64,000 bases of DNA from Clostridia bacterium. GTDB lineage: Bacteria > Bacteroidota > Bacteroidia > Bacteroidales > 4484-276. Both the position numbers and the translations under genes were made by a program. Position 1 is the first letter of the stretch. Each line of letters starts with the position of its first letter. This document shows, in pieces, positions 1 through 64,000 of the stretch. The notes under the pieces were generated by a model. The model searched no databases and was not told the DNA's origin. It saw only the letters and a program-made list of their open reading frames with translations. The stretch lies in NCBI GenBank assembly GCA_009928785.1, contig SABY01000005.1, positions 779 to 64,778 on the forward strand, written 5' to 3'.

Positions 1-1733
1 ATGGTTCCATAGTTTTGAATGGTAGCATTTAGTTGCGTAAAAGCATCTGTAACACACATGTTACCGCTATTTCCATAGGAGATAATATCGGGGAGTTGTA
101 TCAAATTGATGCTGACATTTTTGGTGGCTGATCCGCAATTCCCAAGTGCAAAGGCGTTGAGCGTAACAATTACACCTTCATTATCGCGGTCTTGTGGTCC
201 GGGAAAATAATTGGTGATAAAGGTCGTGGGGCTTGAAAAAGTACCATCGCCTTGCGTTGTCCAAAGTATCGAGCTATAGTTGGTGGCAGATCCATTAAGG
301 GGAACCGATTGATTTTCGCAGTAGGTTTTGTACGATGGGCCACTGGCTGTGGGTCCCGGGACGTAGGTAACATGCATGGCATCGCACACCGTTGCTACAC
401 AAGGATTGATAGCTTGGGAGCAGAGCGTCAGGGTGGCGCCGTCCTGAAAGTCGTCGCCGGCACCAAAATATTGTGTTGTAAGACTTGTTGGTGATGAGAA
501 GGTGCCATCACCGTTGGTAGTCCATTGCACTGTGCCGGTGTATTGTGCAGTTGCCTGCAATATTACATTTTCGTTGGTGCAAACGGTTTTATCAACGCCT
601 GTGTTAACAACAGGAAGTCGAAGAATGGTAGCAACAAGATTGTCGGAAGCCACATCATCGCAAGGATTTAATGGCAAGCCAGTGAGCGTGAGTACGACCT
701 GGCCATTTACATTATCGAGTGTTCCGGGAGTATAGGTTGTTCCCAGCGCCGAATTATTAGCAAAAGTACCGTTACCACTGGTGGTCCAAAGTGTGGCTAT
801 TGTATTTTCTGATGTTCCGTTGAGTTGCAATACGGCATTGGCGCATACTGAAGAATTGTTACCGGCATTAACCACAGGGTCGGAATTGACCAAAACAGTA
901 AGGTCGTGATTGGATTGTAATCCTCCATCTGTTACCGTGAGATGATATGTTGTGGTTTCGAGGGGCGAGGTAGGAGGAGGAAACTGGGTAGAATAATTAA
1001 AACCCGGAGGGTTAGACGACCAGTTGAAGGAGTATGGCCCGCCAGAACCTATAAATTCGTTGCCTTGCAGCACAAGTTGGTTGCCTTCGCATACCGGATT
1101 GGCTGACGAAGAAATATAAAAATCAATATTTTCGAGCGCCTGCATATTTATTACACGCGACAAACCCAGAGGACCCCACTTTTCTTTTGATGGATAGGTA
1201 GGGTCGTATGCAACTACATCAACCAGGTAGTCCTTCATATTTTCAAAGGAGAATACTTTGAAGGTGATAATTTCATTGGGTGCAAAGCCATCTTTCTGCG
1301 GAGTTGAGTAGTCGTCGCCATTCAGCGCAAAAACAATCCCTGCCGTATCAGGCCAATAAATAGCACCACCACATTTCAAGTCGCCATTAGAATCGTGATA
1401 AAAACCTCCGATGTAATCGTTTTGTGCCAATGGAATATTATTGATTCGTGGGTTAGCCTGTAAAGCGATTATGATACCATGTATGTTTTCGGCAGGTGTT
1501 GGGTTGTCCCAAATGGGTGGAAACCCGTTTTCCCCACCTCTTTCCGGATTATAATTTTCTTTCAACTCCTCCAGTATTCGCTGGCTTTCAGGCGACGGCG
1601 TAAAGCGAATCTGTTGGTCGGGGGCATCGGATTGTCCCATTGCCATGCCCGCCCCCACAAAGGGTTGCAGAAAAATTAACAAAAGTCCTGTTAAAACAAC
1701 ACGACCTGCTTGTTGTAAAAAGTTTCGTTTCAT
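1..1733 (-). CDS. Secreted repeat-containing surface protein, N-terminal 577 aa (3' end runs off the window)
   Basis: Manual reverse translation is open from the ATG at 1733-1731 (MKRNFLQQAGRVVLTGLLLIFLQPFVGAGMAMG, signal-peptide-like) to the window edge. It is absent from the ORF track because no stop lies inside the window. Three ~80-aa modules each carry W(T/S)T.G(D/N)GTF ... Y.PG..D...G.V.LTL ... C. Confidence 0.7.
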   Translation of the reverse strand, partial: MKRNFLQQAGRVVLTGLLLIFLQPFVGAGMAMGQSDAPDQQIRFTPSPESQRILEELKENYNPERGGENGFPPIWDNPTPAENIHGIIIALQANPRINNIPLAQNDYIGGFYHDSNGDLKCGGAIYWPDTAGIVFALNGDDYSTPQKDGFAPNEIITFKVFSFENMKDYLVDVVAYDPTYPSKEKWGPLGLSRVINMQALENIDFYISSSANPVCEGNQLVLQGNEFIGSGGPYSFNWSSNPPGFNYSTQFPPPTSPLETTTYHLTVTDGGLQSNHDLTVLVNSDPVVNAGNNSSVCANAVLQLNGTSENTIATLWTTSGNGTFANNSALGTTYTPGTLDNVNGQVVLTLTGLPLNPCDDVASDNLVATILRLPVVNTGVDKTVCTNENVILQATAQYTGTVQWTTNGDGTFSSPTSLTTQYFGAGDDFQDGATLTLCSQAINPCVATVCDAMHVTYVPGPTASGPSYKTYCENQSVPLNGSATNYSSILWTTQGDGTFSSPTTFITNYFPGPQDRDNEGVIVTLNAFALGNCGSATKNVSINLIQLPDIISYGNSGNMCVTDAFTQLNATIQNYGT

Positions 1734-1819
1734 AATTTAAAAATTTAAAGTTTGTAAATTGGCGCTTAATGGTTTTTTTTGAGCAGTTTTTCGTCGTATA
1801 AAACGATAAAATAAAAGAA

Positions 1820-1839
1820 GCAAACTTTTGAAAGTTTGC
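1820..1839. promoter_or_regulatory. Near-perfect 20-bp palindrome GCAAACTTT-TG-AAAGTTTGC in a divergent intergenic region
   Basis: 9+9 bp inverted repeat read directly, between the surface-protein gene start (1733) and the ClC gene start (2307). Function unknown. Confidence 0.25.
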
Positions 1840-2306
1840 AGCTTTACACTACAGTTTTTGATGAAGTATCCACCCAGTTTTATGTTTCGTTCCCGATGGC
1901 AAAAGTATTATTTTTTCTTAAAAACATCAGAAGCATGAAATTTTTTATTAACACATCGCTTTTTGTACCATTTTACCTGCAAAATATTGAAAATCTGTTG
2001 GAATCATTTTTAGATTTAATTAGGACAAAACATACCTTAATACAATTTTTAGCCAGCTAATCCGACAAATTTCCCTAAAGCTGCCTGGATGCAAAGAGTT
2101 ATCAAACCCCATCATTTTTATCCGATTAAGTTTCTAAAATTTTCCGTCATACGTATTTTATAAATGCAAATATTTTGTTAAAAAAAATACCCTTTTTCTA
2201 TGCAAAATATCAGAGGAGAGTAAGTTGGTATGTAAACATTTAAATGATTCATCGCTTGTGAAAAAAGTGGCCTCACCAAATGAAATAGTACTTTCGCGGG
2301 CGCAAT

Positions 2307-4082
2307 ATGAACATGAAGTTGATCATACGGAAAATGCTGGTGTGGCGCTTACGTTACGTCAAAGACCGGCAACTGGTAATATTTCTCAGCCTTCTCATCG
2401 GTGTACTTACCGGTGTTGCGGCCATTGTGCTCAAAAATCTGGTGCATTACACACATTTTTTTATGACACATGGCTTCGATTTCAAAGAAGAAAATTATAT
2501 GTATCTGGCTTACCCGACGCTGGGGATAACGCTGACGGTGCTTTTTGTGCGCTACGTTATCCGCGACAATCTGGGGCATGGCGTAAGCCGGGTATTGTAT
2601 GCCATTTCGCGCAACAAGGGCAAGTTGAAGCCGCACAACACTTTTTCGTCGATGATAGGAAGCTCACTCACCATTGGCTTTGGCGGCTCGGTAGGGTTGG
2701 AGGCGCCGGTAGTGCTCACCGGTTCGGCCATAGGAAGTAATTTGGGGCAGTTGTTCAGGCTCAATCACAAAACCGTGTCGTTGCTTATCGGCTGTGGCAG
2801 CGCGGGTGCTATCGCTGGCATTTTCAAAGCTCCTATTGCCGGGGTTGTATTCGCCATCGAAATATTGATGCTCGACCTCACCATGACTTCGCTTATCCCA
2901 CTGCTGTTGGCTGCAGTGACCGGCGCCACGGTTGCGTTTTTCCTGCTGGGAAACGATGTGTTGTTTTCATTTCAGGTCAGCACACCTTTTCTTTTACACG
3001 ACATTCCTTTTTACATCCTTCTGGGAATTATCTGTGGATTGGTTTCGCTCTACTTTACCCGCGCTGTAACGCGCATTGAAGGACAATTTAAACGCATCCG
3101 CAATACATGGTTTCGCATTGTGGCTGGTGGCGCCTTGCTGGGCTTACTTATTTTTATCTTCCCATCTCTCTTCGGTGAAGGCTATGAAGCGCTCGAAGAT
3201 GTGCTTACCGGCAATGGTGAAAGCATTATCAACCAAAGTATTTTTAGCGGCTTCATCGAAAACCATTGGCTTTTCCTGTTGCTGCTGTTGCTAATTTTAT
3301 TTTTTAAAGTAATAGCCACAAGCACCACCACCGGCGTAGGTGGCGTGGGAGGTATTTTTGCCCCTTCGCTGTTTATGGGCGGCATCACCGGGTTTTTTAC
3401 CTCCCGCCTTATCAACACACTACCCTCAATCTCGGTTTCCGAAAGTAACTTTTCATTGGTAGGCATGGCCGGTATCATGGCGGGTGTCATGCACGCTCCA
3501 CTCACCTCTATATTTCTTATAGCCGAAATCACCGGAGGTTATGAACTTTTGCCGCCATTAATCATCACTTCCGCTATCTCTTATCTTACCATCATTTATT
3601 TTGAGCCACATTCCATTTACAACAAACGGCTGGCTGAGCGCGGTGAGCTTTTTACACACAACAAAGACAAGGCGGTGCTTTCGCTGATGAATGCCCGCAA
3701 GCTTATCGAAACAAATTTTATCAGTATCCATCCCGATGCTACCCTGGGCGAGCTGGTAGATGTAATTGCCAAATCCACCCGAAATCTTTTTCCGGTGGTA
3801 GATGACAAGGATAATTTTGCCGGACTTATCATAATGGACAAAATCCGCGACATCATTTTTAAGCCTGAATTGTATGAAACCACCCGCGTGCGCGATCTTA
3901 TGGTGATGCCAGAAGTTACCGTTAATCCTGATGAAGTAATGGAAGAAGTGGTGCAGAAGTTTCAGAAATCGGGCAAATTTAATATTGCCGTACTCGCCGA
4001 GGGGAAATATTTAGGCTTTATCTCACGCGCCAATGTTTTCTCGGCCTATCGTCATTTGCTTAAAGAATTTTCTGACGACTGA
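2307..4082 (+). CDS. ClC-family chloride channel/antiporter with C-terminal CBS pair
   Basis: 591-aa ORF with ClC-type motifs GFGGSVGLEAP, GIFKAPIAG and GGIFAPSLFMG across many hydrophobic segments. A soluble tail with two CBS-like repeats follows. Confidence 0.9.
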   Translation: MNMKLIIRKMLVWRLRYVKDRQLVIFLSLLIGVLTGVAAIVLKNLVHYTHFFMTHGFDFKEENYMYLAYPTLGITLTVLFVRYVIRDNLGHGVSRVLYAISRNKGKLKPHNTFSSMIGSSLTIGFGGSVGLEAPVVLTGSAIGSNLGQLFRLNHKTVSLLIGCGSAGAIAGIFKAPIAGVVFAIEILMLDLTMTSLIPLLLAAVTGATVAFFLLGNDVLFSFQVSTPFLLHDIPFYILLGIICGLVSLYFTRAVTRIEGQFKRIRNTWFRIVAGGALLGLLIFIFPSLFGEGYEALEDVLTGNGESIINQSIFSGFIENHWLFLLLLLLILFFKVIATSTTTGVGGVGGIFAPSLFMGGITGFFTSRLINTLPSISVSESNFSLVGMAGIMAGVMHAPLTSIFLIAEITGGYELLPPLIITSAISYLTIIYFEPHSIYNKRLAERGELFTHNKDKAVLSLMNARKLIETNFISIHPDATLGELVDVIAKSTRNLFPVVDDKDNFAGLIIMDKIRDIIFKPELYETTRVRDLMVMPEVTVNPDEVMEEVVQKFQKSGKFNIAVLAEGKYLGFISRANVFSAYRHLLKEFSDD

Positions 4083-4117
4083 TTTGTGCCTTCCAGGAGT
4101 GAATTTTAGTTTTTTTA

Positions 4118-6148
4118 TTAATAAAGGAGCAACTGCTCTGCTTCGCCTGCTGTGGCTACCGGAGCCTGACATTGCTGGCCGCTGCAAACAAATATCCTTA
4201 AATTGCCGTCGGGAGCGCGACCGTGGAAGATCGGTACAGCGCTTTCGTCATTCACTCTGAAAACCATTTTTGCAGGATAGGAGTCCTGATAGAGTGCATC
4301 AGCGACAGCCGCCGGTTCATCGGCGCTAACTACCACTTCATAAAAACTGTTGAGATGGTAAAAATAAACGATTGCCCAGTTGGCAAATGATGCCGGATGC
4401 GCTTGAATGTGTTCGGTCAGGCTGCGGGTCATCGAGGCAGCAATAGCAGCATATTTTCTATTGCCGTCGATAGCAGCAAGTTTGAATAAAACCATGGCCA
4501 TCACCGAATTGGAAGAAGGAATCACATTGTCGAAAAGTTCCTTTTTGCGCGCTACCAAATCACGGCTGCTGCTGTGGGTAAACCAAAACATACCATCGGC
4601 AGAGTCGTAAAAATGCTGCAACGCATATTCGGCCAGCTTGCGGGCATACACAAGCCACACTTCGTCGCCGGTAACCTGAAACAGCTCTAAGGCAGCATCG
4701 GCCATACCGGCGTAATCTTCCAGAAAACCATTGATGGTGGCTACACCTTTTTTATAATTGTGCGAGAGGCGGCCATCGGGCTGGGTCATTTTACTGTGGA
4801 TAGTTGTGGCCGCATTAACAGCAGCTTCAAGATAGCGTTTGTCGTTCGCCATCACCGAGAGCTGCGCCATCGCCTTTATCGTCAGGGCATTCCATGAGGT
4901 GAGCGATTTGTCGTCCAACGCCGGAGGTGTGCGTTTGCTCCTTGCCTTTAGTAATTGAATCCGTGCCTTGTTCAGCGTTTCTCCAAACTGATCTTTATCA
5001 ATACCTTTTTTGTTGGCAAATTCCTCGACTGACCATGGACGCACCAGAATATTTTTACCATCCTCCCAATAACCTTGCTCATCTATACCGTAAAACTCGG
5101 CTACTAAACCCGAATCTTCATCCACCGACTCATCAAATTCCTGCCGCGTCCACACATAATATTTTCCTTCTTCGCCTTCGCTGTCAGCATCGAGCGCCGA
5201 ATAAAACATGCCTTCGGGCGAAGTGAGTTCGCGCAGGATAAAGTCGGCGGTTTCGGTGGCGACGGTCAGATATTCATTTTTTCCGCTGTAGCGGAATGCC
5301 TCAGCATACACGGTGATGAGCTGTGCATTGTCGTAAAGCATCTTTTCGAAATGGGGAATTTTCCATGCGGCATCCACCGAATAGCGCGCAAAACCGCCAC
5401 CCAACTGGTCGTAAATTCCTCCTGCGGCCATGCGATCGAGTGTAAGCAACAAATGATTTTTATACCTGGTGTCTTTTGAAAAATGCGCCCAATGCTGCAA
5501 AAGCCGCAGGGTGTCGGCCATAGGAAATTTTGGTGCGCCGCGGCTGCCGCCATTTAATGCATCAGCATTTTTCATAAAACTTTGCATGGCGCCTTCTAAA
5601 ACTTCTTTTCTAAAGGTGTCTTCATCGCCCACAGGTTGTATGATGTCGCTTTTGTTGATGCCATTCAAAATCTGATCGGCCTGCTCCAACAGCAAATCGC
5701 GGCTGTCGGCGTAAAGCTTCACAATATTTTTTAAAAGCTCTTCCCATTGTTCAGGTCGGAAATAGGTGCCACCATAAAAGGGGCGCCCATCGGGCAGGGC
5801 AAAACAATTGAGTGGCCATCCGCCGCTGCCGTGTAGCAATTGTACAGCATTCATATAAACTGCATCCACATCGGGGCGCTCCTCGCGGTCCACTTTTATA
5901 CAAACGAAATGCTCGTTCATCAAAGCGGCCAGGTGTTCGTTTTCAAAAGTTTCGTGTTCCATCACATGGCACCAATGGCAAGCCGAGTAGCCAATGCTGA
6001 TGAGGAGCATACGGTCGAGATTACGGGCTTTTTGCAGCGTTTCATCGTTCCAGGCGTGCCACTGCACCGGATTGTGCGCGTGCTGCAAGAGATAAGGACT
6101 CGATTCGGCTATCAAAGCATTGGTGTGGCGGTGGGTGAGAGGTTTCAT
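4118..6148 (-). CDS. Thioredoxin-domain protein of the DUF255/YyaL type
   Basis: N-terminal [23 protein letters not shown] and [18 protein letters not shown] (CxxC) followed by a long helical domain. Start moved to MKPLTH (ATG 6148) because a terminator hairpin of the upstream gene sits at 6212-6249 inside the longer ORF. Confidence 0.85.
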
Positions 6149-6211
6149 TGTTTTTATTTTATTATTAAAACAAACAACCGTTGCATGGTGGAAATGTTCG
6201 GTCAGGCTGTT

Positions 6212-6249
6212 GATAAATAAAAAGGCGCTGCACTGCTGCAACGCCTTTT
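6212..6249 (-). terminator. Intrinsic terminator after the 307-aa T9SS protein gene
   Basis: On the minus strand: AAGGCG-14 nt loop-CGCCTT followed by TTTTTATTT. Confidence 0.6.
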
Positions 6250-6281
6250 GAATATAATGTCGTTTTCGCTTTAGCGGAAAA

Positions 6282-7205
6282 TTACCTTACCACCAATCGG
6301 CGAACCCATTGGTCGTTGCCGGCATCGATTATTACCAAATAAACGCCGGGCTGAAAATCTTTGAGATTGATGTTGTGCGTAAAGCGGCCTTTGCTGGCTT
6401 GAAGTTCATTGCTGCTCCACATTGGGTTACCGGCTCTGTCGGTGATGCTGATGGTAACTTTTTCGGCGTTGTCAACATCAAAAAACACCTGCACATTGTC
6501 GGTTGCGGGATTAGGAAAAAGCCCGATAGCCTTCTCGTCAGTAGCATTGTCAGTAGCTTGTGGCCAGGGTTGCGCGGTGTCCCAGAGTAAAAATCCGGTG
6601 GGTGTAAAAGGTCCCATGCCACGCATTCCGGCTCCGTTTCCGCGGCCATAGCCCTGCCCCTGCCCATTCATGCGGTTGCCTGCTCCGTAGCCATTGCCAT
6701 TTCTCCCGTTGCCATTGCCATAGCCCATGCAATTGCCGTCACCACGCTGGCGGCCATTTCCGCGTCCGCCATAGTTTACGGCGGCAGGGCGGTAGTTGTC
6801 GAGAATGCTGGTGATGGCATCGAAATAGTTGTCGGCAATTTCATCGGCTTCCAGCCGCAAATCCTGGATTTTTGTACGGTTTACGCGCATCTGCTGGCGC
6901 TCGGCAAGGGTAGGCGGATTGTTGTTGTCGATCATCTGCTGGCGTTGCTCCCAGTTTAGGTTTTGCAACGATTGAAGCTGGGTACGGATTTCTGCAATCC
7001 TGGTTCGGTCGGCCTGCGAAAGTTGCTTGTCGAAAGCATCGCGCTCGGCGCTAAGCTCCTGCAGAAGCTCCTGGTTTGGGCAATTCCCCTGGTTGTAGCC
7101 ATACGGACAGTTTCCAAAATTTTTTCCCGGTCGGTTTTGGGCTTCGGTGTTGGTTACACCGACAACCATCATTGCAATTGCAATCAAAAAAACTTTACTT
7201 TTCAT
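6282..7205 (-). CDS. Secreted coiled-coil / Gly-Asn-rich protein with T9SS C-terminal sorting domain
   Basis: Signal peptide [23 protein letters not shown], a helical Q/R-rich region, a G/N/R low-complexity linker, and a C-terminus of T9SS CTD type ([14 protein letters not shown]...[21 protein letters not shown]). It is the last gene of the ECF sigma operon. Confidence 0.8.
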
Positions 7206-7297
7206 TGTATTTAATTTTTAAAAGGTTATTGAAATCGTTTGTTGGTTTGACAAGACAAGTCGTGGATTTATTCCAATATTAAAATCCAAATCCTATT

Positions 7298-7714
7298 CTA
7301 ATTCCAGTTGCGATGGCGTGGCCCCCGTTCGGATGGCGGCCCCCGGTGTCCGCGTCCTTGCATGTTGCCACGAAAATTTTGATGTGCATTTTTTATCCAC
7401 TCCAGTTGTTCGTTGGTAAGATATGGCTGCAACTCATCGATCATCTGTTGGTGCATTTGCTGCATATTCTGTCGCGACTGCATTATATTCTCGTCGGCAA
7501 GCTGGGCATATTTCTCCAGGATAGGTTCTATTTGTCTGGCTTGCTGCGGATCAGGATTGATGCCCTGAATCATGCGGTGTCTGAAAAAGTTGTAGCTGCC
7601 CTGGTTCACAAAGGTGTCGAGGCGATTCCTTGTAATTTGCGCATTGGTCAGAAACCCGATGACAAAGCCGATGAGCAGAGTAGTTATGATAATAATGATG
7701 GATTTGGTTTTCAT
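7298..7714 (-). CDS. Membrane-anchored periplasmic Spy/CpxP-like (LTxxQ) protein
   Basis: 138 aa with an N-terminal TM segment, a helical Q-rich body containing LTNEQLEWIK (LTxxQ-type motif), and a basic G/R tail. Confidence 0.65.
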   Translation of the reverse strand: MKTKSIIIIITTLLIGFVIGFLTNAQITRNRLDTFVNQGSYNFFRHRMIQGINPDPQQARQIEPILEKYAQLADENIMQSRQNMQQMHQQMIDELQPYLTNEQLEWIKNAHQNFRGNMQGRGHRGPPSERGPRHRNWN

Positions 7715-7726
7715 ATAAAAAAGCTA

Positions 7727-8128
7727 TTAAGGATTGTAAAGAATAAAATCAGAAAGGTAAGCAGGCTGCAACTGTTCCACCCCCAGCAGCGTGTCGAGGG
7801 AGAAGGTGTTGCTGCCGGCCAGTGCTACGAGTAGCAGGATGACGGCTGCTGCCAGCAGCGGAAGCGCCACTCGTTTGAAGGCAAAAGCGATTCCTTGCGA
7901 AAAGGTTTCTTCCTGCAACTTTTCGAGGCGGCTCATCACCCGTGTGGCAAAAAATGGACGGAACGGCAATGCGGCTTGCCCTACTATCAGGTGCAGATTT
8001 CGTAGCTTTTCGGCTTCAGCCTGCAGCGCTTCGTCGGCCTGTAGCCAGGTTTTGAGCTGATGATGCTCGGCATTCGTCAACTCCCGGTTGAAGGAATCCA
8101 TGAGCAATTGCAATTTTTTCTTTTCCAT
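7727..8128 (-). CDS. Putative anti-sigma factor (single C-terminal TM segment)
   Basis: 133 aa lying 2 nt downstream of the ECF sigma stop. It has a helical N-terminal domain and the hydrophobic segment VALPLLAAAVILLLVALAG. The call rests on position. Confidence 0.6.
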   Translation of the reverse strand: MEKKKLQLLMDSFNRELTNAEHHQLKTWLQADEALQAEAEKLRNLHLIVGQAALPFRPFFATRVMSRLEKLQEETFSQGIAFAFKRVALPLLAAAVILLLVALAGSNTFSLDTLLGVEQLQPAYLSDFILYNP

Positions 8129-8130
8129 GA

Positions 8131-8703
8131 TTATTCGATTATATTTTTCAACAAATCTTTTAGTTTTTCCTGTGCCCGCGCCAGTCGCGAAAGCACCGTT
8201 CCCTGCGGCACCTTGAGTATTTGTGCTGCTTCGCGGGTAGAATAGCCTTGCAACATGCGTAATACTACCACACTTCTGAATTTCGGCTCCAGCTTTTGCA
8301 ACGCCTGATGCACCAGTTCGCGCGTATCGCGTTGCCCGGCTTCATCTATCGTGTCGCCTATTGCAGCCAGTCCCTCATCGTTGTCAGTTTTGGTAAAGAA
8401 CATCCGGTGGCGTTTTCTGCTTTTCAGCTCATTGAGCGAAAGATTGATGGCAATGCGTGTGAGATAGGTTGCTAACGCCGCCTCGCCCCTGAAATCGTCG
8501 ATGGCGCGATAAAAACGGATAAATACATTTTGGCCTACATCATCCGCGTCGTCGCCCACACCCAGCATTCCGTTGACAGTAGCGGCAACCACCGACTCGT
8601 AGCGGTGCACCAACTCGCCAAAGGCCGCGTGATCGCCATGCTTCACCTGCTCAATTAGCTTCTGATCGCTGATTTCATTCGTCGTTGCCAAAGTTTTATT
8701 CAA
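8131..8703 (-). CDS. ECF-type RNA polymerase sigma-70 factor
   Basis: 190 aa with region 2 (FGELVHRYESVVAATVNGML, DDADDVGQNVFIRFYRAIDDF) and region 4 (LRMLQGYSTREAAQILKVPQGTVLSRLARA). Confidence 0.9.
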   Translation of the reverse strand: MNKTLATTNEISDQKLIEQVKHGDHAAFGELVHRYESVVAATVNGMLGVGDDADDVGQNVFIRFYRAIDDFRGEAALATYLTRIAINLSLNELKSRKRHRMFFTKTDNDEGLAAIGDTIDEAGQRDTRELVHQALQKLEPKFRSVVVLRMLQGYSTREAAQILKVPQGTVLSRLARAQEKLKDLLKNIIE

Positions 8704-8810
8704 TATTTACTGGTTTGACAGCCGAAAGGTAGTATTTATTCCGGTACTGAAAAAAACAACTCCTCATTTCATCATCTGAATAGTGGTGGCTGCTAATTGT
8801 TTTTTTACAA

Positions 8811-8818
8811 TACATTTG
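8811..8818 (+). promoter_or_regulatory. Bacteroidota-type -7 box TACATTTG
   Basis: Matches TAnnTTTG, 22 nt upstream of the histidine kinase ATG (8841). Confidence 0.45.
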
Positions 8819-8840
8819 CCCCCATTATTGAAATTGCACG

Positions 8841-11618
8841 ATGATAAAAGCATGCATTCTTTATATTAGCCCGCAGGATACCGAGCTCCTCGAAGAACAA
8901 TTTCACCAGCTTTTTGGCGGCAGCAGCTATATTCATCTGCGGCACCCGGTTTCCATACAAGAGGTAGATTTTATCAATAAAAAACAGATAGTAATTATTT
9001 CTGCAGTGCAGTATTCTATGGCACTCGACGAAGATTTTGCGCTTTTTCTTTCGCGGTGCCCATCCACAACATTGTCGGTATTGGCCGCAAGTGAATCAAA
9101 TAATGGTTCTCATTTATCTACCCTCAGGTTCGATCTTGTAATCGATACCACCAAAGGCTTGCTTGCAATAGGTAAAATGATACAGCGTACCGATAAATCG
9201 GTTGCAGAAATCGAAAGTCTGCGCGCCACCCGACGGCGGTACAAATCGGTGTTGAATAGCCTGCATGGTTGCCATTTTATTTGTAATAACGACAGCGACT
9301 GGACTATGCACGAACTTAGCCCCATGTTCGAGGAAATAACCGGTTATGCGGTGGATGATGTTATCCTCAACAAACGACTTACCTATTCCGATCTCATATT
9401 TCCTCAGGATCGTGAAAAAGTATGGTTGCATATTCAGCAAGCCATTTGGCAACGTAAGACCTATAAAGTAGAGTACCGGCTGAAAACTGCCGGCGGACAA
9501 ACAAGGCACATTCTCGAAACAGGTTTTACAGACCAGTCCAACGGCGATGGTTTGGTAATAGAAGGGGTGCTGATAGACCTCACCCATACAAAGCGGCTGG
9601 AAGTGCAGCTTACAACCGTAAAAAACATCATGCTCTTATCGCACAATGCGCTTAGCCTCCCCGAACTCATCGAACTCATTAAAAGAGAACTTGCCATTGT
9701 ATTTCACGATTGTAGTTTAAATGTTGCATTTTACGATCGGTCGGCAAAATCTTTTATGGTACCCATGACAGCAGGAAGCGAAGCATATTTCAGTAAGCTG
9801 GCTATCGACAAAACACTTGATTCAATGGTCGTTTTGCGCAAGCGCAGCCTCATGTTTACAAGTAGTGAGATTTTAAAACTAAAACGACAGGGAAAACTGA
9901 GACGCGATCATCCTGTACCAAAGGCTTATATTGGCGTGCCGCTAACCATCGACGGAAAAGTACATGGCATTATTAGCATCCAAAATTTTGATAACGAACT
10001 ATCTCTGGATAAAGCCGATCTAAGCATGACGGAATTTATAGCCGTACAAATTGCTGCTGTTATGATTCAAAGATTAGCAACAGACCAAACCGGCTTACTG
10101 ATAGATACCTTAGAGCAAAACCCGGAGGCAATACTTGTGATCGACCTTGAAGGACGCATTGTATATGCTAATCAAAATGCTTTGCTGAAAGCAGGATTGA
10201 CACAGAAGAAGATCATCGGATCGCTGCCCGCCATATTGGATGCCGAACACAATAGCAGGGAGCAAGTGAATCAAATTTGGGAGACATTGAAGCAACATAA
10301 GCAATGGGAAGGGGAGTTTCAGAATAAAAATGCCGAGGGCAACATTTATTGGGAATTTGCTCTGATAAAACCTTTGAAAGATTATCAGGCTAATGTAACC
10401 CACTATATTTATGTGCAGGAGAAGCTCACCGAGCGCAAGAATACCGAAGCCGAACTAATTGTTGCCCGCCGCCGTGCCGAAGAAAGCGACAAACTCAAAA
10501 CCGCCTTCCTTAGCAATATGTCGCACGAAATACGCACGCCCATGAATGCCGTAATAGGTTTTGCCGAGATGCTTGCGAATGAGCAATATTTGCCTCAGGA
10601 TCATGACGAATTTGTGAAACTGATCCTCGAAAACGGTCACAAGCTGCTCAACACCATCGACGAAATTATCGACATAGCCAAAATCGAGGCGGGGCAATTT
10701 AGCATTGAATCCGCCAAGTGCTCAGCCAATAAAATACTATATGATAATTACTATATCCTGAAGTCGTTGCAGCAGAAATATGAGAAAGAAAATCTGAAAC
10801 TTATTTCCCGTCAAAATCGTGAAAACGAGAATGTGTTATTTATTTCCGATGCCCATCGCATCAATCAGGTAATGACCAATCTGATAGAAAATGCCTTGAA
10901 ATACACTTTTGAAGGGTTTATCGAATTGGGATATAAATTGCTACGCCAGGAAGGAACCGAGTATATTTGTTATTATGTAAAAGATAGCGGTACAGGCATT
11001 TCCGGCGATCGAACCGGAATCATCTTCGACCGGTTCAGGCAGGCATCCGAAAATTATATCAGCACACAAAGTGGCAATGGACTGGGGCTGGCCATTTCGC
11101 GCAATGTAGCACACCTCATGGGCGGCGATCTGCGGGTAGAATCCACATTAGGAAAAGGCTCAGTATTTTATTTTATGCTGCCTCTCAAGCGTGCCAAAGT
11201 TGAGCAGGATCAGTCGTTTATCCCCGAACCCAAGTCAGACGTGGGCACTGCCTCCTATCCCGACAAAACTGTGCTTATAGCCGAAGATGAAGATTCTAAC
11301 TTCACGTTGTTGGAAGTAATGCTTCAGAAAACAAAAGTGAAAATTCATCGCGCATACAACGGAAAGCAAGCTGTAGATTATGTATTAGGTGGAAATAATG
11401 TTGACCTGGTACTCATGGATGTGCGTATGCCATTGATGAATGGCTATCACGCTACAGAACACATCAAAGCCTTCAACCCAAAACTCCCTGTAATTATTCA
11501 GACTGCCTTTGTAATGACCAACGAACGCGATACAGGCCTGGCAGCCGGATGTGACGAATACCTTCCCAAACCCATCCGCGCCAACGACCTCTACCGGTTG
11601 TTGAAAAAGTTTTTGTAG
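8841..11618 (+). CDS. Cytoplasmic hybrid sensor histidine kinase/response regulator (PAS-GAF-PAS-HisKA-HATPase-REC)
   Basis: 925 aa. H-box SHEIRTPMNAVIGFAEML, ATPase motifs NLIENALKYT, DSGTGI and GNGLGLAISRN, and a receiver domain VLIAEDEDSNF...DLVLMDVRMPLMNGY...KPI. Confidence 0.9.
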   Translation: MIKACILYISPQDTELLEEQFHQLFGGSSYIHLRHPVSIQEVDFINKKQIVIISAVQYSMALDEDFALFLSRCPSTTLSVLAASESNNGSHLSTLRFDLVIDTTKGLLAIGKMIQRTDKSVAEIESLRATRRRYKSVLNSLHGCHFICNNDSDWTMHELSPMFEEITGYAVDDVILNKRLTYSDLIFPQDREKVWLHIQQAIWQRKTYKVEYRLKTAGGQTRHILETGFTDQSNGDGLVIEGVLIDLTHTKRLEVQLTTVKNIMLLSHNALSLPELIELIKRELAIVFHDCSLNVAFYDRSAKSFMVPMTAGSEAYFSKLAIDKTLDSMVVLRKRSLMFTSSEILKLKRQGKLRRDHPVPKAYIGVPLTIDGKVHGIISIQNFDNELSLDKADLSMTEFIAVQIAAVMIQRLATDQTGLLIDTLEQNPEAILVIDLEGRIVYANQNALLKAGLTQKKIIGSLPAILDAEHNSREQVNQIWETLKQHKQWEGEFQNKNAEGNIYWEFALIKPLKDYQANVTHYIYVQEKLTERKNTEAELIVARRRAEESDKLKTAFLSNMSHEIRTPMNAVIGFAEMLANEQYLPQDHDEFVKLILENGHKLLNTIDEIIDIAKIEAGQFSIESAKCSANKILYDNYYILKSLQQKYEKENLKLISRQNRENENVLFISDAHRINQVMTNLIENALKYTFEGFIELGYKLLRQEGTEYICYYVKDSGTGISGDRTGIIFDRFRQASENYISTQSGNGLGLAISRNVAHLMGGDLRVESTLGKGSVFYFMLPLKRAKVEQDQSFIPEPKSDVGTASYPDKTVLIAEDEDSNFTLLEVMLQKTKVKIHRAYNGKQAVDYVLGGNNVDLVLMDVRMPLMNGYHATEHIKAFNPKLPVIIQTAFVMTNERDTGLAAGCDEYLPKPIRANDLYRLLKKFL

Positions 11619-11628
11619 GGTTATCAAC

Positions 11629-11712
11629 CAACAAATTCCAACTCGCAACAAATTCCAACTTTCAACAAATTCCAACTCGCAACAAATCAAATCCCCAACA
11701 AATCCAAAAATT
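11629..11712. repeat. 17-bp tandem repeat CAACAAATTCCAACTYK (3 good copies plus 2 degenerate)
   Basis: Copies at 11629, 11646 and 11663, decaying into CAACAAATCAAATCCCC and AACAAATCCAAAAATT. It is the reverse-complement partner of the TTGGAATTT motifs at 11757-11790. Confidence 0.8.
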
Positions 11713-11724
11713 AAAAAATCCAAT

Positions 11725-11762
11725 AACCAAAATCATTACGGGGTTCTGAATTTTGGTTTTTG
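11725..11762 (+). terminator. AT-rich hairpin plus T-run downstream of the histidine kinase gene
   Basis: AACCAAAAT-16 nt-ATTTTGGTT followed by TTTTGG. Confidence 0.45.
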
Positions 11763-11865
11763 GAATTTATTTGTCCTTTGGGATTTGGTTTTTATAAAAG
11801 CATGTCCGCTTCACAGGCACCCGCCATTTACTGTCCATTTTATTAATAAGTTTTTTTTATAACCA

Positions 11866-11901
11866 ATAGCCCCGTTCCTTCATCTGATGAAACGGGGCTA
11901 T
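11866..11901. terminator. 11-bp perfect-stem hairpin between the convergent kinase and gyrB genes
   Basis: ATAGCCCCGTT-14 nt-AACGGGGCTAT. There is no clean U-run on either strand, so terminator function is inferred from position only. Confidence 0.35.
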
Positions 11902-11940
11902 CTAAAAGTGCTGAAGCTCTTGGCTTATAGAACTGGCGGG

Positions 11941-13959
<2,019 letters not shown>

Positions 13960-14047
13960 CTAATAGTCACTATTTTACAGCCCTCGCAACGTTAACTTAT
14001 CAACAATTCTTTGTTAATTCCCTGCCAATTTCTTTCATTGTTTTTTA

Positions 14048-15730
14048 TCAAAATGAAAAGGTGAATCCACCCATCACATTGATGCGTTGTGAAGGGTATT
14101 GATAATAACGGGAATAGCGTGTGGATGTAACGTTGTTGAGCTGCACAAAGGCGGCAATTTTTTCGCTATGGCGATATTCTGCACCAAGATTCAGATCGAC
14201 GTAAGCTTTGTTATGATCGATGATCAGCATCTTTTCTTTTCGTGTCTGTACATAGGTTTTTGAATTGTAAAACAATTCGCCACTCAGCGTAAGTTTCTTG
14301 CCAATGTTGTAATGCGCCAGCAATGCTGCTTCCAGCGCAGGCTTGTGCCAGGGTTTGGCTTGTGTGGCCGGTTTGTAGTCGCGATAAGCGCCACGCAGCA
14401 GCACATCCAAACGCGCTCCCTGCTGCGTGTAACCCATCTCCAGACTTACCGTTGTAACCTGCGTATCGTCGTAGATGCCGGTAAATTTATTGCCAAAATT
14501 AGCTGGCACCTCCGGACTGTAAGCCGCTATGATGTCATTATTATAATAAAGCATGTTGTCGATGGAAGCATACGACACGCTAAAGTTGTAATTGAAAAGC
14601 TGGTCGATTTTTCCTGTTACCCCGCCACTGATGTCGTAGCTCGTACTGGTAAATCCCAGCGGAAACAAAGGATCGACCCAGGGATTTTCGTTGATAATTT
14701 CCTTAAAACTATTGCGATGCAAACCGCCGGAAATAGCAGCATAAAATGTAAGAAAGTCAGGAATAACCTGATAATCGGCGCGCACGTCGGGGTAAGCATA
14801 AAATTTGGATGCCGAATCGGCTGCCAGCGCTCCTGTTACGCCCAGGCGCAATTGCAGATAGCCCATGTGCAACCTGATGTAGGGCGTAAGCGAAAGTGCC
14901 AGCGCGCTGCCGGAATTGAGGCTGTCGGTGTTGTGATAATAATCCACCGATAAATCAACGCCCAGCTCCTGGTTTTCGACAAAGTCGAGAAATTGGGTTT
15001 GGGAATTGTAATTGGCTTTGGTGCCGATATTCAGCTCGTTGGTTTCGTTGAGGTTGTTGAGATGGTAAAAATGAAGTCCCGCATCAAAGTTCTTTTTGCT
15101 TCGACGCTGCTGGATGGTAGCCAGCGAAAATTTACCACCAATCATCGAATAACGTTGACGCAGCTCCTCGTCGCTCAGCGGATACAGCGTATCGTCAGCA
15201 GGTTTGTAACCATAGTAATGCACCACATCGCGCTGGTAATTCAATTTCCCGTCGATTACGTGCTTACGCAAATAGCGCGAAGCATACAGGCCTATGTTGT
15301 TGTGGCTGAAGCTGCTGGTTCCGTAGTCGTCGATATCGCCAGCCGACGAAAAATGCCTTGCATGAAAACCGATGGCATAATCGCCGGAGCTAAGGCTGTT
15401 GGTAAAAAGTTCGACATACGGCGTAGTATAATTCCCAAAACCGGCGCGCAAATAGTTGCGGTGGAGTTCATCAGGGATGTTGATGTCGATGAGCGCCGGC
15501 TTTATGGGTGTAATTGTAAAATCGGTGGTAGCTGCCTGGCTGGTGATGCTGTAGTTCATCGGCGGTAACGAAATGGCGGTGTCGGGCATCACTGGCTGCG
15601 CATTAATTTTTACGGCGTCGCCGATGCTTGGCTGATAAGGCGCAATGATGGTCACCTCCTGGTTTTGTGCCTGCACACTTATCGTCACCACCAGTATTAA
15701 TAATATTAAAAAATGCCTTGATATTTTCAT
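14048..15730 (-). CDS. Outer-membrane beta-barrel protein (putative porin family)
   Basis: Signal peptide MKISRHFLILLILVVTISVQAQ, alternating-hydrophobicity strands rich in Y/G/N, and a C-terminal ...VMGGFTFSF. It lies immediately downstream of the TPR gene. Confidence 0.7.
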   Translation of the reverse strand: MKISRHFLILLILVVTISVQAQNQEVTIIAPYQPSIGDAVKINAQPVMPDTAISLPPMNYSITSQAATTDFTITPIKPALIDINIPDELHRNYLRAGFGNYTTPYVELFTNSLSSGDYAIGFHARHFSSAGDIDDYGTSSFSHNNIGLYASRYLRKHVIDGKLNYQRDVVHYYGYKPADDTLYPLSDEELRQRYSMIGGKFSLATIQQRRSKKNFDAGLHFYHLNNLNETNELNIGTKANYNSQTQFLDFVENQELGVDLSVDYYHNTDSLNSGSALALSLTPYIRLHMGYLQLRLGVTGALAADSASKFYAYPDVRADYQVIPDFLTFYAAISGGLHRNSFKEIINENPWVDPLFPLGFTSTSYDISGGVTGKIDQLFNYNFSVSYASIDNMLYYNNDIIAAYSPEVPANFGNKFTGIYDDTQVTTVSLEMGYTQQGARLDVLLRGAYRDYKPATQAKPWHKPALEAALLAHYNIGKKLTLSGELFYNSKTYVQTRKEKMLIIDHNKAYVDLNLGAEYRHSEKIAAFVQLNNVTSTRYSRYYQYPSQRINVMGGFTFSF

Positions 15731-15843
15731 TAATGCAGCGTTACGATTTTTGAAATTTTTGTTTTGGAATTTATTTGGCATTTGGAAATTGTGTATTGGA
15801 ATTTCTTTTTATCATATTATCAACTTTCCCGAACCGCAACTGC

Positions 15844-18800
15844 CTATCGGCCTCTGTTTTTCTTTGGATTTTTATCTGTGGGTGCCGTATCGCTGGCAGG
15901 TACAGTATTATCAATTTGCCGGAGCTTTTGAGCGGCTTCGGCTTTCAGGTCTTCGCCGGGGTAGTTGTCGATAATGCTTTGCAGGGTTTGCCGTGCCTGA
16001 AATTCATTATCGGTGGCAGCATAAATTTGGGCCAGCATGATAAATCCTTTTGCCTTCCAGTATTCTTGTGCGGGATAGTCGTTGGAAAGTTCAAAAATTA
16101 AATTTTCTGCTTTCGCAAAATCTTTCTTTCTGAATTGAATTTCTGCCAGCAGATATTTGGCTTCGGCTCCTTGTGTCCCATCAGAGAGCGTCACAGTTTT
16201 TTCGAGCGCCGGAGTGGCGGTTTGCAGATCATCGTTTTTCCAGGCACTCACACCGATTATATAATTGGCTTCCGCCAGCAGTGCGGGGTCTAAGTTTCCA
16301 TTTTTCAGCAGCCGGTTTGCAGCCTGCATAGCTTCGGCAGGTTGTTGCAGTGTGCTGTACGCCCGCATTTGCCCCACCTGAGCCGTGGTAACATTGGCCG
16401 GGTTGTCGGCCAGGTTTTCGAGTTGCCGGTAATTTTCGAGCGCTGCGTCCGTATTGCCTGCCTCTTGGTTGAGGAGCGCTGCCTGTAGGAGGGCATGCTC
16501 GGTGTAACGCGATTTGGGCGCTTGCGCAATGCGCTGGTAATCCGGTAGCGCAGCCTCACGGTTGCCGAGTTTCATGTTGCACTCCGCACGAAAATAGATG
16601 GCATTAATAACAAAAGCTCCATTGGCAAATTCCTCAAGATAAGTATCCAATGCCTTCACCGCATTTTCGCAGCGGCCGCTCATGTAAAGGTTTTCGGCGT
16701 TGATCCACGTGAGCGAATCCTGCTCGCTGGCCGTTACACTGGCAAAGGGAACTGTATTAGCATATTGAAAATAGGAACCGATTTCATTTTTATCCATATA
16801 AATATTTCGGATGGTGGCCAGGGCTTCGCGCGCTTCGTCGGTGCCCGGGTAGTCGGCTACCAGTTTTTTGAGGATTTGCAGCGCTTCATCGTAGCGGCTC
16901 TGATTGTAATGCACCAGCGCACTTCGTTGCAGCGATTTTACCATATAATTGCTGTTGGGAAATTTGCGAATCAGATCATCAAAGCGTGTCAGCGCCTGGT
17001 TGTAGTTATTTGCCAGCAGATAGGTTTCGGCCATTTCGTAGTAGGCGTCGTCCTGAAAGTTGGAGGAAGGATATTTCTGAATGAGTTCGCTCAACGTCGA
17101 AAGTTTTGCCTGATCATTGCCCAGCGCGCCCTGCGACAGTGCTTTTTGAAACAATGCGTAGTCGGCATTGCGCGGACGCTGCTCCAAAGCGCGGTCGTAT
17201 TGCTCGATGGCTGGCCGGTAGTTTTTGGTAACAAAATAGCAGTCGCCCATCCGCATCAGCGCATCGGATAAATATTCTTTGTCGCTTTTTCCCGGTTTGT
17301 TCACAAATTGCCGGAAGGCTGCCAAGGCATTATCATAATATTTCAAATTAAAATAGGCATATCCCAACTGATAGCGCGCCAGCGGATACAAGTCGAGGCG
17401 GGCGGAGCCGGGCGTAGTCATAAAGTCTTCGTACTGTTCAATGGCGGTGCTATATTGCTGTCGCCGGTAATATGTTTCGGCCATCCAGTATTTGGCGCGG
17501 GCGGTAAGCTCCCGGTTTTGGTTGTTGGCCAGCGATTTTCTGAAATTTGCCAACGCTTCGTCCCAATGAGCTGCATTAAAATTTTGAACCGCTAATTGAT
17601 ACGTAATTCGCTGGTAAGCCGACTTCAACACATTGTTTTTGGTGCGCATGCGCTCTATGGCGTCGATGGCAGTCTGATAATCTTTTGTTGACAAAAACAG
17701 ATTGGTGAGATAGCTCATCGCTTCGTCGGTGCGAGGCGAATCCGGGTAGTCATCCACATACTGCATGAGCGCCTGCAGCGAGTTGCCGAACGGGTCGTAA
17801 GCCAACTCATAGGAGAGTTTGGCGTAATTAAACAACGCATCTTCTTTGATTTGCTCATCGCCATCCAGTTGCCAGGCATTATAAAAAGCACTTTGCGCAA
17901 ACTGTTTTTTGTCGGTTTTCAGGTAGCTGTCGGCCAGGTGGTAATAAGCATTTTGCGAAAGCGCATCTTTTGGACCTGCTACTTTTTCAAATTTGGCCAC
18001 AGCCTCCTGGTATTTTCCAGTTTGATACAGCGCAAAAGCCATCTGGTATTGTTCTTCGCGCGACAGCGAGCGGCGAATGTTGTCCTGGTAAATACCGAAA
18101 TATTCAAGCGCTTTTGCATAGTTTTCTTTTTGATAAAAACCTTCAGCTACCACGCGTGCCGCTTCGGCCTGCTGCTTTTTGTCGTTGGTTTCGCGCACCA
18201 CTTCCGGACCGTCGGCTACAATGGCATCATAATCTTTTCGGATGTAATTGATTTGCAAAAGATAAAAAGGCACCTGCGCGCCCACCTCCGAATTTTTATC
18301 CACTTTACTGAAATATTTCAGCGCCTCATCGTAGTCCTGCTGCAGGTAGGCAATCTGTGCGTAATAAAAGTTGGCAGCCTGCTGATAATCCGAGGGTGTA
18401 TTCAAAATCGGGAAAAGAACCTCGCGGGCTTTGGCGTAGTTTTCGGTTTGCAGATAGCTGTATCCCAATTTGTACAGATATTCTGGTTGCACGTCAGGTG
18501 TCAGGTGGTAAGAGTCCACTTTTTCGAATGCTTCGATGGCTTGTTTGTAGCGACGGGCATCGTATGCGATAAATCCCAGATGCAGCCGCGCCATATTGGT
18601 TTTGCTATGCGCGTCGTAGCGCAACAAAAACTCCTCAAACTCCTGCTGTGCCTCCGGGTGGTTGAGCTTGTAGTCGGCCAGCGCGATGTAGTAGGAAGCC
18701 TCCATGCACATCAGCGTTTCGGTGGGCGGAAGATTTTCTGCAAGTGATAAGAAAATTTCGCGTGCGGCACCGTACTGCTTTTTGGCAATCAGATCGGTGG

Positions 18801-18906
18801 CAAGACGGTAGGTGGCTTCGGGCGGGTCGTAGTAGCGGGTTTGCTGGGCTGCCGGCATCAAATACAAAAAAATAAGCAGGAGCAACAAGCCTGCTTTTCT
18901 CGTCAT
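15844..18906 (-). CDS. Large secreted tetratricopeptide-repeat (TPR) protein
   Basis: About 1020 aa from MTRKAGLLLLLIFLYLMPAAQQ. It contains tens of 34-aa A/Y/L-patterned repeats (e.g. YYRLATDLIAKKQYGAAREIF, AYYEMAETYLLANNYNQALTRF). Confidence 0.8.
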   Translation of the reverse strand: MTRKAGLLLLLIFLYLMPAAQQTRYYDPPEATYRLATDLIAKKQYGAAREIFLSLAENLPPTETLMCMEASYYIALADYKLNHPEAQQEFEEFLLRYDAHSKTNMARLHLGFIAYDARRYKQAIEAFEKVDSYHLTPDVQPEYLYKLGYSYLQTENYAKAREVLFPILNTPSDYQQAANFYYAQIAYLQQDYDEALKYFSKVDKNSEVGAQVPFYLLQINYIRKDYDAIVADGPEVVRETNDKKQQAEAARVVAEGFYQKENYAKALEYFGIYQDNIRRSLSREEQYQMAFALYQTGKYQEAVAKFEKVAGPKDALSQNAYYHLADSYLKTDKKQFAQSAFYNAWQLDGDEQIKEDALFNYAKLSYELAYDPFGNSLQALMQYVDDYPDSPRTDEAMSYLTNLFLSTKDYQTAIDAIERMRTKNNVLKSAYQRITYQLAVQNFNAAHWDEALANFRKSLANNQNRELTARAKYWMAETYYRRQQYSTAIEQYEDFMTTPGSARLDLYPLARYQLGYAYFNLKYYDNALAAFRQFVNKPGKSDKEYLSDALMRMGDCYFVTKNYRPAIEQYDRALEQRPRNADYALFQKALSQGALGNDQAKLSTLSELIQKYPSSNFQDDAYYEMAETYLLANNYNQALTRFDDLIRKFPNSNYMVKSLQRSALVHYNQSRYDEALQILKKLVADYPGTDEAREALATIRNIYMDKNEIGSYFQYANTVPFASVTASEQDSLTWINAENLYMSGRCENAVKALDTYLEEFANGAFVINAIYFRAECNMKLGNREAALPDYQRIAQAPKSRYTEHALLQAALLNQEAGNTDAALENYRQLENLADNPANVTTAQVGQMRAYSTLQQPAEAMQAANRLLKNGNLDPALLAEANYIIGVSAWKNDDLQTATPALEKTVTLSDGTQGAEAKYLLAEIQFRKKDFAKAENLIFELSNDYPAQEYWKAKGFIMLAQIYAATDNEFQARQTLQSIIDNYPGEDLKAEAAQKLRQIDNTVPASDTAPTDKNPKKNRGR

Positions 18907-19013
18907 GCGAATATTCATATTGCTTTTATTCTGTTGGATTTCGTCATCTGGCCTGAAAAAACTACCATGCAAACGATGCTTTGAGATAGTTATTTTAACA
19001 TTCCTGTCCCAGG

Positions 19014-19255
19014 CGTAAACGCCTGGGCTATGAATCGTAAACGCCTGGGCTATGAATCGTAAACGCCTGGGCTATGGATCGTAAACGCCTGGGCTATGGA
19101 TCGTAAACGCCTGGGCTACGGATCGTGAACGCCTGGGCTATGAATCGTAAACGCCTGGGCTACGGATCGTGAACGCCTGGGCTATGAATCGTAAACGCCT
19201 GGGCTATGGATCGTAAACGCCTGGGCTATGAATCGTAAACGCCTGGGCTATGAAC
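19014..19255. repeat. 22-bp tandem repeat x 11 (CGTRAACGCCTGGGCTAYGRAT)
   Basis: Eleven exact-length head-to-tail units counted by hand. The first overlaps the palindrome CCCAGGCG-TAAA-CGCCTGGG (19008-19027). Confidence 0.95.
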
Positions 19256-19272
19256 AAAGTCTTTTCATTCGT

Positions 19273-19500
19273 AAATCTAAAATCTAAAATCTAAAATCTA
19301 ACATCTAAAATCTAAAATCTAACATCTAACATCTAAAATCTAACATCTAAAATCTAAAATCTAACATCTAACATCTAAAATCTAAAATCTAAAATCTAAA
19401 ATCTAAAATCTAACATCTAACATCTAAAATCTAACATCTAAAATCTAAAATCTAAAATCTAAAATCTAACATCTAACATCCAACATCTAACATCTAACAC
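19273..19500. repeat. 7-bp tandem repeat x 32 with two unit states (AAAATCT / AACATCT)
   Basis: Units counted by hand. State string: AAAACAACCACAACCAAAAACCACAAAACCCC. Unit 30 is AACATCC. Confidence 0.95.
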
Positions 19501-19508
19501 TACTTTTG
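19501..19508 (+). promoter_or_regulatory. -7 box TACTTTTG for the aspartokinase gene
   Basis: Matches TAnnTTTG, 21 nt before the ATG at 19530. It directly abuts the last heptad unit. Confidence 0.5.
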
Positions 19509-19529
19509 CTTTTTCTTTTTTGTAAATAA

Positions 19530-20798
19530 ATGAAAATATTCAAATTTGGAGGAGCCTCCGTCAATAGCGCCGAAGCCATACGAAATGTAGGCGTCATACT
19601 CGAAAAGTACCGGCAGCAGGAGCTGGTGGTGGTGTTTTCGGCTATGGGCAAAACCACCAATATGCTCGAAGCTGTTGTTGACGCTGCCTGGCACAAGTCA
19701 GGATTGGTAAACAGCCACATCGCCCGTGTTGCCGACTATCATCGGATAATTATCGATGATCTCTTTCCCGCCGATCATCCTGCGCATCATTTGCTGGAGG
19801 GGCTAATGCTTAACGTCACAGCCATGACCGAAAATACAGACTTTGGGTACGACGAATTTTACGATCGTGTGGTGCCTTTCGGCGAATTGATTTCTACAGC
19901 TATCCTTAGCGCCTGGCTCGATGAAGAAGGCCTTTCTAATATTCTGATTCCGGCGCCTACGCTCATCAAAACGGACAACCATTTTCGGGATGCAGCCGTG
20001 CTGTGGCCACAAACCAGTGAGCGCATCGGTGCAAATATTCGCACTGTTTTGGCCGACAACCCCTGCCATTTTATTCTCACGCAAGGATTTATCGGCAGCA
20101 CCACCGATGGCCGGCGTACTACGCTGGGGCGCGAAGGCAGCGACTTTACGGCTGCTGTGCTCGCCTATTGCCTCGATGCCCAAGAGGTTACCGTGTGGAA
20201 AGATGTGGACGGGCTGCACAATGCCGATCCGGTGTATTTCGACTCCACCCGATTAATTCCTGCGCTGTCGTACCGCGAAACCATAGAGCTGGCCTATTAC
20301 GGTGCCAAAATTCTGCATCCCAAAACCATCAAACCTTTGCACAACAAAAATATCCCGCTGTACATCCGGTCGTTTTTTCATCCGGAGCTGCCTGGCTCCG
20401 TCATCCAGGCCAGCGAACAGTCCGACACGCTGATTCCGTTTTTCATATTAAAAAAGGAGCAACTGCTACTTTCGTTCTCCACACGCGATTTTTCTTTTAT
20501 TAATGAAGAAAAACTTAAAATCCTTTTCGGCGTTTTTTCTGATCAGAGCATCCGCATCAACCTGATGCAAAACTCCGCCATCAGTTTTACGGTATGCATC
20601 AATCATCCGCAGCACAAGCTGCCGGTGCTGCTCGATGCGCTGGGCGAGGTTTTCGAAATCCGTTACAACGAAGGCCTGGAGCTGCTCACCATCCGCCATT
20701 TTGAGAACGTCGATCTGCAACCCTATTTGGCCGGATGCCACATCTTGCTCGAACAACGTAGCCGGCGCACACTGCAAATTGCTTATCAGCGGACATAA
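19530..20798 (+). CDS. lysC: Aspartate kinase (monofunctional, with C-terminal ACT-like region)
   Basis: MKIFKFGGASV, VVVFSAMGKTTN, LGREGSDFTAA and YYGAKILHPKTI. Confidence 0.85.
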   Translation: MKIFKFGGASVNSAEAIRNVGVILEKYRQQELVVVFSAMGKTTNMLEAVVDAAWHKSGLVNSHIARVADYHRIIIDDLFPADHPAHHLLEGLMLNVTAMTENTDFGYDEFYDRVVPFGELISTAILSAWLDEEGLSNILIPAPTLIKTDNHFRDAAVLWPQTSERIGANIRTVLADNPCHFILTQGFIGSTTDGRRTTLGREGSDFTAAVLAYCLDAQEVTVWKDVDGLHNADPVYFDSTRLIPALSYRETIELAYYGAKILHPKTIKPLHNKNIPLYIRSFFHPELPGSVIQASEQSDTLIPFFILKKEQLLLSFSTRDFSFINEEKLKILFGVFSDQSIRINLMQNSAISFTVCINHPQHKLPVLLDALGEVFEIRYNEGLELLTIRHFENVDLQPYLAGCHILLEQRSRRTLQIAYQRT

Positions 20799-20961
20799 TA
20801 ATGATTTTGGCAACCAGGATGCGTACAATAAGAAAAGGATGACAACCAAGCGATCCATTGCACGCTGGCCATGTGCTATGTGTCCTAAAATTTAAAACAA
20901 CTTCTTAAACCATTTCTTGTAGCTGGTGTTTTTTTAAAATTAACAACTTAAAACTAACACT

Positions 20962-21132
20962 ATGCCTTGGACAAAAAACGATTATCCCGATTCGATGAAG
21001 AACCTGGATAAAAAAGTAAGAGACAAAGCCATCGAAATTGCCAATGCGCTCGTCGAAGAAGAAAATATGGACGAAGGTCGTGCTATCCCTATCGCCATCA
21101 GCAAAGCCAAAGAATGGGCTGAAAATCATTAG
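20962..21132 (+). CDS. Small conserved-looking protein (56 aa) with ChaB-like N-terminal motif
   Basis: Not in the ORF track (<60 aa). Sequence: MPWTKNDYPDSMKNLDKKVRDKAIEIANALVEEENMDEGRAIPIAISKAKEWAENH. The P..K.D.P.S.K pattern followed by a helical region resembles ChaB-type small proteins. A hairpin AGGCAA-AAG-TTGCCT follows the stop. Confidence 0.55.
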   Translation: MPWTKNDYPDSMKNLDKKVRDKAIEIANALVEEENMDEGRAIPIAISKAKEWAENH

Positions 21133-21148
21133 GCAAAAGTTGCCTTTC

Positions 21149-21302
21149 AATATTGAGTTTAGTATAAAAACTCAAAAACTTCTGATTTTTAGTCCTGTTT
21201 ACCTATGACTCTAAAGGAAGAAGTACTAAAAATCAGAAGTTAGGACAAGTCCCCTTTAGGGGATTTAGGGGTTTTACGGCTTTTTAGACTGGTCTCAATA
21301 TT
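21149..21302 (+). mobile_element. MITE-like element, copy 1 (with a 65-bp nested hairpin insertion)
   Basis: 9-bp terminal inverted repeats AATATTGAG / CTCAATATT. The internal blocks GAGTTTAGTATAAAAACTCAAAA and CAAGTCCCCTTTAGGGGATTTAGGGGTT are shared with 58863-58949 in opposite orientation. The insertion at 21177-21241 has a 17-bp perfect inverted repeat AACTTCTGATTTTTAGT. Confidence 0.6.
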
Positions 21303-21364
21303 CAATCATTTTTACTCTGCTGAGTCTCCTAATTTGATCGCGTTTACCTGGCATCATCAACAGG

Positions 21365-22213
21365 TTACTTAAGTGTATAACTCAGCGTCAGGCCTGTAAA
21401 TCCGCTGCTGCTATAGGGGGTGACGGTTACTTTCTGCTTTTCGTAATTATTGTAAACCAATCGGCCAACTGCATAGCCCAATGCGGCTCCTGCAAATATG
21501 TCGCTGGCCCAGTGGCGGTCGTCGTAGGTGCGCGAGAGTGCTACCAGCGTGGCCAGCGAAAAAGCTGTAATACCTACCCAGCATTGTTCGTGGTAGTAGG
21601 CGCTAAGCACCGTAGCTGCTGCAAATGCTGCCGACGAATGTCCGGATGGGAAGGAGTTGTTGCGCCAGTCGCCCAGCGGGCCATACCAGTTGAAAGGATC
21701 GGCAGGATCGGTGGCATCGGGACGCTCGCGCTGAAACACACCTTTAAGCAGCAGCGTGTAACCACCCGTAAGCAAAACCGCTTTGCCGGTAAGCAAAGCC
21801 GCCGTTTCGGTGTGGCCGTCGTTGGCAGCCACACCATATAAATACATGCCCCCAAGCAGACCTGCCAGGTACCATTTCCCCATCGGATCGAGCACATATT
21901 TCGATATGTTGTCCTGGGTGGCGGTGTGGTTGCGCAGATAAAAATCGCGGATGGCTTCGTCCTGCGTAAAAAGCACCAGCGTGACGCCGGTAAAAGCTGC
22001 GAAGCCAAGCCATTCTCTGCTACCCCAACCAATAGGGGCGATGGCAATGTTGGCAGCGTCGGTGGCGTACGACAGCAGATAATCCTTGTTGATGTGTAGC
22101 TCCGGCAGGGTATCCTGCGCAGCCGCCGGCAGCGCCATCAGCAAAAAAGCCATCAGCGTAAGCGCTAAATGTCGTCTGCTGATAATAGCCTTATGCTTTG
22201 GGTTGGTCATCAA
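21365..22213 (-). CDS. PAP2-family (type 2 phosphatidic acid / acid) phosphatase
   Basis: All three PAP2 motifs are present: KGVFQRERP, PSGHSSAAF and SRTYDDRHWASD. There is an N-terminal signal peptide. Confidence 0.85.
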   Translation of the reverse strand: MMTNPKHKAIISRRHLALTLMAFLLMALPAAAQDTLPELHINKDYLLSYATDAANIAIAPIGWGSREWLGFAAFTGVTLVLFTQDEAIRDFYLRNHTATQDNISKYVLDPMGKWYLAGLLGGMYLYGVAANDGHTETAALLTGKAVLLTGGYTLLLKGVFQRERPDATDPADPFNWYGPLGDWRNNSFPSGHSSAAFAAATVLSAYYHEQCWVGITAFSLATLVALSRTYDDRHWASDIFAGAALGYAVGRLVYNNYEKQKVTVTPYSSSGFTGLTLSYTLK

Positions 22214-22252
22214 GAAGGAGGGCTTTATTTGGGATTTGTATTTTGGGATTTG

Positions 22253-23029
22253 TTATTTCTCTTCTTCCCGTTTGGCTTCGTTCCAAAAGCCATCCATCTG
22301 CTCCAGCGAGAGCTGATGCAGCGCGTTGCCATTTTTGCGTGCCTGCTCCTCGATGTAGTTGAAGCGGCGCATAAACTTGCGGTTGGTGCGCTCCAAAGCA
22401 TCTTCGGGATTAACCCCAATAAAACGCGCATAATTTACCAACGAAAACAACAGATCGCCAAACTCTTTCTCCATTGCGGCTACATCGCCGCGCGCCACTT
22501 CCTGCTGCAGCTCACCAATTTCTTCGTTCACTTTTTCCCATACCTGCGCAGTTTCTTTCCAGTCGAAGCCCACACCGCGCGCTTTTTCCTGCATTCGGAA
22601 AGCCTTCACCATGGCGGGCAGCGAGGTGGGCACGCCGCCCAGCACCGTCTTGCGGCCTTTCTCTTTCAGCTTTATCTTTTCCCAGTTGTTTTTTACGTCT
22701 TCATCATCAGCCACCTGCACATTGCTGTAAATATGCGGATGCCGTACAATGAGTTTTTCGGCGATGCCGTCGAGCACGTCTTTTATGTCGAAGTCGCCGG
22801 TTTCGGAGCCTATCTTGGCATAAAACACCAGGTGCAGCATCAGATCGCCCAGCTCTTTGCAGATTTCTTTGGGGCTATTTTCCAGAATGGCATCGGAAAG
22901 CTCGTAGGTTTCTTCGATGGTGAGATACCGTAAGCTCTCGAAAGTTTGCTTTTTGTCCCAGGGGCAGCCGGCGCGCAGCTCGTCCATTATCGTGAGCAAT
23001 CGCCCAAAGGCAGCCAGTTTTTCGTCCAT
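22253..23029 (-). CDS. mazG: Nucleoside triphosphate pyrophosphohydrolase MazG
   Basis: LLTIMDELRAGCPWDKKQTFESLRYLTIEETYEL plus a second EEIGELQQE-type MazG repeat. 258 aa. Confidence 0.9.
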   Translation of the reverse strand: MDEKLAAFGRLLTIMDELRAGCPWDKKQTFESLRYLTIEETYELSDAILENSPKEICKELGDLMLHLVFYAKIGSETGDFDIKDVLDGIAEKLIVRHPHIYSNVQVADDEDVKNNWEKIKLKEKGRKTVLGGVPTSLPAMVKAFRMQEKARGVGFDWKETAQVWEKVNEEIGELQQEVARGDVAAMEKEFGDLLFSLVNYARFIGVNPEDALERTNRKFMRRFNYIEEQARKNGNALHQLSLEQMDGFWNEAKREEEK

Positions 23030-23063
23030 GATTCGTAGTTGATTTATTGTATTAATAAAGTGG

Positions 23064-23071
23064 CAAAGATA
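23064..23071 (-). promoter_or_regulatory. -7 box TATCTTTG (minus strand) for mazG
   Basis: Plus strand reads CAAAGATA, 35 nt upstream of the mazG ATG. It overlaps by 2 nt a plus-strand box TAAGTTTG (23070-23077). Confidence 0.45.
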
Positions 23072-23084
23072 AGTTTGATATTCA

Positions 23085-23291
23085 ACATAAGAGGATGCAC
23101 GAACCCTGACAGTTTTTAAAACCCTGACAGGTTTCGTGGCGCGTAACCAGCCTCACGGGCAAGCCACACCCTGAACTATGTCTAAGCATAAAACGCCATT
23201 TTTAAACGACAGTACTTCTGTATGATGGAATTCACGGTGTGGCTGAGGATATTCAAAAGCCTCTCTGCGACATGCGGGGAGGCTTTTTTTG
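23085..23291 (+). ncRNA. Candidate ~200-nt small RNA (promoter box, long-stem hairpin H1, intrinsic terminator)
   Basis: A plus-strand TAAGTTTG box lies at 23070-23077. Two direct CCCTGACAG repeats follow. Hairpin H1 (23162-23244) has a 13-bp closing stem AGCCACACC.TGAA / TTCA.GGTGTGGCT. A terminator lies at 23255-23291. No ORF is present. The element has not been identified with any known RNA family. Confidence 0.3.
23255..23291 (+). terminator. Intrinsic terminator
   Basis: AAAA-GCCTCTC-loop-GGGAGGC-TTTTTTT (7-bp stem including one G-U). Confidence 0.6.
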
Positions 23292-23373
23292 CAAGAAAGA
23301 AAAGACGATACCTTATCGTTTATTAAAATAGATGTACTTTTGATAAGTACGATATGCTAATAAACTTTTAAAA

Positions 23374-23586
23374 ATGATCAAAATGCAAATTGAAAGAACC
23401 TCTGACGAAATCATCATCAGATTACCTTCTTATGTGAAGTTGGAGGCAATCGAAAACCTGCTCGATTACCTTGCATATAGTGAAGCTACTTCACGATCGC
23501 AGGCCACCCAGGAAGAAATAGATGCTCTGGCAAAAGAAGTAAAAAAAGGCTGGTGGGAACAGAACAGAAACAGGCTCGTAGGATGA
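23374..23586 (+). CDS. Putative antitoxin of a PIN-type TA pair
   Basis: 70-aa acidic/helical ORF whose stop overlaps the PIN gene start (ATGA). No family is recognised by eye. Confidence 0.55.
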   Translation: MIKMQIERTSDEIIIRLPSYVKLEAIENLLDYLAYSEATSRSQATQEEIDALAKEVKKGWWEQNRNRLVG

Positions 23587-24036
23587 AAATAATCGTTGAC
23601 ACCAATATCATCTTTAGTGCCCTTGTCAATAGTAATGGTCAGATAGGTGAATTGCTGTTTAATTCCGGAAGTCTGTTTAGCTTTTATAGTTGTGTCTATA
23701 TGAGATTTGAAATTGAAAAACATTGGGGAAAGTTGTTAAAAGTATCAAAGCTCAGCAAAGCAGAATTGGAAGAGTCGAAAATACAGGCTTTATCGAAAGA
23801 TTTCGTTTGTCGATGAAGGACTAATACCAAAAGAAACATGGCTTTTAGCCGAAACATTCGTTAAAAGTATTGATATTGATGACATCGATTTTATTGCAAT
23901 CAATGAGTTTCTGGAGGGGTTTCTTTGGACAGGTGATAAGGCTTTGTACAAGGAGCTTATCAAGAAAGGATACAATAGAGTTTACAATACTTCTGAGATG
24001 GTTCAAATTATAAACGAAAATCGAAAAATAGTTTAA
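23583..24036 (+). pseudogene. PIN-domain toxin gene interrupted by a frameshift near 23795-23815
   Basis: Frame A gives MKIIVDTNIIFSALVNS...ESKIQALSKDFVCR* (stop 23816). The next frame continues ISFVDEGLIPKETWLLAETFVKSIDIDDIDFIAINEFLEGFLWTGDKALYKELIKKGY...* (stop 24036). Together they form a full PIN domain (DTN ... D.DD ... WTGDK). Confidence 0.7.
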
Positions 24037-24067
24037 GTTTAATACGAGTGCTGAATTGGGTTAAGCA

Positions 24068-24149
24068 AGCCACGCCGTGAATCATTCCCAAGCATGAAAC
24101 ACCATTTTAAAAGACAGCACGTCTGCCGGGAGAAATTCACGGTATGGCT
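24068..24149 (+). other. Long-stem hairpin element H2 (paralog of 23162-23244)
   Basis: 15-position closing stem AGCCACGCCGTGAAT / ATTCACGGTATGGCT (1 mismatch, 1 G-U). It shares the interior AAGCATRAAAC.CCATTTTAAA.GACAG.AC.TCTG with H1. Confidence 0.4.
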
Positions 24150-24197
24150 GGAAATTAGATACTTAGTACTTTGAAAAATCAACACATTTAAAGAAAT

Positions 24198-24398
24198 ATG
24201 AAATTTACTGCATTAATCGAAAAATCAGAAGACGGGTGGTATGTTGGCCAGTTAGAAGAATTGCCGGCAGTTTTGTCGCAGGGCAAAACCATTGAGGAGC
24301 TAAAGGCCAACTTGTTGGATGCATTACCACTATTTCTTGAAACAAACAAGGAGTTAACATCCATTAATTACACAAACCGCATGGTTGTTAGGGAATAA
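24198..24398 (+). CDS. hicB: HicB-family antitoxin (UPF0150-type)
   Basis: MKFTALIEKSEDGWYVGQLEELPAVLSQGKTIEELKANLLDALPLFLE, a typical HicB N-terminal domain. Confidence 0.75.
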   Translation: MKFTALIEKSEDGWYVGQLEELPAVLSQGKTIEELKANLLDALPLFLETNKELTSINYTNRMVVRE

Positions 24399-24409
24399 TT
24401 AACTTTGTA

Positions 24410-24595
24410 ATGAAACAAAGTACCTTTATAAAACATTTAAAATTGCACCACTGCATGCTGCTTCGGGAAGGAAGCCATCATTCAATTTATGTAAATAAAA
24501 AAAATCAGAAACAATCGTCGGTAGGAAGACATAAATAATTATCAGATTTACTTTGTAAATAAATATGCAAGCAACTTGACATACCTGAAATTTAA
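24410..24595 (+). pseudogene. hicA: HicA-family toxin gene with two in-frame TAA codons
   Basis: Codon-by-codon reading gives MKQSTFIKHLKLHHCMLLREGSHHSIYVNKKNQKQSSVGRHK*LSDLLCK*ICKQLDIPEI*. Stops lie at 24536-24538 and 24560-24562. The sequence after each stop still looks like HicA (...RH.E..D.L.KKICK.L.IP). Confidence 0.65.
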
Positions 24596-24691
24596 TGAAT
24601 TTGATAATCAAACAAACTCAAAAAACTGACTTGATCATCGCTATCTCTGCGTATTCGAAAGGAATCTACTATCAGAAAGCATTGCTATCAA

Positions 24692-24904
24692 TCAAATATT
24701 GTTGTTCCATTCGTTACGGCTATTTTTGATGTGATCTTGCAATTTTTCCGCTACCGACAAGGGAAGTTTGCCAGTATATTTTTCAGATAAAGGAAGTTCT
24801 TCAGCGTGTTCTGTCTTTAAAATGCGTAGCAATTTCAAGGCTTCCAATTCTTTAAGCAATTTCATGGTGCCTGATGAAGTAAGTTTTATTAATGCAGTTT
24901 CCAT
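24692..24904 (-). CDS. Small helical protein, possible orphan antitoxin
   Basis: 70 aa from METALIKLTSSGTMKLLKELEALKLL...KLPLSVAEKLQDHIKNSRNEWNNNI. The role is inferred only from its position in the TA islet. Confidence 0.4.
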   Translation of the reverse strand: METALIKLTSSGTMKLLKELEALKLLRILKTEHAEELPLSEKYTGKLPLSVAEKLQDHIKNSRNEWNNNI

Positions 24905-25190
24905 TTGTAATAACTTTGTTTGATTTTTAACAGTTCGCTCCTGCAAATTTAATACAGAATACTGGCTGGTGAAAACCATAAACTGCTGCTTGAAAATGTA
25001 AATCCTGCGTTGCCCCCCACTGATAATAACCTATCCATTGTTGAGTTTAGACAGCGTGCTTCTCATCGCCGGCAAAACATAGAGCCGGAGGATAACAAAC
25101 ACAGGTTTTTGATGTTTAAATGACAATTATAAATTTGACCGTAATTATTAAAACATTCCCATTGATAAGGGATAAAAACAATAGGCTCAC

Positions 25191-26411
25191 GTGAATTTTG
25201 ATGTAGAAAAAATACGCAAAGATTTCCCGCTTTTGCAGCGCACGGTGTACAACAAACCACTCATTTATCTCGACAATGCCGCCACCAACCAAAAGCCGCG
25301 GCAGGTACTTCAGCGCATGGCGGATTATTACGAAAACGAAAACAGCAACATCCACCGTGGTACGCACAAGCTTAGCATCCAGGCTACCACCGCTTACGAG
25401 CAAGCCCGACAAACGGTGGCTCAGTTTATCCATGCGCCCGCTGCAGAGCAAATTATTTTTACCAAAGGCACCACCGAATCCATCAATTTGGTGGCAGCAA
25501 CTTTTGGGGAGCGTTTTGTGCAGAATGGCGACGAGATATTGATCACGCACATGGAGCATCACAGCAACATTGTGCCCTGGCAACTTATGTGTGGCCGGCG
25601 TGGCGCCACCTTGCGTGTAGCTGATATTGCCGAAGATGGTACTTTGGACATGGATGACTTTAAGCGAAAGCTCACGCCTAAAACCAAACTGGTGGCTTTT
25701 GCGCACGTATCCAATACGCTCGGCACCATCAATCCGGCGCAGCAGTTGGTAAAGCTGGCGCACGATGCCGGCGCCCGCGTGCTCATCGACGGTGCCCAGG
25801 CTGTGGCGCATCTGCCGGTGGACGTGCAGGCGCTCGACTGCGATTTTTATTGTTTCTCGGCGCACAAGATTTATGGCCCTATGGGCAATGGTGTGCTCTA
25901 TGGCAAAAAGGAAATCCTGGAGGAACTCCCGCCCTATCAGGGTGGTGGCGAAATGATAAGCGAGGTAACTTTTGATAAAACAACTTTTAATGAGCTGCCT
26001 TTCCGCTTTGAAGCCGGCACGCCCAATGTTGCCGGAGCGCTTGGGCTGGAAGCGGCGTTGCATTACATCCAAAGCGTTGGCGCCCGGGCAATGCATCAAT
26101 ACGAAAATGACCTGCTGCTTTATGCGACCGAAAAACTAAGCGCCATCTCCGGCTTAATCATTTATGGCAATTCACCCGAAAAAACCGGCGTTGTCACCTT
26201 TAACCTGGCCGGAATACATTCTTACGACGTGGGCACCCTGCTCGACAAATTTGGCGTCGCGGTGCGAACCGGGCATATGTGCACCCAGCCACTCACCGTG
26301 TTTTATGGTGTTCCGGGGTTTATCCGCGCATCATTCTCCATGTACAATACGCGCCAGGAAGTGGATGCGCTGGCCGATGCCATTCTGCGCAGCCGCGAAA
26401 TGCTGCTTTAG
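25191..26411 (+). CDS. sufS: Cysteine desulfurase, SufS type (GTG start)
   Basis: FDVEKIRKDFPLLQ, IYLDNAATNQKP, HRGTHKLS, the PLP-lysine context FYCFSAHKIYGP, and the active-site region RTGHMCTQP. Confidence 0.9.
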   Translation: MNFDVEKIRKDFPLLQRTVYNKPLIYLDNAATNQKPRQVLQRMADYYENENSNIHRGTHKLSIQATTAYEQARQTVAQFIHAPAAEQIIFTKGTTESINLVAATFGERFVQNGDEILITHMEHHSNIVPWQLMCGRRGATLRVADIAEDGTLDMDDFKRKLTPKTKLVAFAHVSNTLGTINPAQQLVKLAHDAGARVLIDGAQAVAHLPVDVQALDCDFYCFSAHKIYGPMGNGVLYGKKEILEELPPYQGGGEMISEVTFDKTTFNELPFRFEAGTPNVAGALGLEAALHYIQSVGARAMHQYENDLLLYATEKLSAISGLIIYGNSPEKTGVVTFNLAGIHSYDVGTLLDKFGVAVRTGHMCTQPLTVFYGVPGFIRASFSMYNTRQEVDALADAILRSREMLL

Positions 26412-26490
26412 TTTTGGCTCATTTTTTTTAATAATATTTTGATAAAACATAATTAATTAGACAGTGAAATTGAATGCGAAATCTTTATGA

Positions 26491-26628
26491 CCCCATCCCC
26501 AGCCTCCCGATAATCGGGACAGGCTTTCTCCGCCATGTGGCGGAAAGGGAGATCAGCCGCACAAGCCTCTGCAGCGGCCAGTGCGACGGCATTCTCTCCG
26601 TCGGCTGACGGAGGAGTTAAAGGGGGTC
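26491..26628 (+). repeat. ~135-nt four-helix structured element, copy A (candidate ncRNA or REP/PATE-like repeat)
   Basis: Outer pairing CCCC...GGGG. Helices GCC-UCCCGA-UAA-UCGGGA-C-AGGC, UCCGCC-AUGU-GGCGGA, GCCGC-13 nt-GCGGC and CUCCGUC-GGCU-GACGGAG. The ends are shared almost exactly with 29491-29621. Confidence 0.5.
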
Positions 26629-26693
26629 TTAAACGGTAGCCATATTATGGAAGAAAACAACTGAATCATTTTGATAAAACAACAATAGCGAAC

Positions 26694-27134
26694 ATGGAAA
26701 CGATTAGCGAAAAGGAAAACAAGATCGTTGATGAATTTGAAATCTACGACGACTGGCTCGACAAATACAATTATCTTATCGAGATGGGCAAAGACCTGCC
26801 GCAGATTGATGAGAAACACAAAGTGAAGCAAAATCTCATTTCCGGCTGCCAGAGCAGTGTTTGGCTTTACGGCGAGTACCGCGACGGACGCGTTTATTTT
26901 TCTGCCGACAGCGACGCCGTCATCACCAAGGGAATTGTGAACCTGCTCATCAGGGTGCTGTCGGGGCAAACTCCCCAAGCCATCATCGATACTGATTTGG
27001 TGTTTATTGATAAAATAGGTCTCAAAGAACATCTCTCGCCCACACGCTCCAACGGACTGGTGTCGATGATTAAGCAAATGAAACTTTACGCACTTGCGTT
27101 TAAAACCAAATACGAATTAAAATCCGAAAAATAA
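26694..27134 (+). CDS. sufE: SufE-like sulfur acceptor protein
   Basis: 146 aa with the SufE active-site context ISGCQSSVWL and DSDAVITKGIV. Confidence 0.85.
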   Translation: METISEKENKIVDEFEIYDDWLDKYNYLIEMGKDLPQIDEKHKVKQNLISGCQSSVWLYGEYRDGRVYFSADSDAVITKGIVNLLIRVLSGQTPQAIIDTDLVFIDKIGLKEHLSPTRSNGLVSMIKQMKLYALAFKTKYELKSEK

Positions 27135-27451
27135 TGGACAGCAATAATAGTCAGTCATTGCGCGAAGCAGTGATAGAAGAAATACAATCAGTTTATGATC
27201 CCGAAATCCCGGTAAATATTTTTGAGCTGGGACTGGTGTACGAAGTAAAGGTAGAAGATGACAAAGTGCATGTGCTCATGACGCTCACTTCGCCCAACTG
27301 CCCGGTGGCGGAATCGCTGCCCATGGAGGTAAAACAAAAAATTGAAGCCCTCGATGGAGTCCGTGAAGCCGAAGTTGAAATTACTTTCGATCCTTCCTGG
27401 GACGAAGAAATGATGTCGGATGAAGCCAAACTGGAATTGGGATTATTGTAG
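27134..27451 (+). CDS. DUF59/SufT-type Fe-S assembly protein
   Basis: VYDPEIPVNIFELGLVY and LTSPNCPVAE. The start overlaps the sufE stop. Confidence 0.8.
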   Translation: MDSNNSQSLREAVIEEIQSVYDPEIPVNIFELGLVYEVKVEDDKVHVLMTLTSPNCPVAESLPMEVKQKIEALDGVREAEVEITFDPSWDEEMMSDEAKLELGLL

Positions 27452-27505
27452 TTTTGCCAACAGACGATAAAACTCTGCTTACATTTTAATTTTCAATAAA
27501 AAGGC

Positions 27506-29425
27506 ATGACTGAAAAGTTGTTGCAAAAGATTAATTCGCCGGCCGACCTGAAAAAGTTGCCGGAGTCGCAGTTACCAGCGCTATGCAACGAACTGCGGCG
27601 GTTTATTATCGATGCTGTGTCCGATAATCCCGCACATCTTGGTGCCAATTTAGGCGCTGTGGAAATCACTGTGGCGGTGCATTATGTTTTTGATACACCC
27701 GACGATAAGTTGATTTGGGATGTAGGCCATCAGGCTTACGGCCATAAGATTCTTACCGGACGCCGCGACCGGTTCGGGAGCAATCGCAAAAAAGACGGCA
27801 TCAGTGGTTTCCCGAAAATGGATGAAAGTGAGTACGATGCTTTTGGCGTAGGACACGCTTCTACTTCTATCTCGGCGGCACTGGGCATGGCCGAAGCCTC
27901 CCAACGTGCCGGCAATACCACGCGTCATCACATTGCCGTAATCGGCGATGGCGCCATGACCGGCGGCATGGCGCTGGAAGCTATGAATAATGCCGGCATC
28001 AACCATCCCAATCTTTTGGTGATTCTCAACGACAACGGCATCGCCATCGACAAGAATGTAGGCGCTATCAAAGATTACCTTGCCGGAATTGCCACCTCGC
28101 CATTTTATAACCGACTGAAAGATAAAGTGTGGCTTATGCTGGGCGGCGGCACCAAATATGGCCACAATACCCGCGCTATTGTAAAGCAGGTGGGCAACGC
28201 CGTAAAAGGCAGCATCCTGCGACGCAGCAATTTGTTCGAAGCCTTCAACTTTCGTTATTTCGGGCCGGTTGACGGCAACGATGTGGAGCGATTGGTGAAG
28301 TTGCTGCGCGACATCAAAAACATTCAGGGGCCCAAGCTTTTGCATATCGTTACTACCAAAGGCAAAGGCCTGGAACTTGCCGAGCGTGAGCCGGTGATTT
28401 ATCACGCGCCGCCCGGCAAATTCGACCGACTTACCGGCAAGCTGGTTTCCAAAAGTCCATGCGACGGCGTGCAGCCACCCAAATATCAGGTGGTGTTTGG
28501 CCGCACCATGATAGAGCTGGCCGAACAAAATCCCAAAGTGCTGGGCATTACCGCGGCCATGCCTTCCGGCAGCTCCCTCGACATGCTTATGAATAAAATG
28601 CCCGACCGCGCTTTTGATGTGGGAATTGCCGAACAACATGCCGTCACTTTTGCCGCCGGTCTGGCCACACAGGGCTTTGTACCTTTCTGTGTTATCTATT
28701 CCACTTTTTTGCAGCGTGCCTACGATCAGATCATCCACGACGTGGCGCTGCAAAAGCTCAACGTAGTTTTTTGTATCGATCGTGCTGGCGTGGTAGGGGA
28801 GGACGGCGCCACCCATCAGGGTGCTTTCGATCTGGCTTCTTTGCGGTGCATTCCCAACATGACAATTTGTGCTCCGATGAACGAACAGGAGCTTCGAAAT
28901 ATGATGTTTACAGCTCAGCTTAACGACCAAGGACCCTGGGCGATTCGCTATCCGCGTGGTCGCGGAACGATGAAACAATGGAAGACTCCTCTGCAGGAAA
29001 TCAAATCAGCTAACGGTCGTCGGCTCAGCGAGGGCAACGATCTGGCCATTTTATCCATTGGGCATATTGGTAACGAAGCTGCCAAAGCTGTTGAAATGTT
29101 GCATGAAGAAGAGGTGGAAGCAGCGCATTACGACGTCAGGTTTCTGAAGCCGCTCGACGAAAAGATGCTGCATGAAGTTTTTAAGAAATTCAAAAACATC
29201 ATCACTGTCGAGGATGGTGCGATAGCAGGTGGGCTTGGTTCGGCAATACTCGAATTTATGGCCGACCATCAATATTCGGCTACGGTTGTCCGGCTCGGTA
29301 TTCCCGACCGGTTTGTGGAGCATGGCGACCGGAACCAGTTGATTCACGAAATGGGTTATGATGCACAGGCCATTGCAGCCGCTGCGCGCAAAATTACCGC
29401 CGCGTTTTCGCCGCATCATCACTAA
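27506..29425 (+). CDS. dxs: 1-deoxy-D-xylulose-5-phosphate synthase
   Basis: LIWDVGHQAYGHKILTGR, GHASTSISAALGMA, IGDGAMTGGMALEA, DVGIAEQHAVTFAAG and GEDGATHQG. Confidence 0.95.
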   Translation: MTEKLLQKINSPADLKKLPESQLPALCNELRRFIIDAVSDNPAHLGANLGAVEITVAVHYVFDTPDDKLIWDVGHQAYGHKILTGRRDRFGSNRKKDGISGFPKMDESEYDAFGVGHASTSISAALGMAEASQRAGNTTRHHIAVIGDGAMTGGMALEAMNNAGINHPNLLVILNDNGIAIDKNVGAIKDYLAGIATSPFYNRLKDKVWLMLGGGTKYGHNTRAIVKQVGNAVKGSILRRSNLFEAFNFRYFGPVDGNDVERLVKLLRDIKNIQGPKLLHIVTTKGKGLELAEREPVIYHAPPGKFDRLTGKLVSKSPCDGVQPPKYQVVFGRTMIELAEQNPKVLGITAAMPSGSSLDMLMNKMPDRAFDVGIAEQHAVTFAAGLATQGFVPFCVIYSTFLQRAYDQIIHDVALQKLNVVFCIDRAGVVGEDGATHQGAFDLASLRCIPNMTICAPMNEQELRNMMFTAQLNDQGPWAIRYPRGRGTMKQWKTPLQEIKSANGRRLSEGNDLAILSIGHIGNEAAKAVEMLHEEEVEAAHYDVRFLKPLDEKMLHEVFKKFKNIITVEDGAIAGGLGSAILEFMADHQYSATVVRLGIPDRFVEHGDRNQLIHEMGYDAQAIAAAARKITAAFSPHHH

Positions 29426-29490
29426 TGCACCAAAATGTATCTTTGTTTGTAATAATTTAGCTGGTGTAGTTGAATTCCAAATCCCCAGGA

Positions 29491-29621
29491 TCCAATCCCC
29501 TGCCTCCCGATGATTGGGACTGGCGTTCCAATTAAGGAGAAGGTAGTCAAGCCGCGCTGACTACATATGCGGCACGTGCGCTGGCATTCTCTCCGTCGGC
29601 TGACGGAGGAGTTATAGGGGT
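29491..29621 (+). repeat. ~135-nt four-helix structured element, copy B
   Basis: Same ends as copy A. The first hairpin reads UCCCGA-UGA-UUGGGA, so the C-G pair of copy A becomes G-U. GCCGC...GCGGC is conserved around a different interior (GTAGTCA-8 nt-TGACTAC). The CTCCGTCGGCTGACGGAGGAGTTA block is identical. Confidence 0.5.
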
Positions 29622-29707
29622 CTTTGATAATGACTATTTTAAACATAGTTGATGAAGGCCTGCTAAATAGTTTTCTTTATTTTTGATGCCCAATAAAAAA
29701 CAAATGT

Positions 29708-31396
29708 ATGAAGCGAATTTACTTTTTCCTGCTCCTGGCTGGATGGGCTTTGCAGTTGCAGGCTCAGATTACTGAATTTCCTTACAACGAAGGTTTTGAA
29801 GACGAGCAATTTCCGCCATCGGGCTGGCTGGGATTCCCAATTGTAGCCGGCGATATGGAATTTGTAAGGGTTACCGTTGGCGAATGGCCTGCATCTTTGC
29901 CCCACGACGGAAGCAGCGCTATGGCGCAGTACAACTCATTTAATGCTTCAATAGGGGAGGAGGCGGTGTTGATAACCCCGGAACTGATTTTGGAGGATGA
30001 TAACGTGCTGCGGTTTTGGTTTTATCGCTCGGAAGACCCCAGCAACAACCGCCACGATAAAATTGAAGTATTTTACAATTCCACCCCTGATCTGGCCGGC
30101 GCTACTTTGCTGGATTCCATTAGCAGAGCCGTCAACTTTTATCCCGTTGTTCCCGCCAAGGGTTGGTATCAGTACGAATTTGCAATCAACAATACGGGGA
30201 GTACCTATATCGTTTTCAAAGCCATTAGCGCCTACGGATGGAAAATGTATCTGGATGATGTGGAGGTCAACACCAGCACCATCGACGTCGATCCGCCAGT
30301 GGTAATCTCGCTGGGCGGAACACAGGTTTACGCGCAGCAGCCGATGAGCCTAAAGCTGGTGGTTCGCGATGTGTCGGATATGCCGGAAACGCTGGAAGGG
30401 GAAGCAACCATCGATGGGGAAATTCAGTTGGTGGAGATGACAAAGACCGGCGGAACACAGGGCGATTTTACCTATCAGGGAACCATTGCCGGGCAGCTCG
30501 ACCACACGGAGGGCGAAATAAAATTTTGGCTCATCGATGAACCCGGCAATGCTGTCTGGTCGGATTATTATCCCTTGCATTGGGATTGGGTAAAGCCCAT
30601 TTTGGAGGAGAGTTTTGAAGGAGAGGATTTTCCGCCCGAAAACTGGACAGTCACCGGGCAGCCGCTTACCTGGCTCACCTGGGACGACTATGGCCTGGTT
30701 TATTACACTGACAGCGATGAGGTGGAATGGGAGGTTTACCCTCCCCATGGTCAACGACAGGCTGCCGTGGAATGGGATTTTCAGGGAAACGATCAAAACG
30801 AATGGATGATATCTCCGCCGATAGCCATTGCAGAAAATGCCGTGCTCACCTTCAAAACTTTTGTGAGGCTGAACAGCTACGACTACGACGAATATTTGGT
30901 CAGAGCTTCTACCGATGGATTTACCTGGGAAAATATTTGGAGCGCCTCAGATTATCCCGCTGGCGTTAGTAATTATGAGGACGACGTTGCCGTAAGCCTC
31001 AATAGTTATGTTGGCCAGGAAGTTCGCTTCGCCTGGCAGGCTTACAATCTTTATGGCGGCAACCTTTGGTATTCGTGGTTTGTAGATGATGTAAAAATCC
31101 GGGCCACCGATACCCTTGTCGGGATTAACAAAAAAATTGATTTGCCGGGTTCCAGCGCGTTTCCAAATCCATTTAGCACTTTTACTACCATCAGTTTTAA
31201 AATGCAGCAAGCCGGTAAGGTTTCCCTAAATGTTTTTAGAAACGATGGTACGAAAGTATTTGAGAAAATTTTTTATGATCTGCCGGCAGGCTTTCATGAA
31301 ATGAAGATTGATGGAAACGAAGTGCCTTCGGGATTTTATTATTATCAATTGCAAACCTCCGGCGGCACTTCCGGTGGGAAGCTTATCAGGAAATAG
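29708..31396 (+). CDS. T9SS cargo protein with two choice-of-anchor-J-like domains
   Basis: Signal peptide MKRIYFFLLLAGWALQLQAQ. Two EGFE..FPP.GW starts (YNEGFEDEQFPPSGW, EESFEGEDFPPENW). C-terminal T9SS CTD (AFPNPFSTFTTISF...GFYYYQLQT). Confidence 0.8.
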   Translation: MKRIYFFLLLAGWALQLQAQITEFPYNEGFEDEQFPPSGWLGFPIVAGDMEFVRVTVGEWPASLPHDGSSAMAQYNSFNASIGEEAVLITPELILEDDNVLRFWFYRSEDPSNNRHDKIEVFYNSTPDLAGATLLDSISRAVNFYPVVPAKGWYQYEFAINNTGSTYIVFKAISAYGWKMYLDDVEVNTSTIDVDPPVVISLGGTQVYAQQPMSLKLVVRDVSDMPETLEGEATIDGEIQLVEMTKTGGTQGDFTYQGTIAGQLDHTEGEIKFWLIDEPGNAVWSDYYPLHWDWVKPILEESFEGEDFPPENWTVTGQPLTWLTWDDYGLVYYTDSDEVEWEVYPPHGQRQAAVEWDFQGNDQNEWMISPPIAIAENAVLTFKTFVRLNSYDYDEYLVRASTDGFTWENIWSASDYPAGVSNYEDDVAVSLNSYVGQEVRFAWQAYNLYGGNLWYSWFVDDVKIRATDTLVGINKKIDLPGSSAFPNPFSTFTTISFKMQQAGKVSLNVFRNDGTKVFEKIFYDLPAGFHEMKIDGNEVPSGFYYYQLQTSGGTSGGKLIRK

Positions 31397-31577
31397 CGTT
31401 TTTTTGACTCTGATGAAAAATATTGTTGCCATGTTGTTCACTAACCCCGTCCTTTAGGTCGGGGGAAAAAGCAAAAGTATTTCAGTGGGCTTTAGCCCAA
31501 ATAAACAGCATCAGCAAAGACATTTTGTTTGTAAAATCCATTGCAGCGATATTTCTTGATTATTTTAGCCGAAATTT

Positions 31578-33542
31578 TTGAGCGCTGTGCGAAACGTATT
31601 TCTATTCATCATCAGCTTTCTGATTTCGTTTTCCGTGTTTGCACAGCAGGCCGGAAGCCTTGTCCTGTATGCCGACAGCAGCAATATCGAAGTGAAGTTG
31701 CCCGAAATTATCATGCAGGATATTGCAACACCAGTTTCCATCCGTGTTACAGATGAGGGTATGCGATATCTGGCAAATGGCCCGGCCACCGTTTTCATCG
31801 ACGGGAAAGAACAGACCCTCGATTTTGCTTATGGCCACGCTACTGCGGAGGTTGTGTTCGAAAATAGCAGAACATTTACACTTTCCATCGGCGATTATTT
31901 CTACCAGCGATACGTAACGCCTGTACCGCTGTGGCTTTCAGTGTTTCCACCGCTCATCGCCATCATCATGGCTTTATTTTTCAAAGAAGTTTATACTGCG
32001 CTTTTCATTGGCGTACTGGTGGGCACCGTCATCATTTTTTATTACCAGGGTCAGTATTTTTTTGAAGCCTTGTTTCATGGGTTTTTTGCTGTGCTCGATA
32101 CCTATGTGCTCACCGCGTTACTCGACAAAAGCCATATTTCTATCATTATTTTTTCGATGATGATTGGCGGGATGGTGGGAATCATCACCAAAAACGGTGG
32201 GATGAAAGGAGTAGTAAACTTCTTATCGCGGTATGCCAACAATGCCCGATCGGGACAAATGGTCACGTGGCTGCTGGGGGTGATGATATTTTTTGATGAT
32301 TATGCCAATACCCTCGTGGTGGGCAACACAATGCGTCCCATCACGGATAAGTTGAAAATATCGCGTGAGAAGTTGGCGTACATTGTCGATAGCACTGCGG
32401 CTCCCATTGCTTCCATAGCTTTCGTTACTACCTGGATTGGCGCCGAGCTAAGCTACATTCAGGATGGAATAAAAACCCTGGGGCTTGACGAAACACCGTA
32501 TGATGTTTTTCTCAACTCATTGCAATATTCGTTTTATCCTATCCTAACTTTAATATTTGTAGTAATACTGGTGATGCGCCGCCGCGACTTTGGCCCCATG
32601 CATGCCATCGAGGTGGCTGCGCGGAGTGGACGTAGTGCGCCAAAGGCAACTAACCCAAAGCAGGATTTTGGTGGCGCGACAGAGCCTGACGAAAATGTAA
32701 AGGCGCGTTGGTACAATGCTCTCGTGCCGGTGTTGGTGGTGGTATTTGGAACCATTACCGGACTTATCATCACTGGGTTGCAGCAGGTGGGGTGGGATGC
32801 CGGGGCATCTTTTGGCACCAATCTATCGCATGTTATTGGTAGTTCAGATTCGTTCAGCGCCTTGTTGTGGTCGTCGCTGGGAGGCGTGGTTGTGGCTTTG
32901 GCGCTCACCGTGGGGCAGCGCATTTTGCCATTGCGCAGCAGCATCGATGCCTTGGTTGACGGATTTAAAAGTATGCTCACGGCGGTGCTCATACTGGTGC
33001 TGGCCTGGTCGATAGCCCTTATCACCGAGCACTTGCATACAGCAGAGTTTATTTCAGGAAGTCTTATTCGGCTCGACATTTCGCCTTACCTGGTGCCGGC
33101 GCTTACTTTTTTGTTGGCGGCAGCCATTGCTTTTTCTACAGGTTCGTCGTGGGGAACCATGGCCATTTTGTATCCGCTTATTCTGCCGGCCACCTGGTAC
33201 ATTGGCATCGAGGCGGGGTTGGAGTACGACACAGCCATGTCGATTTTTCACAATGTGGTTTCGGCGGTGCTTGCCGGCTCGGTAATGGGCGACCACTGCT
33301 CACCTATCTCCGACACCACCATCCTTAGCTCTTTGGCCAGCTCATGCGATCACATCAGCCACGTGCGCACCCAAATGCCCTATGCGCTTACCGTTGGTGC
33401 GGTGGGGTTGTTGGCGGGAACCATCCCGGCAGCTTTCGGAGTGTCGGCATTATTATTATTCCCGCTAAATATAGCTGTACTGGTTTTAATCATTCAATTG
33501 GCCGGCAAGCCGGTACCAAAGGCTTTTCTTGCGAAATCCTGA
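31578..33542 (+). CDS. NhaC-family Na+/H+ antiporter with N-terminal extracytoplasmic extension (TTG start)
   Basis: 654 aa with about 12 hydrophobic segments. Contains FFDDYANTLVVGNTMRP and GSVMGDHCSPISDTTILSS, typical of the NhaC family. Confidence 0.8.
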   Translation: MSAVRNVFLFIISFLISFSVFAQQAGSLVLYADSSNIEVKLPEIIMQDIATPVSIRVTDEGMRYLANGPATVFIDGKEQTLDFAYGHATAEVVFENSRTFTLSIGDYFYQRYVTPVPLWLSVFPPLIAIIMALFFKEVYTALFIGVLVGTVIIFYYQGQYFFEALFHGFFAVLDTYVLTALLDKSHISIIIFSMMIGGMVGIITKNGGMKGVVNFLSRYANNARSGQMVTWLLGVMIFFDDYANTLVVGNTMRPITDKLKISREKLAYIVDSTAAPIASIAFVTTWIGAELSYIQDGIKTLGLDETPYDVFLNSLQYSFYPILTLIFVVILVMRRRDFGPMHAIEVAARSGRSAPKATNPKQDFGGATEPDENVKARWYNALVPVLVVVFGTITGLIITGLQQVGWDAGASFGTNLSHVIGSSDSFSALLWSSLGGVVVALALTVGQRILPLRSSIDALVDGFKSMLTAVLILVLAWSIALITEHLHTAEFISGSLIRLDISPYLVPALTFLLAAAIAFSTGSSWGTMAILYPLILPATWYIGIEAGLEYDTAMSIFHNVVSAVLAGSVMGDHCSPISDTTILSSLASSCDHISHVRTQMPYALTVGAVGLLAGTIPAAFGVSALLLFPLNIAVLVLIIQLAGKPVPKAFLAKS

Positions 33543-33637
33543 TTAATAAAAATGTAGGCGGGGCTATCGCATGATTATCGCAAAACTTGTTTTACATAAT
33601 CTTAACATGCAAATGGTTTCGGGTGGTTGCATTAGTG

Positions 33638-33645
33638 TACTTTTG
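33638..33645 (+). promoter_or_regulatory. -7 box TACTTTTG upstream of typA
   Basis: Matches TAnnTTTG, 90 nt before the ATG, preceded by the hairpin ATGCAA-14 nt-TTGCAT. Confidence 0.4.
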
Positions 33646-33734
33646 CAAACTATTTTTTTAAAAAATATTGTTTTCAGACTAATCATCAGCGGATCAATTG
33701 TTTCCTTCCGCATTTCCTGACAAAACGACTTTAT

Positions 33735-35555
33735 ATGTACGACATACGAAACATTGCCATCATCGCCCACGTCGATCATGGCAAAACTACCCTCGTCGAT
33801 CGCATCCTGCATCAGGTGAAACTGTTCCGCGAAAATCAGGAGATGGGCGATCTCATCCTCGACTCCAACGATTTGGAGCGTGAGCGTGGCATCACCATCT
33901 TATCCAAAAATGTCTCGGTGCGTTACAAGGATGTTAAGATCAATATCATCGACACACCCGGCCACGCCGATTTTGGTGGCGAAGTGGAGCGTGTTCTTAA
34001 CATGGCCGACGGCGTCTTGCTGGTGGTGGATGCCTTTGAAGGGCCGATGCCACAAACGCGTTTTGTGTTGGAAAAAGCCATCAAATTAGGTCTGAAGCCC
34101 ATCGTAGTTATTAATAAAGTAGATAAGCCCAACTGCAATCCGGAAGAAGTGCACGAGGCGGTGTTCGACCTTATGTTTAGCCTCGACGCCACCGAAGATC
34201 AGTTGAGCTTCCCGGAGGTTTACGGATCGTCGAAACAGGGTTGGATGAGTTCGGATTATAACCAACCTGCGGTTGATATTAGTTACCTTCTCGACATTAT
34301 TCTGGAGCATATCCCGGCGCCGGAGGTGCGGCAGGGAACGCTGCAGATGCAGATTAGTTCGCTGGATTATTCGTCCTATCTGGGGCGTATAGCCGTGGGT
34401 CGTATCACCCGCGGGTCCATTAAAATGGGGCAGCAGGTGTCGGTGGTAAAACGCGATGGCACGGTGGCCAAGTCGGTGATTAAAGAACTTTATCGTTTTG
34501 AAGGGCTGGGAAAAGAAAAGGTGAAGATACCTTTGGAAGCCGGTGAGATTTGCGCCGTGCTTGGCATCGAGAATTTCGATATCGGCGATACCATTGCTGA
34601 CTTCGAACTGCCCGAAGGGCTTACTCCCATTTCAGTTGACGAGCCAACCATGAGCATGTTGTTTACCATCAACAACTCGCCGTTTTTTGGCCGCGAAGGC
34701 ATTTACGTCACCTCCCGCCATTTGCGCGACAGGCTTTACAAAGAAATCGAGAAAAATCTGGCCATGCGTATCGAGGAAACCAACTCGCCGGAGAAACTCC
34801 TGGTGTTTGGCCGCGGCATCCTGCATCTTTCTATTTTGGTAGAAACCATGCGCCGCGAAGGTTATGAGTTTCAACTGGGTCAGCCGCAGGTGCTTATAAA
34901 AGAGATCGACGGCACAAAGCATGAGCCTGTCGAATCGCTGACGGTGCACGTACCGGAGGCTTTTGCCGGAAAGGTGATAGAAGTTGTAACGCGTCGCAAA
35001 GGTGAAATCGATAATATTGAGACACGCCACGACCGCACAGCGCTCCAGTTTACCATCCCCTCACGCGGACTCATTGGCCTGACCAACAATGTACTTACCG
35101 CCACCGAAGGCGAAGCTGTGATTGCACATCGCTTTAAAGCCTACGAACCTTGGAAAGGCGAAATCATCAACCGCCGGAATGGTTCGCTTATCGCAATGGA
35201 AACGGGAACGGCTATTGCCTATTCGATTGATAAATTACAGGATCGCGGGAGGTTTTTTGTCGAATCCAACCAGGAAATTTATGTCGGGCAGGTAATCGGT
35301 GAAAACACCCGTCAGGACGACATCGTCGTCAACGTTACACGCACCAAGAAGCTGTCGAACATGCGTGCTTCGGGTTCTGATGAAAAAACTGCCATCACAC
35401 CACCTATCAAACACTCGCTCGAAGAAGCCATGGAATATATCAAGGAAGATGAATATGTGGAGGTAACGCCCAAGTCGATCCGCATTCGCAAAATCATGCT
35501 CGATGAAAATGAGCGCAAGCGCAAGAAACGCGCGGACGATACGATGAATCAATAA
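33735..35555 (+). CDS. typA: Translational GTPase TypA/BipA
   Basis: [33 protein letters not shown] and NKVDKP. 606 aa with an EF-G-like domain order. Confidence 0.95.
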
Positions 35556-35761
35556 GGATTTTTGATTTACGAATTACGATTTTGGAATGTGGAAACGCAC
35601 TGCCGGAATCAATTGAAGTAGAAAGATCCGCCAGATATTTCCAACCTTATTCGCTTATTTTTTTGAATTGATGATTTGTAATACTTCACAAATTCCTGGA
35701 TATTAAAGACAATAACGTAGTAACGCCCGATCGGGCGTCTTTGCAAAATTTGATATTTTAG

Positions 35762-35815
35762 AAAAAGAGGCGCATGATCCCCGCTTGGGCTGGGCAGGCA
35801 ATGCGCCTCTTTTTC
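35762..35815. terminator. Bidirectional terminator between typA and the lipoprotein gene
   Basis: AAAAA-AGAGGCGCAT-25 nt-ATGCGCCTCT-TTTTT. A second perfect palindrome ACGCCCGATCGGGCGT lies at 35723-35738. Confidence 0.6.
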
Positions 35816-35817
35816 TA

Positions 35818-36255
35818 TTATTCTGATTTTGGTGGGATGTTGCTTTTGTATTTCAGCAACACTGCTTCCACGTTTTTCACCTCGTTGTCGCTGCTGCGGC
35901 TCACGCTGCCTCCTACATGCACCTTCCTGTTGGAAGATGCTCCGCCTGAGCTGCGGGTAGTTCCCGTAGAGCGGATGTTGACATCCGAAAATAATACCGC
36001 ATCGGCACCATTCTCGCGTGCTACCGTCATCACCTTGTTTTGGATGTATTTCAGCTTTTTGCTGTAAGGCACTTCTGCTGTTATTTTGCCCATCACCTCA
36101 TAATCCTGTGGCACGTCCTGGTCTCTGAAGAAAATTTCAGGAGTGCCCGACGAGGGATACGATTTTCCGAGATAATCAAATGATGACTTGCTGCATGATG
36201 CCATTGCCAAAAGCAATAGAGTCGGGATTAAAATTGAAAAGAATCGCTTTTTCAT
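35818..36255 (-). CDS. Lipoprotein of unknown function
   Basis: Lipobox LLLLAMASC in MKKRFFSILIPTLLLLAMASCSKSS. 145 aa, directly downstream of the GH13 gene. Confidence 0.65.
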   Translation of the reverse strand: MKKRFFSILIPTLLLLAMASCSKSSFDYLGKSYPSSGTPEIFFRDQDVPQDYEVMGKITAEVPYSKKLKYIQNKVMTVARENGADAVLFSDVNIRSTGTTRSSGGASSNRKVHVGGSVSRSSDNEVKNVEAVLLKYKSNIPPKSE

Positions 36256-36272
36256 AAAACGTTGATAGTTGA

Positions 36273-39056
36273 TTAATGAATGATAAATTTGGTGTTGTAG
36301 TGTTGATTGCCATTAGTAATAGTAACAAAATAAATTCCCGGCTTTAGTTCTCCGTCCTCGTTTATCGGGATATCGGAGTTTCCCTTTTGAATAATCTGAT
36401 TTTGTTCTGAAACTTTCCGGCCAACCTGATCATAAACCGAAACAATAACTGAAGCGTTGTCGGGCAGTTGAAGATTGATATGCACTTTGCCGGCCGACGG
36501 ATTGGGATAAGTTTCTAATTGGCTTTGGTGAGAAGGGTTGCCCAACTCTTCTACCGTCGTATTTAGCCACTGGGGTTTGTCGATGGGCTTTGTAGAATAT
36601 AGCCGGTATTCGCCGCGTTGCAGGTTTATAGCTTGATTCAGGCTGGTGACTTGTAGCATCTCCCGGGTAAAAAATTCGTACCAGGTACCGGTTTCAGTCC
36701 AGGCAGGGGTGTTGTTTCCGGCAGTCATTCCAAAATTACCTACCACTACCACATCCAGGGTATCACCGCGCAGCACAATGGATTTTTGCGCATTATGCAC
36801 GTCCAGTGTAAAATCGGGGGTGGCGAACACAGGCAGCTCTTTTTTGAGTTTCGCCAGCGCAGCATGCACATGGTAAAGGTACATGCGTTGCCAGTTGTTG
36901 GTGTAGTCCCAGCGGATAGGCTTTGGCCCGGTGCGGCCGTTGTATTCTATGGAATAGTCGTAGCCCAGTTCACCAAATTGCCAAATCATTTTAGGGCCGG
37001 GGATGGTATAAAAGAAAGTAGCTGCCAGCTCCAGACGCGCAAGGCCGGTAGCGCTGTCTTGGATGTTGTAGCCACTCAGGCTGTTGCCGTAGCTGATGTT
37101 ACGAAATTGCAGGCGCTCCTCGTCGTGGCTTTCCATATAACCCACCACATGCGGCGCCTGAAAGTCGCGCTCCTGATACGAAATCCAGCCAAAGTCGGAT
37201 TTGCCGTTTTCGGTATATCCCATCGTGCCTTCGTTGTAGTTGTAGTTGGAATTGCCCCACACCATCATGTCGTTGGCCGAGAGTACTTTCTCCTCGGAAT
37301 TCTCCGCAAAATGTTCCAAAATAACGTAAGCCTGCGGGTTGGTTTCGAAGATGGCGTCGGAGTAGTCGTTCCAGATATCAATGCGCGACTGGTCGTATTG
37401 TCCCCACTGGTTGGTGTTGCCCAGGGTGTTTTTTTGTGTAAAGCCTTTGGAAAGGTCAAAGCGGAAACCGTCCACCCGATACTCCGTGAGCCAGAAATCG
37501 TTGACACGCTTTACAAACTGGCGAGTCTGCTGGCTTTCGTGATTAAAATCGAAACCTACATTGAAGTCATGTTTTGGCACCTGATTGTACCACGGATTGT
37601 CGGCAGCGGGGCGATTGTTCTGCTCGTCCCAATAAAGCATCACCATGGGCGAAGTGCCAAAGGAGTGGTTGAGCACCATGTCGATCACCACTGCAAAGCC
37701 GCGGGCATGGCAGGTATCGATGAACGCTTTGAGGGTGTTTTTTGGGCCGTAGTATTTATCCACAGCAAAATAATAATTGGGATTGTAGCCCCACGAGATG
37801 TTTCCTTCAAATTCGTTTACCGGCATCAGTTCAATTACATTTACACCCAACCTTTGCAAGTAACCCAGTGTATCGATTACGCTCTGGAAGGTGTGATGTT
37901 CGGTAAAGTCGCGCACCAGCAGCTCATACACTATCATATCAGTAACGGCTGGCGGTGTAAAATTTTCAGTTTGCCAACTGTAAGACTGCTGCTCGGTTTG
38001 CAAAACTGTGGCAATGCCTTCGGTTTGGCCTGCAGGATAATCTATCAGGCCGGGATAGGTGCTTTCGCTGATATAGGAATCGTTCCAGGGGTCGCTCACC
38101 TGCTCGGCATATGGATCGCCAATGCGGATGGATGCATCCACCAGATATTGAAAAACATATTGCTGTCCGGGGGTAAGTCCGTCTATTAGCAACCAAAAAT
38201 TGTTTCCGTCGGGGGTGATGTTCGTGTAGCCATCCTGGCTCACCTGCCAGTTGTTGAAGTCGCCGATAACGAAAACGTTTTCTTTGCCCGGAGCATACAA
38301 CGAAAGGATTACGGAACTGCTGCTGATGTAATTAATACCATCCACCACGTCAGCAGGAAGCTCTTCTACAGTAGGTTGGGGAAGAATTACATAAGCAAAG
38401 CTTTCGCTAATGGTACCGGTTTGATTTTTTGCCGTTACCGTTACAATTACCTCCTGCCAAAATCCTGAAAGATTCTCGGCAACAAGTTGATAATTAATTT
38501 CAGTAGCGGCCACGGCCAACATTTCTACTTCATTCACCATCAAAAACATCGAGTCGGCTTGCGCGCTTACAGCATCCACGGGAATTATGTCGCCCTCGGT
38601 GGCAAAAATCTGCGCCTGTGCCGGTTCCGTGATAATGAGCTGAAGGTCGCTCCCAAAAATATTGACTAAGAGATCGCCTGACTGCATGTTGCCGTCATCA
38701 CTCCTGAAAACAAAAGCCAGTTGAGCAACCACCTCGTTGGCACCAACATCATAAAACTGGCGGAGGTTGGGCGTTATAACAAGTCTGTACAAATGGTTGC
38801 CCAGGCTTGTGAGTTTGGGCTGGGTGGTATTATTTCCCCACGATCCGATTACGTGGCTCCATGAGGTTGCACCTTCCAGTATTACGCCGGTATGGGTGTA
38901 AACGTCGCCGTTGTAGTTTTCTAAACCTGTGCCGGTAGCATCAAATGTTAATGTGATTTCTACACCATCGGTAGGATATTGCGGAATGGTGGTGATTTGC
39001 GCTGCTACCGGAAAAGCAGTTATCAAAACCAAAAGAAGAAATAGTAATTTTTTCAT
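36273..39056 (-). CDS. GH13 alpha-amylase-family glycoside hydrolase with T9SS C-terminal domain
   Basis: GH13 regions VIDMVLNHS, GFRFDLSKG, ILEHF and YMESHDEER. N-terminal beta-sandwich-like domains. C-terminus TYPNPSAGKVHINLQL...GIYFVTITNG. Confidence 0.9.
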   Translation of the reverse strand: MKKLLFLLLVLITAFPVAAQITTIPQYPTDGVEITLTFDATGTGLENYNGDVYTHTGVILEGATSWSHVIGSWGNNTTQPKLTSLGNHLYRLVITPNLRQFYDVGANEVVAQLAFVFRSDDGNMQSGDLLVNIFGSDLQLIITEPAQAQIFATEGDIIPVDAVSAQADSMFLMVNEVEMLAVAATEINYQLVAENLSGFWQEVIVTVTAKNQTGTISESFAYVILPQPTVEELPADVVDGINYISSSSVILSLYAPGKENVFVIGDFNNWQVSQDGYTNITPDGNNFWLLIDGLTPGQQYVFQYLVDASIRIGDPYAEQVSDPWNDSYISESTYPGLIDYPAGQTEGIATVLQTEQQSYSWQTENFTPPAVTDMIVYELLVRDFTEHHTFQSVIDTLGYLQRLGVNVIELMPVNEFEGNISWGYNPNYYFAVDKYYGPKNTLKAFIDTCHARGFAVVIDMVLNHSFGTSPMVMLYWDEQNNRPAADNPWYNQVPKHDFNVGFDFNHESQQTRQFVKRVNDFWLTEYRVDGFRFDLSKGFTQKNTLGNTNQWGQYDQSRIDIWNDYSDAIFETNPQAYVILEHFAENSEEKVLSANDMMVWGNSNYNYNEGTMGYTENGKSDFGWISYQERDFQAPHVVGYMESHDEERLQFRNISYGNSLSGYNIQDSATGLARLELAATFFYTIPGPKMIWQFGELGYDYSIEYNGRTGPKPIRWDYTNNWQRMYLYHVHAALAKLKKELPVFATPDFTLDVHNAQKSIVLRGDTLDVVVVGNFGMTAGNNTPAWTETGTWYEFFTREMLQVTSLNQAINLQRGEYRLYSTKPIDKPQWLNTTVEELGNPSHQSQLETYPNPSAGKVHINLQLPDNASVIVSVYDQVGRKVSEQNQIIQKGNSDIPINEDGELKPGIYFVTITNGNQHYNTKFIIH

Positions 39057-39090
39057 TGAGGGAGATTTTTATGATAAATATGAATTTCGA

Positions 39091-39098
39091 CAAAAATA
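39091..39098 (-). promoter_or_regulatory. -7 box TATTTTTG (minus strand) for the GH13 gene
   Basis: Plus strand reads CAAAAATA, 35 nt upstream of the ATG at 39056. Confidence 0.4.
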
Positions 39099-39195
39099 GT
39101 AAAACGTAACGCTTTACCGGTAATATGGTTTCAGATTACAAAAAATGATTTGGTAAGAAGTTTTGTATCAACAGAATAAGGATTCAAAATCAACA

Positions 39196-39915
39196 TTATT
39201 CGCCACGCGATTTCAGGCTTGCAATGGAAAGTAATATGCCCAGCGCTATGCCCAGCAAGGCGGCAAAAAGGATGCGATATTCAGCCGGGAGCAAAAAGGT
39301 GACGGTGTGTGCCGGATACCAAAACAGCGGTATGGTTTTGCGAAAAACAAAATTCCATTGCACGCTCCAATTCATATTTTGCATGATGGTGGCCATGGGG
39401 ATGGGAGTGAAGAACCCCCGCAGCGTGCCGCCGGTAGCCAGGATGTGCGTGTCGGTGATTTTGTGAAAAGCCATAAATAGCGGTGCAAAAAAGGTATTCA
39501 TGGTTACGCTTACCGTAAATGCTGTGAGCAGTTGCAGCCCGGAGAAAGTTGCAAAGAAATTCTGGTTGAGGATGTCGGCGGGATTATCGGTTGGGAACCC
39601 AATGCCCAACGTGGTGAGAATATGCGGCGCACCAGTACCGAAGATGATAAACGCACTCTTGATGCCCACACCCAAAAAGCCCCACACCAACGCACGTGGT
39701 AGCAGCCCGAAGCCCTGCTGGTAATAACTTCCCGTGCGGATACGCAACCCGATCACTTCGCCAAGTGTGGATAATATCGCAAACTTGATGAAGCTGATGA
39801 TGAAAGGATGTTCGATGTTGAAGTCGTTGTAAAAGTCGTAGAGCGGCGGGATAATAAAAAAAGGAAGGAAAAACAAAATGATCGCTGTAGCGAAATAAAC
39901 ATCGTCTCTTTTCAT
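39196..39915 (-). CDS. Integral membrane protein, family not recognised
   Basis: 239 aa with about 6 hydrophobic segments. No diagnostic motif seen. Confidence 0.6.
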   Translation of the reverse strand: MKRDDVYFATAIILFFLPFFIIPPLYDFYNDFNIEHPFIISFIKFAILSTLGEVIGLRIRTGSYYQQGFGLLPRALVWGFLGVGIKSAFIIFGTGAPHILTTLGIGFPTDNPADILNQNFFATFSGLQLLTAFTVSVTMNTFFAPLFMAFHKITDTHILATGGTLRGFFTPIPMATIMQNMNWSVQWNFVFRKTIPLFWYPAHTVTFLLPAEYRILFAALLGIALGILLSIASLKSRGE

Positions 39916-40039
39916 CTGAACTCAATTTTTTTTGTGCAAACATATTTTTATTTCCGATATGCTGGCTGTTTTTTGCCTGTTGCCAAAATCATTTTGCGCA
40001 AAGCGCGTTAACATGAGCAAACATCATGTTTTTATTAAA

Positions 40040-40909
40040 ATGAAAATTTCCATCCACATCAGCTCCTTACTTAAAAACGGTACGCTGGCTTTGCTTATCG
40101 CAATACTAGTTTTCTCTGCATCGTCATGCGAGAAAGACGACACTTCCGGGTTTGTTGATATTGCCAAAGTCACAGCGTTTTATGCGCGTGCCGACATTTA
40201 CATCACATATAATTTCTCGGTTTTGCACCGGATGATGAACGATACCGCGCTGCTGCACAACGATACGGCCATCATCGACAGTGCGCTGGTGACGCGATTT
40301 GCCGATTCTACGGGTTTGATTCGTTATGAGATCGATTACGGTGAGCAAACTGTTGCCCGCGACGAAAGAACGAAAAGCGGGAAAATTCTGGTGTTTTCTT
40401 ATCCCGATTCGGTGCCGGATGGGGACTGGGCGTATGGAATTTTGCAGGATTACACCATTGATGGCTTGCGCTATGGCGGAACCATGCAGTACGTTCGTAC
40501 CGGAGAGGTGATCGGCGGACAGCCTCAGTTTACTTTTGACGTTTCCGTCGAATGTGATAATGTTGATGGGAAGGTGTTAATAGCGTCTGCAAAAGAGTTG
40601 CTTCAGACTGCCGGAGCAGCCGAGCCGCTTAAGTTTGATCTGCTGCGCTTTGATGTGATGTTTACAACCAGGGGAATGTACACTGCTGGTTATTCCGCCA
40701 AAAACTTTGTTACGGAAACACAAAACTCCTGGCCGATCGATTTTGGATGCGCTAAAATTATGCGCCCCGCCGAAGCAACCATCACAGTAACCTCCGATGG
40801 CAAAACACAAACACTCATCGAAAGCATCATCGACACCGACCTGGATGGCTGCGTGGATAAGGTGATGCTCAAAAACGACAAGAACTTCGGCTTTCCTTTT
40901 TATATTTAG
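40040..40909 (+). CDS. Lipoprotein of unknown function
   Basis: MKISIHISSLLKNGTLALLIAILVFSASSCEKDD (lipobox). An alternative start lies at 40013. The ORF-track start 39932 overlaps the divergent gene's upstream region. Confidence 0.6.
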   Translation: MKISIHISSLLKNGTLALLIAILVFSASSCEKDDTSGFVDIAKVTAFYARADIYITYNFSVLHRMMNDTALLHNDTAIIDSALVTRFADSTGLIRYEIDYGEQTVARDERTKSGKILVFSYPDSVPDGDWAYGILQDYTIDGLRYGGTMQYVRTGEVIGGQPQFTFDVSVECDNVDGKVLIASAKELLQTAGAAEPLKFDLLRFDVMFTTRGMYTAGYSAKNFVTETQNSWPIDFGCAKIMRPAEATITVTSDGKTQTLIESIIDTDLDGCVDKVMLKNDKNFGFPFYI

Positions 40910-40967
40910 AAATAATTGTATCTTCGGTTTCAAATTTTCGATTATCCCAAAAAAAAAGGAGGTTATT

Positions 40968-41264
40968 ATGCAAATCTACATTCTGTTTACCAAGCTTTCC
41001 ACCGATCTCTCTTATGAGATGAAAAACCGCGAACGCCAGGGGCGCAGTTGGCTTGAGCAAGTCAAAGCCAAATGCCCGGAGGTGAAATTCCTGTCGCATT
41101 ACGCCATTCTGGGTGAATACGATTTTATCGACATCTACGAAGCGCCCGATCCCGAAATCGCTGCCAAAGTGTCGATGATAAGCCAGGCCAATGGCGCCAT
41201 CCATGCCAAGAGTATGTTGGCGATTCCTTATAAGCGTTTCATCGAGCTTACCGAGGAAATTTAA
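40968..41264 (+). CDS. GYD-domain protein
   Basis: 98 aa with LGEYDFIDIYEAPD (GYD signature) and ISQANGAIHAKSMLAIPY. Preceded by AAGGAGG 4 nt before the ATG. Confidence 0.8.
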   Translation: MQIYILFTKLSTDLSYEMKNRERQGRSWLEQVKAKCPEVKFLSHYAILGEYDFIDIYEAPDPEIAAKVSMISQANGAIHAKSMLAIPYKRFIELTEEI

Positions 41265-41280
41265 TTTAAAGTCTTTTTCT

Positions 41281-42650
41281 TTTTCACCACAGAGGCACGG
41301 AGACACAAAGGAGAAAGCAAAATCCTTTTCACCACAGAGGCACGGAGACACAGAGATTATTTTTTTTTCTTCTTCTTCCTTTGTGCCGTTGTGTCTTTGT
41401 GGTTTTTCTTTGTTGTTTTTCACCACAGAGGCACGGAGACACGAAGGAGAAAGCAAAACCGTTTTCACCACAGAGGCACGAAGACACAGAGATTTTTTTT
41501 TCTTCTTCCTTTGTGCCGTTGTGTCTTTGTGGTTTTTCTTTGTTGTTTTTCACCACAAAGTCACGGAGGCACAAAGGAGAAAGCAAAACCGTTTTCACCA
41601 CAGAGTCACGAAGTCACAGAGATTTTTTTTTCTTCTTCTTCCTTTGTGCCGTTGTGTCTTTGTGGTTTTTCTTTGTTGTTTTTCACCACAGAGGCACGGA
41701 GGCACAAAGGAGAAAGCAAAAGCCTTTTCACCACAGAGGCACGAAGTCACAGAGATTATTTTTTTTCTTCTTCCTTTGTGCCGTTGTGTCTTTGTGGTTT
41801 TTCTTTGTTGTTTTTCACCACAGAGGCACGGAGGCACAGAGAAAAACAAAAGCCTTTTCACCACAAAGTCACGGAGACACGAAGGAGAAAGCAAAACCGT
41901 TTTCACCACAGAGGCACGAAGTCACAGAGATTTTTTTTTCTTCTTCTTCCTTTGTGTCGTTGTGTCTTTGTGGTTTTTCTTTGTTGTTTTTCACCACAGA
42001 GGCACGGAGGCACAGAGAAAAACAAAAGCCTTTTCACCACAGAGGCACAGAGGCACGGAGGAGAAAGCAAAACCGTTTTCACCACAGAGGCACGAAGTCA
42101 CAGAGATTATTTTTTTTTCTTCTTATTCCTTTGTGCCGTTGTGTCTTCGTAGTTTTTCTTGGTTGTTTTTCACCACAGAGGCACGGAGGCACAGAGAAAA
42201 ACAAAAGCCTTTTCACCACAGAGGCACGAAGTCACAGAGATTATTCCTTTTTCTTCTTCTTCCTTTGTGCCGTTGTGTCTTTGTGGTTTTTCTTTGTTGT
42301 TTTTCACCACAGAGGCACGAAGACACGAAGGAGAAAGCAAAACCGTTTTCACCACAAAGGCACGAAGTCACAGAGATTTTTTTTTCTTCTTCTTCCTTTG
42401 TGCCGTTGTGTCTTCGTGGTTTTTCTTTGTTGTTTTTCACCACAGAGGCACGGAGGCACAGAGAAAAACAAAAGCCTTTTCACCACAGAGGCACGGAGGC
42501 ACAGAGAAAAACAAAAGCCTTTTCACCACAGAGGCACGGAGGCACGAAGGAGAAAGCAAAACCGTTTTCACCACAGAGTCACGAAGTCACAGAGATTTTT
42601 TTTTCTTCTTCTTCCTTTGTGCCGTTGTGTCTTCGTGGTTTTTCTTTGTT
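41281..42650 (+). repeat. Hierarchical repeat array: 22 x 26-nt core in three module types (8 a, 5 b, 9 c), the c modules forming terminator-like hairpins
   Basis: The core TTTTCACCACAGAGGCACGGAGGCAC was counted 22 times. The 3' arm CCTTTGTGCCGTTGTGTCTTTGTGGT was counted 9 times. Module order: ac ac ac ac bac bac bc ac bbac. Confidence 0.95.
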
Positions 42651-42691
42651 TCCCTGGTTTTCCTGACTTTCCTGGCTTTTGCCAATTTTTA

Positions 42692-43306
42692 TCACAGGTA
42701 TCGTGTTCCTTCTCTTCCTTCATTCATCAGCAAATCTAATATGCTTAGCCCGCTGATAAATCCGTGTTTTTCTGCAAAAACCTGATAATATTTTTGAAAG
42801 CTCTCAGCAGGTGGCGTCCGCTTTGGCGTGAAGGCCGTGCGTAAATCTTCCATGCCGGCATGCGCTTTCTTATAATTATCCGTAAAATGTATCTGGATTT
42901 CAATATCCATCAGCGATAGCACGGTGTTAAGGATGTGGTGGTTGAAATCGATCAGATGAGGAATGTTCTTTTTATAGGCTTCCAGCAGCTCATCCTGAAA
43001 GTAAAGAAAAAACGGAGAGTTGGCATACGCGGTATGGATGGCACGCCAATGCAACAACTGCCAGTTGGTTTGGGTGTCGGTTAATATCTCCTGCGTTTTT
43101 GTGTGGTTGCCATTGGGTTTATGCACCGGGATGCTGAGCGGTAGCCGGCCATTGGCGGTGGCTATTTCGCAACGGTTGCGGTAGGTTTGCCGCGGGTAGG
43201 TTTCGTGTCGTTCTATTATTACTTCATCCGCCGCCATCATAGCCGAAACGTAATGTACCGGAGGCAGGTAGGCAGTCGATAGTAGGATGCGGTTTCGGGT
43301 TTCCAT
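42692..43306 (-). CDS. WbqC-family protein
   Basis: ILLSTAYLPPVHYVSAMMAADEVIIERHETYPRQTYRNRCEIATANGRLPLSIPV. Start placed at METRNR (43306). Confidence 0.8.
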   Translation of the reverse strand: METRNRILLSTAYLPPVHYVSAMMAADEVIIERHETYPRQTYRNRCEIATANGRLPLSIPVHKPNGNHTKTQEILTDTQTNWQLLHWRAIHTAYANSPFFLYFQDELLEAYKKNIPHLIDFNHHILNTVLSLMDIEIQIHFTDNYKKAHAGMEDLRTAFTPKRTPPAESFQKYYQVFAEKHGFISGLSILDLLMNEGREGTRYL

Positions 43307-43411
43307 AAAAATTGCGTAGCTGGTAAAGCGCTGCGAAAGTAGAAAGTTTGCAGCAAAAAAAAGTGTGGCATTATTTGCCACACTCTTTTGTACCGCTTTA
43401 AATAAGGAGGA

Positions 43412-43792
43412 TTACTTTTTCTCTACGGTAGCTTCTTGCTTGTTCTTGAGGAGCACTTCCTCAATCACTTGCTTCATTGATTCTTTGGGCAGCGCACCCT
43501 GTGCCATCTGCGGCTGTTCGTCTGCTGGGCAAAACAACAGCGATGGGATGCTCCGAATGCCAAAAGCAGCCGCAAGTTCCTGCTGATCTTCGGTATCTAC
43601 TTTATAAATGTTTACTTTACCTTCGTATTCTTTAGAAAGTTCTTCCAGGATTGGAGCAACCATTTTGCACGGCTGACACCAGTCGGCGTAGAAGTCGATG
43701 AGGCAAGGCAGCTCGCCTTCAAATTTCCACTCTTTGTTGTTTTCGTAATCAAATACTTTCTTCAGAAATGTTTCTTTTGTTAAATGTTCCAT
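43412..43792 (-). CDS. Thioredoxin-family protein
   Basis: DFYADWCQPCKMVAPILEEL (WCxPC active site). 126 aa. Confidence 0.85.
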   Translation of the reverse strand: MEHLTKETFLKKVFDYENNKEWKFEGELPCLIDFYADWCQPCKMVAPILEELSKEYEGKVNIYKVDTEDQQELAAAFGIRSIPSLLFCPADEQPQMAQGALPKESMKQVIEEVLLKNKQEATVEKK

Positions 43793-43836
43793 TGTTATAG
43801 GTTTTGTGTGATTATTTAAAATAAAAATTTTCTGGA

Positions 43837-44340
43837 TTATTTTGTCAGCAACTCTTGCTTAATGATGCGTTCGAATGCTGCTTTGTCTTTGTATCCACGG
43901 TCCATGCGTGGCTGGCCTTCGGCGGGGATGTACAAAAATGCAGGAATGCTGCTGATCTGAAACACCGCTGCCAGCTCTTTCTCCGCCTCTGTGTCGATTT
44001 TATAAACCTTGAGTTTTCCTGTGTAATCCTGTGCTATCTCTTCCAGCACGGGAGCTACCATTTTGCAAGGCTTGCACCAGTCGGCGTAGAAGTCGATGAT
44101 GGCCGGTTCGCTACCTTCGTAAACCCACTCTTGCGGATTTTTTTCATAATCCCAGATTTTTTCTTTAAAAGTTTTGGCGGTAAGAAACTCAGGCGAACTA
44201 CTTGCTTTTTTGTCACCGCTCACTGTGGCTGTGCTTTCGGCCAATGCTGTTTGCTTTTCGTCACCGCTGGCACTGTTACAAGCTGTGCTGCTAAAGGCTA
44301 CCAAAAGGCCAATGATTGTTATCAAAACTGTTTTTCTCAT
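43837..44340 (-). CDS. Thioredoxin-family lipoprotein (paralog of the downstream gene)
   Basis: Lipobox VAFSSTAC followed by DFYADWCKPCKMVAPVLEEI. 167 aa. Confidence 0.85.
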   Translation of the reverse strand: MRKTVLITIIGLLVAFSSTACNSASGDEKQTALAESTATVSGDKKASSSPEFLTAKTFKEKIWDYEKNPQEWVYEGSEPAIIDFYADWCKPCKMVAPVLEEIAQDYTGKLKVYKIDTEAEKELAAVFQISSIPAFLYIPAEGQPRMDRGYKDKAAFERIIKQELLTK

Positions 44341-44387
44341 GTTAATTATCGGTGTTTAGTTATAAATACTATTTTATTAATACGCTG

Positions 44388-44395
44388 CAAAACTA
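44388..44395 (-). promoter_or_regulatory. -7 box TAGTTTTG (minus strand) for the thioredoxin pair
   Basis: Plus strand reads CAAAACTA, 48 nt upstream of the ATG at 44340. Confidence 0.4.
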
Positions 44396-44437
44396 TAATT
44401 TTTTTAATAATTAAATCGTTTCAGTATCACTTTTAAG

Positions 44438-44445
44438 TATTTTTG
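44438..44445 (+). promoter_or_regulatory. -7 box TATTTTTG upstream of the IS1595-like fragment ORF
   Basis: Matches TAnnTTTG, 80 nt before the ATG at 44525. Confidence 0.35.
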
Positions 44446-44524
44446 CAAAAACCTTGCTAAAAATGAATTCTACCATTATTAATGGTCAGAATGACAGAAA
44501 ACGATTACAAATGAATTTATAGAA

Positions 44525-44932
44525 ATGAAGCATATCATCGATCAACTCAAGCCTGTGGAATTTGAAACCGCCTTTTCGACCAACGAACAATGTCTGGAAT
44601 TTTTGGCAGACGAAAAGTGGAAGGATGGTTTTGTGTGTCGCAAGTGTGGCAATACCAACTACTGTAGTGGCAAAACGCCTTTTTCGCGGCGCTGTACGCG
44701 CTGCAAGCACGACGAGTCTGCTACAGCCAACACCATTTTCCACCGTTGCAAAATCCAACTCTCCGAAGCCTTTGCCATCGCATACAATGTGTGCAAAACC
44801 CCTGATATTTCAACCTATGAGCTGGCACGCCGATTGGAAAAACGCCAGATGACCTGCTGGAAATTCAAAAAAGTAATCACCGACTGCATCAGCCGCAATG
44901 GCAGTTTGCAGTTTGTGCAATCAATCGAATAG
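44525..44932 (+). mobile_element. IS1595-family transposase N-terminal zinc-ribbon/HTH fragment (no DDE domain)
   Basis: 135 aa with FSTNEQCLEFLADEKWKDGFVCRKCGNTNYCSGKTPFSRRCTRCKHDESATANTIFH (CxxC...CxxC transposase zinc ribbon), then a helix-turn-helix-like DISTYELARRLEKRQMTCWKF. The ORF stops where the catalytic domain should begin and is followed by heptad repeats. Confidence 0.65.
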
Positions 44933-44933
44933 G

Positions 44934-45157
44934 GGCAGTCCACAGTTGGCAGCCAGCAGCCAGCAGCAGACAGTCCACAGTTGGCAGTCAGCAGCCAGCA
45001 GCCAGCAGCCAGCAGTCAGCAGCCAGCAGTTGGCAGTCAGCAGCCGACAGTTCACAGTTGGCAGTCAGCAGCCAGCAGTCAGCAGCCAGCAGTTGGCAGT
45101 CAGCAGCCAGCAGCCAGCAGCCAGCAGCCAGCAGTCAGCAGTTGGCAGTCAGCAGCC
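44934..45157. repeat. 7-bp tandem repeat x 32 (NRCAGYN: AGCAGCC, AGCAGTC, AGCAGTT, GGCAGTC, CACAGTT, GACAGTC ...)
   Basis: Parsed by hand in strict 7-nt register from GGCAGTC (44934) to AGCAGCC (45151-45157). Confidence 0.9.
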
Positions 45158-45178
45158 GACAATGAAAGCGATGCCAGC

Positions 45179-45262
45179 AAACAACAAACAACAAACAACA
45201 AACAACGAACAACGAACAACGAACAACAAACAACAAACAACGAACAACAAACAACGAACAAC
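45179..45262. repeat. 7-bp tandem repeat x 12 with two unit states (AAACAAC / GAACAAC)
   Basis: State string AAAAGGGAAGAG read by hand. Confidence 0.9.
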
Positions 45263-45296
45263 AAAAATAATTCGACAGGCGTGGGGTTAAAAAATT

Positions 45297-45304
45297 TACT
45301 TTTG
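45297..45304 (+). promoter_or_regulatory. -7 box TACTTTTG for sucD
   Basis: Matches TAnnTTTG, 32 nt before the ATG at 45337 and 35 nt after the last heptad unit. Confidence 0.5.
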
Positions 45305-45336
45305 CCCAAATTTTAAAAATTAAAAAATAAATCATC

Positions 45337-46209
45337 ATGAGTGTTTTGGTAGATAAGAATTCAAGGGTAGTAGTGCAGGGTTTTACCGGTAGCGAAGGGA
45401 CTTTTCACGCACAGCAAATGATCGAGTATGGCACCTGGGTGGTGGGTGGGGTTACGCCCGGCAAAGGCGGCCAATCGCACCTCGACCGGCCTGTTTTTAA
45501 TACTGTGCGCGAGGCTGTGGAGCAGGAAGGTGCCAACGTGTCGGTGATTTTTGTGCCACCGGCTTTTGCCGCTGATGCTATTATGGAAGCTGCCGATGCC
45601 GGAATTGGGGTGGTCATCTGCATCACCGAAGGCATTCCCACCAAAGACATGATGATGGTAAAGGAATTTTTGAAAGATAAAAAAACGCGCCTGGTCGGCC
45701 CCAACTGTCCGGGTGTAATCACACCGGGCGAAGCCAAAGTTGGTATCATGCCTGGTTTTATTCACAAACCCGGACGTGTGGGTATTGTGTCCCGCTCAGG
45801 AACGCTTACCTACGAAGCTGTCGATCAGCTCACCAAAGCCGGTCTGGGGCAAACTACTGCCATAGGCATTGGTGGCGACCCGATAATTGGTACTACTACC
45901 CGCGACGCCATCGAGCTGCTGATGAATGATCCGAAAACTGAAGGTATTGTGATGATTGGTGAAATTGGCGGAACCATGGAAGCCGACGCTGCTGAATACG
46001 TGAAGGCCAACAACCACAAGCCCGTGGTAGGTTTTATTGCCGGCGCTACTGCTCCCAAAGGCCGCACCATGGGACATGCCGGAGCTATTATCGGCGGAAA
46101 AGACGATACCGCCGAAGCCAAGAAAAAAATTATGCGCGAATGCGGCATCCACGTCGTTGACTCGCCCGCAGATATTGGCAAAAAAATGTCAGAACTGCTC
46201 AAAGCCTGA
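45337..46209 (+). CDS. sucD: Succinate-CoA ligase subunit alpha
   Basis: [33 protein letters not shown], the phospho-His context GHAGAII, and IGIGGDP. Confidence 0.95.
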
Positions 46210-46257
46210 TCCGCCCCTTTACAGGAAAATCAGATTTAAACCATAAGGAAATACCAA

Positions 46258-46287
46258 ACGGTTGGCTTGCAAGTCAGCCGTTTTTTG
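46258..46287 (+). terminator. Intrinsic terminator after sucD
   Basis: ACGGTTGG-CTTGCAAG-TCAGCCGT (8 bp, 2 G-U) followed by TTTTTTG. It lies inside the 5' extension of the ORF-track valS ORF. Confidence 0.55.
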
Positions 46288-46305
46288 TTGCAAAGCCAAA
46301 TTATT

Positions 46306-46313
46306 TACTTTTG
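46306..46313 (+). promoter_or_regulatory. -7 box TACTTTTG for valS
   Basis: Matches TAnnTTTG, 31 nt before the ATG at 46345. Confidence 0.5.
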
Positions 46314-46344
46314 CACCTCTTTTTTATTTATCAATTCTTACGCA

Positions 46345-48984
46345 ATGCAGATTCCTTCAAAATACGATCCGTCGCTTACCGAAGATAAGTGGTACCAATG
46401 CTGGATGGACAAAGGCTTTTTCAGGTCGCAACCCGACCACCGGGAGCCTTTCTGTATCGTCATTCCGCCGCCCAACGTAACCGGTGTGCTGCACATGGGC
46501 CACATCCTCAACAATACTTTGCAGGATGTACTGATACGTCGCGCGCGCATGCAAGGCAAAAATGCTTTGTGGCTGCCCGGCACCGATCATGCCTCTATTG
46601 CCACCGAAGCCAAAGTGGTGGCGCATCTTAAAGACAAAGGAATCGACAAGAAAAACCTGAGCCGCAGCGAGTTTCTCGAACATGCCTGGGAATGGAAGGA
46701 AAAACATGGCGGCATCATCCTCGAACAGCTCAAAAAGCTCGGTGCTTCATGCGATTGGGAACGCACCCGTTTCACCATGGACGAAAGCATGTACGAGTCG
46801 GTGATTGATGTCTTTATCGATTTGTACAACAAAGGATTGATTTATCGCGGCGTACGGATGGTCAACTGGGACCCCGCGGCCCTCACAGCTCTCTCCGATG
46901 AGGAGGTGGTGTATCAGGAAGAAGACTCAAAACTTTATTACGTAAGGTATCAGGTAGAAAACGAAAATGATCAGTGGGTAACCATAGCAACCACGCGGCC
47001 GGAAACAATTTTGGGCGATACGGCGGTGTGCGTTAATCCTAACGACAAACGCTTTGTGTCGCTGAGTGGGAAGCGCGTGCTGGTGCCACTCATCAACCGC
47101 TCTGTGCCCATCATCCAGGATGAATACGTTGACATGGAATTTGGCACCGGTTGCCTTAAGATTACTCCGGCACACGACATCAACGATTATGAAATTGGCA
47201 TTCGCCACAAGCTCGATACCATCGACATTTTCAACGACAACGGCACCCTCAACGAGGCGGCTCAGTTGTATGTTGGCGAAGACCGCGACGACGTGCGTCG
47301 TAAGATTGTAAAAGACCTCGAGGCCGCCGGCAATCTTGTGAAAGTAGAAGATTATCAAAATAAGGTTGGATACTCTGAACGCACACATGTGGCCATAGAG
47401 CCGAAGCTTTCGCTGCAATGGTTTCTCAAAATGGCAGAGCTGGCCGGCCCGGCACTCGATGTGGTGATGGACGATACCATAGCCTTTCATCCAAAGAAAT
47501 TTAAAAATACCTACCGCCACTGGATGGAAAATGTCCGCGACTGGTGCATTTCGCGCCAACTGTGGTGGGGCCAACGCATTCCGGTTTATTATCTGCCCAA
47601 CCGCGAAATGGTGGTGGCTAAATCGGCGAAAGAAGCGCTGCAAAAGGCGCGCGCACAATATCCCGAACTCGTGAATCTTACCATCGAAGATGTAAAACAA
47701 GACGAAGATGTGCTCGACACCTGGTTTTCGTCGTGGCTGTGGCCAATATCTGTTTTCGACGGAATTCGTCATCCCGACAACGCCGACATCAAATACTATT
47801 ATCCTACCAACGATTTGATCACTGCGCCGGAAATTTTGTTTTTCTGGGTGGCGCGCATGATTATGGCGGGGCTGGAATACCGCGGCGAGATACCTTTCAA
47901 AAATGTTTATCTCACCGGAATTGTTCGCGACAAGCAAGGACGCAAAATGTCTAAGTCGTTGGGCAACTCGCCCGATCCGGTAGAAATGATGAAACAATAC
48001 GGCGCCGACGGAACACGTGTGGGAATGCTGTTCACTTCGCCGGCAGGCAATGATTTGCCTTTTGATATTTCCCTTTGCGAACAGGGACGTAATTTTAGCA
48101 ACAAAATATGGAATGCACTGCGATTGGTGAAAGGGTGGGAAATAGACAGCAATTTGCCGCAGCCCGAAAACAGTGCCGTTGCCGCCGATTGGTTCGAGGC
48201 GCAATTTAATGATGCACTCAAAATTATTGATGAGCATTATGATAAATACCGCATTTCGGATGCACTCATGGCCACCTACAAACTTGTCTGGGACGACTTC
48301 TGTTCGTGGTATCTCGAGATGATAAAGCCGGCGTATCAGCAGCCCGTCGATGCCGTTACTTACGCGCGAACCATTGCCATTTTCGAAAATCTTATGAAGG
48401 TGCTCCACCCGTTTATGCCATTTCTTACCGAAGAGATTTGGCATCTGCTGGCCGACCGCGACGCAAACGATTGCATCATTGTGGCTCCCTGGCCGGAGCG
48501 TCAACGCATTCATCACAAAATCCTCGAGCAATTCGACTTTGCCAAAGAGGTGGTGAATGCTGCCCGAAACGTACGCGCTGCCCGCAACATTCCACAAAAA
48601 GAAGCCCTCGATTTTTATATCAAAAAAAATCTCGATCAGCAGCCCGACACTACTTTTGATGGATTGATTGCCAAGTTATGCAATTTGCGAAAGCTCGAAT
48701 ATGTGGACGAAAAAGTGGATAATGCGCTCTCGTTTGTTGTACGTTCAACGGAGTTTTATATTCCGCTCACCGAAACCGTGGATGTGGAAGCCGAAATTAA
48801 GAAGTTGCGCGACGAGCTTACCTACACGCAGGGTTTTCACAATTCGGTGATGAAAAAACTCGCTAACGAGCGTTTCGTAAATAATGCTCCGGAGGCTGTG
48901 GTTGTTAGTGAGCGCAAGAAGCTCTCGGATGCTGAGAATAAAATAAAGGTGATAACTGATCAGATAGCTGCGCTGCAAGGATAA
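46345..48984 (+). CDS. valS: Valine-tRNA ligase
   Basis: [13 protein letters not shown] (HIGH), KMSKSLGN (KMSKS), and a C-terminal coiled coil. Start at MQIPSKYDP. Confidence 0.95.
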
Positions 48985-49042
48985 GGTGAAATCCCAGAAT
49001 TCATTAAAGCGAAATTCAAAAAAAACACTATAGCTAAAATTC

Positions 49043-49075
49043 AAAATTCCAAACCCTCGTGCTTGGAATTTTTTG
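49043..49075 (+). terminator. Intrinsic terminator after valS (AAATTCCAA/TTGGAATTT type)
   Basis: 9-bp stem AAATTCCAA-10 nt-TTGGAATTT followed by TTTTG. Confidence 0.55.
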
Positions 49076-49105
49076 TTTGTAGCTTGATTTAGTGGCTTTT
49101 TACTT

Positions 49106-49762
49106 TTATTCCGAAAATACGTATTGCAAAATGTTGGCACCCATTTTCAGCGCTTTCATGCGGGTTTCTTCCGAATCTTTGTGCACATCGTAGTCTTCCC
49201 ATCCATCGCCAAGATCGGCTTGGTAAGTATAATAACAAACCAGGCGCCCTTCCCATATCAGCCCAAATCCCTGAGCAGGTTTGCCATCGTGCTCATGAAT
49301 TTTGGGAGGGCCGTTGGTAAAATTAAATTTTTGGTGATAAATAGGATGATCGAAAGGTAACTCGACGAAATCAAGCTCCGGAAAAACTTTTTTCATCTGC
49401 GGACGGATAAACTTATCCAAACCATAATTGTCGTCGATATGCAAAAAACCGCCTGCCAACAGGTACTCGCGAAGATTGCTTGCCTCTTGTGTGGAAAAAA
49501 CAACGTTGCCATGTCCGGTAAGATGAACAAAGGGATAGTTGAAAATGTCGGTGCTGCCCACTTCCACAGTAGCTGGTTCTTCGTTGATGGTAGAGCGCAA
49601 TTGTGCATTGGTAAAGGTTATCAGATTGGGAAGTGAGGTAGGATTGGCATACCAATCGCCACCACCATTATACTTTAAAAGAGCTATTTGCACACCACCC
49701 TTCGGAAGGGCGGCTGCCATCAAAAGCACAGCAATTACAGAAAAGGCCAATATTTTTTTCAT
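49106..49762 (-). CDS. DUF4159-type secreted protein
   Basis: Signal peptide followed by LLKYNGGGDWYANPTSLPNLI and HLTGHGNVVFS. Confidence 0.7.
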   Translation of the reverse strand: MKKILAFSVIAVLLMAAALPKGGVQIALLKYNGGGDWYANPTSLPNLITFTNAQLRSTINEEPATVEVGSTDIFNYPFVHLTGHGNVVFSTQEASNLREYLLAGGFLHIDDNYGLDKFIRPQMKKVFPELDFVELPFDHPIYHQKFNFTNGPPKIHEHDGKPAQGFGLIWEGRLVCYYTYQADLGDGWEDYDVHKDSEETRMKALKMGANILQYVFSE

Positions 49763-49770
49763 AAATAATC

Positions 49771-50475
49771 TTATTGATTTTTCAACGCTAACGTGTGGCA
49801 GGCCACCAGCGCTGCTGTTTCCGTTCTTAAACGGTTTTCGCCCAAACTTATTGGTTCAAATCGCTGATGTAGTGCCAGAGTAATTTCATTGTTGCTAAAG
49901 TCGCCCTCCGGACCTATTAGCACAACGATTTCCTTGCCTGGCTCCGCTGCATCGTAAAGTAGCCGGTGAGGCTGATCACTTACATAGGCAATCAGCTTTT
50001 GTGCGGCATCTTTTTGCGAGTTGACGAACTCATCAAAAGGCGTAAGTTCATTGAGTACCGGTAGCCACGTTTGTTGCGACTGCTTGATGGCAGCAACGAG
50101 GATTTTGTGGAGGCGTTCGGGATTTATTCTGATGCGCTCCGAATGCCGGCATTGTAGTGGTGTGATGTTGCCGATGCCAATCTCAGTGGCTTTTTCGAGA
50201 AACCACTCAAAACGTGCTATGTTTTTGGTGGGGGCTACGGCAAGGTGATTGCGTCGGTGGGGAGGTGCCTTTATAAACTGCTTTTCGATAACTTCAAAAT
50301 GACACGCGCGGGGATTGTTATCCACGAGCTTACATGTAAATCGCTGGCCATTGCCGTCGGTGAAGATTACACGCTCATCAGGCAGCAACCTCAATACACG
50401 GCTGATATGCCGCGACTCCTCTGCGTCGGTGGTAAAATGTTCGCCGGCAATTTCCGTCAGGTAAAACCAATGCAT
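49771..50475 (-). CDS. rsmE: 16S rRNA (uracil1498-N3)-methyltransferase
   Basis: 234 aa with an N-terminal PUA-like region (EESRHISRVLRL) and a C-terminal SPOUT motif LIGPEGDFS..E. Confidence 0.85.
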   Translation of the reverse strand: MHWFYLTEIAGEHFTTDAEESRHISRVLRLLPDERVIFTDGNGQRFTCKLVDNNPRACHFEVIEKQFIKAPPHRRNHLAVAPTKNIARFEWFLEKATEIGIGNITPLQCRHSERIRINPERLHKILVAAIKQSQQTWLPVLNELTPFDEFVNSQKDAAQKLIAYVSDQPHRLLYDAAEPGKEIVVLIGPEGDFSNNEITLALHQRFEPISLGENRLRTETAALVACHTLALKNQ

Positions 50476-50506
50476 CTCCTTATTCCTTATTATTAATATG
50501 GTAAAA

Positions 50507-50543
50507 CAAAAAAACCTGCTCCGGTTACAGAGCAGGTTTTTTG
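50507..50543 (-). terminator. Bidirectional-looking terminator after the 1289-aa T9SS gene
   Basis: AAAAAAA-CCTGCTC-8 nt-GAGCAGG-TTTTTT. Confidence 0.6.
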
Positions 50544-50559
50544 ATAAACTGTGAGATCA

Positions 50560-53500
50560 CTATTCGAGAATAATTTTCTGAATACGTGTAGATTCTTCAT
50601 TGACAAGCTGCACAAAGTAAATTCCTTTGGGCTGTGTCGAAAGATTGATGGTAGTGCTTTGGGCAATAACACCGCGATAGATTACCTGTCCTTTTACGTT
50701 GGTGATGGTGAGGGTAGCATCTTTATCGAGGCCTTTTATTGTCAGTTGGCCAGAGGTTGGGTTAGGATAAATGGCTACCGATTCCAGCGTGTTTTCACCA
50801 ATAGCTACAGGGCTTAGCTTCATGTTGTTGATCATCGACATGCCTTCAATGGCAAACAACCCGTTGTAGTTGGGCATTGCCGTGCTGTACGTAACGCTGG
50901 CAACAAATTCCTGTTCGGTCGAAGGGCGATACAAGCGATAGCTCATTAGTTCACCTTCAACCATTCCATTTACTAGTTTGGGTGTTAAAACCATTTCGTC
51001 ACCAAAAGCTATCAGCAGGATGTTATTGTCATAGCTCGTTACTTCTGCAAAACCAACGCAGATTCCTTCTGTATTGAAAACTCCAATTTGATCACCAATC
51101 TCAAGAGTTTCAAGCACTGTGTTCTGAATGGATATAAAATGAGGAATGCTGGTATTTTCTACATCGTTCCAGGCAATGTTTTCACCTTTGTATGGCTTGG
51201 TTACAACCGAAGATTTGGCTGATTTTGCAAATGGAGGATAAGTATAAGTGTCGGCGTTGTACATATTGAGCAAGTATGCCTCATCAGGCAGCAGGTTGGT
51301 AAGTGAGAAAACGCTTCCCCCTGGCCAGTATATATCGCCTGAGTGCATGTTGTACACGAATAACAGATTAGCACCTACTTCGGTTGCAAAATCTAAAGTA
51401 GCCACCTCGTAGGGTACCCTTACCGGAAGATAACTGGAACCTTTGGGAATATTTACAGTTTTATTGGCTGTTTCGGTACCTGTAACAATACAGCTATCTT
51501 TTGCTATCATTTTCGATTTGTAGCCTAAAATAGGAGTGATGTTACCAATGGTGTTGATGTTTTCCGGAGCCCACCAGATACCATAAGGTTGCTGACGGAT
51601 GGTGATAATCATGTTATCCGCAACACCTTCTAATACATCGACAATAGCAGCGCTTGGTGCGGGTTCCATGTAGATGGAAATGCCACTCCAGTTTTCCTGA
51701 ATGGTCAAACATTGCACCTGCGTTATCTCAATGTTGATATTGCCAAATTCACCATTTTCGCCACCAACGGCAATGTAATAGGTACCGGCGCTCAGGTCGC
51801 AGAAACCAGCGGCTGCTGCATCATTGTTACAGCCATCCTCGGCATAGTCGATAGCTCCATCAGGAATCACGGCAGGGAAGATGGGTGCGTTATCGCAATC
51901 ATCATACAAAGCAACGAAGGTGTTAAAATCAGAACCGCACGTGGATACAAAAATGTCCATGTCGGTGAGAAGGCTCACAGTGAACCAATGCAATTGTCCT
52001 TCAACGAAAGTTTCTGCATTCAAAGCGGGATCGTTGGGAGCGCCGTAATCAGTAGCATCAAAGCATCCGCTTACAACCTCTACACAAACTGTATCCGAAG
52101 GGGCGGATTCTGTTCCGTCGGGCATAATCTGCGTTACATAGTAGCACCAGTTGCCATCATGGATTACGTCAAACATCTTTGTTTCGGGAGTGCCTTTGAG
52201 TAGCCAGATAAATTCGTATCCCGGAGCTCCGTTGTCGAGCATGCGGTAAACATTGAAGGTTGGAACATAAGCGCCACCATCTTCATAGATAGTAACGTAG
52301 CCATCAAAACTATCCGGGCCGCCTGTAAAGCCATCTCCCATAAAATAATACTCAGCTACCTGAGGGCCGGCAATGGCTCCGGTATTTACGGTTATCGTGA
52401 AGTTGATAAAGTGGAAAGGAACTCCATTCACCCAAAAATATTCAGGAGCAGCATCCCATGATACTTTTTGGCCATCGATAACAGCAATAACGTCGTTACC
52501 TGTCGATTCCGGAAAAACTGAAGCATTTACCGGTGTGATACCGGCGGGTAGGATAATTTCGAAATATCGGCCAAAATCCTGGTCTCCGAATGGATCTTCC
52601 GGTGCATAAGCAGTAAGCGTAAACTCCAATGCAGTAGTGGAAGAAGGAACGTAGTCGTTGTTACTTTCTACTTCGCCCATTACGATGTCGGTGCCTTTCT
52701 CTTTTTTCTTTGCAGCCGCTGTCCAGTCCAGCTCAACATAGCCATAGGCAGGGTCTGACGCTGCGGTGAGTGTCGGGCGGTCGTTGTTCAGTTCAAAATC
52801 CTGATTGGTAGTGTTGCCGTCAGTTACAACCACACCCGTTGCTGTTGAAGTAGAATACCCAACGGCAAATCCGCTTGCGGTAACATCATAAGTTCCGGCT
52901 GGAATATCGAATGAATAATTTCCGGCAACATCGGTGGTGGTGCTGAAAACATCAGCCGAAACAGTTACGCCTTCGATACCGGTGATACCGTCGGTGACCA
53001 CGCCACTAATGGCTCCTACAGCGTTGGCATCAACAACAAATCCAGCCTGGTAATTGTAACCGAGGCATGGATTTCCGAAATAGGAGGTCGGGGCAATCAT
53101 GAAATAATAAGTACCTGCGGGCAGGTTCATAAATTCGATAGAATCTTTCAAACAAGCAGGAAGGCTTTTGTAATGTGTAAAATAATTCCCTAAGTTTTCG
53201 CATCCGGGTACTCCCAATTCAGCTTGCGTCACCAGGCCAAATGTAGTAGTTTCCTCGGCAATAACTGATAGCTTTATGTTGCTGATAGCCCCGATGGTGA
53301 TTTCAAACCAGTCGGTATCGCGGGTGCCACCGTTGGCAGAGAGGTTGCCAAAAATCACATCACCGTCAGCCACGTTTACGAAAGCCGGTGGATCGATGTT
53401 ACATCCGTCATTATCAAAAGCGCCACAGGCTTCACCTTCGGGTGTTCCAACAGCGGGTAAGGTGCAGGTGGTTTCTTCGTAAATGCTTAAGAAACCTTCG

Positions 53501-54429
53501 CCGCTTTCTGAAGCAAATCCCGCTATCCTGACAAAATATTCTGTACCGGTAACAACAGACCACGTAACTTTGGATTGTGTTCCACAAAAATCATCATTGC
53601 TAGCAAGTAAAGTACCGTTGCAGGCATCATAAATTTCCAGGTAAGTATCGAAGTCGCTGTCACAAACATCTGCACTTGCATTTCCGGTGAATGTGGCTGT
53701 ATAGCTGTACCAGATGTCATACTTACCATCTCCGGGCCAGATGCTTTGCGTAGCTTCTACTGTTGAATAATAGAGGCCATTCACTTCGCCAACTGCTTTT
53801 GCATTGAGGCAGTCGTCGTTAGGCACTACCGTAGTAGGCGCAATGTTCAGATCGAAACTGGGGATGGAAAAACTTTTGGCGTTTGGCCAACTGTCGATGA
53901 TAAGATAATAGGTGCCGGCTTCAAGCGCGATGCTAAAACCATGCACCAGACCATCGCCGTAAGTGTCGGTGCTAACGGCAAGACACGTGGCTGTTGGGTT
54001 ATCGTAGCACTGCTCATTGAGCGCCATGCCTGAATAGGTTGTGCCATCAGGATCGATGGTGAAGGTGAGAGTGGTATCGAAAGCCAGATTAAGCTCCAGA
54101 ATCATGTCTTCACCGCCATCGAAATCGTTAAGGCAGGTATTGTCGTAATTGTTGCCTCTGCCGGTAGTGGTTTCACCTAAAAGGCTAACAGGTAAGTCAC
54201 CACCACTGGTGATGTTGATAACCACCGGCGTGACGCAGTCGTCACCTATAGCTTTGGAGCCTCCGGGGGCAAGAGGAACTTGTGCAGTGGGGCCGTGCAT
54301 TTGGCGAATCAGCTCAAGCTTGTCAGGAGCGGTATTACTTGTTTGATTATCAGGTAACCTCTGAGCAGTTAGCGAGACTGAAAAACCAATCACGAGTGCC
54401 AAAAGACAAAATTTAGTAAACGTTTTCAT
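50560..54429 (-). CDS. Very large T9SS cargo protein (multi-domain, CarboxypepD_reg-like and pre-peptidase-C-like modules)
   Basis: Signal peptide MKTFTKFCLLALVIGFSVSLTAQ. A carboxypeptidase-regulatory-like stretch ISGVVTDGITGIEGVTVSA...DVAGNYSFDIPAGTYDV. C-terminal CTD IYPNPTSGQLTIKGL...GIYFVQLVNE. Confidence 0.8.
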   Translation of the reverse strand: MKTFTKFCLLALVIGFSVSLTAQRLPDNQTSNTAPDKLELIRQMHGPTAQVPLAPGGSKAIGDDCVTPVVINITSGGDLPVSLLGETTTGRGNNYDNTCLNDFDGGEDMILELNLAFDTTLTFTIDPDGTTYSGMALNEQCYDNPTATCLAVSTDTYGDGLVHGFSIALEAGTYYLIIDSWPNAKSFSIPSFDLNIAPTTVVPNDDCLNAKAVGEVNGLYYSTVEATQSIWPGDGKYDIWYSYTATFTGNASADVCDSDFDTYLEIYDACNGTLLASNDDFCGTQSKVTWSVVTGTEYFVRIAGFASESGEGFLSIYEETTCTLPAVGTPEGEACGAFDNDGCNIDPPAFVNVADGDVIFGNLSANGGTRDTDWFEITIGAISNIKLSVIAEETTTFGLVTQAELGVPGCENLGNYFTHYKSLPACLKDSIEFMNLPAGTYYFMIAPTSYFGNPCLGYNYQAGFVVDANAVGAISGVVTDGITGIEGVTVSADVFSTTTDVAGNYSFDIPAGTYDVTASGFAVGYSTSTATGVVVTDGNTTNQDFELNNDRPTLTAASDPAYGYVELDWTAAAKKKEKGTDIVMGEVESNNDYVPSSTTALEFTLTAYAPEDPFGDQDFGRYFEIILPAGITPVNASVFPESTGNDVIAVIDGQKVSWDAAPEYFWVNGVPFHFINFTITVNTGAIAGPQVAEYYFMGDGFTGGPDSFDGYVTIYEDGGAYVPTFNVYRMLDNGAPGYEFIWLLKGTPETKMFDVIHDGNWCYYVTQIMPDGTESAPSDTVCVEVVSGCFDATDYGAPNDPALNAETFVEGQLHWFTVSLLTDMDIFVSTCGSDFNTFVALYDDCDNAPIFPAVIPDGAIDYAEDGCNNDAAAAGFCDLSAGTYYIAVGGENGEFGNINIEITQVQCLTIQENWSGISIYMEPAPSAAIVDVLEGVADNMIITIRQQPYGIWWAPENINTIGNITPILGYKSKMIAKDSCIVTGTETANKTVNIPKGSSYLPVRVPYEVATLDFATEVGANLLFVYNMHSGDIYWPGGSVFSLTNLLPDEAYLLNMYNADTYTYPPFAKSAKSSVVTKPYKGENIAWNDVENTSIPHFISIQNTVLETLEIGDQIGVFNTEGICVGFAEVTSYDNNILLIAFGDEMVLTPKLVNGMVEGELMSYRLYRPSTEQEFVASVTYSTAMPNYNGLFAIEGMSMINNMKLSPVAIGENTLESVAIYPNPTSGQLTIKGLDKDATLTITNVKGQVIYRGVIAQSTTINLSTQPKGIYFVQLVNEESTRIQKIILE

Positions 54430-54845
54430 AATGATCTCAGTTTAAATGAATATTTGATTTATTGCTATTTTCTTACGTTTGATGCTTCTTACTTCTTAGG
54501 GAAATCAACTGCAATTATAAATATTAATATCCAAAGCGCAAACGGATTTTTTTTCTCCGTCAGTTGTGATTTCTCAAAGTTAATTCTAAAGCATTTATTT
54601 TTAAACACATAACCTATGATGCAGTAATTTCCTGGAATCGTTTCTTAACAAAGATTAACGCACTGTCTTCTTCACATTTGTCAATACCAAGAGTTGCAAA
54701 AATACACAAATCTTTACCAGGAAGCATTTTCTTCAATAAAAACAACCATTTCTGTTAATAGTTTTTATCAACAACTTATAAACATATGCCAGCAGCAAAG
54801 TCAATCGGGTAGCTGCCGCTGATTGCTAAAAAGAAGAGCGTCTGT

Positions 54846-54971
54846 CTAAACCTCCTCGCCGTCTTCGGCTAACTTTTTATTTAGTTTTTTCAGGTTATAT
54901 TTTACCAGCCAGTAGGACACCAGAATAGCTGCCGGCCAGAGTAAGAGATGTATGATTTCGCTTAAATACAT
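54846..54971 (-). CDS. Unlisted 41-aa single-TM ORF downstream of cydB
   Basis: MYLSEIIHLLLWPAAILVSYWLVKYNLKKLNKKLAEDGEEV, with ATG at 54971 and TAG at 54846-54848. It lies 48 nt after the cydB stop on the same strand. The position is reminiscent of CydX-type accessory subunits, but no sequence similarity is asserted. Confidence 0.4.
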   Translation of the reverse strand: MYLSEIIHLLLWPAAILVSYWLVKYNLKKLNKKLAEDGEEV

Positions 54972-55019
54972 ATTATTCTTTTTTATTATGAAACATAATG
55001 AGTTTAAAATCAATGAATT

Positions 55020-56201
55020 CTAATAAGCATGGGATTCTCCGTCAAATTCCTGTGCAGTAATTTTCTTGTTGTTGATGGCGCGCCAGGCAATCACGATATA
55101 AACCAGGACAAAAGGCACCATTAGCGACACGTAGCTCATAGCCGTAAGGGTAAAATGGCTTGAGGAGCTGTTCATAATAGTAAGTGAACTGTTAAGATCG
55201 TAGGTGGAAGGATAAAATGCTGTATGATTGAAGCCTGCAATCAGGAATAGGGCAAAAACTGTGAGCACCGTACCGCCGCCTGCCATCCAAATTCCTTTGG
55301 AGCATTTGCCAAATATGGTTCCGAATAAGCCCCACAGCACGGCCAATACGCCCACCAAAAACAGGGTCAGCACTACCGGCATTGCCAGGAAGTTGTGCAA
55401 ATATTTATACGGCTCCATCTTTACTGTCCAAAACAACGGATCAACACCGGTTTGCGGAACTACGGCAAAGCCATCGCTGGTGAGTAACAGTCCGGTAAAT
55501 AGCAGAAAGAATACCACGAACGGAATCCCATTGATGATAAGTTGGCGGCGCACGCGATCATTGATTGCCTTTTCGTCGATGTCGTTGTCGAGATAGAGAA
55601 TACCCAACACGCGCGCCAGGAAAAACACCGCCAGACCCAGCGAGAGATTTTGAATGTTGAGCGCCGCCTCTAATCCGTGGGCAGGACCCTGCCAGGCCGA
55701 GATGGTAGTAGAACCCGTGCCGAAAATGTTGGTGAGGTTGAGTTTATCAACCGAGAACTCACTGCCGGTAAAAAATGTGGAAACGGCCACACCAATGAGG
55801 ATGGTGCCAACCGCGCCATTTATAAACAGAAAAACTTCGTAGGTTTTTTGTCCCAGAAAATTGTTGGGCTTGGTGCGGTATTCATAGGCGATGGCCTGCA
55901 CGATAAATGCAAACAGAATGATCATCCACACCCAGTAAGCGCCTCCGAAGCTCGTGGAATAAAACAGCGGGAAGCTGGCGAAGAAAGCACCGCCAAAGGT
56001 TACCAAGGTGGTAAAAGTAAATTCCCATTTACGCCCCAGCGAGTTGACAATCATCTTTCGTTCCATGTCGGTTTTGCCCAATCGGAAGATGAGTGTTTGG
56101 CCGCCTTGCACAAAAAATAAAAAAACCAGCAGGCTGCCCAGCAACGAAATGATGATCCACCAATATTGCTGCAATGATAATAATGATAGTGTTTCAAACA
56201 T
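55020..56201 (-). CDS. cydB: Cytochrome bd ubiquinol oxidase subunit II
   Basis: 393 aa with about 9 TM segments, starting 1 nt after the cydA stop. Confidence 0.9.
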   Translation of the reverse strand: MFETLSLLSLQQYWWIIISLLGSLLVFLFFVQGGQTLIFRLGKTDMERKMIVNSLGRKWEFTFTTLVTFGGAFFASFPLFYSTSFGGAYWVWMIILFAFIVQAIAYEYRTKPNNFLGQKTYEVFLFINGAVGTILIGVAVSTFFTGSEFSVDKLNLTNIFGTGSTTISAWQGPAHGLEAALNIQNLSLGLAVFFLARVLGILYLDNDIDEKAINDRVRRQLIINGIPFVVFFLLFTGLLLTSDGFAVVPQTGVDPLFWTVKMEPYKYLHNFLAMPVVLTLFLVGVLAVLWGLFGTIFGKCSKGIWMAGGGTVLTVFALFLIAGFNHTAFYPSTYDLNSSLTIMNSSSSHFTLTAMSYVSLMVPFVLVYIVIAWRAINNKKITAQEFDGESHAY

Positions 56202-56202
56202 G

Positions 56203-57786
56203 TTAGTGTCCTCCTGTCATTCCTTTTTTTATTTGAGTAATCATAATTTTAATTTCGGCGATAAACAGCGTGGTAAAGGTTACGGCGAAGAGCCAAAAGG
56301 TAACCTGTACAGTGCTGGAATCGAGCTGCGACACGGCGGCCAGTGTAGGCATCAAATCCTGAATTACCCACGGCTGGCGCCCCAACTCAGCCAGCACCCA
56401 GCCGGCCTGGCTGGCAATGTAAACCAGCGGAATAGTCCATATCGCCACGTAAAGCAGCCAGCGCATTTTTTCCAACTGGTTGCGCAATACAAAGATCAGC
56501 ATCACTATGAACAGTGCCAGGAAATGACCGGAAAGGATCACCATGAGATGGAACGAATAAAACGATAATGGCACACTTGGCACAAGCCCGGCCAGGTTGT
56601 CATCATTATAGTATCCATAACCAAAATACCGGAAAGTACTTTCTACCCATTCCGGATCGTCGAAGCGCGCACCATATTCTTCTTTCTTTTCGGTGTCGCC
56701 CGCGCGCAAAGCTTCTTTATACATTTTTAGGGTGGTAATGGCTTCTTTGCCACGCTGTATTTTTTCGCGATATGAAAGTACATCTTCGCCGGTGCGAGGA
56801 TTGTGGTAGCCATTCACCAGATTTTTAATACCGGGAATATAGGCATTTGGATCAAGAAAAGTCATGTAGGAGAGCATGTTGGGAATTTCTATTTTGAAAG
56901 CAAAATCGCCGTGTAGTAATTCTCCTTCCTCAGTGGAGGTTGGTGGCTGTTCGAGAAAACCAATGGCGATCAGCGGCACATTGGTGCGTCCTTCCGTTAG
57001 CGCTTCCATAGCGGCAAATTTCATGGGCTGCACCCGTGCTATTTCGCGCGCCGACTCGTCGCCGGTAAATATTAAAAATACGGAACTTACTATGCCAAAT
57101 ACAGTTGCTACCACAATACTTTGTTTGGCAAAAACGGTATTACGCTTCTTGAGCAGAAACCAGGCGGAGATACCAACCACAAATATGGCTGCCAGCACAT
57201 AGCCTGAGGCGATGGTATGCAGGAATTTATTGACGGCAGTAGGCGAAAATAGTATCGCCCAGAAATCGACCATTTCGTTGCGGGCGGTATCGGGATTAAA
57301 AGCCATGCCCACGGGATTTTGCATCCAGGCGTTGGCCACCAGAATCCACAGCGCCGAAAGGTTGGCGCCAATAGCTACCAGCCAGGTAGAAAGCAGGTGA
57401 AAGCCTTTGCTCACTTTGTTCCAGCCAAAAAACATTACGGCAATAAAAGTAGATTCCAGAAAGAAAGCCATGATGCCTTCGATGGCCAGCGGCGCGCCGA
57501 AAATGTCGCCGACAAACCACGAATAGTTGCTCCAGTTGGTGCCAAATTGAAATTCCAGGATAATACCCGTGGCGATGCCGATGGCAAAGTTGATTCCGAA
57601 TAGTTTCGCCCAAAATTTGGTGATGGTTTTCCACTTTTCGTTACCGGTGCGCACATAGATGGTCTCCATGATGGCGATGATAAAGGCAAGTCCCAGCGTT
57701 AGCGGCACAAATATCCAATGAAACATCGCTGTGAGCGCAAATTGCCCTCGTGACCAATCAATGAGGGTTAAGTCAAAATTTTCCAT
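56203..57786 (-). CDS. cydA: Cytochrome bd ubiquinol oxidase subunit I
   Basis: LSRGQFALTAMFHWIFVPLTLG, GWNKVSK, a Q-loop region, and WVLAELGRQPWVI. Confidence 0.95.
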   Translation of the reverse strand: MENFDLTLIDWSRGQFALTAMFHWIFVPLTLGLAFIIAIMETIYVRTGNEKWKTITKFWAKLFGINFAIGIATGIILEFQFGTNWSNYSWFVGDIFGAPLAIEGIMAFFLESTFIAVMFFGWNKVSKGFHLLSTWLVAIGANLSALWILVANAWMQNPVGMAFNPDTARNEMVDFWAILFSPTAVNKFLHTIASGYVLAAIFVVGISAWFLLKKRNTVFAKQSIVVATVFGIVSSVFLIFTGDESAREIARVQPMKFAAMEALTEGRTNVPLIAIGFLEQPPTSTEEGELLHGDFAFKIEIPNMLSYMTFLDPNAYIPGIKNLVNGYHNPRTGEDVLSYREKIQRGKEAITTLKMYKEALRAGDTEKKEEYGARFDDPEWVESTFRYFGYGYYNDDNLAGLVPSVPLSFYSFHLMVILSGHFLALFIVMLIFVLRNQLEKMRWLLYVAIWTIPLVYIASQAGWVLAELGRQPWVIQDLMPTLAAVSQLDSSTVQVTFWLFAVTFTTLFIAEIKIMITQIKKGMTGGH

Positions 57787-57846
57787 TTTCTTTTCGATTT
57801 AATAGTTGAGAGTTTTTTTTGTAAAAATGAATTTGATTGGTATCAT

Positions 57847-58050
57847 TTACTCAATGTCGGTGAGGCGTTCTATCACGTAGTTGCTTCGGTCGGCATCGGT
57901 GCTGAAGTTAGTTTTGAGAAAGTCGGGGAAGAAAAAGAGTTTTAGCACCGCAAACATGATGAAGAGCTTGATGATGATAATCAGCCAGAGCTGCCGTCCC
58001 CAAGTCATCGAGGCAAAGCCGTTGTAATAAAACCGCCATATCCTCCTCAT
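57847..58050 (-). CDS. DUF4492-type small membrane protein preceding cydA
   Basis: MRRIWRFYYNGFASMTWGRQLWLIIIIKLFIMFAVLKLFFFPDFL. The location directly upstream of cydA is typical for Bacteroidota. Confidence 0.7.
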   Translation of the reverse strand: MRRIWRFYYNGFASMTWGRQLWLIIIIKLFIMFAVLKLFFFPDFLKTNFSTDADRSNYVIERLTDIE

Positions 58051-58177
58051 GATGTTGCCTTTGGTGTGCATAATGAATTTAAGATTTTCCGTTGATGGGT
58101 TGGGTTTGTTATTCGATTCCGCACGTGCGATACTCCAAATTCCAGGAATACAAAGCCCGAATAAAATTCAATATTTT

Positions 58178-58231
58178 AAATCCAAAAAAAACAAACCTGT
58201 TACGGGTACGTAAAATTTGTTTTTTGGATTT
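58178..58231 (-). terminator. AT-rich inverted repeat downstream of the HMA lipoprotein gene
   Basis: AAATCCAAAAAAAACAAA-20 nt-TTTGTTTTTTGGATTT. A U-rich run follows on the minus strand. Same motif family as 11725-11790 and 49043-49075. Confidence 0.4.
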
Positions 58232-58281
58232 ATTTGTCATTTGGAATTTAAAAATTGGAGCTTTATTCCTTGAGCACACAA

Positions 58282-58632
58282 TTATTCACCTTCTTTTATG
58301 ACCACAAAATCAATGGCCTCGTAGCCTTTGTCGTTGATAGCTTCCTGCATTTGCGCAAAGCTAACCAATGAAGTGTCGAAAGATACAATAGCTGATGAGT
58401 CGGCGAGGGTGACTTCTACGTCTTGCACACCGGGCAATTGAGCCACCGCCGCTTTTACTGTCCTTACGCATCCTTCGCACGTCATCCCTGTAACGGTGAT
58501 ATGGATGGTTTCGACAGCTTCGGGATTGATGGCAACTGATGCCGCTTCATCACTGCTGGTTTGTTTTTCGGTAGAGGTGCCACAGGCTGCCATCAGCAGC
58601 GCTGCCAGAAAAATGAAATAGACTTTTTTCAT
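58282..58632 (-). CDS. Heavy-metal-associated (HMA) domain lipoprotein
   Basis: MKKVYFIFLAALLMAACG lipobox. HMA motif TGMTCEGCVRTVK. Confidence 0.8.
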   Translation of the reverse strand: MKKVYFIFLAALLMAACGTSTEKQTSSDEAASVAINPEAVETIHITVTGMTCEGCVRTVKAAVAQLPGVQDVEVTLADSSAIVSFDTSLVSFAQMQEAINDKGYEAIDFVVIKEGE

Positions 58633-58862
58633 AATAAATGATGTATTGATTAGATAATTGAACTTTGTTTGGAGGGCTAAAAGTAGAACTATTTCATTGT
58701 CGCCGATAAGCATCTGCTCAAAAATTTACTACTTCGTTTTGTTTTTTATCTTAAAGAACAACCAAAACACTTTCATTTACAAAGTTTTAGGGCTTATTTT
58801 TAAACAATTTTAAATAAACATTTTAAGGGATTTTGGTTTGAGGAGGTAAAATTATCGAAGTA

Positions 58863-58949
58863 ATGAATGAGATCAGTCTAAAAAGTCTTAAGAACCCCTA
58901 AATCCCCTAAAGGGGACTTGTTTTGAGTTTTTATACCGAACTCATGAAT
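58863..58949 (-). mobile_element. MITE-like element, copy 2 (no nested insertion)
   Basis: The reverse complement reads ATTCATGAGTTCGGTATAAAAACTCAAAACAAGTCCCCTTTAGGGGATTTAGGGGTTCTTAAGACTTTTTAGACTGATCTCATTCAT, collinear with 21149-21302 minus the 65-bp insert. Confidence 0.6.
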
Positions 58950-59030
58950 GGTACACTGTTTAGATTCCGGTATTTTGAATCTTGTAATTTGATTTTTTTT
59001 GTCATTTGAGAATTGATAGGGCTTCTGCCA

Positions 59031-59066
59031 CCAGCGGGGTCAATTTGTCAGCCGACAGGCCGCTGG
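59031..59066 (+). promoter_or_regulatory. Nested inverted repeat in the htpG upstream region
   Basis: CCAGCGG ... TGTC-AGCC-GACA ... CCGCTGG, 46-81 nt before the htpG ATG. Function unknown. Confidence 0.25.
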
Positions 59067-59111
59067 CATAGCCTTTGATTTGGCCGGCAAAAATTAGTAA
59101 TTCTGAAAATT

Positions 59112-61025
59112 ATGAAAGAGATACAAAAAGGAAAAATCAACGTACAAACGGAGAACATTTTTCCGATCATCAAAAAATTCCTTTATTCCGACCACGAAAT
59201 TTTCCTGCGCGAGCTTATCTCCAACGCAGTAGATGCAACACAAAAACTAAAGACGTTGGCCACAACCGGCCACTTCAAAGAGGAGCTGGGCGACCTTACC
59301 ATCCATGTGGAAGTGGACAAAAAGAAAAAAACGCTTACCATCCGCGACCGTGGCATCGGCATGACCGCCGAGGAGGTGGATAAATACATCAATCAGATCG
59401 CCTTTTCGAGTGCCGAGGAGTTTGTGAAAAAATTTAAAACAAAATCAGAAGCCGAACAAAATGCCATCATCGGCCACTTCGGACTGGGTTTTTATTCAGC
59501 ATTTATGGTTTCCGATCAAGTGGAGCTTATTACCAAAACCTATAAAAAAGGTGGCGCCACCAAACCGGTAAAATGGGTGTGCGACGGCAGCCCCGACTAC
59601 GAGATGATGGAAGCCGATAAGAAAGAGCGCGGTACTGAAGTAATCCTACACATCAGCGACGACGAGAAAGAATTCCTGGAAGAATACAAAATCCGCGAGT
59701 TGCTCAAAAAGTATTGTCGCTTCCTGCCGGTGCCTATTCAGTTTGGAACCCGCAAAGAGCAGGTGAAAGTAGAAGGTGAAAAAGACAAAGATGGCAACGA
59801 CAAATACAATGAGGTCGAAAAGCCCGATATCATCAACAATACCAACCCGCTTTGGAAACGCAAGCCTGCCGACCTGACCGACGAAGACTACAAGAATTTC
59901 TACCGCGAGCTTTACCCCATGAACTGGGAGGAGCCGCTGTTCCATATCCACCTTAATGTCGATTATCCTTTCAACCTTACCGGAATATTGTATTTCCCCA
60001 AGGTGAAGAAAAATCTGGAGATTCAGCGCGACAAAATCCAGCTCTATTCCAATCAGGTTTTCGTTACTGATTCCGTAGAAGGTATCGTTCCCGACTTTCT
60101 TACGTTGATGCACGGCGTGCTCGATTCGCCCGACATCCCGCTCAACGTGTCGCGCAGCTATTTGCAAAGCGACCGCCGCGTAAAACAGATTTCAAATCAT
60201 ATCACCAAAAAGGTAGCCGACAAACTGGATGAGATTTTTAAAAATGACCGCCCACAGTTCGAGAAGAAGTGGGACGACATCAAAGTGTTTATCTATTATG
60301 GTATGATTTCCGACGAGAAATTCTACGATCGCGCCCGCAGCTTTACGCTGGTCAAAAATACCGAAGGGGAAGCCTTTACCCTCGACGAGTTCCGCGAAAA
60401 AATTAAAGAGAGCCAGCAAGACAAAGACAAAAAAGTGGTGTATCTCTATGCCACCGATGCCGACGAACAGCACAGCTACATCCACACCGCCCGCGACCGC
60501 GGCTATCAGGTGCTGCTCATGGATGGCGTACTCGACAACCATTTTATCAACACACTCGAACAAAAACTCGACGACACCATTTTTGCGCGCGTGGATGCCG
60601 ATACCATCGACAATCTGATAAAAAAGAACGACGACAAGCTGCCTTCAAAGCTCGACGACAAGCAGAAAGAAGCCATCAAACCGGTTTTTGAGCAAGCGGT
60701 TGACAAGGCTAAATTCACTGTCATTTTCGACAACCTTAGCGAGAAAGATTTGCCGGTGCTCATCACGCAGCCCGAATTTATGCGCCGCATGAAAGATATG
60801 TCGGCACTGGGTGGCGGCATGATGGGGATGGGCAGCCTGCCCGATAGTTACAATCTGATCGTTAACAGCAACCATCCGCTCATTGCCAAACTGGCCGGTG
60901 AAACCAACGAAGAGGTGCGCAAGCAGTTGGCCAAACAATTGACTGACATTGCTTTGCTTTCGCAAAATCTGTTGCGAGGCGAAGACCTCACCCGGTTCAT
61001 CCGCCGCAGTATCGAAATTTTATAA
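59112..61025 (+). CDS. htpG: Molecular chaperone HtpG (Hsp90)
   Basis: LYSDHEIFLRELISNAVDA, IGHFGLGFYSAFMV and YSNQVFV. 637 aa. Confidence 0.95.
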   Translation: MKEIQKGKINVQTENIFPIIKKFLYSDHEIFLRELISNAVDATQKLKTLATTGHFKEELGDLTIHVEVDKKKKTLTIRDRGIGMTAEEVDKYINQIAFSSAEEFVKKFKTKSEAEQNAIIGHFGLGFYSAFMVSDQVELITKTYKKGGATKPVKWVCDGSPDYEMMEADKKERGTEVILHISDDEKEFLEEYKIRELLKKYCRFLPVPIQFGTRKEQVKVEGEKDKDGNDKYNEVEKPDIINNTNPLWKRKPADLTDEDYKNFYRELYPMNWEEPLFHIHLNVDYPFNLTGILYFPKVKKNLEIQRDKIQLYSNQVFVTDSVEGIVPDFLTLMHGVLDSPDIPLNVSRSYLQSDRRVKQISNHITKKVADKLDEIFKNDRPQFEKKWDDIKVFIYYGMISDEKFYDRARSFTLVKNTEGEAFTLDEFREKIKESQQDKDKKVVYLYATDADEQHSYIHTARDRGYQVLLMDGVLDNHFINTLEQKLDDTIFARVDADTIDNLIKKNDDKLPSKLDDKQKEAIKPVFEQAVDKAKFTVIFDNLSEKDLPVLITQPEFMRRMKDMSALGGGMMGMGSLPDSYNLIVNSNHPLIAKLAGETNEEVRKQLAKQLTDIALLSQNLLRGEDLTRFIRRSIEIL

Positions 61026-61050
61026 TTCTTTTTTCTAAATAAAAAACTGT

Positions 61051-61098
61051 ACAGGGCGTTACCATTCAAAACATTGGCAACGCCCTGTTTTTGTTTTT
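61051..61098 (+). terminator. Intrinsic terminator after htpG
   Basis: ACAGGGCGTT-18 nt-AACGCCCTGT followed by TTTTTGTTTTTG. Confidence 0.65.
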
Positions 61099-61147
61099 GC
61101 AGGTCGGAATTGTGGTTTTGGTTTTGAAAAAAATAAAAATAGACGAT

Positions 61148-61609
61148 ATGATCAGGACTTACCCCATCAACGCTCAGGCTGAATTGCGTGCACTTAACGA
61201 ACTGGATTTGGCCGACATCAAACAGGCAGTGCTCATCGCTGAGCTCGACACTTCCTGCGAGATAGTAGTGCATGTAGAAGATGTGTGCAGCGGAGATGTG
61301 ATGGAACGTGCCAGCGAAGTTTTTCTGCAAAAAGTAGGACACAAAACCGTAAACCACAACGGCGTACTCTTTTATCTTGCGCTGCGCAATCGAAAGTTTG
61401 CTGTAATCAGCGACACAGCGATAACACAAACTACCTCGCCCAGATTTTGGGAAGCGCTTAAGCTGGAGATGCTCGACTATTTCCGCGAGAATAACTTCAC
61501 CAATGGTCTTATCTACGGCATTGGCCGCACGGGGCAATACCTCAAAAGTTTTTTCCCTTACCAGCACAACGACATCAATGAGCTGCCCGACGAAGTGTCG
61601 ATGGGATAG
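61148..61609 (+). CDS. TPM-domain (DUF477-like) protein without a signal peptide
   Basis: SCEIVVHVEDVCSGDVMERASEVFLQKVGHKTVNHNGVLFYLALRNRKFAVISDTAI fits the TPM fold pattern. Start at MIRTYP (61148), after the htpG terminator. Confidence 0.6.
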   Translation: MIRTYPINAQAELRALNELDLADIKQAVLIAELDTSCEIVVHVEDVCSGDVMERASEVFLQKVGHKTVNHNGVLFYLALRNRKFAVISDTAITQTTSPRFWEALKLEMLDYFRENNFTNGLIYGIGRTGQYLKSFFPYQHNDINELPDEVSMG

Positions 61610-61712
61610 GTGAAAGGTCATGTGCAATAAGATTGGCGCAACTCGCTGAAAAACAATTATCAGGTCAGGAGTTCTCAACTTACTGATCGGCTTCAAAATA
61701 TCGACTCCCGCG

Positions 61713-62399
61713 CTATTGCTCCTGCAGCACTTTCTGAATATCGCTCATCCGACCATACAAAATCACCAGATCATTTTCTTTTATTACCGTTTGTGAATTT
61801 GCCATGGCTTGCATCTTGCGGATTTTTTTGGTGATGCCACGATTGTCTTTGGTGTCGTGCTCATCTACCACATTTAACACAATCACATTATATTTTTTAG
61901 GAAAATCGATTTTTTCGAGCGGCTTGTCGAGAAACGGTTGCGGTAGTTTTGCTTCTACAATGTAATGGTCGTCGGTAAGCTCAAAAGAGTCGATGATTCC
62001 TTTTATGTTGAGTTTTTTTGCCCAGCGCTCGGCAGTCTCTTCTTCGGGATGAACAATTTCGGTAATGCCCATGGCTTTGAGCACGGTTTGGTGCAGCGGG
62101 GTAACGGCACGGCTGATGATCCGTTTTACGTTGTACTGTTTCATCACTGCGGTAGCCATAATGTTGGCACCGGCATCCTCACCAATGGCTATCACCACAA
62201 TGTCGGTGTCCTTTAGCGGGAGGTTGGAGATGGCCTGCGAATCGGAGGCATCCAGGCAAATGGTATGTGCTATTTTGTCTTTGAGCAGCTCTACCTTGCT
62301 CATCACTTTGTCCACGCCAATTACTTCGTGGCCTGCCTCAGTAAGTTTTTCGGCCAGCGACGATCCAAAAATTCCAAGTCCGATGATGATGTATTTCAT
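61713..62399 (-). CDS. trkA: Trk/Ktr potassium uptake NAD-binding subunit
   Basis: MKYIIIGLGIFGSSLAEKL (GxGxxG Rossmann) plus a C-terminal RCK_C-like region. Immediately downstream of trkH. Confidence 0.85.
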   Translation of the reverse strand: MKYIIIGLGIFGSSLAEKLTEAGHEVIGVDKVMSKVELLKDKIAHTICLDASDSQAISNLPLKDTDIVVIAIGEDAGANIMATAVMKQYNVKRIISRAVTPLHQTVLKAMGITEIVHPEEETAERWAKKLNIKGIIDSFELTDDHYIVEAKLPQPFLDKPLEKIDFPKKYNVIVLNVVDEHDTKDNRGITKKIRKMQAMANSQTVIKENDLVILYGRMSDIQKVLQEQ

Positions 62400-62401
62400 A
62401 A

Positions 62402-64000
62402 CTAATTAATTAAGATTCGTTCGGTGGGATAAGTATAATTCAGATGTTTTACCCTGCGCAGCATAGCCACCATGATAGTGAGCATGCTTACGCGTCCCAC
62501 AAACATGGTAACTATTATCACCAGTTTACTGGCGCTGCTCAAAGTTGCTGTTATTCCCAGGCTCAGCCCCACGGTGCCATAGGCCGATATGGTTTCAAAA
62601 ACTACATCCAGTGCCTTTAGCTCCGGATCGAAGCTGGTGATAAGAAAAATGGCTATTCCGATATTAATAATCGAAAGCGTAATGATAGCAAATGCACGGT
62701 GCACCGAGTTAGCAGCAATTTGTTTTCTGAATACTTCTATCCGGCTGCGGTCGCGCGCCAGATTGTAAATGTTGAGAAATGCCAGCGCCAGGGTACTGGT
62801 TTTTATCCCGCCACCAGTAGAAGAAGGCGACGCTCCCACAAACATCAGAAACATTACCACCAGAATAGTCGAAAAATGAAGTGCGCTGGTATCTATTGTA
62901 TTAAATCCTGCTGTTCGGGGCGTGGCAGCACCAAAAAACGCCGTTACCATTTTGCCCCACAAACTATAGCCCGCCATGGTATTGTTGTATTCCAGGATGA
63001 AAATTGAAACCGTTCCCAAAGCAAGCAGAACGATGGTGCTAATAATTACGATACGCGTATTAATATTAATGATCCATGGCCTGTGCCGGGGCGGGCGACT
63101 TCTTAGCTTTGGCAGCAGCCTGTCGAGCAGGAGATGTCGGAGGTAGGTATAAAAATTGAAAAGAATTGGAAATCCCAGCCCACCGGCGATGAGTAAAAAG
63201 GCAAGGATGAGATGCAACGGAAAATTAAAACGAAACACCGTTTCATAAAGGCTGTTTTGTAAAGTAGAAAACCCTGCATTGCAAAACCCCGACACCGCAT
63301 GGAAAACGCTGAAATAAATGCGCGACGATAAACTGCCAAACTGATCAGTAGTAACGCTAAAAAATACCAGCATGGCTCCGGCAAGCTCAATGGCCAGGGT
63401 AAGTATGATAATTCTGCGCAACGTATCGAACACCTCAGCAATCTTGTCGGAGTTGGCCATATCCTTGAGCATAAGCTGATTTTCGTATGTAGCGCCCCCT
63501 TTGAAAAAGTAGCTGAAGTAGCTCGTAAAAGTCATAATGCCAATACCGCCCAATTGTATGAGCAACAGGATAACACTTTGCCCGAATAAAGTAAAATAGC
63601 TTCCGGTATCCACTACGATAAGCCCCGTTACGCACACCGCGCTGGTAGAGGTAAACAATGCATCGATGATGGAGATGCCGCTGTGTGTGGCGTTAGGAAG
63701 AGTGAGTATTATGGTTCCTAAAGTAATGATCAGCAAAAAGCTAATTACAAAAAGCTGTGCCGGATTCACATAACGTTTGCGATAGTTGATGCGGATGGTG
63801 GACGCCTCGCGGACAAAAAGCAGCATAATGGCCAGGTACGTCCATTGGGTCAATTGCAGCAGCCGCAGATCTGTTAATTCTAAAATATCCACTACCAGTG
63901 CCACACAAAAAAACGCCAGCATCGCATCAAAAACCCACACGCTGCGTGGCGGACGCCACTTTTTGCGCAAATAGCGGAATGCAATATTTACAGCCCCCAC
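62402..64000 (-). CDS. trkH: TrkH/KtrB-family potassium transporter (5' end may run off the window)
   Basis: More than 10 TM segments with repeated pore-loop motifs (TSAVCVTGL, CNAGFS, RTAGFN, GTVGLSLG). Confidence 0.85.
   Translation of the reverse strand: MGAVNIAFRYLRKKWRPPRSVWVFDAMLAFFCVALVVDILELTDLRLLQLTQWTYLAIMLLFVREASTIRINYRKRYVNPAQLFVISFLLIITLGTIILTLPNATHSGISIIDALFTSTSAVCVTGLIVVDTGSYFTLFGQSVILLLIQLGGIGIMTFTSYFSYFFKGGATYENQLMLKDMANSDKIAEVFDTLRRIIILTLAIELAGAMLVFFSVTTDQFGSLSSRIYFSVFHAVSGFCNAGFSTLQNSLYETVFRFNFPLHLILAFLLIAGGLGFPILFNFYTYLRHLLLDRLLPKLRSRPPRHRPWIININTRIVIISTIVLLALGTVSIFILEYNNTMAGYSLWGKMVTAFFGAATPRTAGFNTIDTSALHFSTILVVMFLMFVGASPSSTGGGIKTSTLALAFLNIYNLARDRSRIEVFRKQIAANSVHRAFAIITLSIINIGIAIFLITSFDPELKALDVVFETISAYGTVGLSLGITATLSSASKLVIIVTMFVGRVSMLTIMVAMLRRVKHLNYTYPTERILIN

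What the first reader, a model, noticed from the sequence alone, without database searches (positions are those of the whole stretch)
44934..45304. Two more heptad arrays (32 x NRCAGYN, then 12 x RAACAAC) between an IS1595 fragment and the sucD promoter
Directly after the stop of the IS1595-like ORF, 32 units in strict 7-nt register run from 44934 to 45157. They include AGCAGCC, AGCAGTC, AGCAGTT, GGCAGTC, CACAGTT and GACAGTC. A 21-nt spacer follows. Then come 12 units of AAACAAC/GAACAAC with state string AAAAGGGAAGAG (45179-45262). Thirty-five nt later lies TACTTTTG (45297-45304), the same -7 box sequence found after the 19273-19500 array, 32 nt before the sucD ATG.

Together with 19273-19500 this makes three heptad arrays in one 64-kb window, two of them with two-state units and two of them just upstream of a TACTTTTG box. 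This looks like a recurrent genomic idiom rather than chance. All reading frames stay open across the arrays, giving artefact ORFs of 130, 111, 69 and 67 aa.
Basis: seen in the sequence. Interest (0 to 1): 0.55.

Follow-up and report, generated by a model that had tools for sequence, protein, structure and literature searches.

The report
Two hypervariable 7-base repeat arrays
The two 7-base repeat runs upstream of sucD are real, but they belong to about 530 fast-changing heptanucleotide arrays in this uncultured Bacteroidales genome, which lie against stop codons and not promoters, so this is a good example of a known but unexplained repeat class and not a promoter device.

Summary
Observation confirmed exactly. 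There are 32/32 NRCAGYN heptads at 44934-45157, a 21-nt spacer, 12 RAACAAC heptads (AAAAGGGAAGAG) at 45179-45262, and TACTTTTG 32 nt before the sucD ATG.

The promoter reading is not supported:
- The genome holds about 530 period-7 loci (about 1% of its DNA).
- A TAnnTTTG box lies near 6.0% of array flanks, against 5.9 +/- 1.0% of random intergenic points.
- In co-oriented spacers, 64/117 arrays start within 25 nt of the upstream stop codon and only 10/117 lie within 25 nt of the next start.
- Each unit family has a fixed polarity pointing away from the nearest gene. The two arrays here follow that rule and face each other.

Same-genus orthologous spacers keep the sucD promoter module. One carries about 1.5 CAGY units plus about 4 RAACAAC units, another about 1.5 plus about 10. 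A third has no arrays at all. Strains 97-98% identical differ in unit order from the fifth unit on.

I read these as slippage-driven heptanucleotide microsatellites (LSSR/STRR type) filling the unconstrained DNA between a stop codon and a conserved promoter module. The "IS1595 fragment" is a conserved gene (dN/dS about 0.05). The scan has reported this repeat class before, in this genome and in at least eight others.

The parts
44525..44932 (+). 135-aa zinc-ribbon (IS1595-type) ORF. It is a conserved stand-alone gene whose TAG stop lies 1 nt before the first array.
   Evidence: Pfam Zn_ribbon_IS1595, E = 4.7e-10. Syntenic orthologues in two same-genus genomes are 87-88% identical in protein and 80-83% in DNA. 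dN/dS is 0.04-0.06 at dS 0.7-1.6.
44934..45157 (+). CAGY array: 32 heptads NRCAGYN, in the sense orientation of the upstream ORF and beginning 1 nt after its stop codon.
   Evidence: 32/32 units fit the pattern, with TRF scores 188-246. As a single strand it folds into a long slipped hairpin of -96 kcal/mol, z = -7. Orthologous sites in G003 and G007 hold only about 1.5 units. Unit order differs between strains 97-98% identical.
45158..45178 (+). 21-nt spacer, probably three decayed heptads. It keeps the two arrays in one 7-nt register (45179-44934 = 245 = 35 x 7).
   Evidence: Read directly from the sequence. The first 7 nt, GACAATG, differ by one base from the GACAGTN units. That the spacer is decayed heptads is an inference.
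45179..45262 (+). RAACAAC array: 12 heptads, state string AAAAGGGAAGAG. It belongs to the most abundant family in the genome. Its polar form, GTTGTTT, is on the - strand and points away from sucD.
   Evidence: Units and state string. TRF score 141. The family has 86 TRF arrays. The RNA is unstructured, z = 0. About 4 and about 10 units sit at the same site in G003 and G007. Family polarity.
45263..45336 (+). Conserved sucD promoter/leader module. It has an A-rich TAATT element at its upstream edge, the -7 box TACTTTTG at 45297-45304, and an A/T-rich leader.
   Evidence: This block aligns across G000, G003, G007 and G005 while everything upstream of it differs. The box and an AAAAA(CC)TTAAT element recur upstream of sucD in other genera of the family. 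The transcription start is not mapped.
45337..46209 (+). sucD (succinyl-CoA ligase alpha subunit).
   Evidence: Pfam CoA_binding 1.2e-28, Ligase_CoA 4.9e-24. Orthologues are 72-97% identical in protein.

Best explanation
The two arrays are ordinary members of a genome-wide population of heptanucleotide microsatellites of the LSSR/STRR type. They grew in place by replication slippage from short proto-repeats that already lay in the ancestral spacer. Together they now fill all the unconstrained DNA between the stop codon of the zinc-ribbon gene and the upstream edge of a conserved sucD promoter module.

The CAGY array is in the sense orientation directly after the stop. The RAACAAC array is in the opposite polarity, next to the sucD upstream region. 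That is the arrangement these families take throughout the genome, with polarity pointing away from the nearest gene.

The arrays are not part of the promoter, and neither flanking gene needs them.

Shown: periodicity, abundance, placement, polarity, the orthologous seeds and the strain variation. Inferred: slippage as the engine (helped for CAGY by its quasi-palindromic GCAGC hairpins), and neutrality.
For: - **Abundance.** Period 7 and its multiples dominate the genome's tandem repeats, giving 530 merged loci and 48 kb.
- **Placement in co-oriented spacers.** 64/117 arrays begin within 25 nt of the upstream stop and 10/117 lie within 25 nt of the next start. Free placement predicts 20-36 near the stop, even with a protected promoter zone of 0-100 nt; none of 20,000 simulations reached 64.
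- **Placement in other spacers.** In convergent spacers 29/40 arrays lie at a stop. In divergent spacers 1/15 lies within 25 nt of a gene.
- **Polarity.** After stops it is fixed per family: CAGTTCT 16/16, CAGTCCT 7/7, GTTGTTT/CGTTGTT 12/12, AAATTCC 10/10. Arrays nearest a start turn the same 5' side to the gene in 31 of 36 cases.
- **Promoter boxes.** There is no enrichment of TAnnTTTG beside arrays.
- **Orthologous spacers.** G003, and an identical metagenome contig, read stop + GGCAGTCCACA + about 4 degenerate RAACAAC + promoter module. G007 has about 1.5 CAGY + about 10 RAACAAC. G005 has both genes in other neighbourhoods, no arrays, and the same -7 box and leader.
- **Strain variation.** Three Logan contigs from other samples are 97-98% identical in the flanks and share units 1-4, then diverge in unit order and number. 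All of them break inside the array.
- **Structure.** The CAGY strand folds as a slipped hairpin, z = -7.
- **Published parallel.** The same placement and polarity rule is published for the heptamers of Xanthomonas and Nostoc (PMC4692102).
Against: - Slippage alone explains neither why the same few unit families recur at dozens of loci nor why they are polar and abut stop codons.
- The 11-nt seed GGCAGTCCACA is kept in three species whose synonymous sites are saturated. That hints at constraint, or at repeated collapse of arrays held uniform by concerted evolution.
- 25 of 60 RAACAAC runs elsewhere flank a dispersed hairpin element in a fixed orientation. At least that family may spread with a mobile element and not arise locally.
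- All the genomes compared are short-read MAGs, in which tandem arrays can be collapsed or misordered.
- There are no expression data.
Confidence: 0.7

Rival explanations
1. Promoter-linked device. The arrays upstream of TAnnTTTG boxes would tune or phase-vary transcription of the downstream gene, for instance as an UP-like A-rich element or a variable-length spacer.
For: - Two arrays in this window end 3 nt and 34 nt upstream of a TACTTTTG box.
- A RAACAAC array has been kept at this position in three same-genus species.
- Copy number varies between strains.
Against: - Boxes are not enriched beside arrays: 6.0% against 5.9%.
- Where a gene start lies within 100 nt of an array, 19/72 have a box between them, against 22% for all genes.
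- Arrays are under-represented in divergent spacers.
- The array lies upstream of the whole conserved promoter module, not between promoter elements.
- G005 keeps the same box and leader 20 nt after another gene's stop, with no array.
- TACTTTTG is the commonest box variant, at 25%.
Confidence: 0.08
2. Functional transcript element. The polar, sense-oriented arrays abutting stop codons would be 3'-UTR modules, for example binding platforms for an RNA-binding protein, factor-dependent termination or insulation sites, or stabilisers. Their start-proximal counterparts would act on the opposite strand.
For: - Polarity is strict within each family, and adjacency to stops is far beyond random placement.
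- The same rule holds in Xanthomonas and Nostoc, where most such repeats are transcribed (PMC4692102).
- The seed after the stop is conserved in three species despite saturated synonymous sites.
- Terminator-like hairpins are scarcer after arrays (7/133) than after array-free stops (245/2317).
Against: - The families share no sequence or composition rule: G>C in 90 arrays and C>G in 50.
- Units and lengths turn over between strains.
- The arrays are absent from orthologous sites in a close relative.
- CAGT-type motifs are not clearly enriched after array-free stops: 440 against 357.
Confidence: 0.15
3. Relic of a mobile composite element. The RAACAAC array would have arrived with the dispersed REP-like hairpin that is embedded in RAACAAC runs elsewhere, and the hairpin was later lost here.
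For: - The genome holds 43 hairpin cores. 25 of 60 RAACAAC runs have one within 60 nt, always on the same strand, and often as tandem hairpin-plus-array modules.
- G003 has a short GC-rich palindrome inside its RAACAAC remnant at the orthologous site.
Against: - The window has no hairpin core, even allowing 3 mismatches.
- 35 of 60 runs lack one.
- The array is shared by three species at the same site, so any insertion would be old.
- This idea does not cover the CAGY array.
Confidence: 0.15
4. Assembly artefact. The arrays or their lengths would be products of short-read MAG assembly.
For: - Logan contigs from other samples end inside the array.
- 52 arrays touch contig ends, and 178 sit in terminal spacers of contigs.
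Against: - The array is spanned in this contig, with interspersed variant units that make most stretches unique.
- Independent assemblies reproduce its first 4-16 units and its exact junction with the stop codon.
- Related arrays occur in many independent genomes.
Confidence: 0.03

Closest known systems
Heptameric intergenic simple-sequence repeats of Xanthomonas (GGGAATC) and Nostoc (GGGGA(C/T)T), Rehm et al. 2015, PMC4692102
   Same: - The unit is 7 nt.
- The repeats are spread across the genome and over-represented in non-coding DNA.
- They are preferred between co-oriented ORFs and rare between divergent ORFs.
[quoted passage not shown]
- Unit number varies widely between close relatives at the same sites.

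All of these were reproduced here.
   Different: - The units here have no G-tracts and no G-quadruplex potential.
- There are dozens of unrelated unit families, not one.
- Arrays are far longer: 12 and 32 units here and up to about 90 in the genome, against a preference for four.
- The host is a Bacteroidales MAG.
Long simple sequence repeats with 5-11 nt units, heptamers over-represented (Mrazek, Guo and Shah 2007, as summarised in PMC4692102)
   Same: Heptamer periodicity dominates the genome's tandem repeats. The proposed engine is polymerase slippage, favoured for this unit size.
   Different: I know that survey only through its citation in PMC4692102. This genome's density, about 530 loci and 1% of the DNA, looks extreme.
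TAACTGA direct repeats of Beggiatoaceae, Cyanobacteria and some Bacteroidetes (MacGregor 2015, PMC4679880)
   Same: - These are intergenic heptamer direct repeats mixed with other heptamers.
- Long arrays (up to 43 copies) occur in Bacteroidetes.
- Strain differences are mostly indels in 7-nt steps.
- Contigs break in the repeats.
- Relatives have shorter, repeat-free spacers.
- An ACTGA/CAGT core is shared with this genome's CAGT families.
   Different: In the Beggiatoa genome most sets sit a few nt upstream of start codons in forward orientation and have 2-6 copies. Here the dominant position is directly after stop codons.
STRR (short tandemly repeated repetitive) heptanucleotides of heterocystous cyanobacteria (Mazel et al. 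1990; from my own knowledge, and mentioned as Calothrix heptanucleotides in PMC4692102)
   Same: Several families of tandem heptanucleotides are dispersed through intergenic DNA. Their function is unknown.
   Different: The phylum and the unit sequences differ. I made no direct comparison.
Promoter or leader SSRs of contingency (phase-variable) loci in host-adapted pathogens
   Same: A tandem repeat with strain-variable copy number lies close to a promoter.
   Different: - The repeat lies outside the conserved promoter module.
- The gene is housekeeping (sucD).
- The units are 7 nt, not 1-5.
- The arrays are genome-wide and associated with stop codons.

Membership tests
Heptanucleotide intergenic tandem repeats (LSSR / STRR type) | Head-to-tail units of 7 nt, many copies, far beyond chance | tested here: met
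   32/32 and 12/12 units are in strict register. TRF scores are 141-246.
Heptanucleotide intergenic tandem repeats (LSSR / STRR type) | Genome-wide excess of period 7 over neighbouring periods, mostly non-coding | tested here: met
   TRF rows: 325 of period 7, 310 of period 14 and 142 of period 21, against 5 of period 6 and 38 of period 8. These merge into 530 loci, of which only 61 are mostly inside called ORFs.
Heptanucleotide intergenic tandem repeats (LSSR / STRR type) | Copy number and unit order vary between strains and species at the same site | tested here: met
   Orthologous sites hold about 1.5 CAGY units against 32, and about 4, about 10 and 12 RAACAAC units. Strains 97-98% identical differ from unit 5 on. 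The caveat is that all are short-read assemblies.
Heptanucleotide intergenic tandem repeats (LSSR / STRR type) | Polar placement: within about 50 nt of a stop on the coding strand, or upstream of a start on the non-coding strand (Rehm et al. 2015) | tested here: met
   The CAGY array is in sense 1 nt after the stop. The RAACAAC array has its polar strand (GTTGTTT) on the non-coding strand, 74 nt upstream of sucD.
G-quadruplex-forming GGGNATC repeats | Runs of three or more G in each unit | tested here: not met
   No unit of either array holds a G-run.
Phase-variable promoter SSR (contingency locus) | Repeat lies between promoter elements, in the leader or in the 5' coding region, so that copy number changes expression | tested here: not met
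   The array ends at the upstream edge of the module that is conserved across relatives. A relative with no array keeps the same box and leader. The effect on expression cannot be tested here.
REP/BIME-like composite (hairpin embedded in RAACAAC runs) | Dispersed hairpin core within or beside the array | tested here: not met
   The window has no copy at up to 3 mismatches. The core is present beside 25 of 60 RAACAAC runs elsewhere.
IS1595 fragment / pseudogene (neighbouring ORF) | Remnant of a transposase evolving without constraint, with DDE-domain debris or terminal repeats | tested here: not met
   Only the zinc-ribbon domain matches. dN/dS is 0.04-0.06 across three syntenic orthologues. 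The DNA after the stop is array, or in G005 a convergent gene.

The most novel reading that the evidence does not exclude
The strict family-specific polarity and the abutment to stop codons are not by-products of slippage. On this reading the heptad arrays of this lineage are laid down or maintained by a directional process tied to gene ends. That process could be transcript-end function (factor-dependent termination, insulation, or a periodic RNA-binding platform) or a dedicated polar mechanism that generates repeats. The pair at this locus, with the two arrays facing each other, would then be a 3'-end module of the zinc-ribbon gene meeting an upstream module of sucD.
Probability: 0.12. Interest if true: 0.65.

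Novelty: new member of a known kind. Interest (0 to 1): 0.3.

Why it matters
Bacterial heptanucleotide repeats have been known since 1990 and were surveyed in 2007 and 2015, but their origin and role remain unexplained.

This locus gives a clean natural series: about 1.5 units against 32 for one family, and 0, about 4, about 10 and 12 for the other, all around an unchanged promoter module. This genome has about 530 arrays with strict polarity and stop-codon abutment.

That makes the lineage a good system for two questions: whether such arrays are neutral slippage products or transcript-end elements, and why 7 nt is favoured.

For annotation, the practical lessons are:
- These arrays create spurious ORFs.
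- They break assemblies.
- They should not be read as promoter parts.

Tried and rejected
- **Promoter-box enrichment.** I tested this and rejected it.
- **Shared 3' motif.** I looked for CAGT-type seeds after array-free stop codons. There is only a weak excess, 440 against 357.
- **Purity gradient.** I looked for a 5'-to-3' gradient of unit purity in stop-adjacent arrays as a sign of directional growth. It is not significant (p = 0.12).
- **Intrinsic terminators.** I looked for them following arrays. They are not enriched, and if anything are rarer (7/133 against 245/2317). None lies in 44300-45450.
- **Rfam.** The region gives only sub-threshold plant miRNA noise.
- **Metagenome scans.** An exact-match scan with the right flank found nothing. 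A looser pattern found only a contig identical to the G003 arrangement.
- **sucD look-up.** The look-up by identity of the sucD protein found nothing.
- **NCBIfam.** It gives no name for the zinc-ribbon ORF.
- **Literature.** One search failed on a term-length rule. The STRR search returned only passing mentions.
- **RAACAAC in the order.** The pattern search shows runs of five or more perfect units in only 5 of 121 genomes sampled. Its built-in control is not clean, because the reversed unit is a rotation of the same repeat.

Full report
**The observation**

- From 44934 to 45157 there are 32 consecutive heptads, and every one fits NRCAGYN. Columns 3-5 are invariant CAG. There are nine unit types, with AGCAGCC the commonest.
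- A 21-nt spacer follows. Then come 12 RAACAAC heptads at 45179-45262 with the state string AAAAGGGAAGAG.
- TACTTTTG lies at 45297-45304, 32 nt before the sucD ATG at 45337.
- Tandem Repeats Finder reports both arrays on its own, and also a 49-nt higher-order period in the first.
- The spacer is exactly three heptads long, so the two arrays share one 7-nt register (245 = 35 x 7). Its first seven bases differ by one base from a GACAGTN unit.
- The four artefact ORFs exist.

The statement that all frames stay open is only partly right. The three + frames are open in both arrays, and all six are open in the RAACAAC array. Each - frame of the CAGY array has 2-5 stops.

**The genome-wide picture**

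The window lies in a 4.47-Mb, 326-contig draft genome. sucD relatives and earlier notes place it in the Lentimicrobiaceae-like Bacteroidales.

TRF on the whole genome gives these row counts:

| Period | Rows |
|---|---|
| 6 | 5 |
| 7 | 325 |
| 8 | 38 |
| 14 | 310 |
| 21 | 142 |

- Merged, the period-7 rows and their multiples make 530 loci covering 48 kb.
- RAACAAC is the most abundant family, with 86 arrays. CAGT-type units (CAGTTCT, CAGTCCT, GGCAGT and others) form another large group.
- Arrays of 84 bp or more occur 2.8 times per 64 kb, so three in this window is average.
- TACTTTTG makes up 25% of all -7 boxes upstream of genes. Two arrays sharing that box therefore says nothing.

**Testing the promoter idea**

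I built a rough gene map from codon-usage-scored ORFs: 3009 genes, 83% coding. It reproduces the genes around the finding.
- A TAnnTTTG box lies within 60 nt of 6.0% of array flanks, against 5.9 +/- 1.0% of random intergenic points.
- Where a gene start lies within 100 nt beyond an array, 19 of 72 have a box in between. The rate for all genes is 22%.
- Arrays are scarce in divergent spacers (31 arrays for 380 such spacers) and commoner in convergent ones (64 for 347).

**What the arrays are tied to**

Placement of arrays of 50 bp or more:

| Spacer type | Arrays | Result |
|---|---|---|
| Co-oriented | 117 | 64 begin within 25 nt of the upstream stop; 10 lie within 25 nt of the next start |
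| Convergent | 40 | 29 lie at a stop |
| Divergent | 15 | 1 lies within 25 nt of a gene |

- In co-oriented spacers the median distance to the stop is 14 nt, and to the start 162 nt.
- Free placement within each spacer predicts 20-36 stop-adjacent arrays, even with a protected promoter zone of up to 100 nt. None of 20,000 simulations reached 64.
- After stop codons each family has one orientation: CAGTTCT 16/16, CAGTCCT 7/7, AAATTCC 10/10, AAGTTAG 9/9, AAGGTAG 9/9, and GTTGTTT plus CGTTGTT 12/12.
- With polarity defined that way, arrays whose nearest gene boundary is a start codon turn the same 5' side to the gene in 31 of 36 cases. This set is independent of the definition.

Arrays therefore point away from the nearest gene, whichever end of the gene that is. 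Rehm et al. published exactly this rule for the heptamers of Xanthomonas and Nostoc (PMC4692102).

The present locus obeys it twice. The CAGY array is in sense 1 nt after the stop of the zinc-ribbon ORF. The RAACAAC array has its polar strand (GTTGTTT) on the strand opposite to sucD. The two arrays thus face each other.

**The orthologous spacers**

Same-genus genomes keep the order thioredoxin genes, zinc-ribbon ORF, sucD.

| Genome | Arrangement between the stop and sucD |
|---|---|
| G003 (and an identical metagenome contig) | stop, GGCAGTCCACA (about 1.5 CAGY units), about four degenerate RAACAAC units, a short GC palindrome, then the promoter module |
| G007 | about 1.5 CAGY units, about ten RAACAAC units, then the module |
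| G005 | the two genes lie in different neighbourhoods, with no arrays |

- In G005 the zinc-ribbon ORF is followed at once by a convergent gene. sucD follows another gene's stop by 20 nt, with the same TACTTTTG box and leader.
- The alignment shows a conserved block running from an A-rich TAATT element to the ATG. Everything upstream of it varies.
- In other genera of the family the same box and an AAAAA(CC)TTAAT element recur. They are preceded by unrelated, often heptad-like, sequence.

Both arrays therefore grew in place from seeds that predate the species. The 32-unit expansion is specific to this lineage, and neither gene needs the arrays.

**Variation between strains**

The exact zinc-ribbon protein is encoded on contigs from three other samples, whose flanks are 97-98% identical to the window.
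- All three contigs stop inside the array.
- They share units 1-4 and then differ from the window and from one another. One has about four extra units before the AGCAGCA GACAGT landmark.
- These are short-read contigs, so this is supporting evidence, not proof.

**Mechanism**

As a single strand the CAGY array folds into a long slipped hairpin of two-pair steps: -96 kcal/mol, z = -7, with no shuffle as stable. The cause is that GCAGC is a near-palindrome, as in CAG repeats. This plausibly favours slippage and expansion. The RAACAAC array is unstructured (z = 0).

I found none of the following:
- a terminator-like site in the spacer;
- an Rfam family;
- an excess of terminators after arrays (7/133 against 245/2317);
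- a common motif after array-free stops;
- a 5'-to-3' purity gradient.

My reading, at about 0.7 confidence, is slippage-driven microsatellites filling the unconstrained DNA between a stop codon and a conserved promoter module.

Slippage does not explain the recurrence of a few families, their polarity, or the conservation of the 11-nt seed across species whose synonymous sites are saturated. I keep a transcript-end function open at about 0.15.

For RAACAAC there is a further lead. The genome holds 43 copies of a hairpin element embedded in RAACAAC runs. The hairpin is always on the same strand as the run (25 of 25 runs that have one within 60 nt), and it often forms tandem modules. The window has no copy.

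**The neighbouring ORF**

The "IS1595 fragment" matches only the transposase zinc ribbon, and NCBIfam gives it no name. Its three syntenic orthologues are 87-88% identical in protein, with dN/dS 0.04-0.06 at dS 0.7-1.6. It is a conserved gene under purifying selection, not decaying IS debris.

**Comparison with what is known, and verdict**

- The arrays meet every feature I could test of the heptanucleotide LSSR/STRR class, including the placement rule of Rehm et al.
- They do not meet the G-quadruplex feature of the Xanthomonas family.
- They do not meet the anatomy of phase-variable promoter repeats.
- MacGregor's TAACTGA work (PMC4679880) already reports long mixed heptamer arrays in Bacteroidetes, 7-nt indels between strains, and repeat-free spacers in relatives.
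- RAACAAC runs of five or more perfect units were found in only 5 of 121 genomes sampled across the order, so this lineage is unusually rich in them.
- Earlier follow-ups of this scan reached the same class assignment for other pieces of this genome and for at least eight other genomes, including polar arrays after stop codons. I re-tested those claims here and did not rely on them.

The finding is real and well described, but its promoter interpretation is not supported. It is a new member of a known, still unexplained kind.

Noticed in passing
Genome G000, e.g. C159:67-350, C190:57693-57950, C193:2420-2700, C104:5935-6075 (not in the window): The genome holds 43 copies of a hairpin element of about 62 nt (core GACCCATCGGGGAAATCCCGAGAG). 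The copies are embedded in RAACAAC runs, always on the same strand as the run. They often form tandem hairpin-plus-array modules, and some run right up to an ATG.
   Followed up: partly
window 44525-44932: The zinc-ribbon ORF called an IS1595 fragment is under strong purifying selection (dN/dS about 0.05). It stays beside the thioredoxin genes in same-genus genomes, and related DNA lies elsewhere in the family. It may be a domesticated transposase N-terminal domain of unknown function.
   Followed up: partly
window 45263-45336 and loci L082-L092: An A-rich element, AAAAA(CC)TTAAT(T), lies about 36-47 nt upstream of the sucD -7 box and is conserved across genera of the family. The RAACAAC array stops at its edge. 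It could be a regulator site or an upstream promoter element.
   Followed up: no
window 19014-19254 and 19273-19500: Eleven copies of a 22-nt unit lie directly beside the 32-unit AAAATCT/AACATCT heptad array, which ends 3 nt before a TACTTTTG box. A similar CCTGGGCTATGAAT-containing unit of period 28 sits at the end of contig C80.
   Followed up: no
window 41272-42650; L093:504-639: The 1.37-kb hierarchical repeat block between the GYD and WbqC genes is represented by a single module of about 135 nt in a strain 97% identical. The expansion is therefore specific to this strain.
   Followed up: partly
Genome G000, stop-downstream regions: Hairpin-plus-T-run terminator-like sites follow only about 10.6% of stop codons, and 5.3% of stop-adjacent arrays. 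Intrinsic terminators seem rare in this genome.
   Followed up: partly
window 11628-11732: Two adjacent short-period arrays, a 17-nt unit x3.5 and a 16-nt unit x3.3, both C/A-rich. I did not examine them.
   Followed up: no
Genome G000, e.g. C104:6030-6074: Several RAACAAC arrays abut the ATG directly in sense orientation, so some genes would be translated from a leader made purely of AAACAAC repeats.
   Followed up: no
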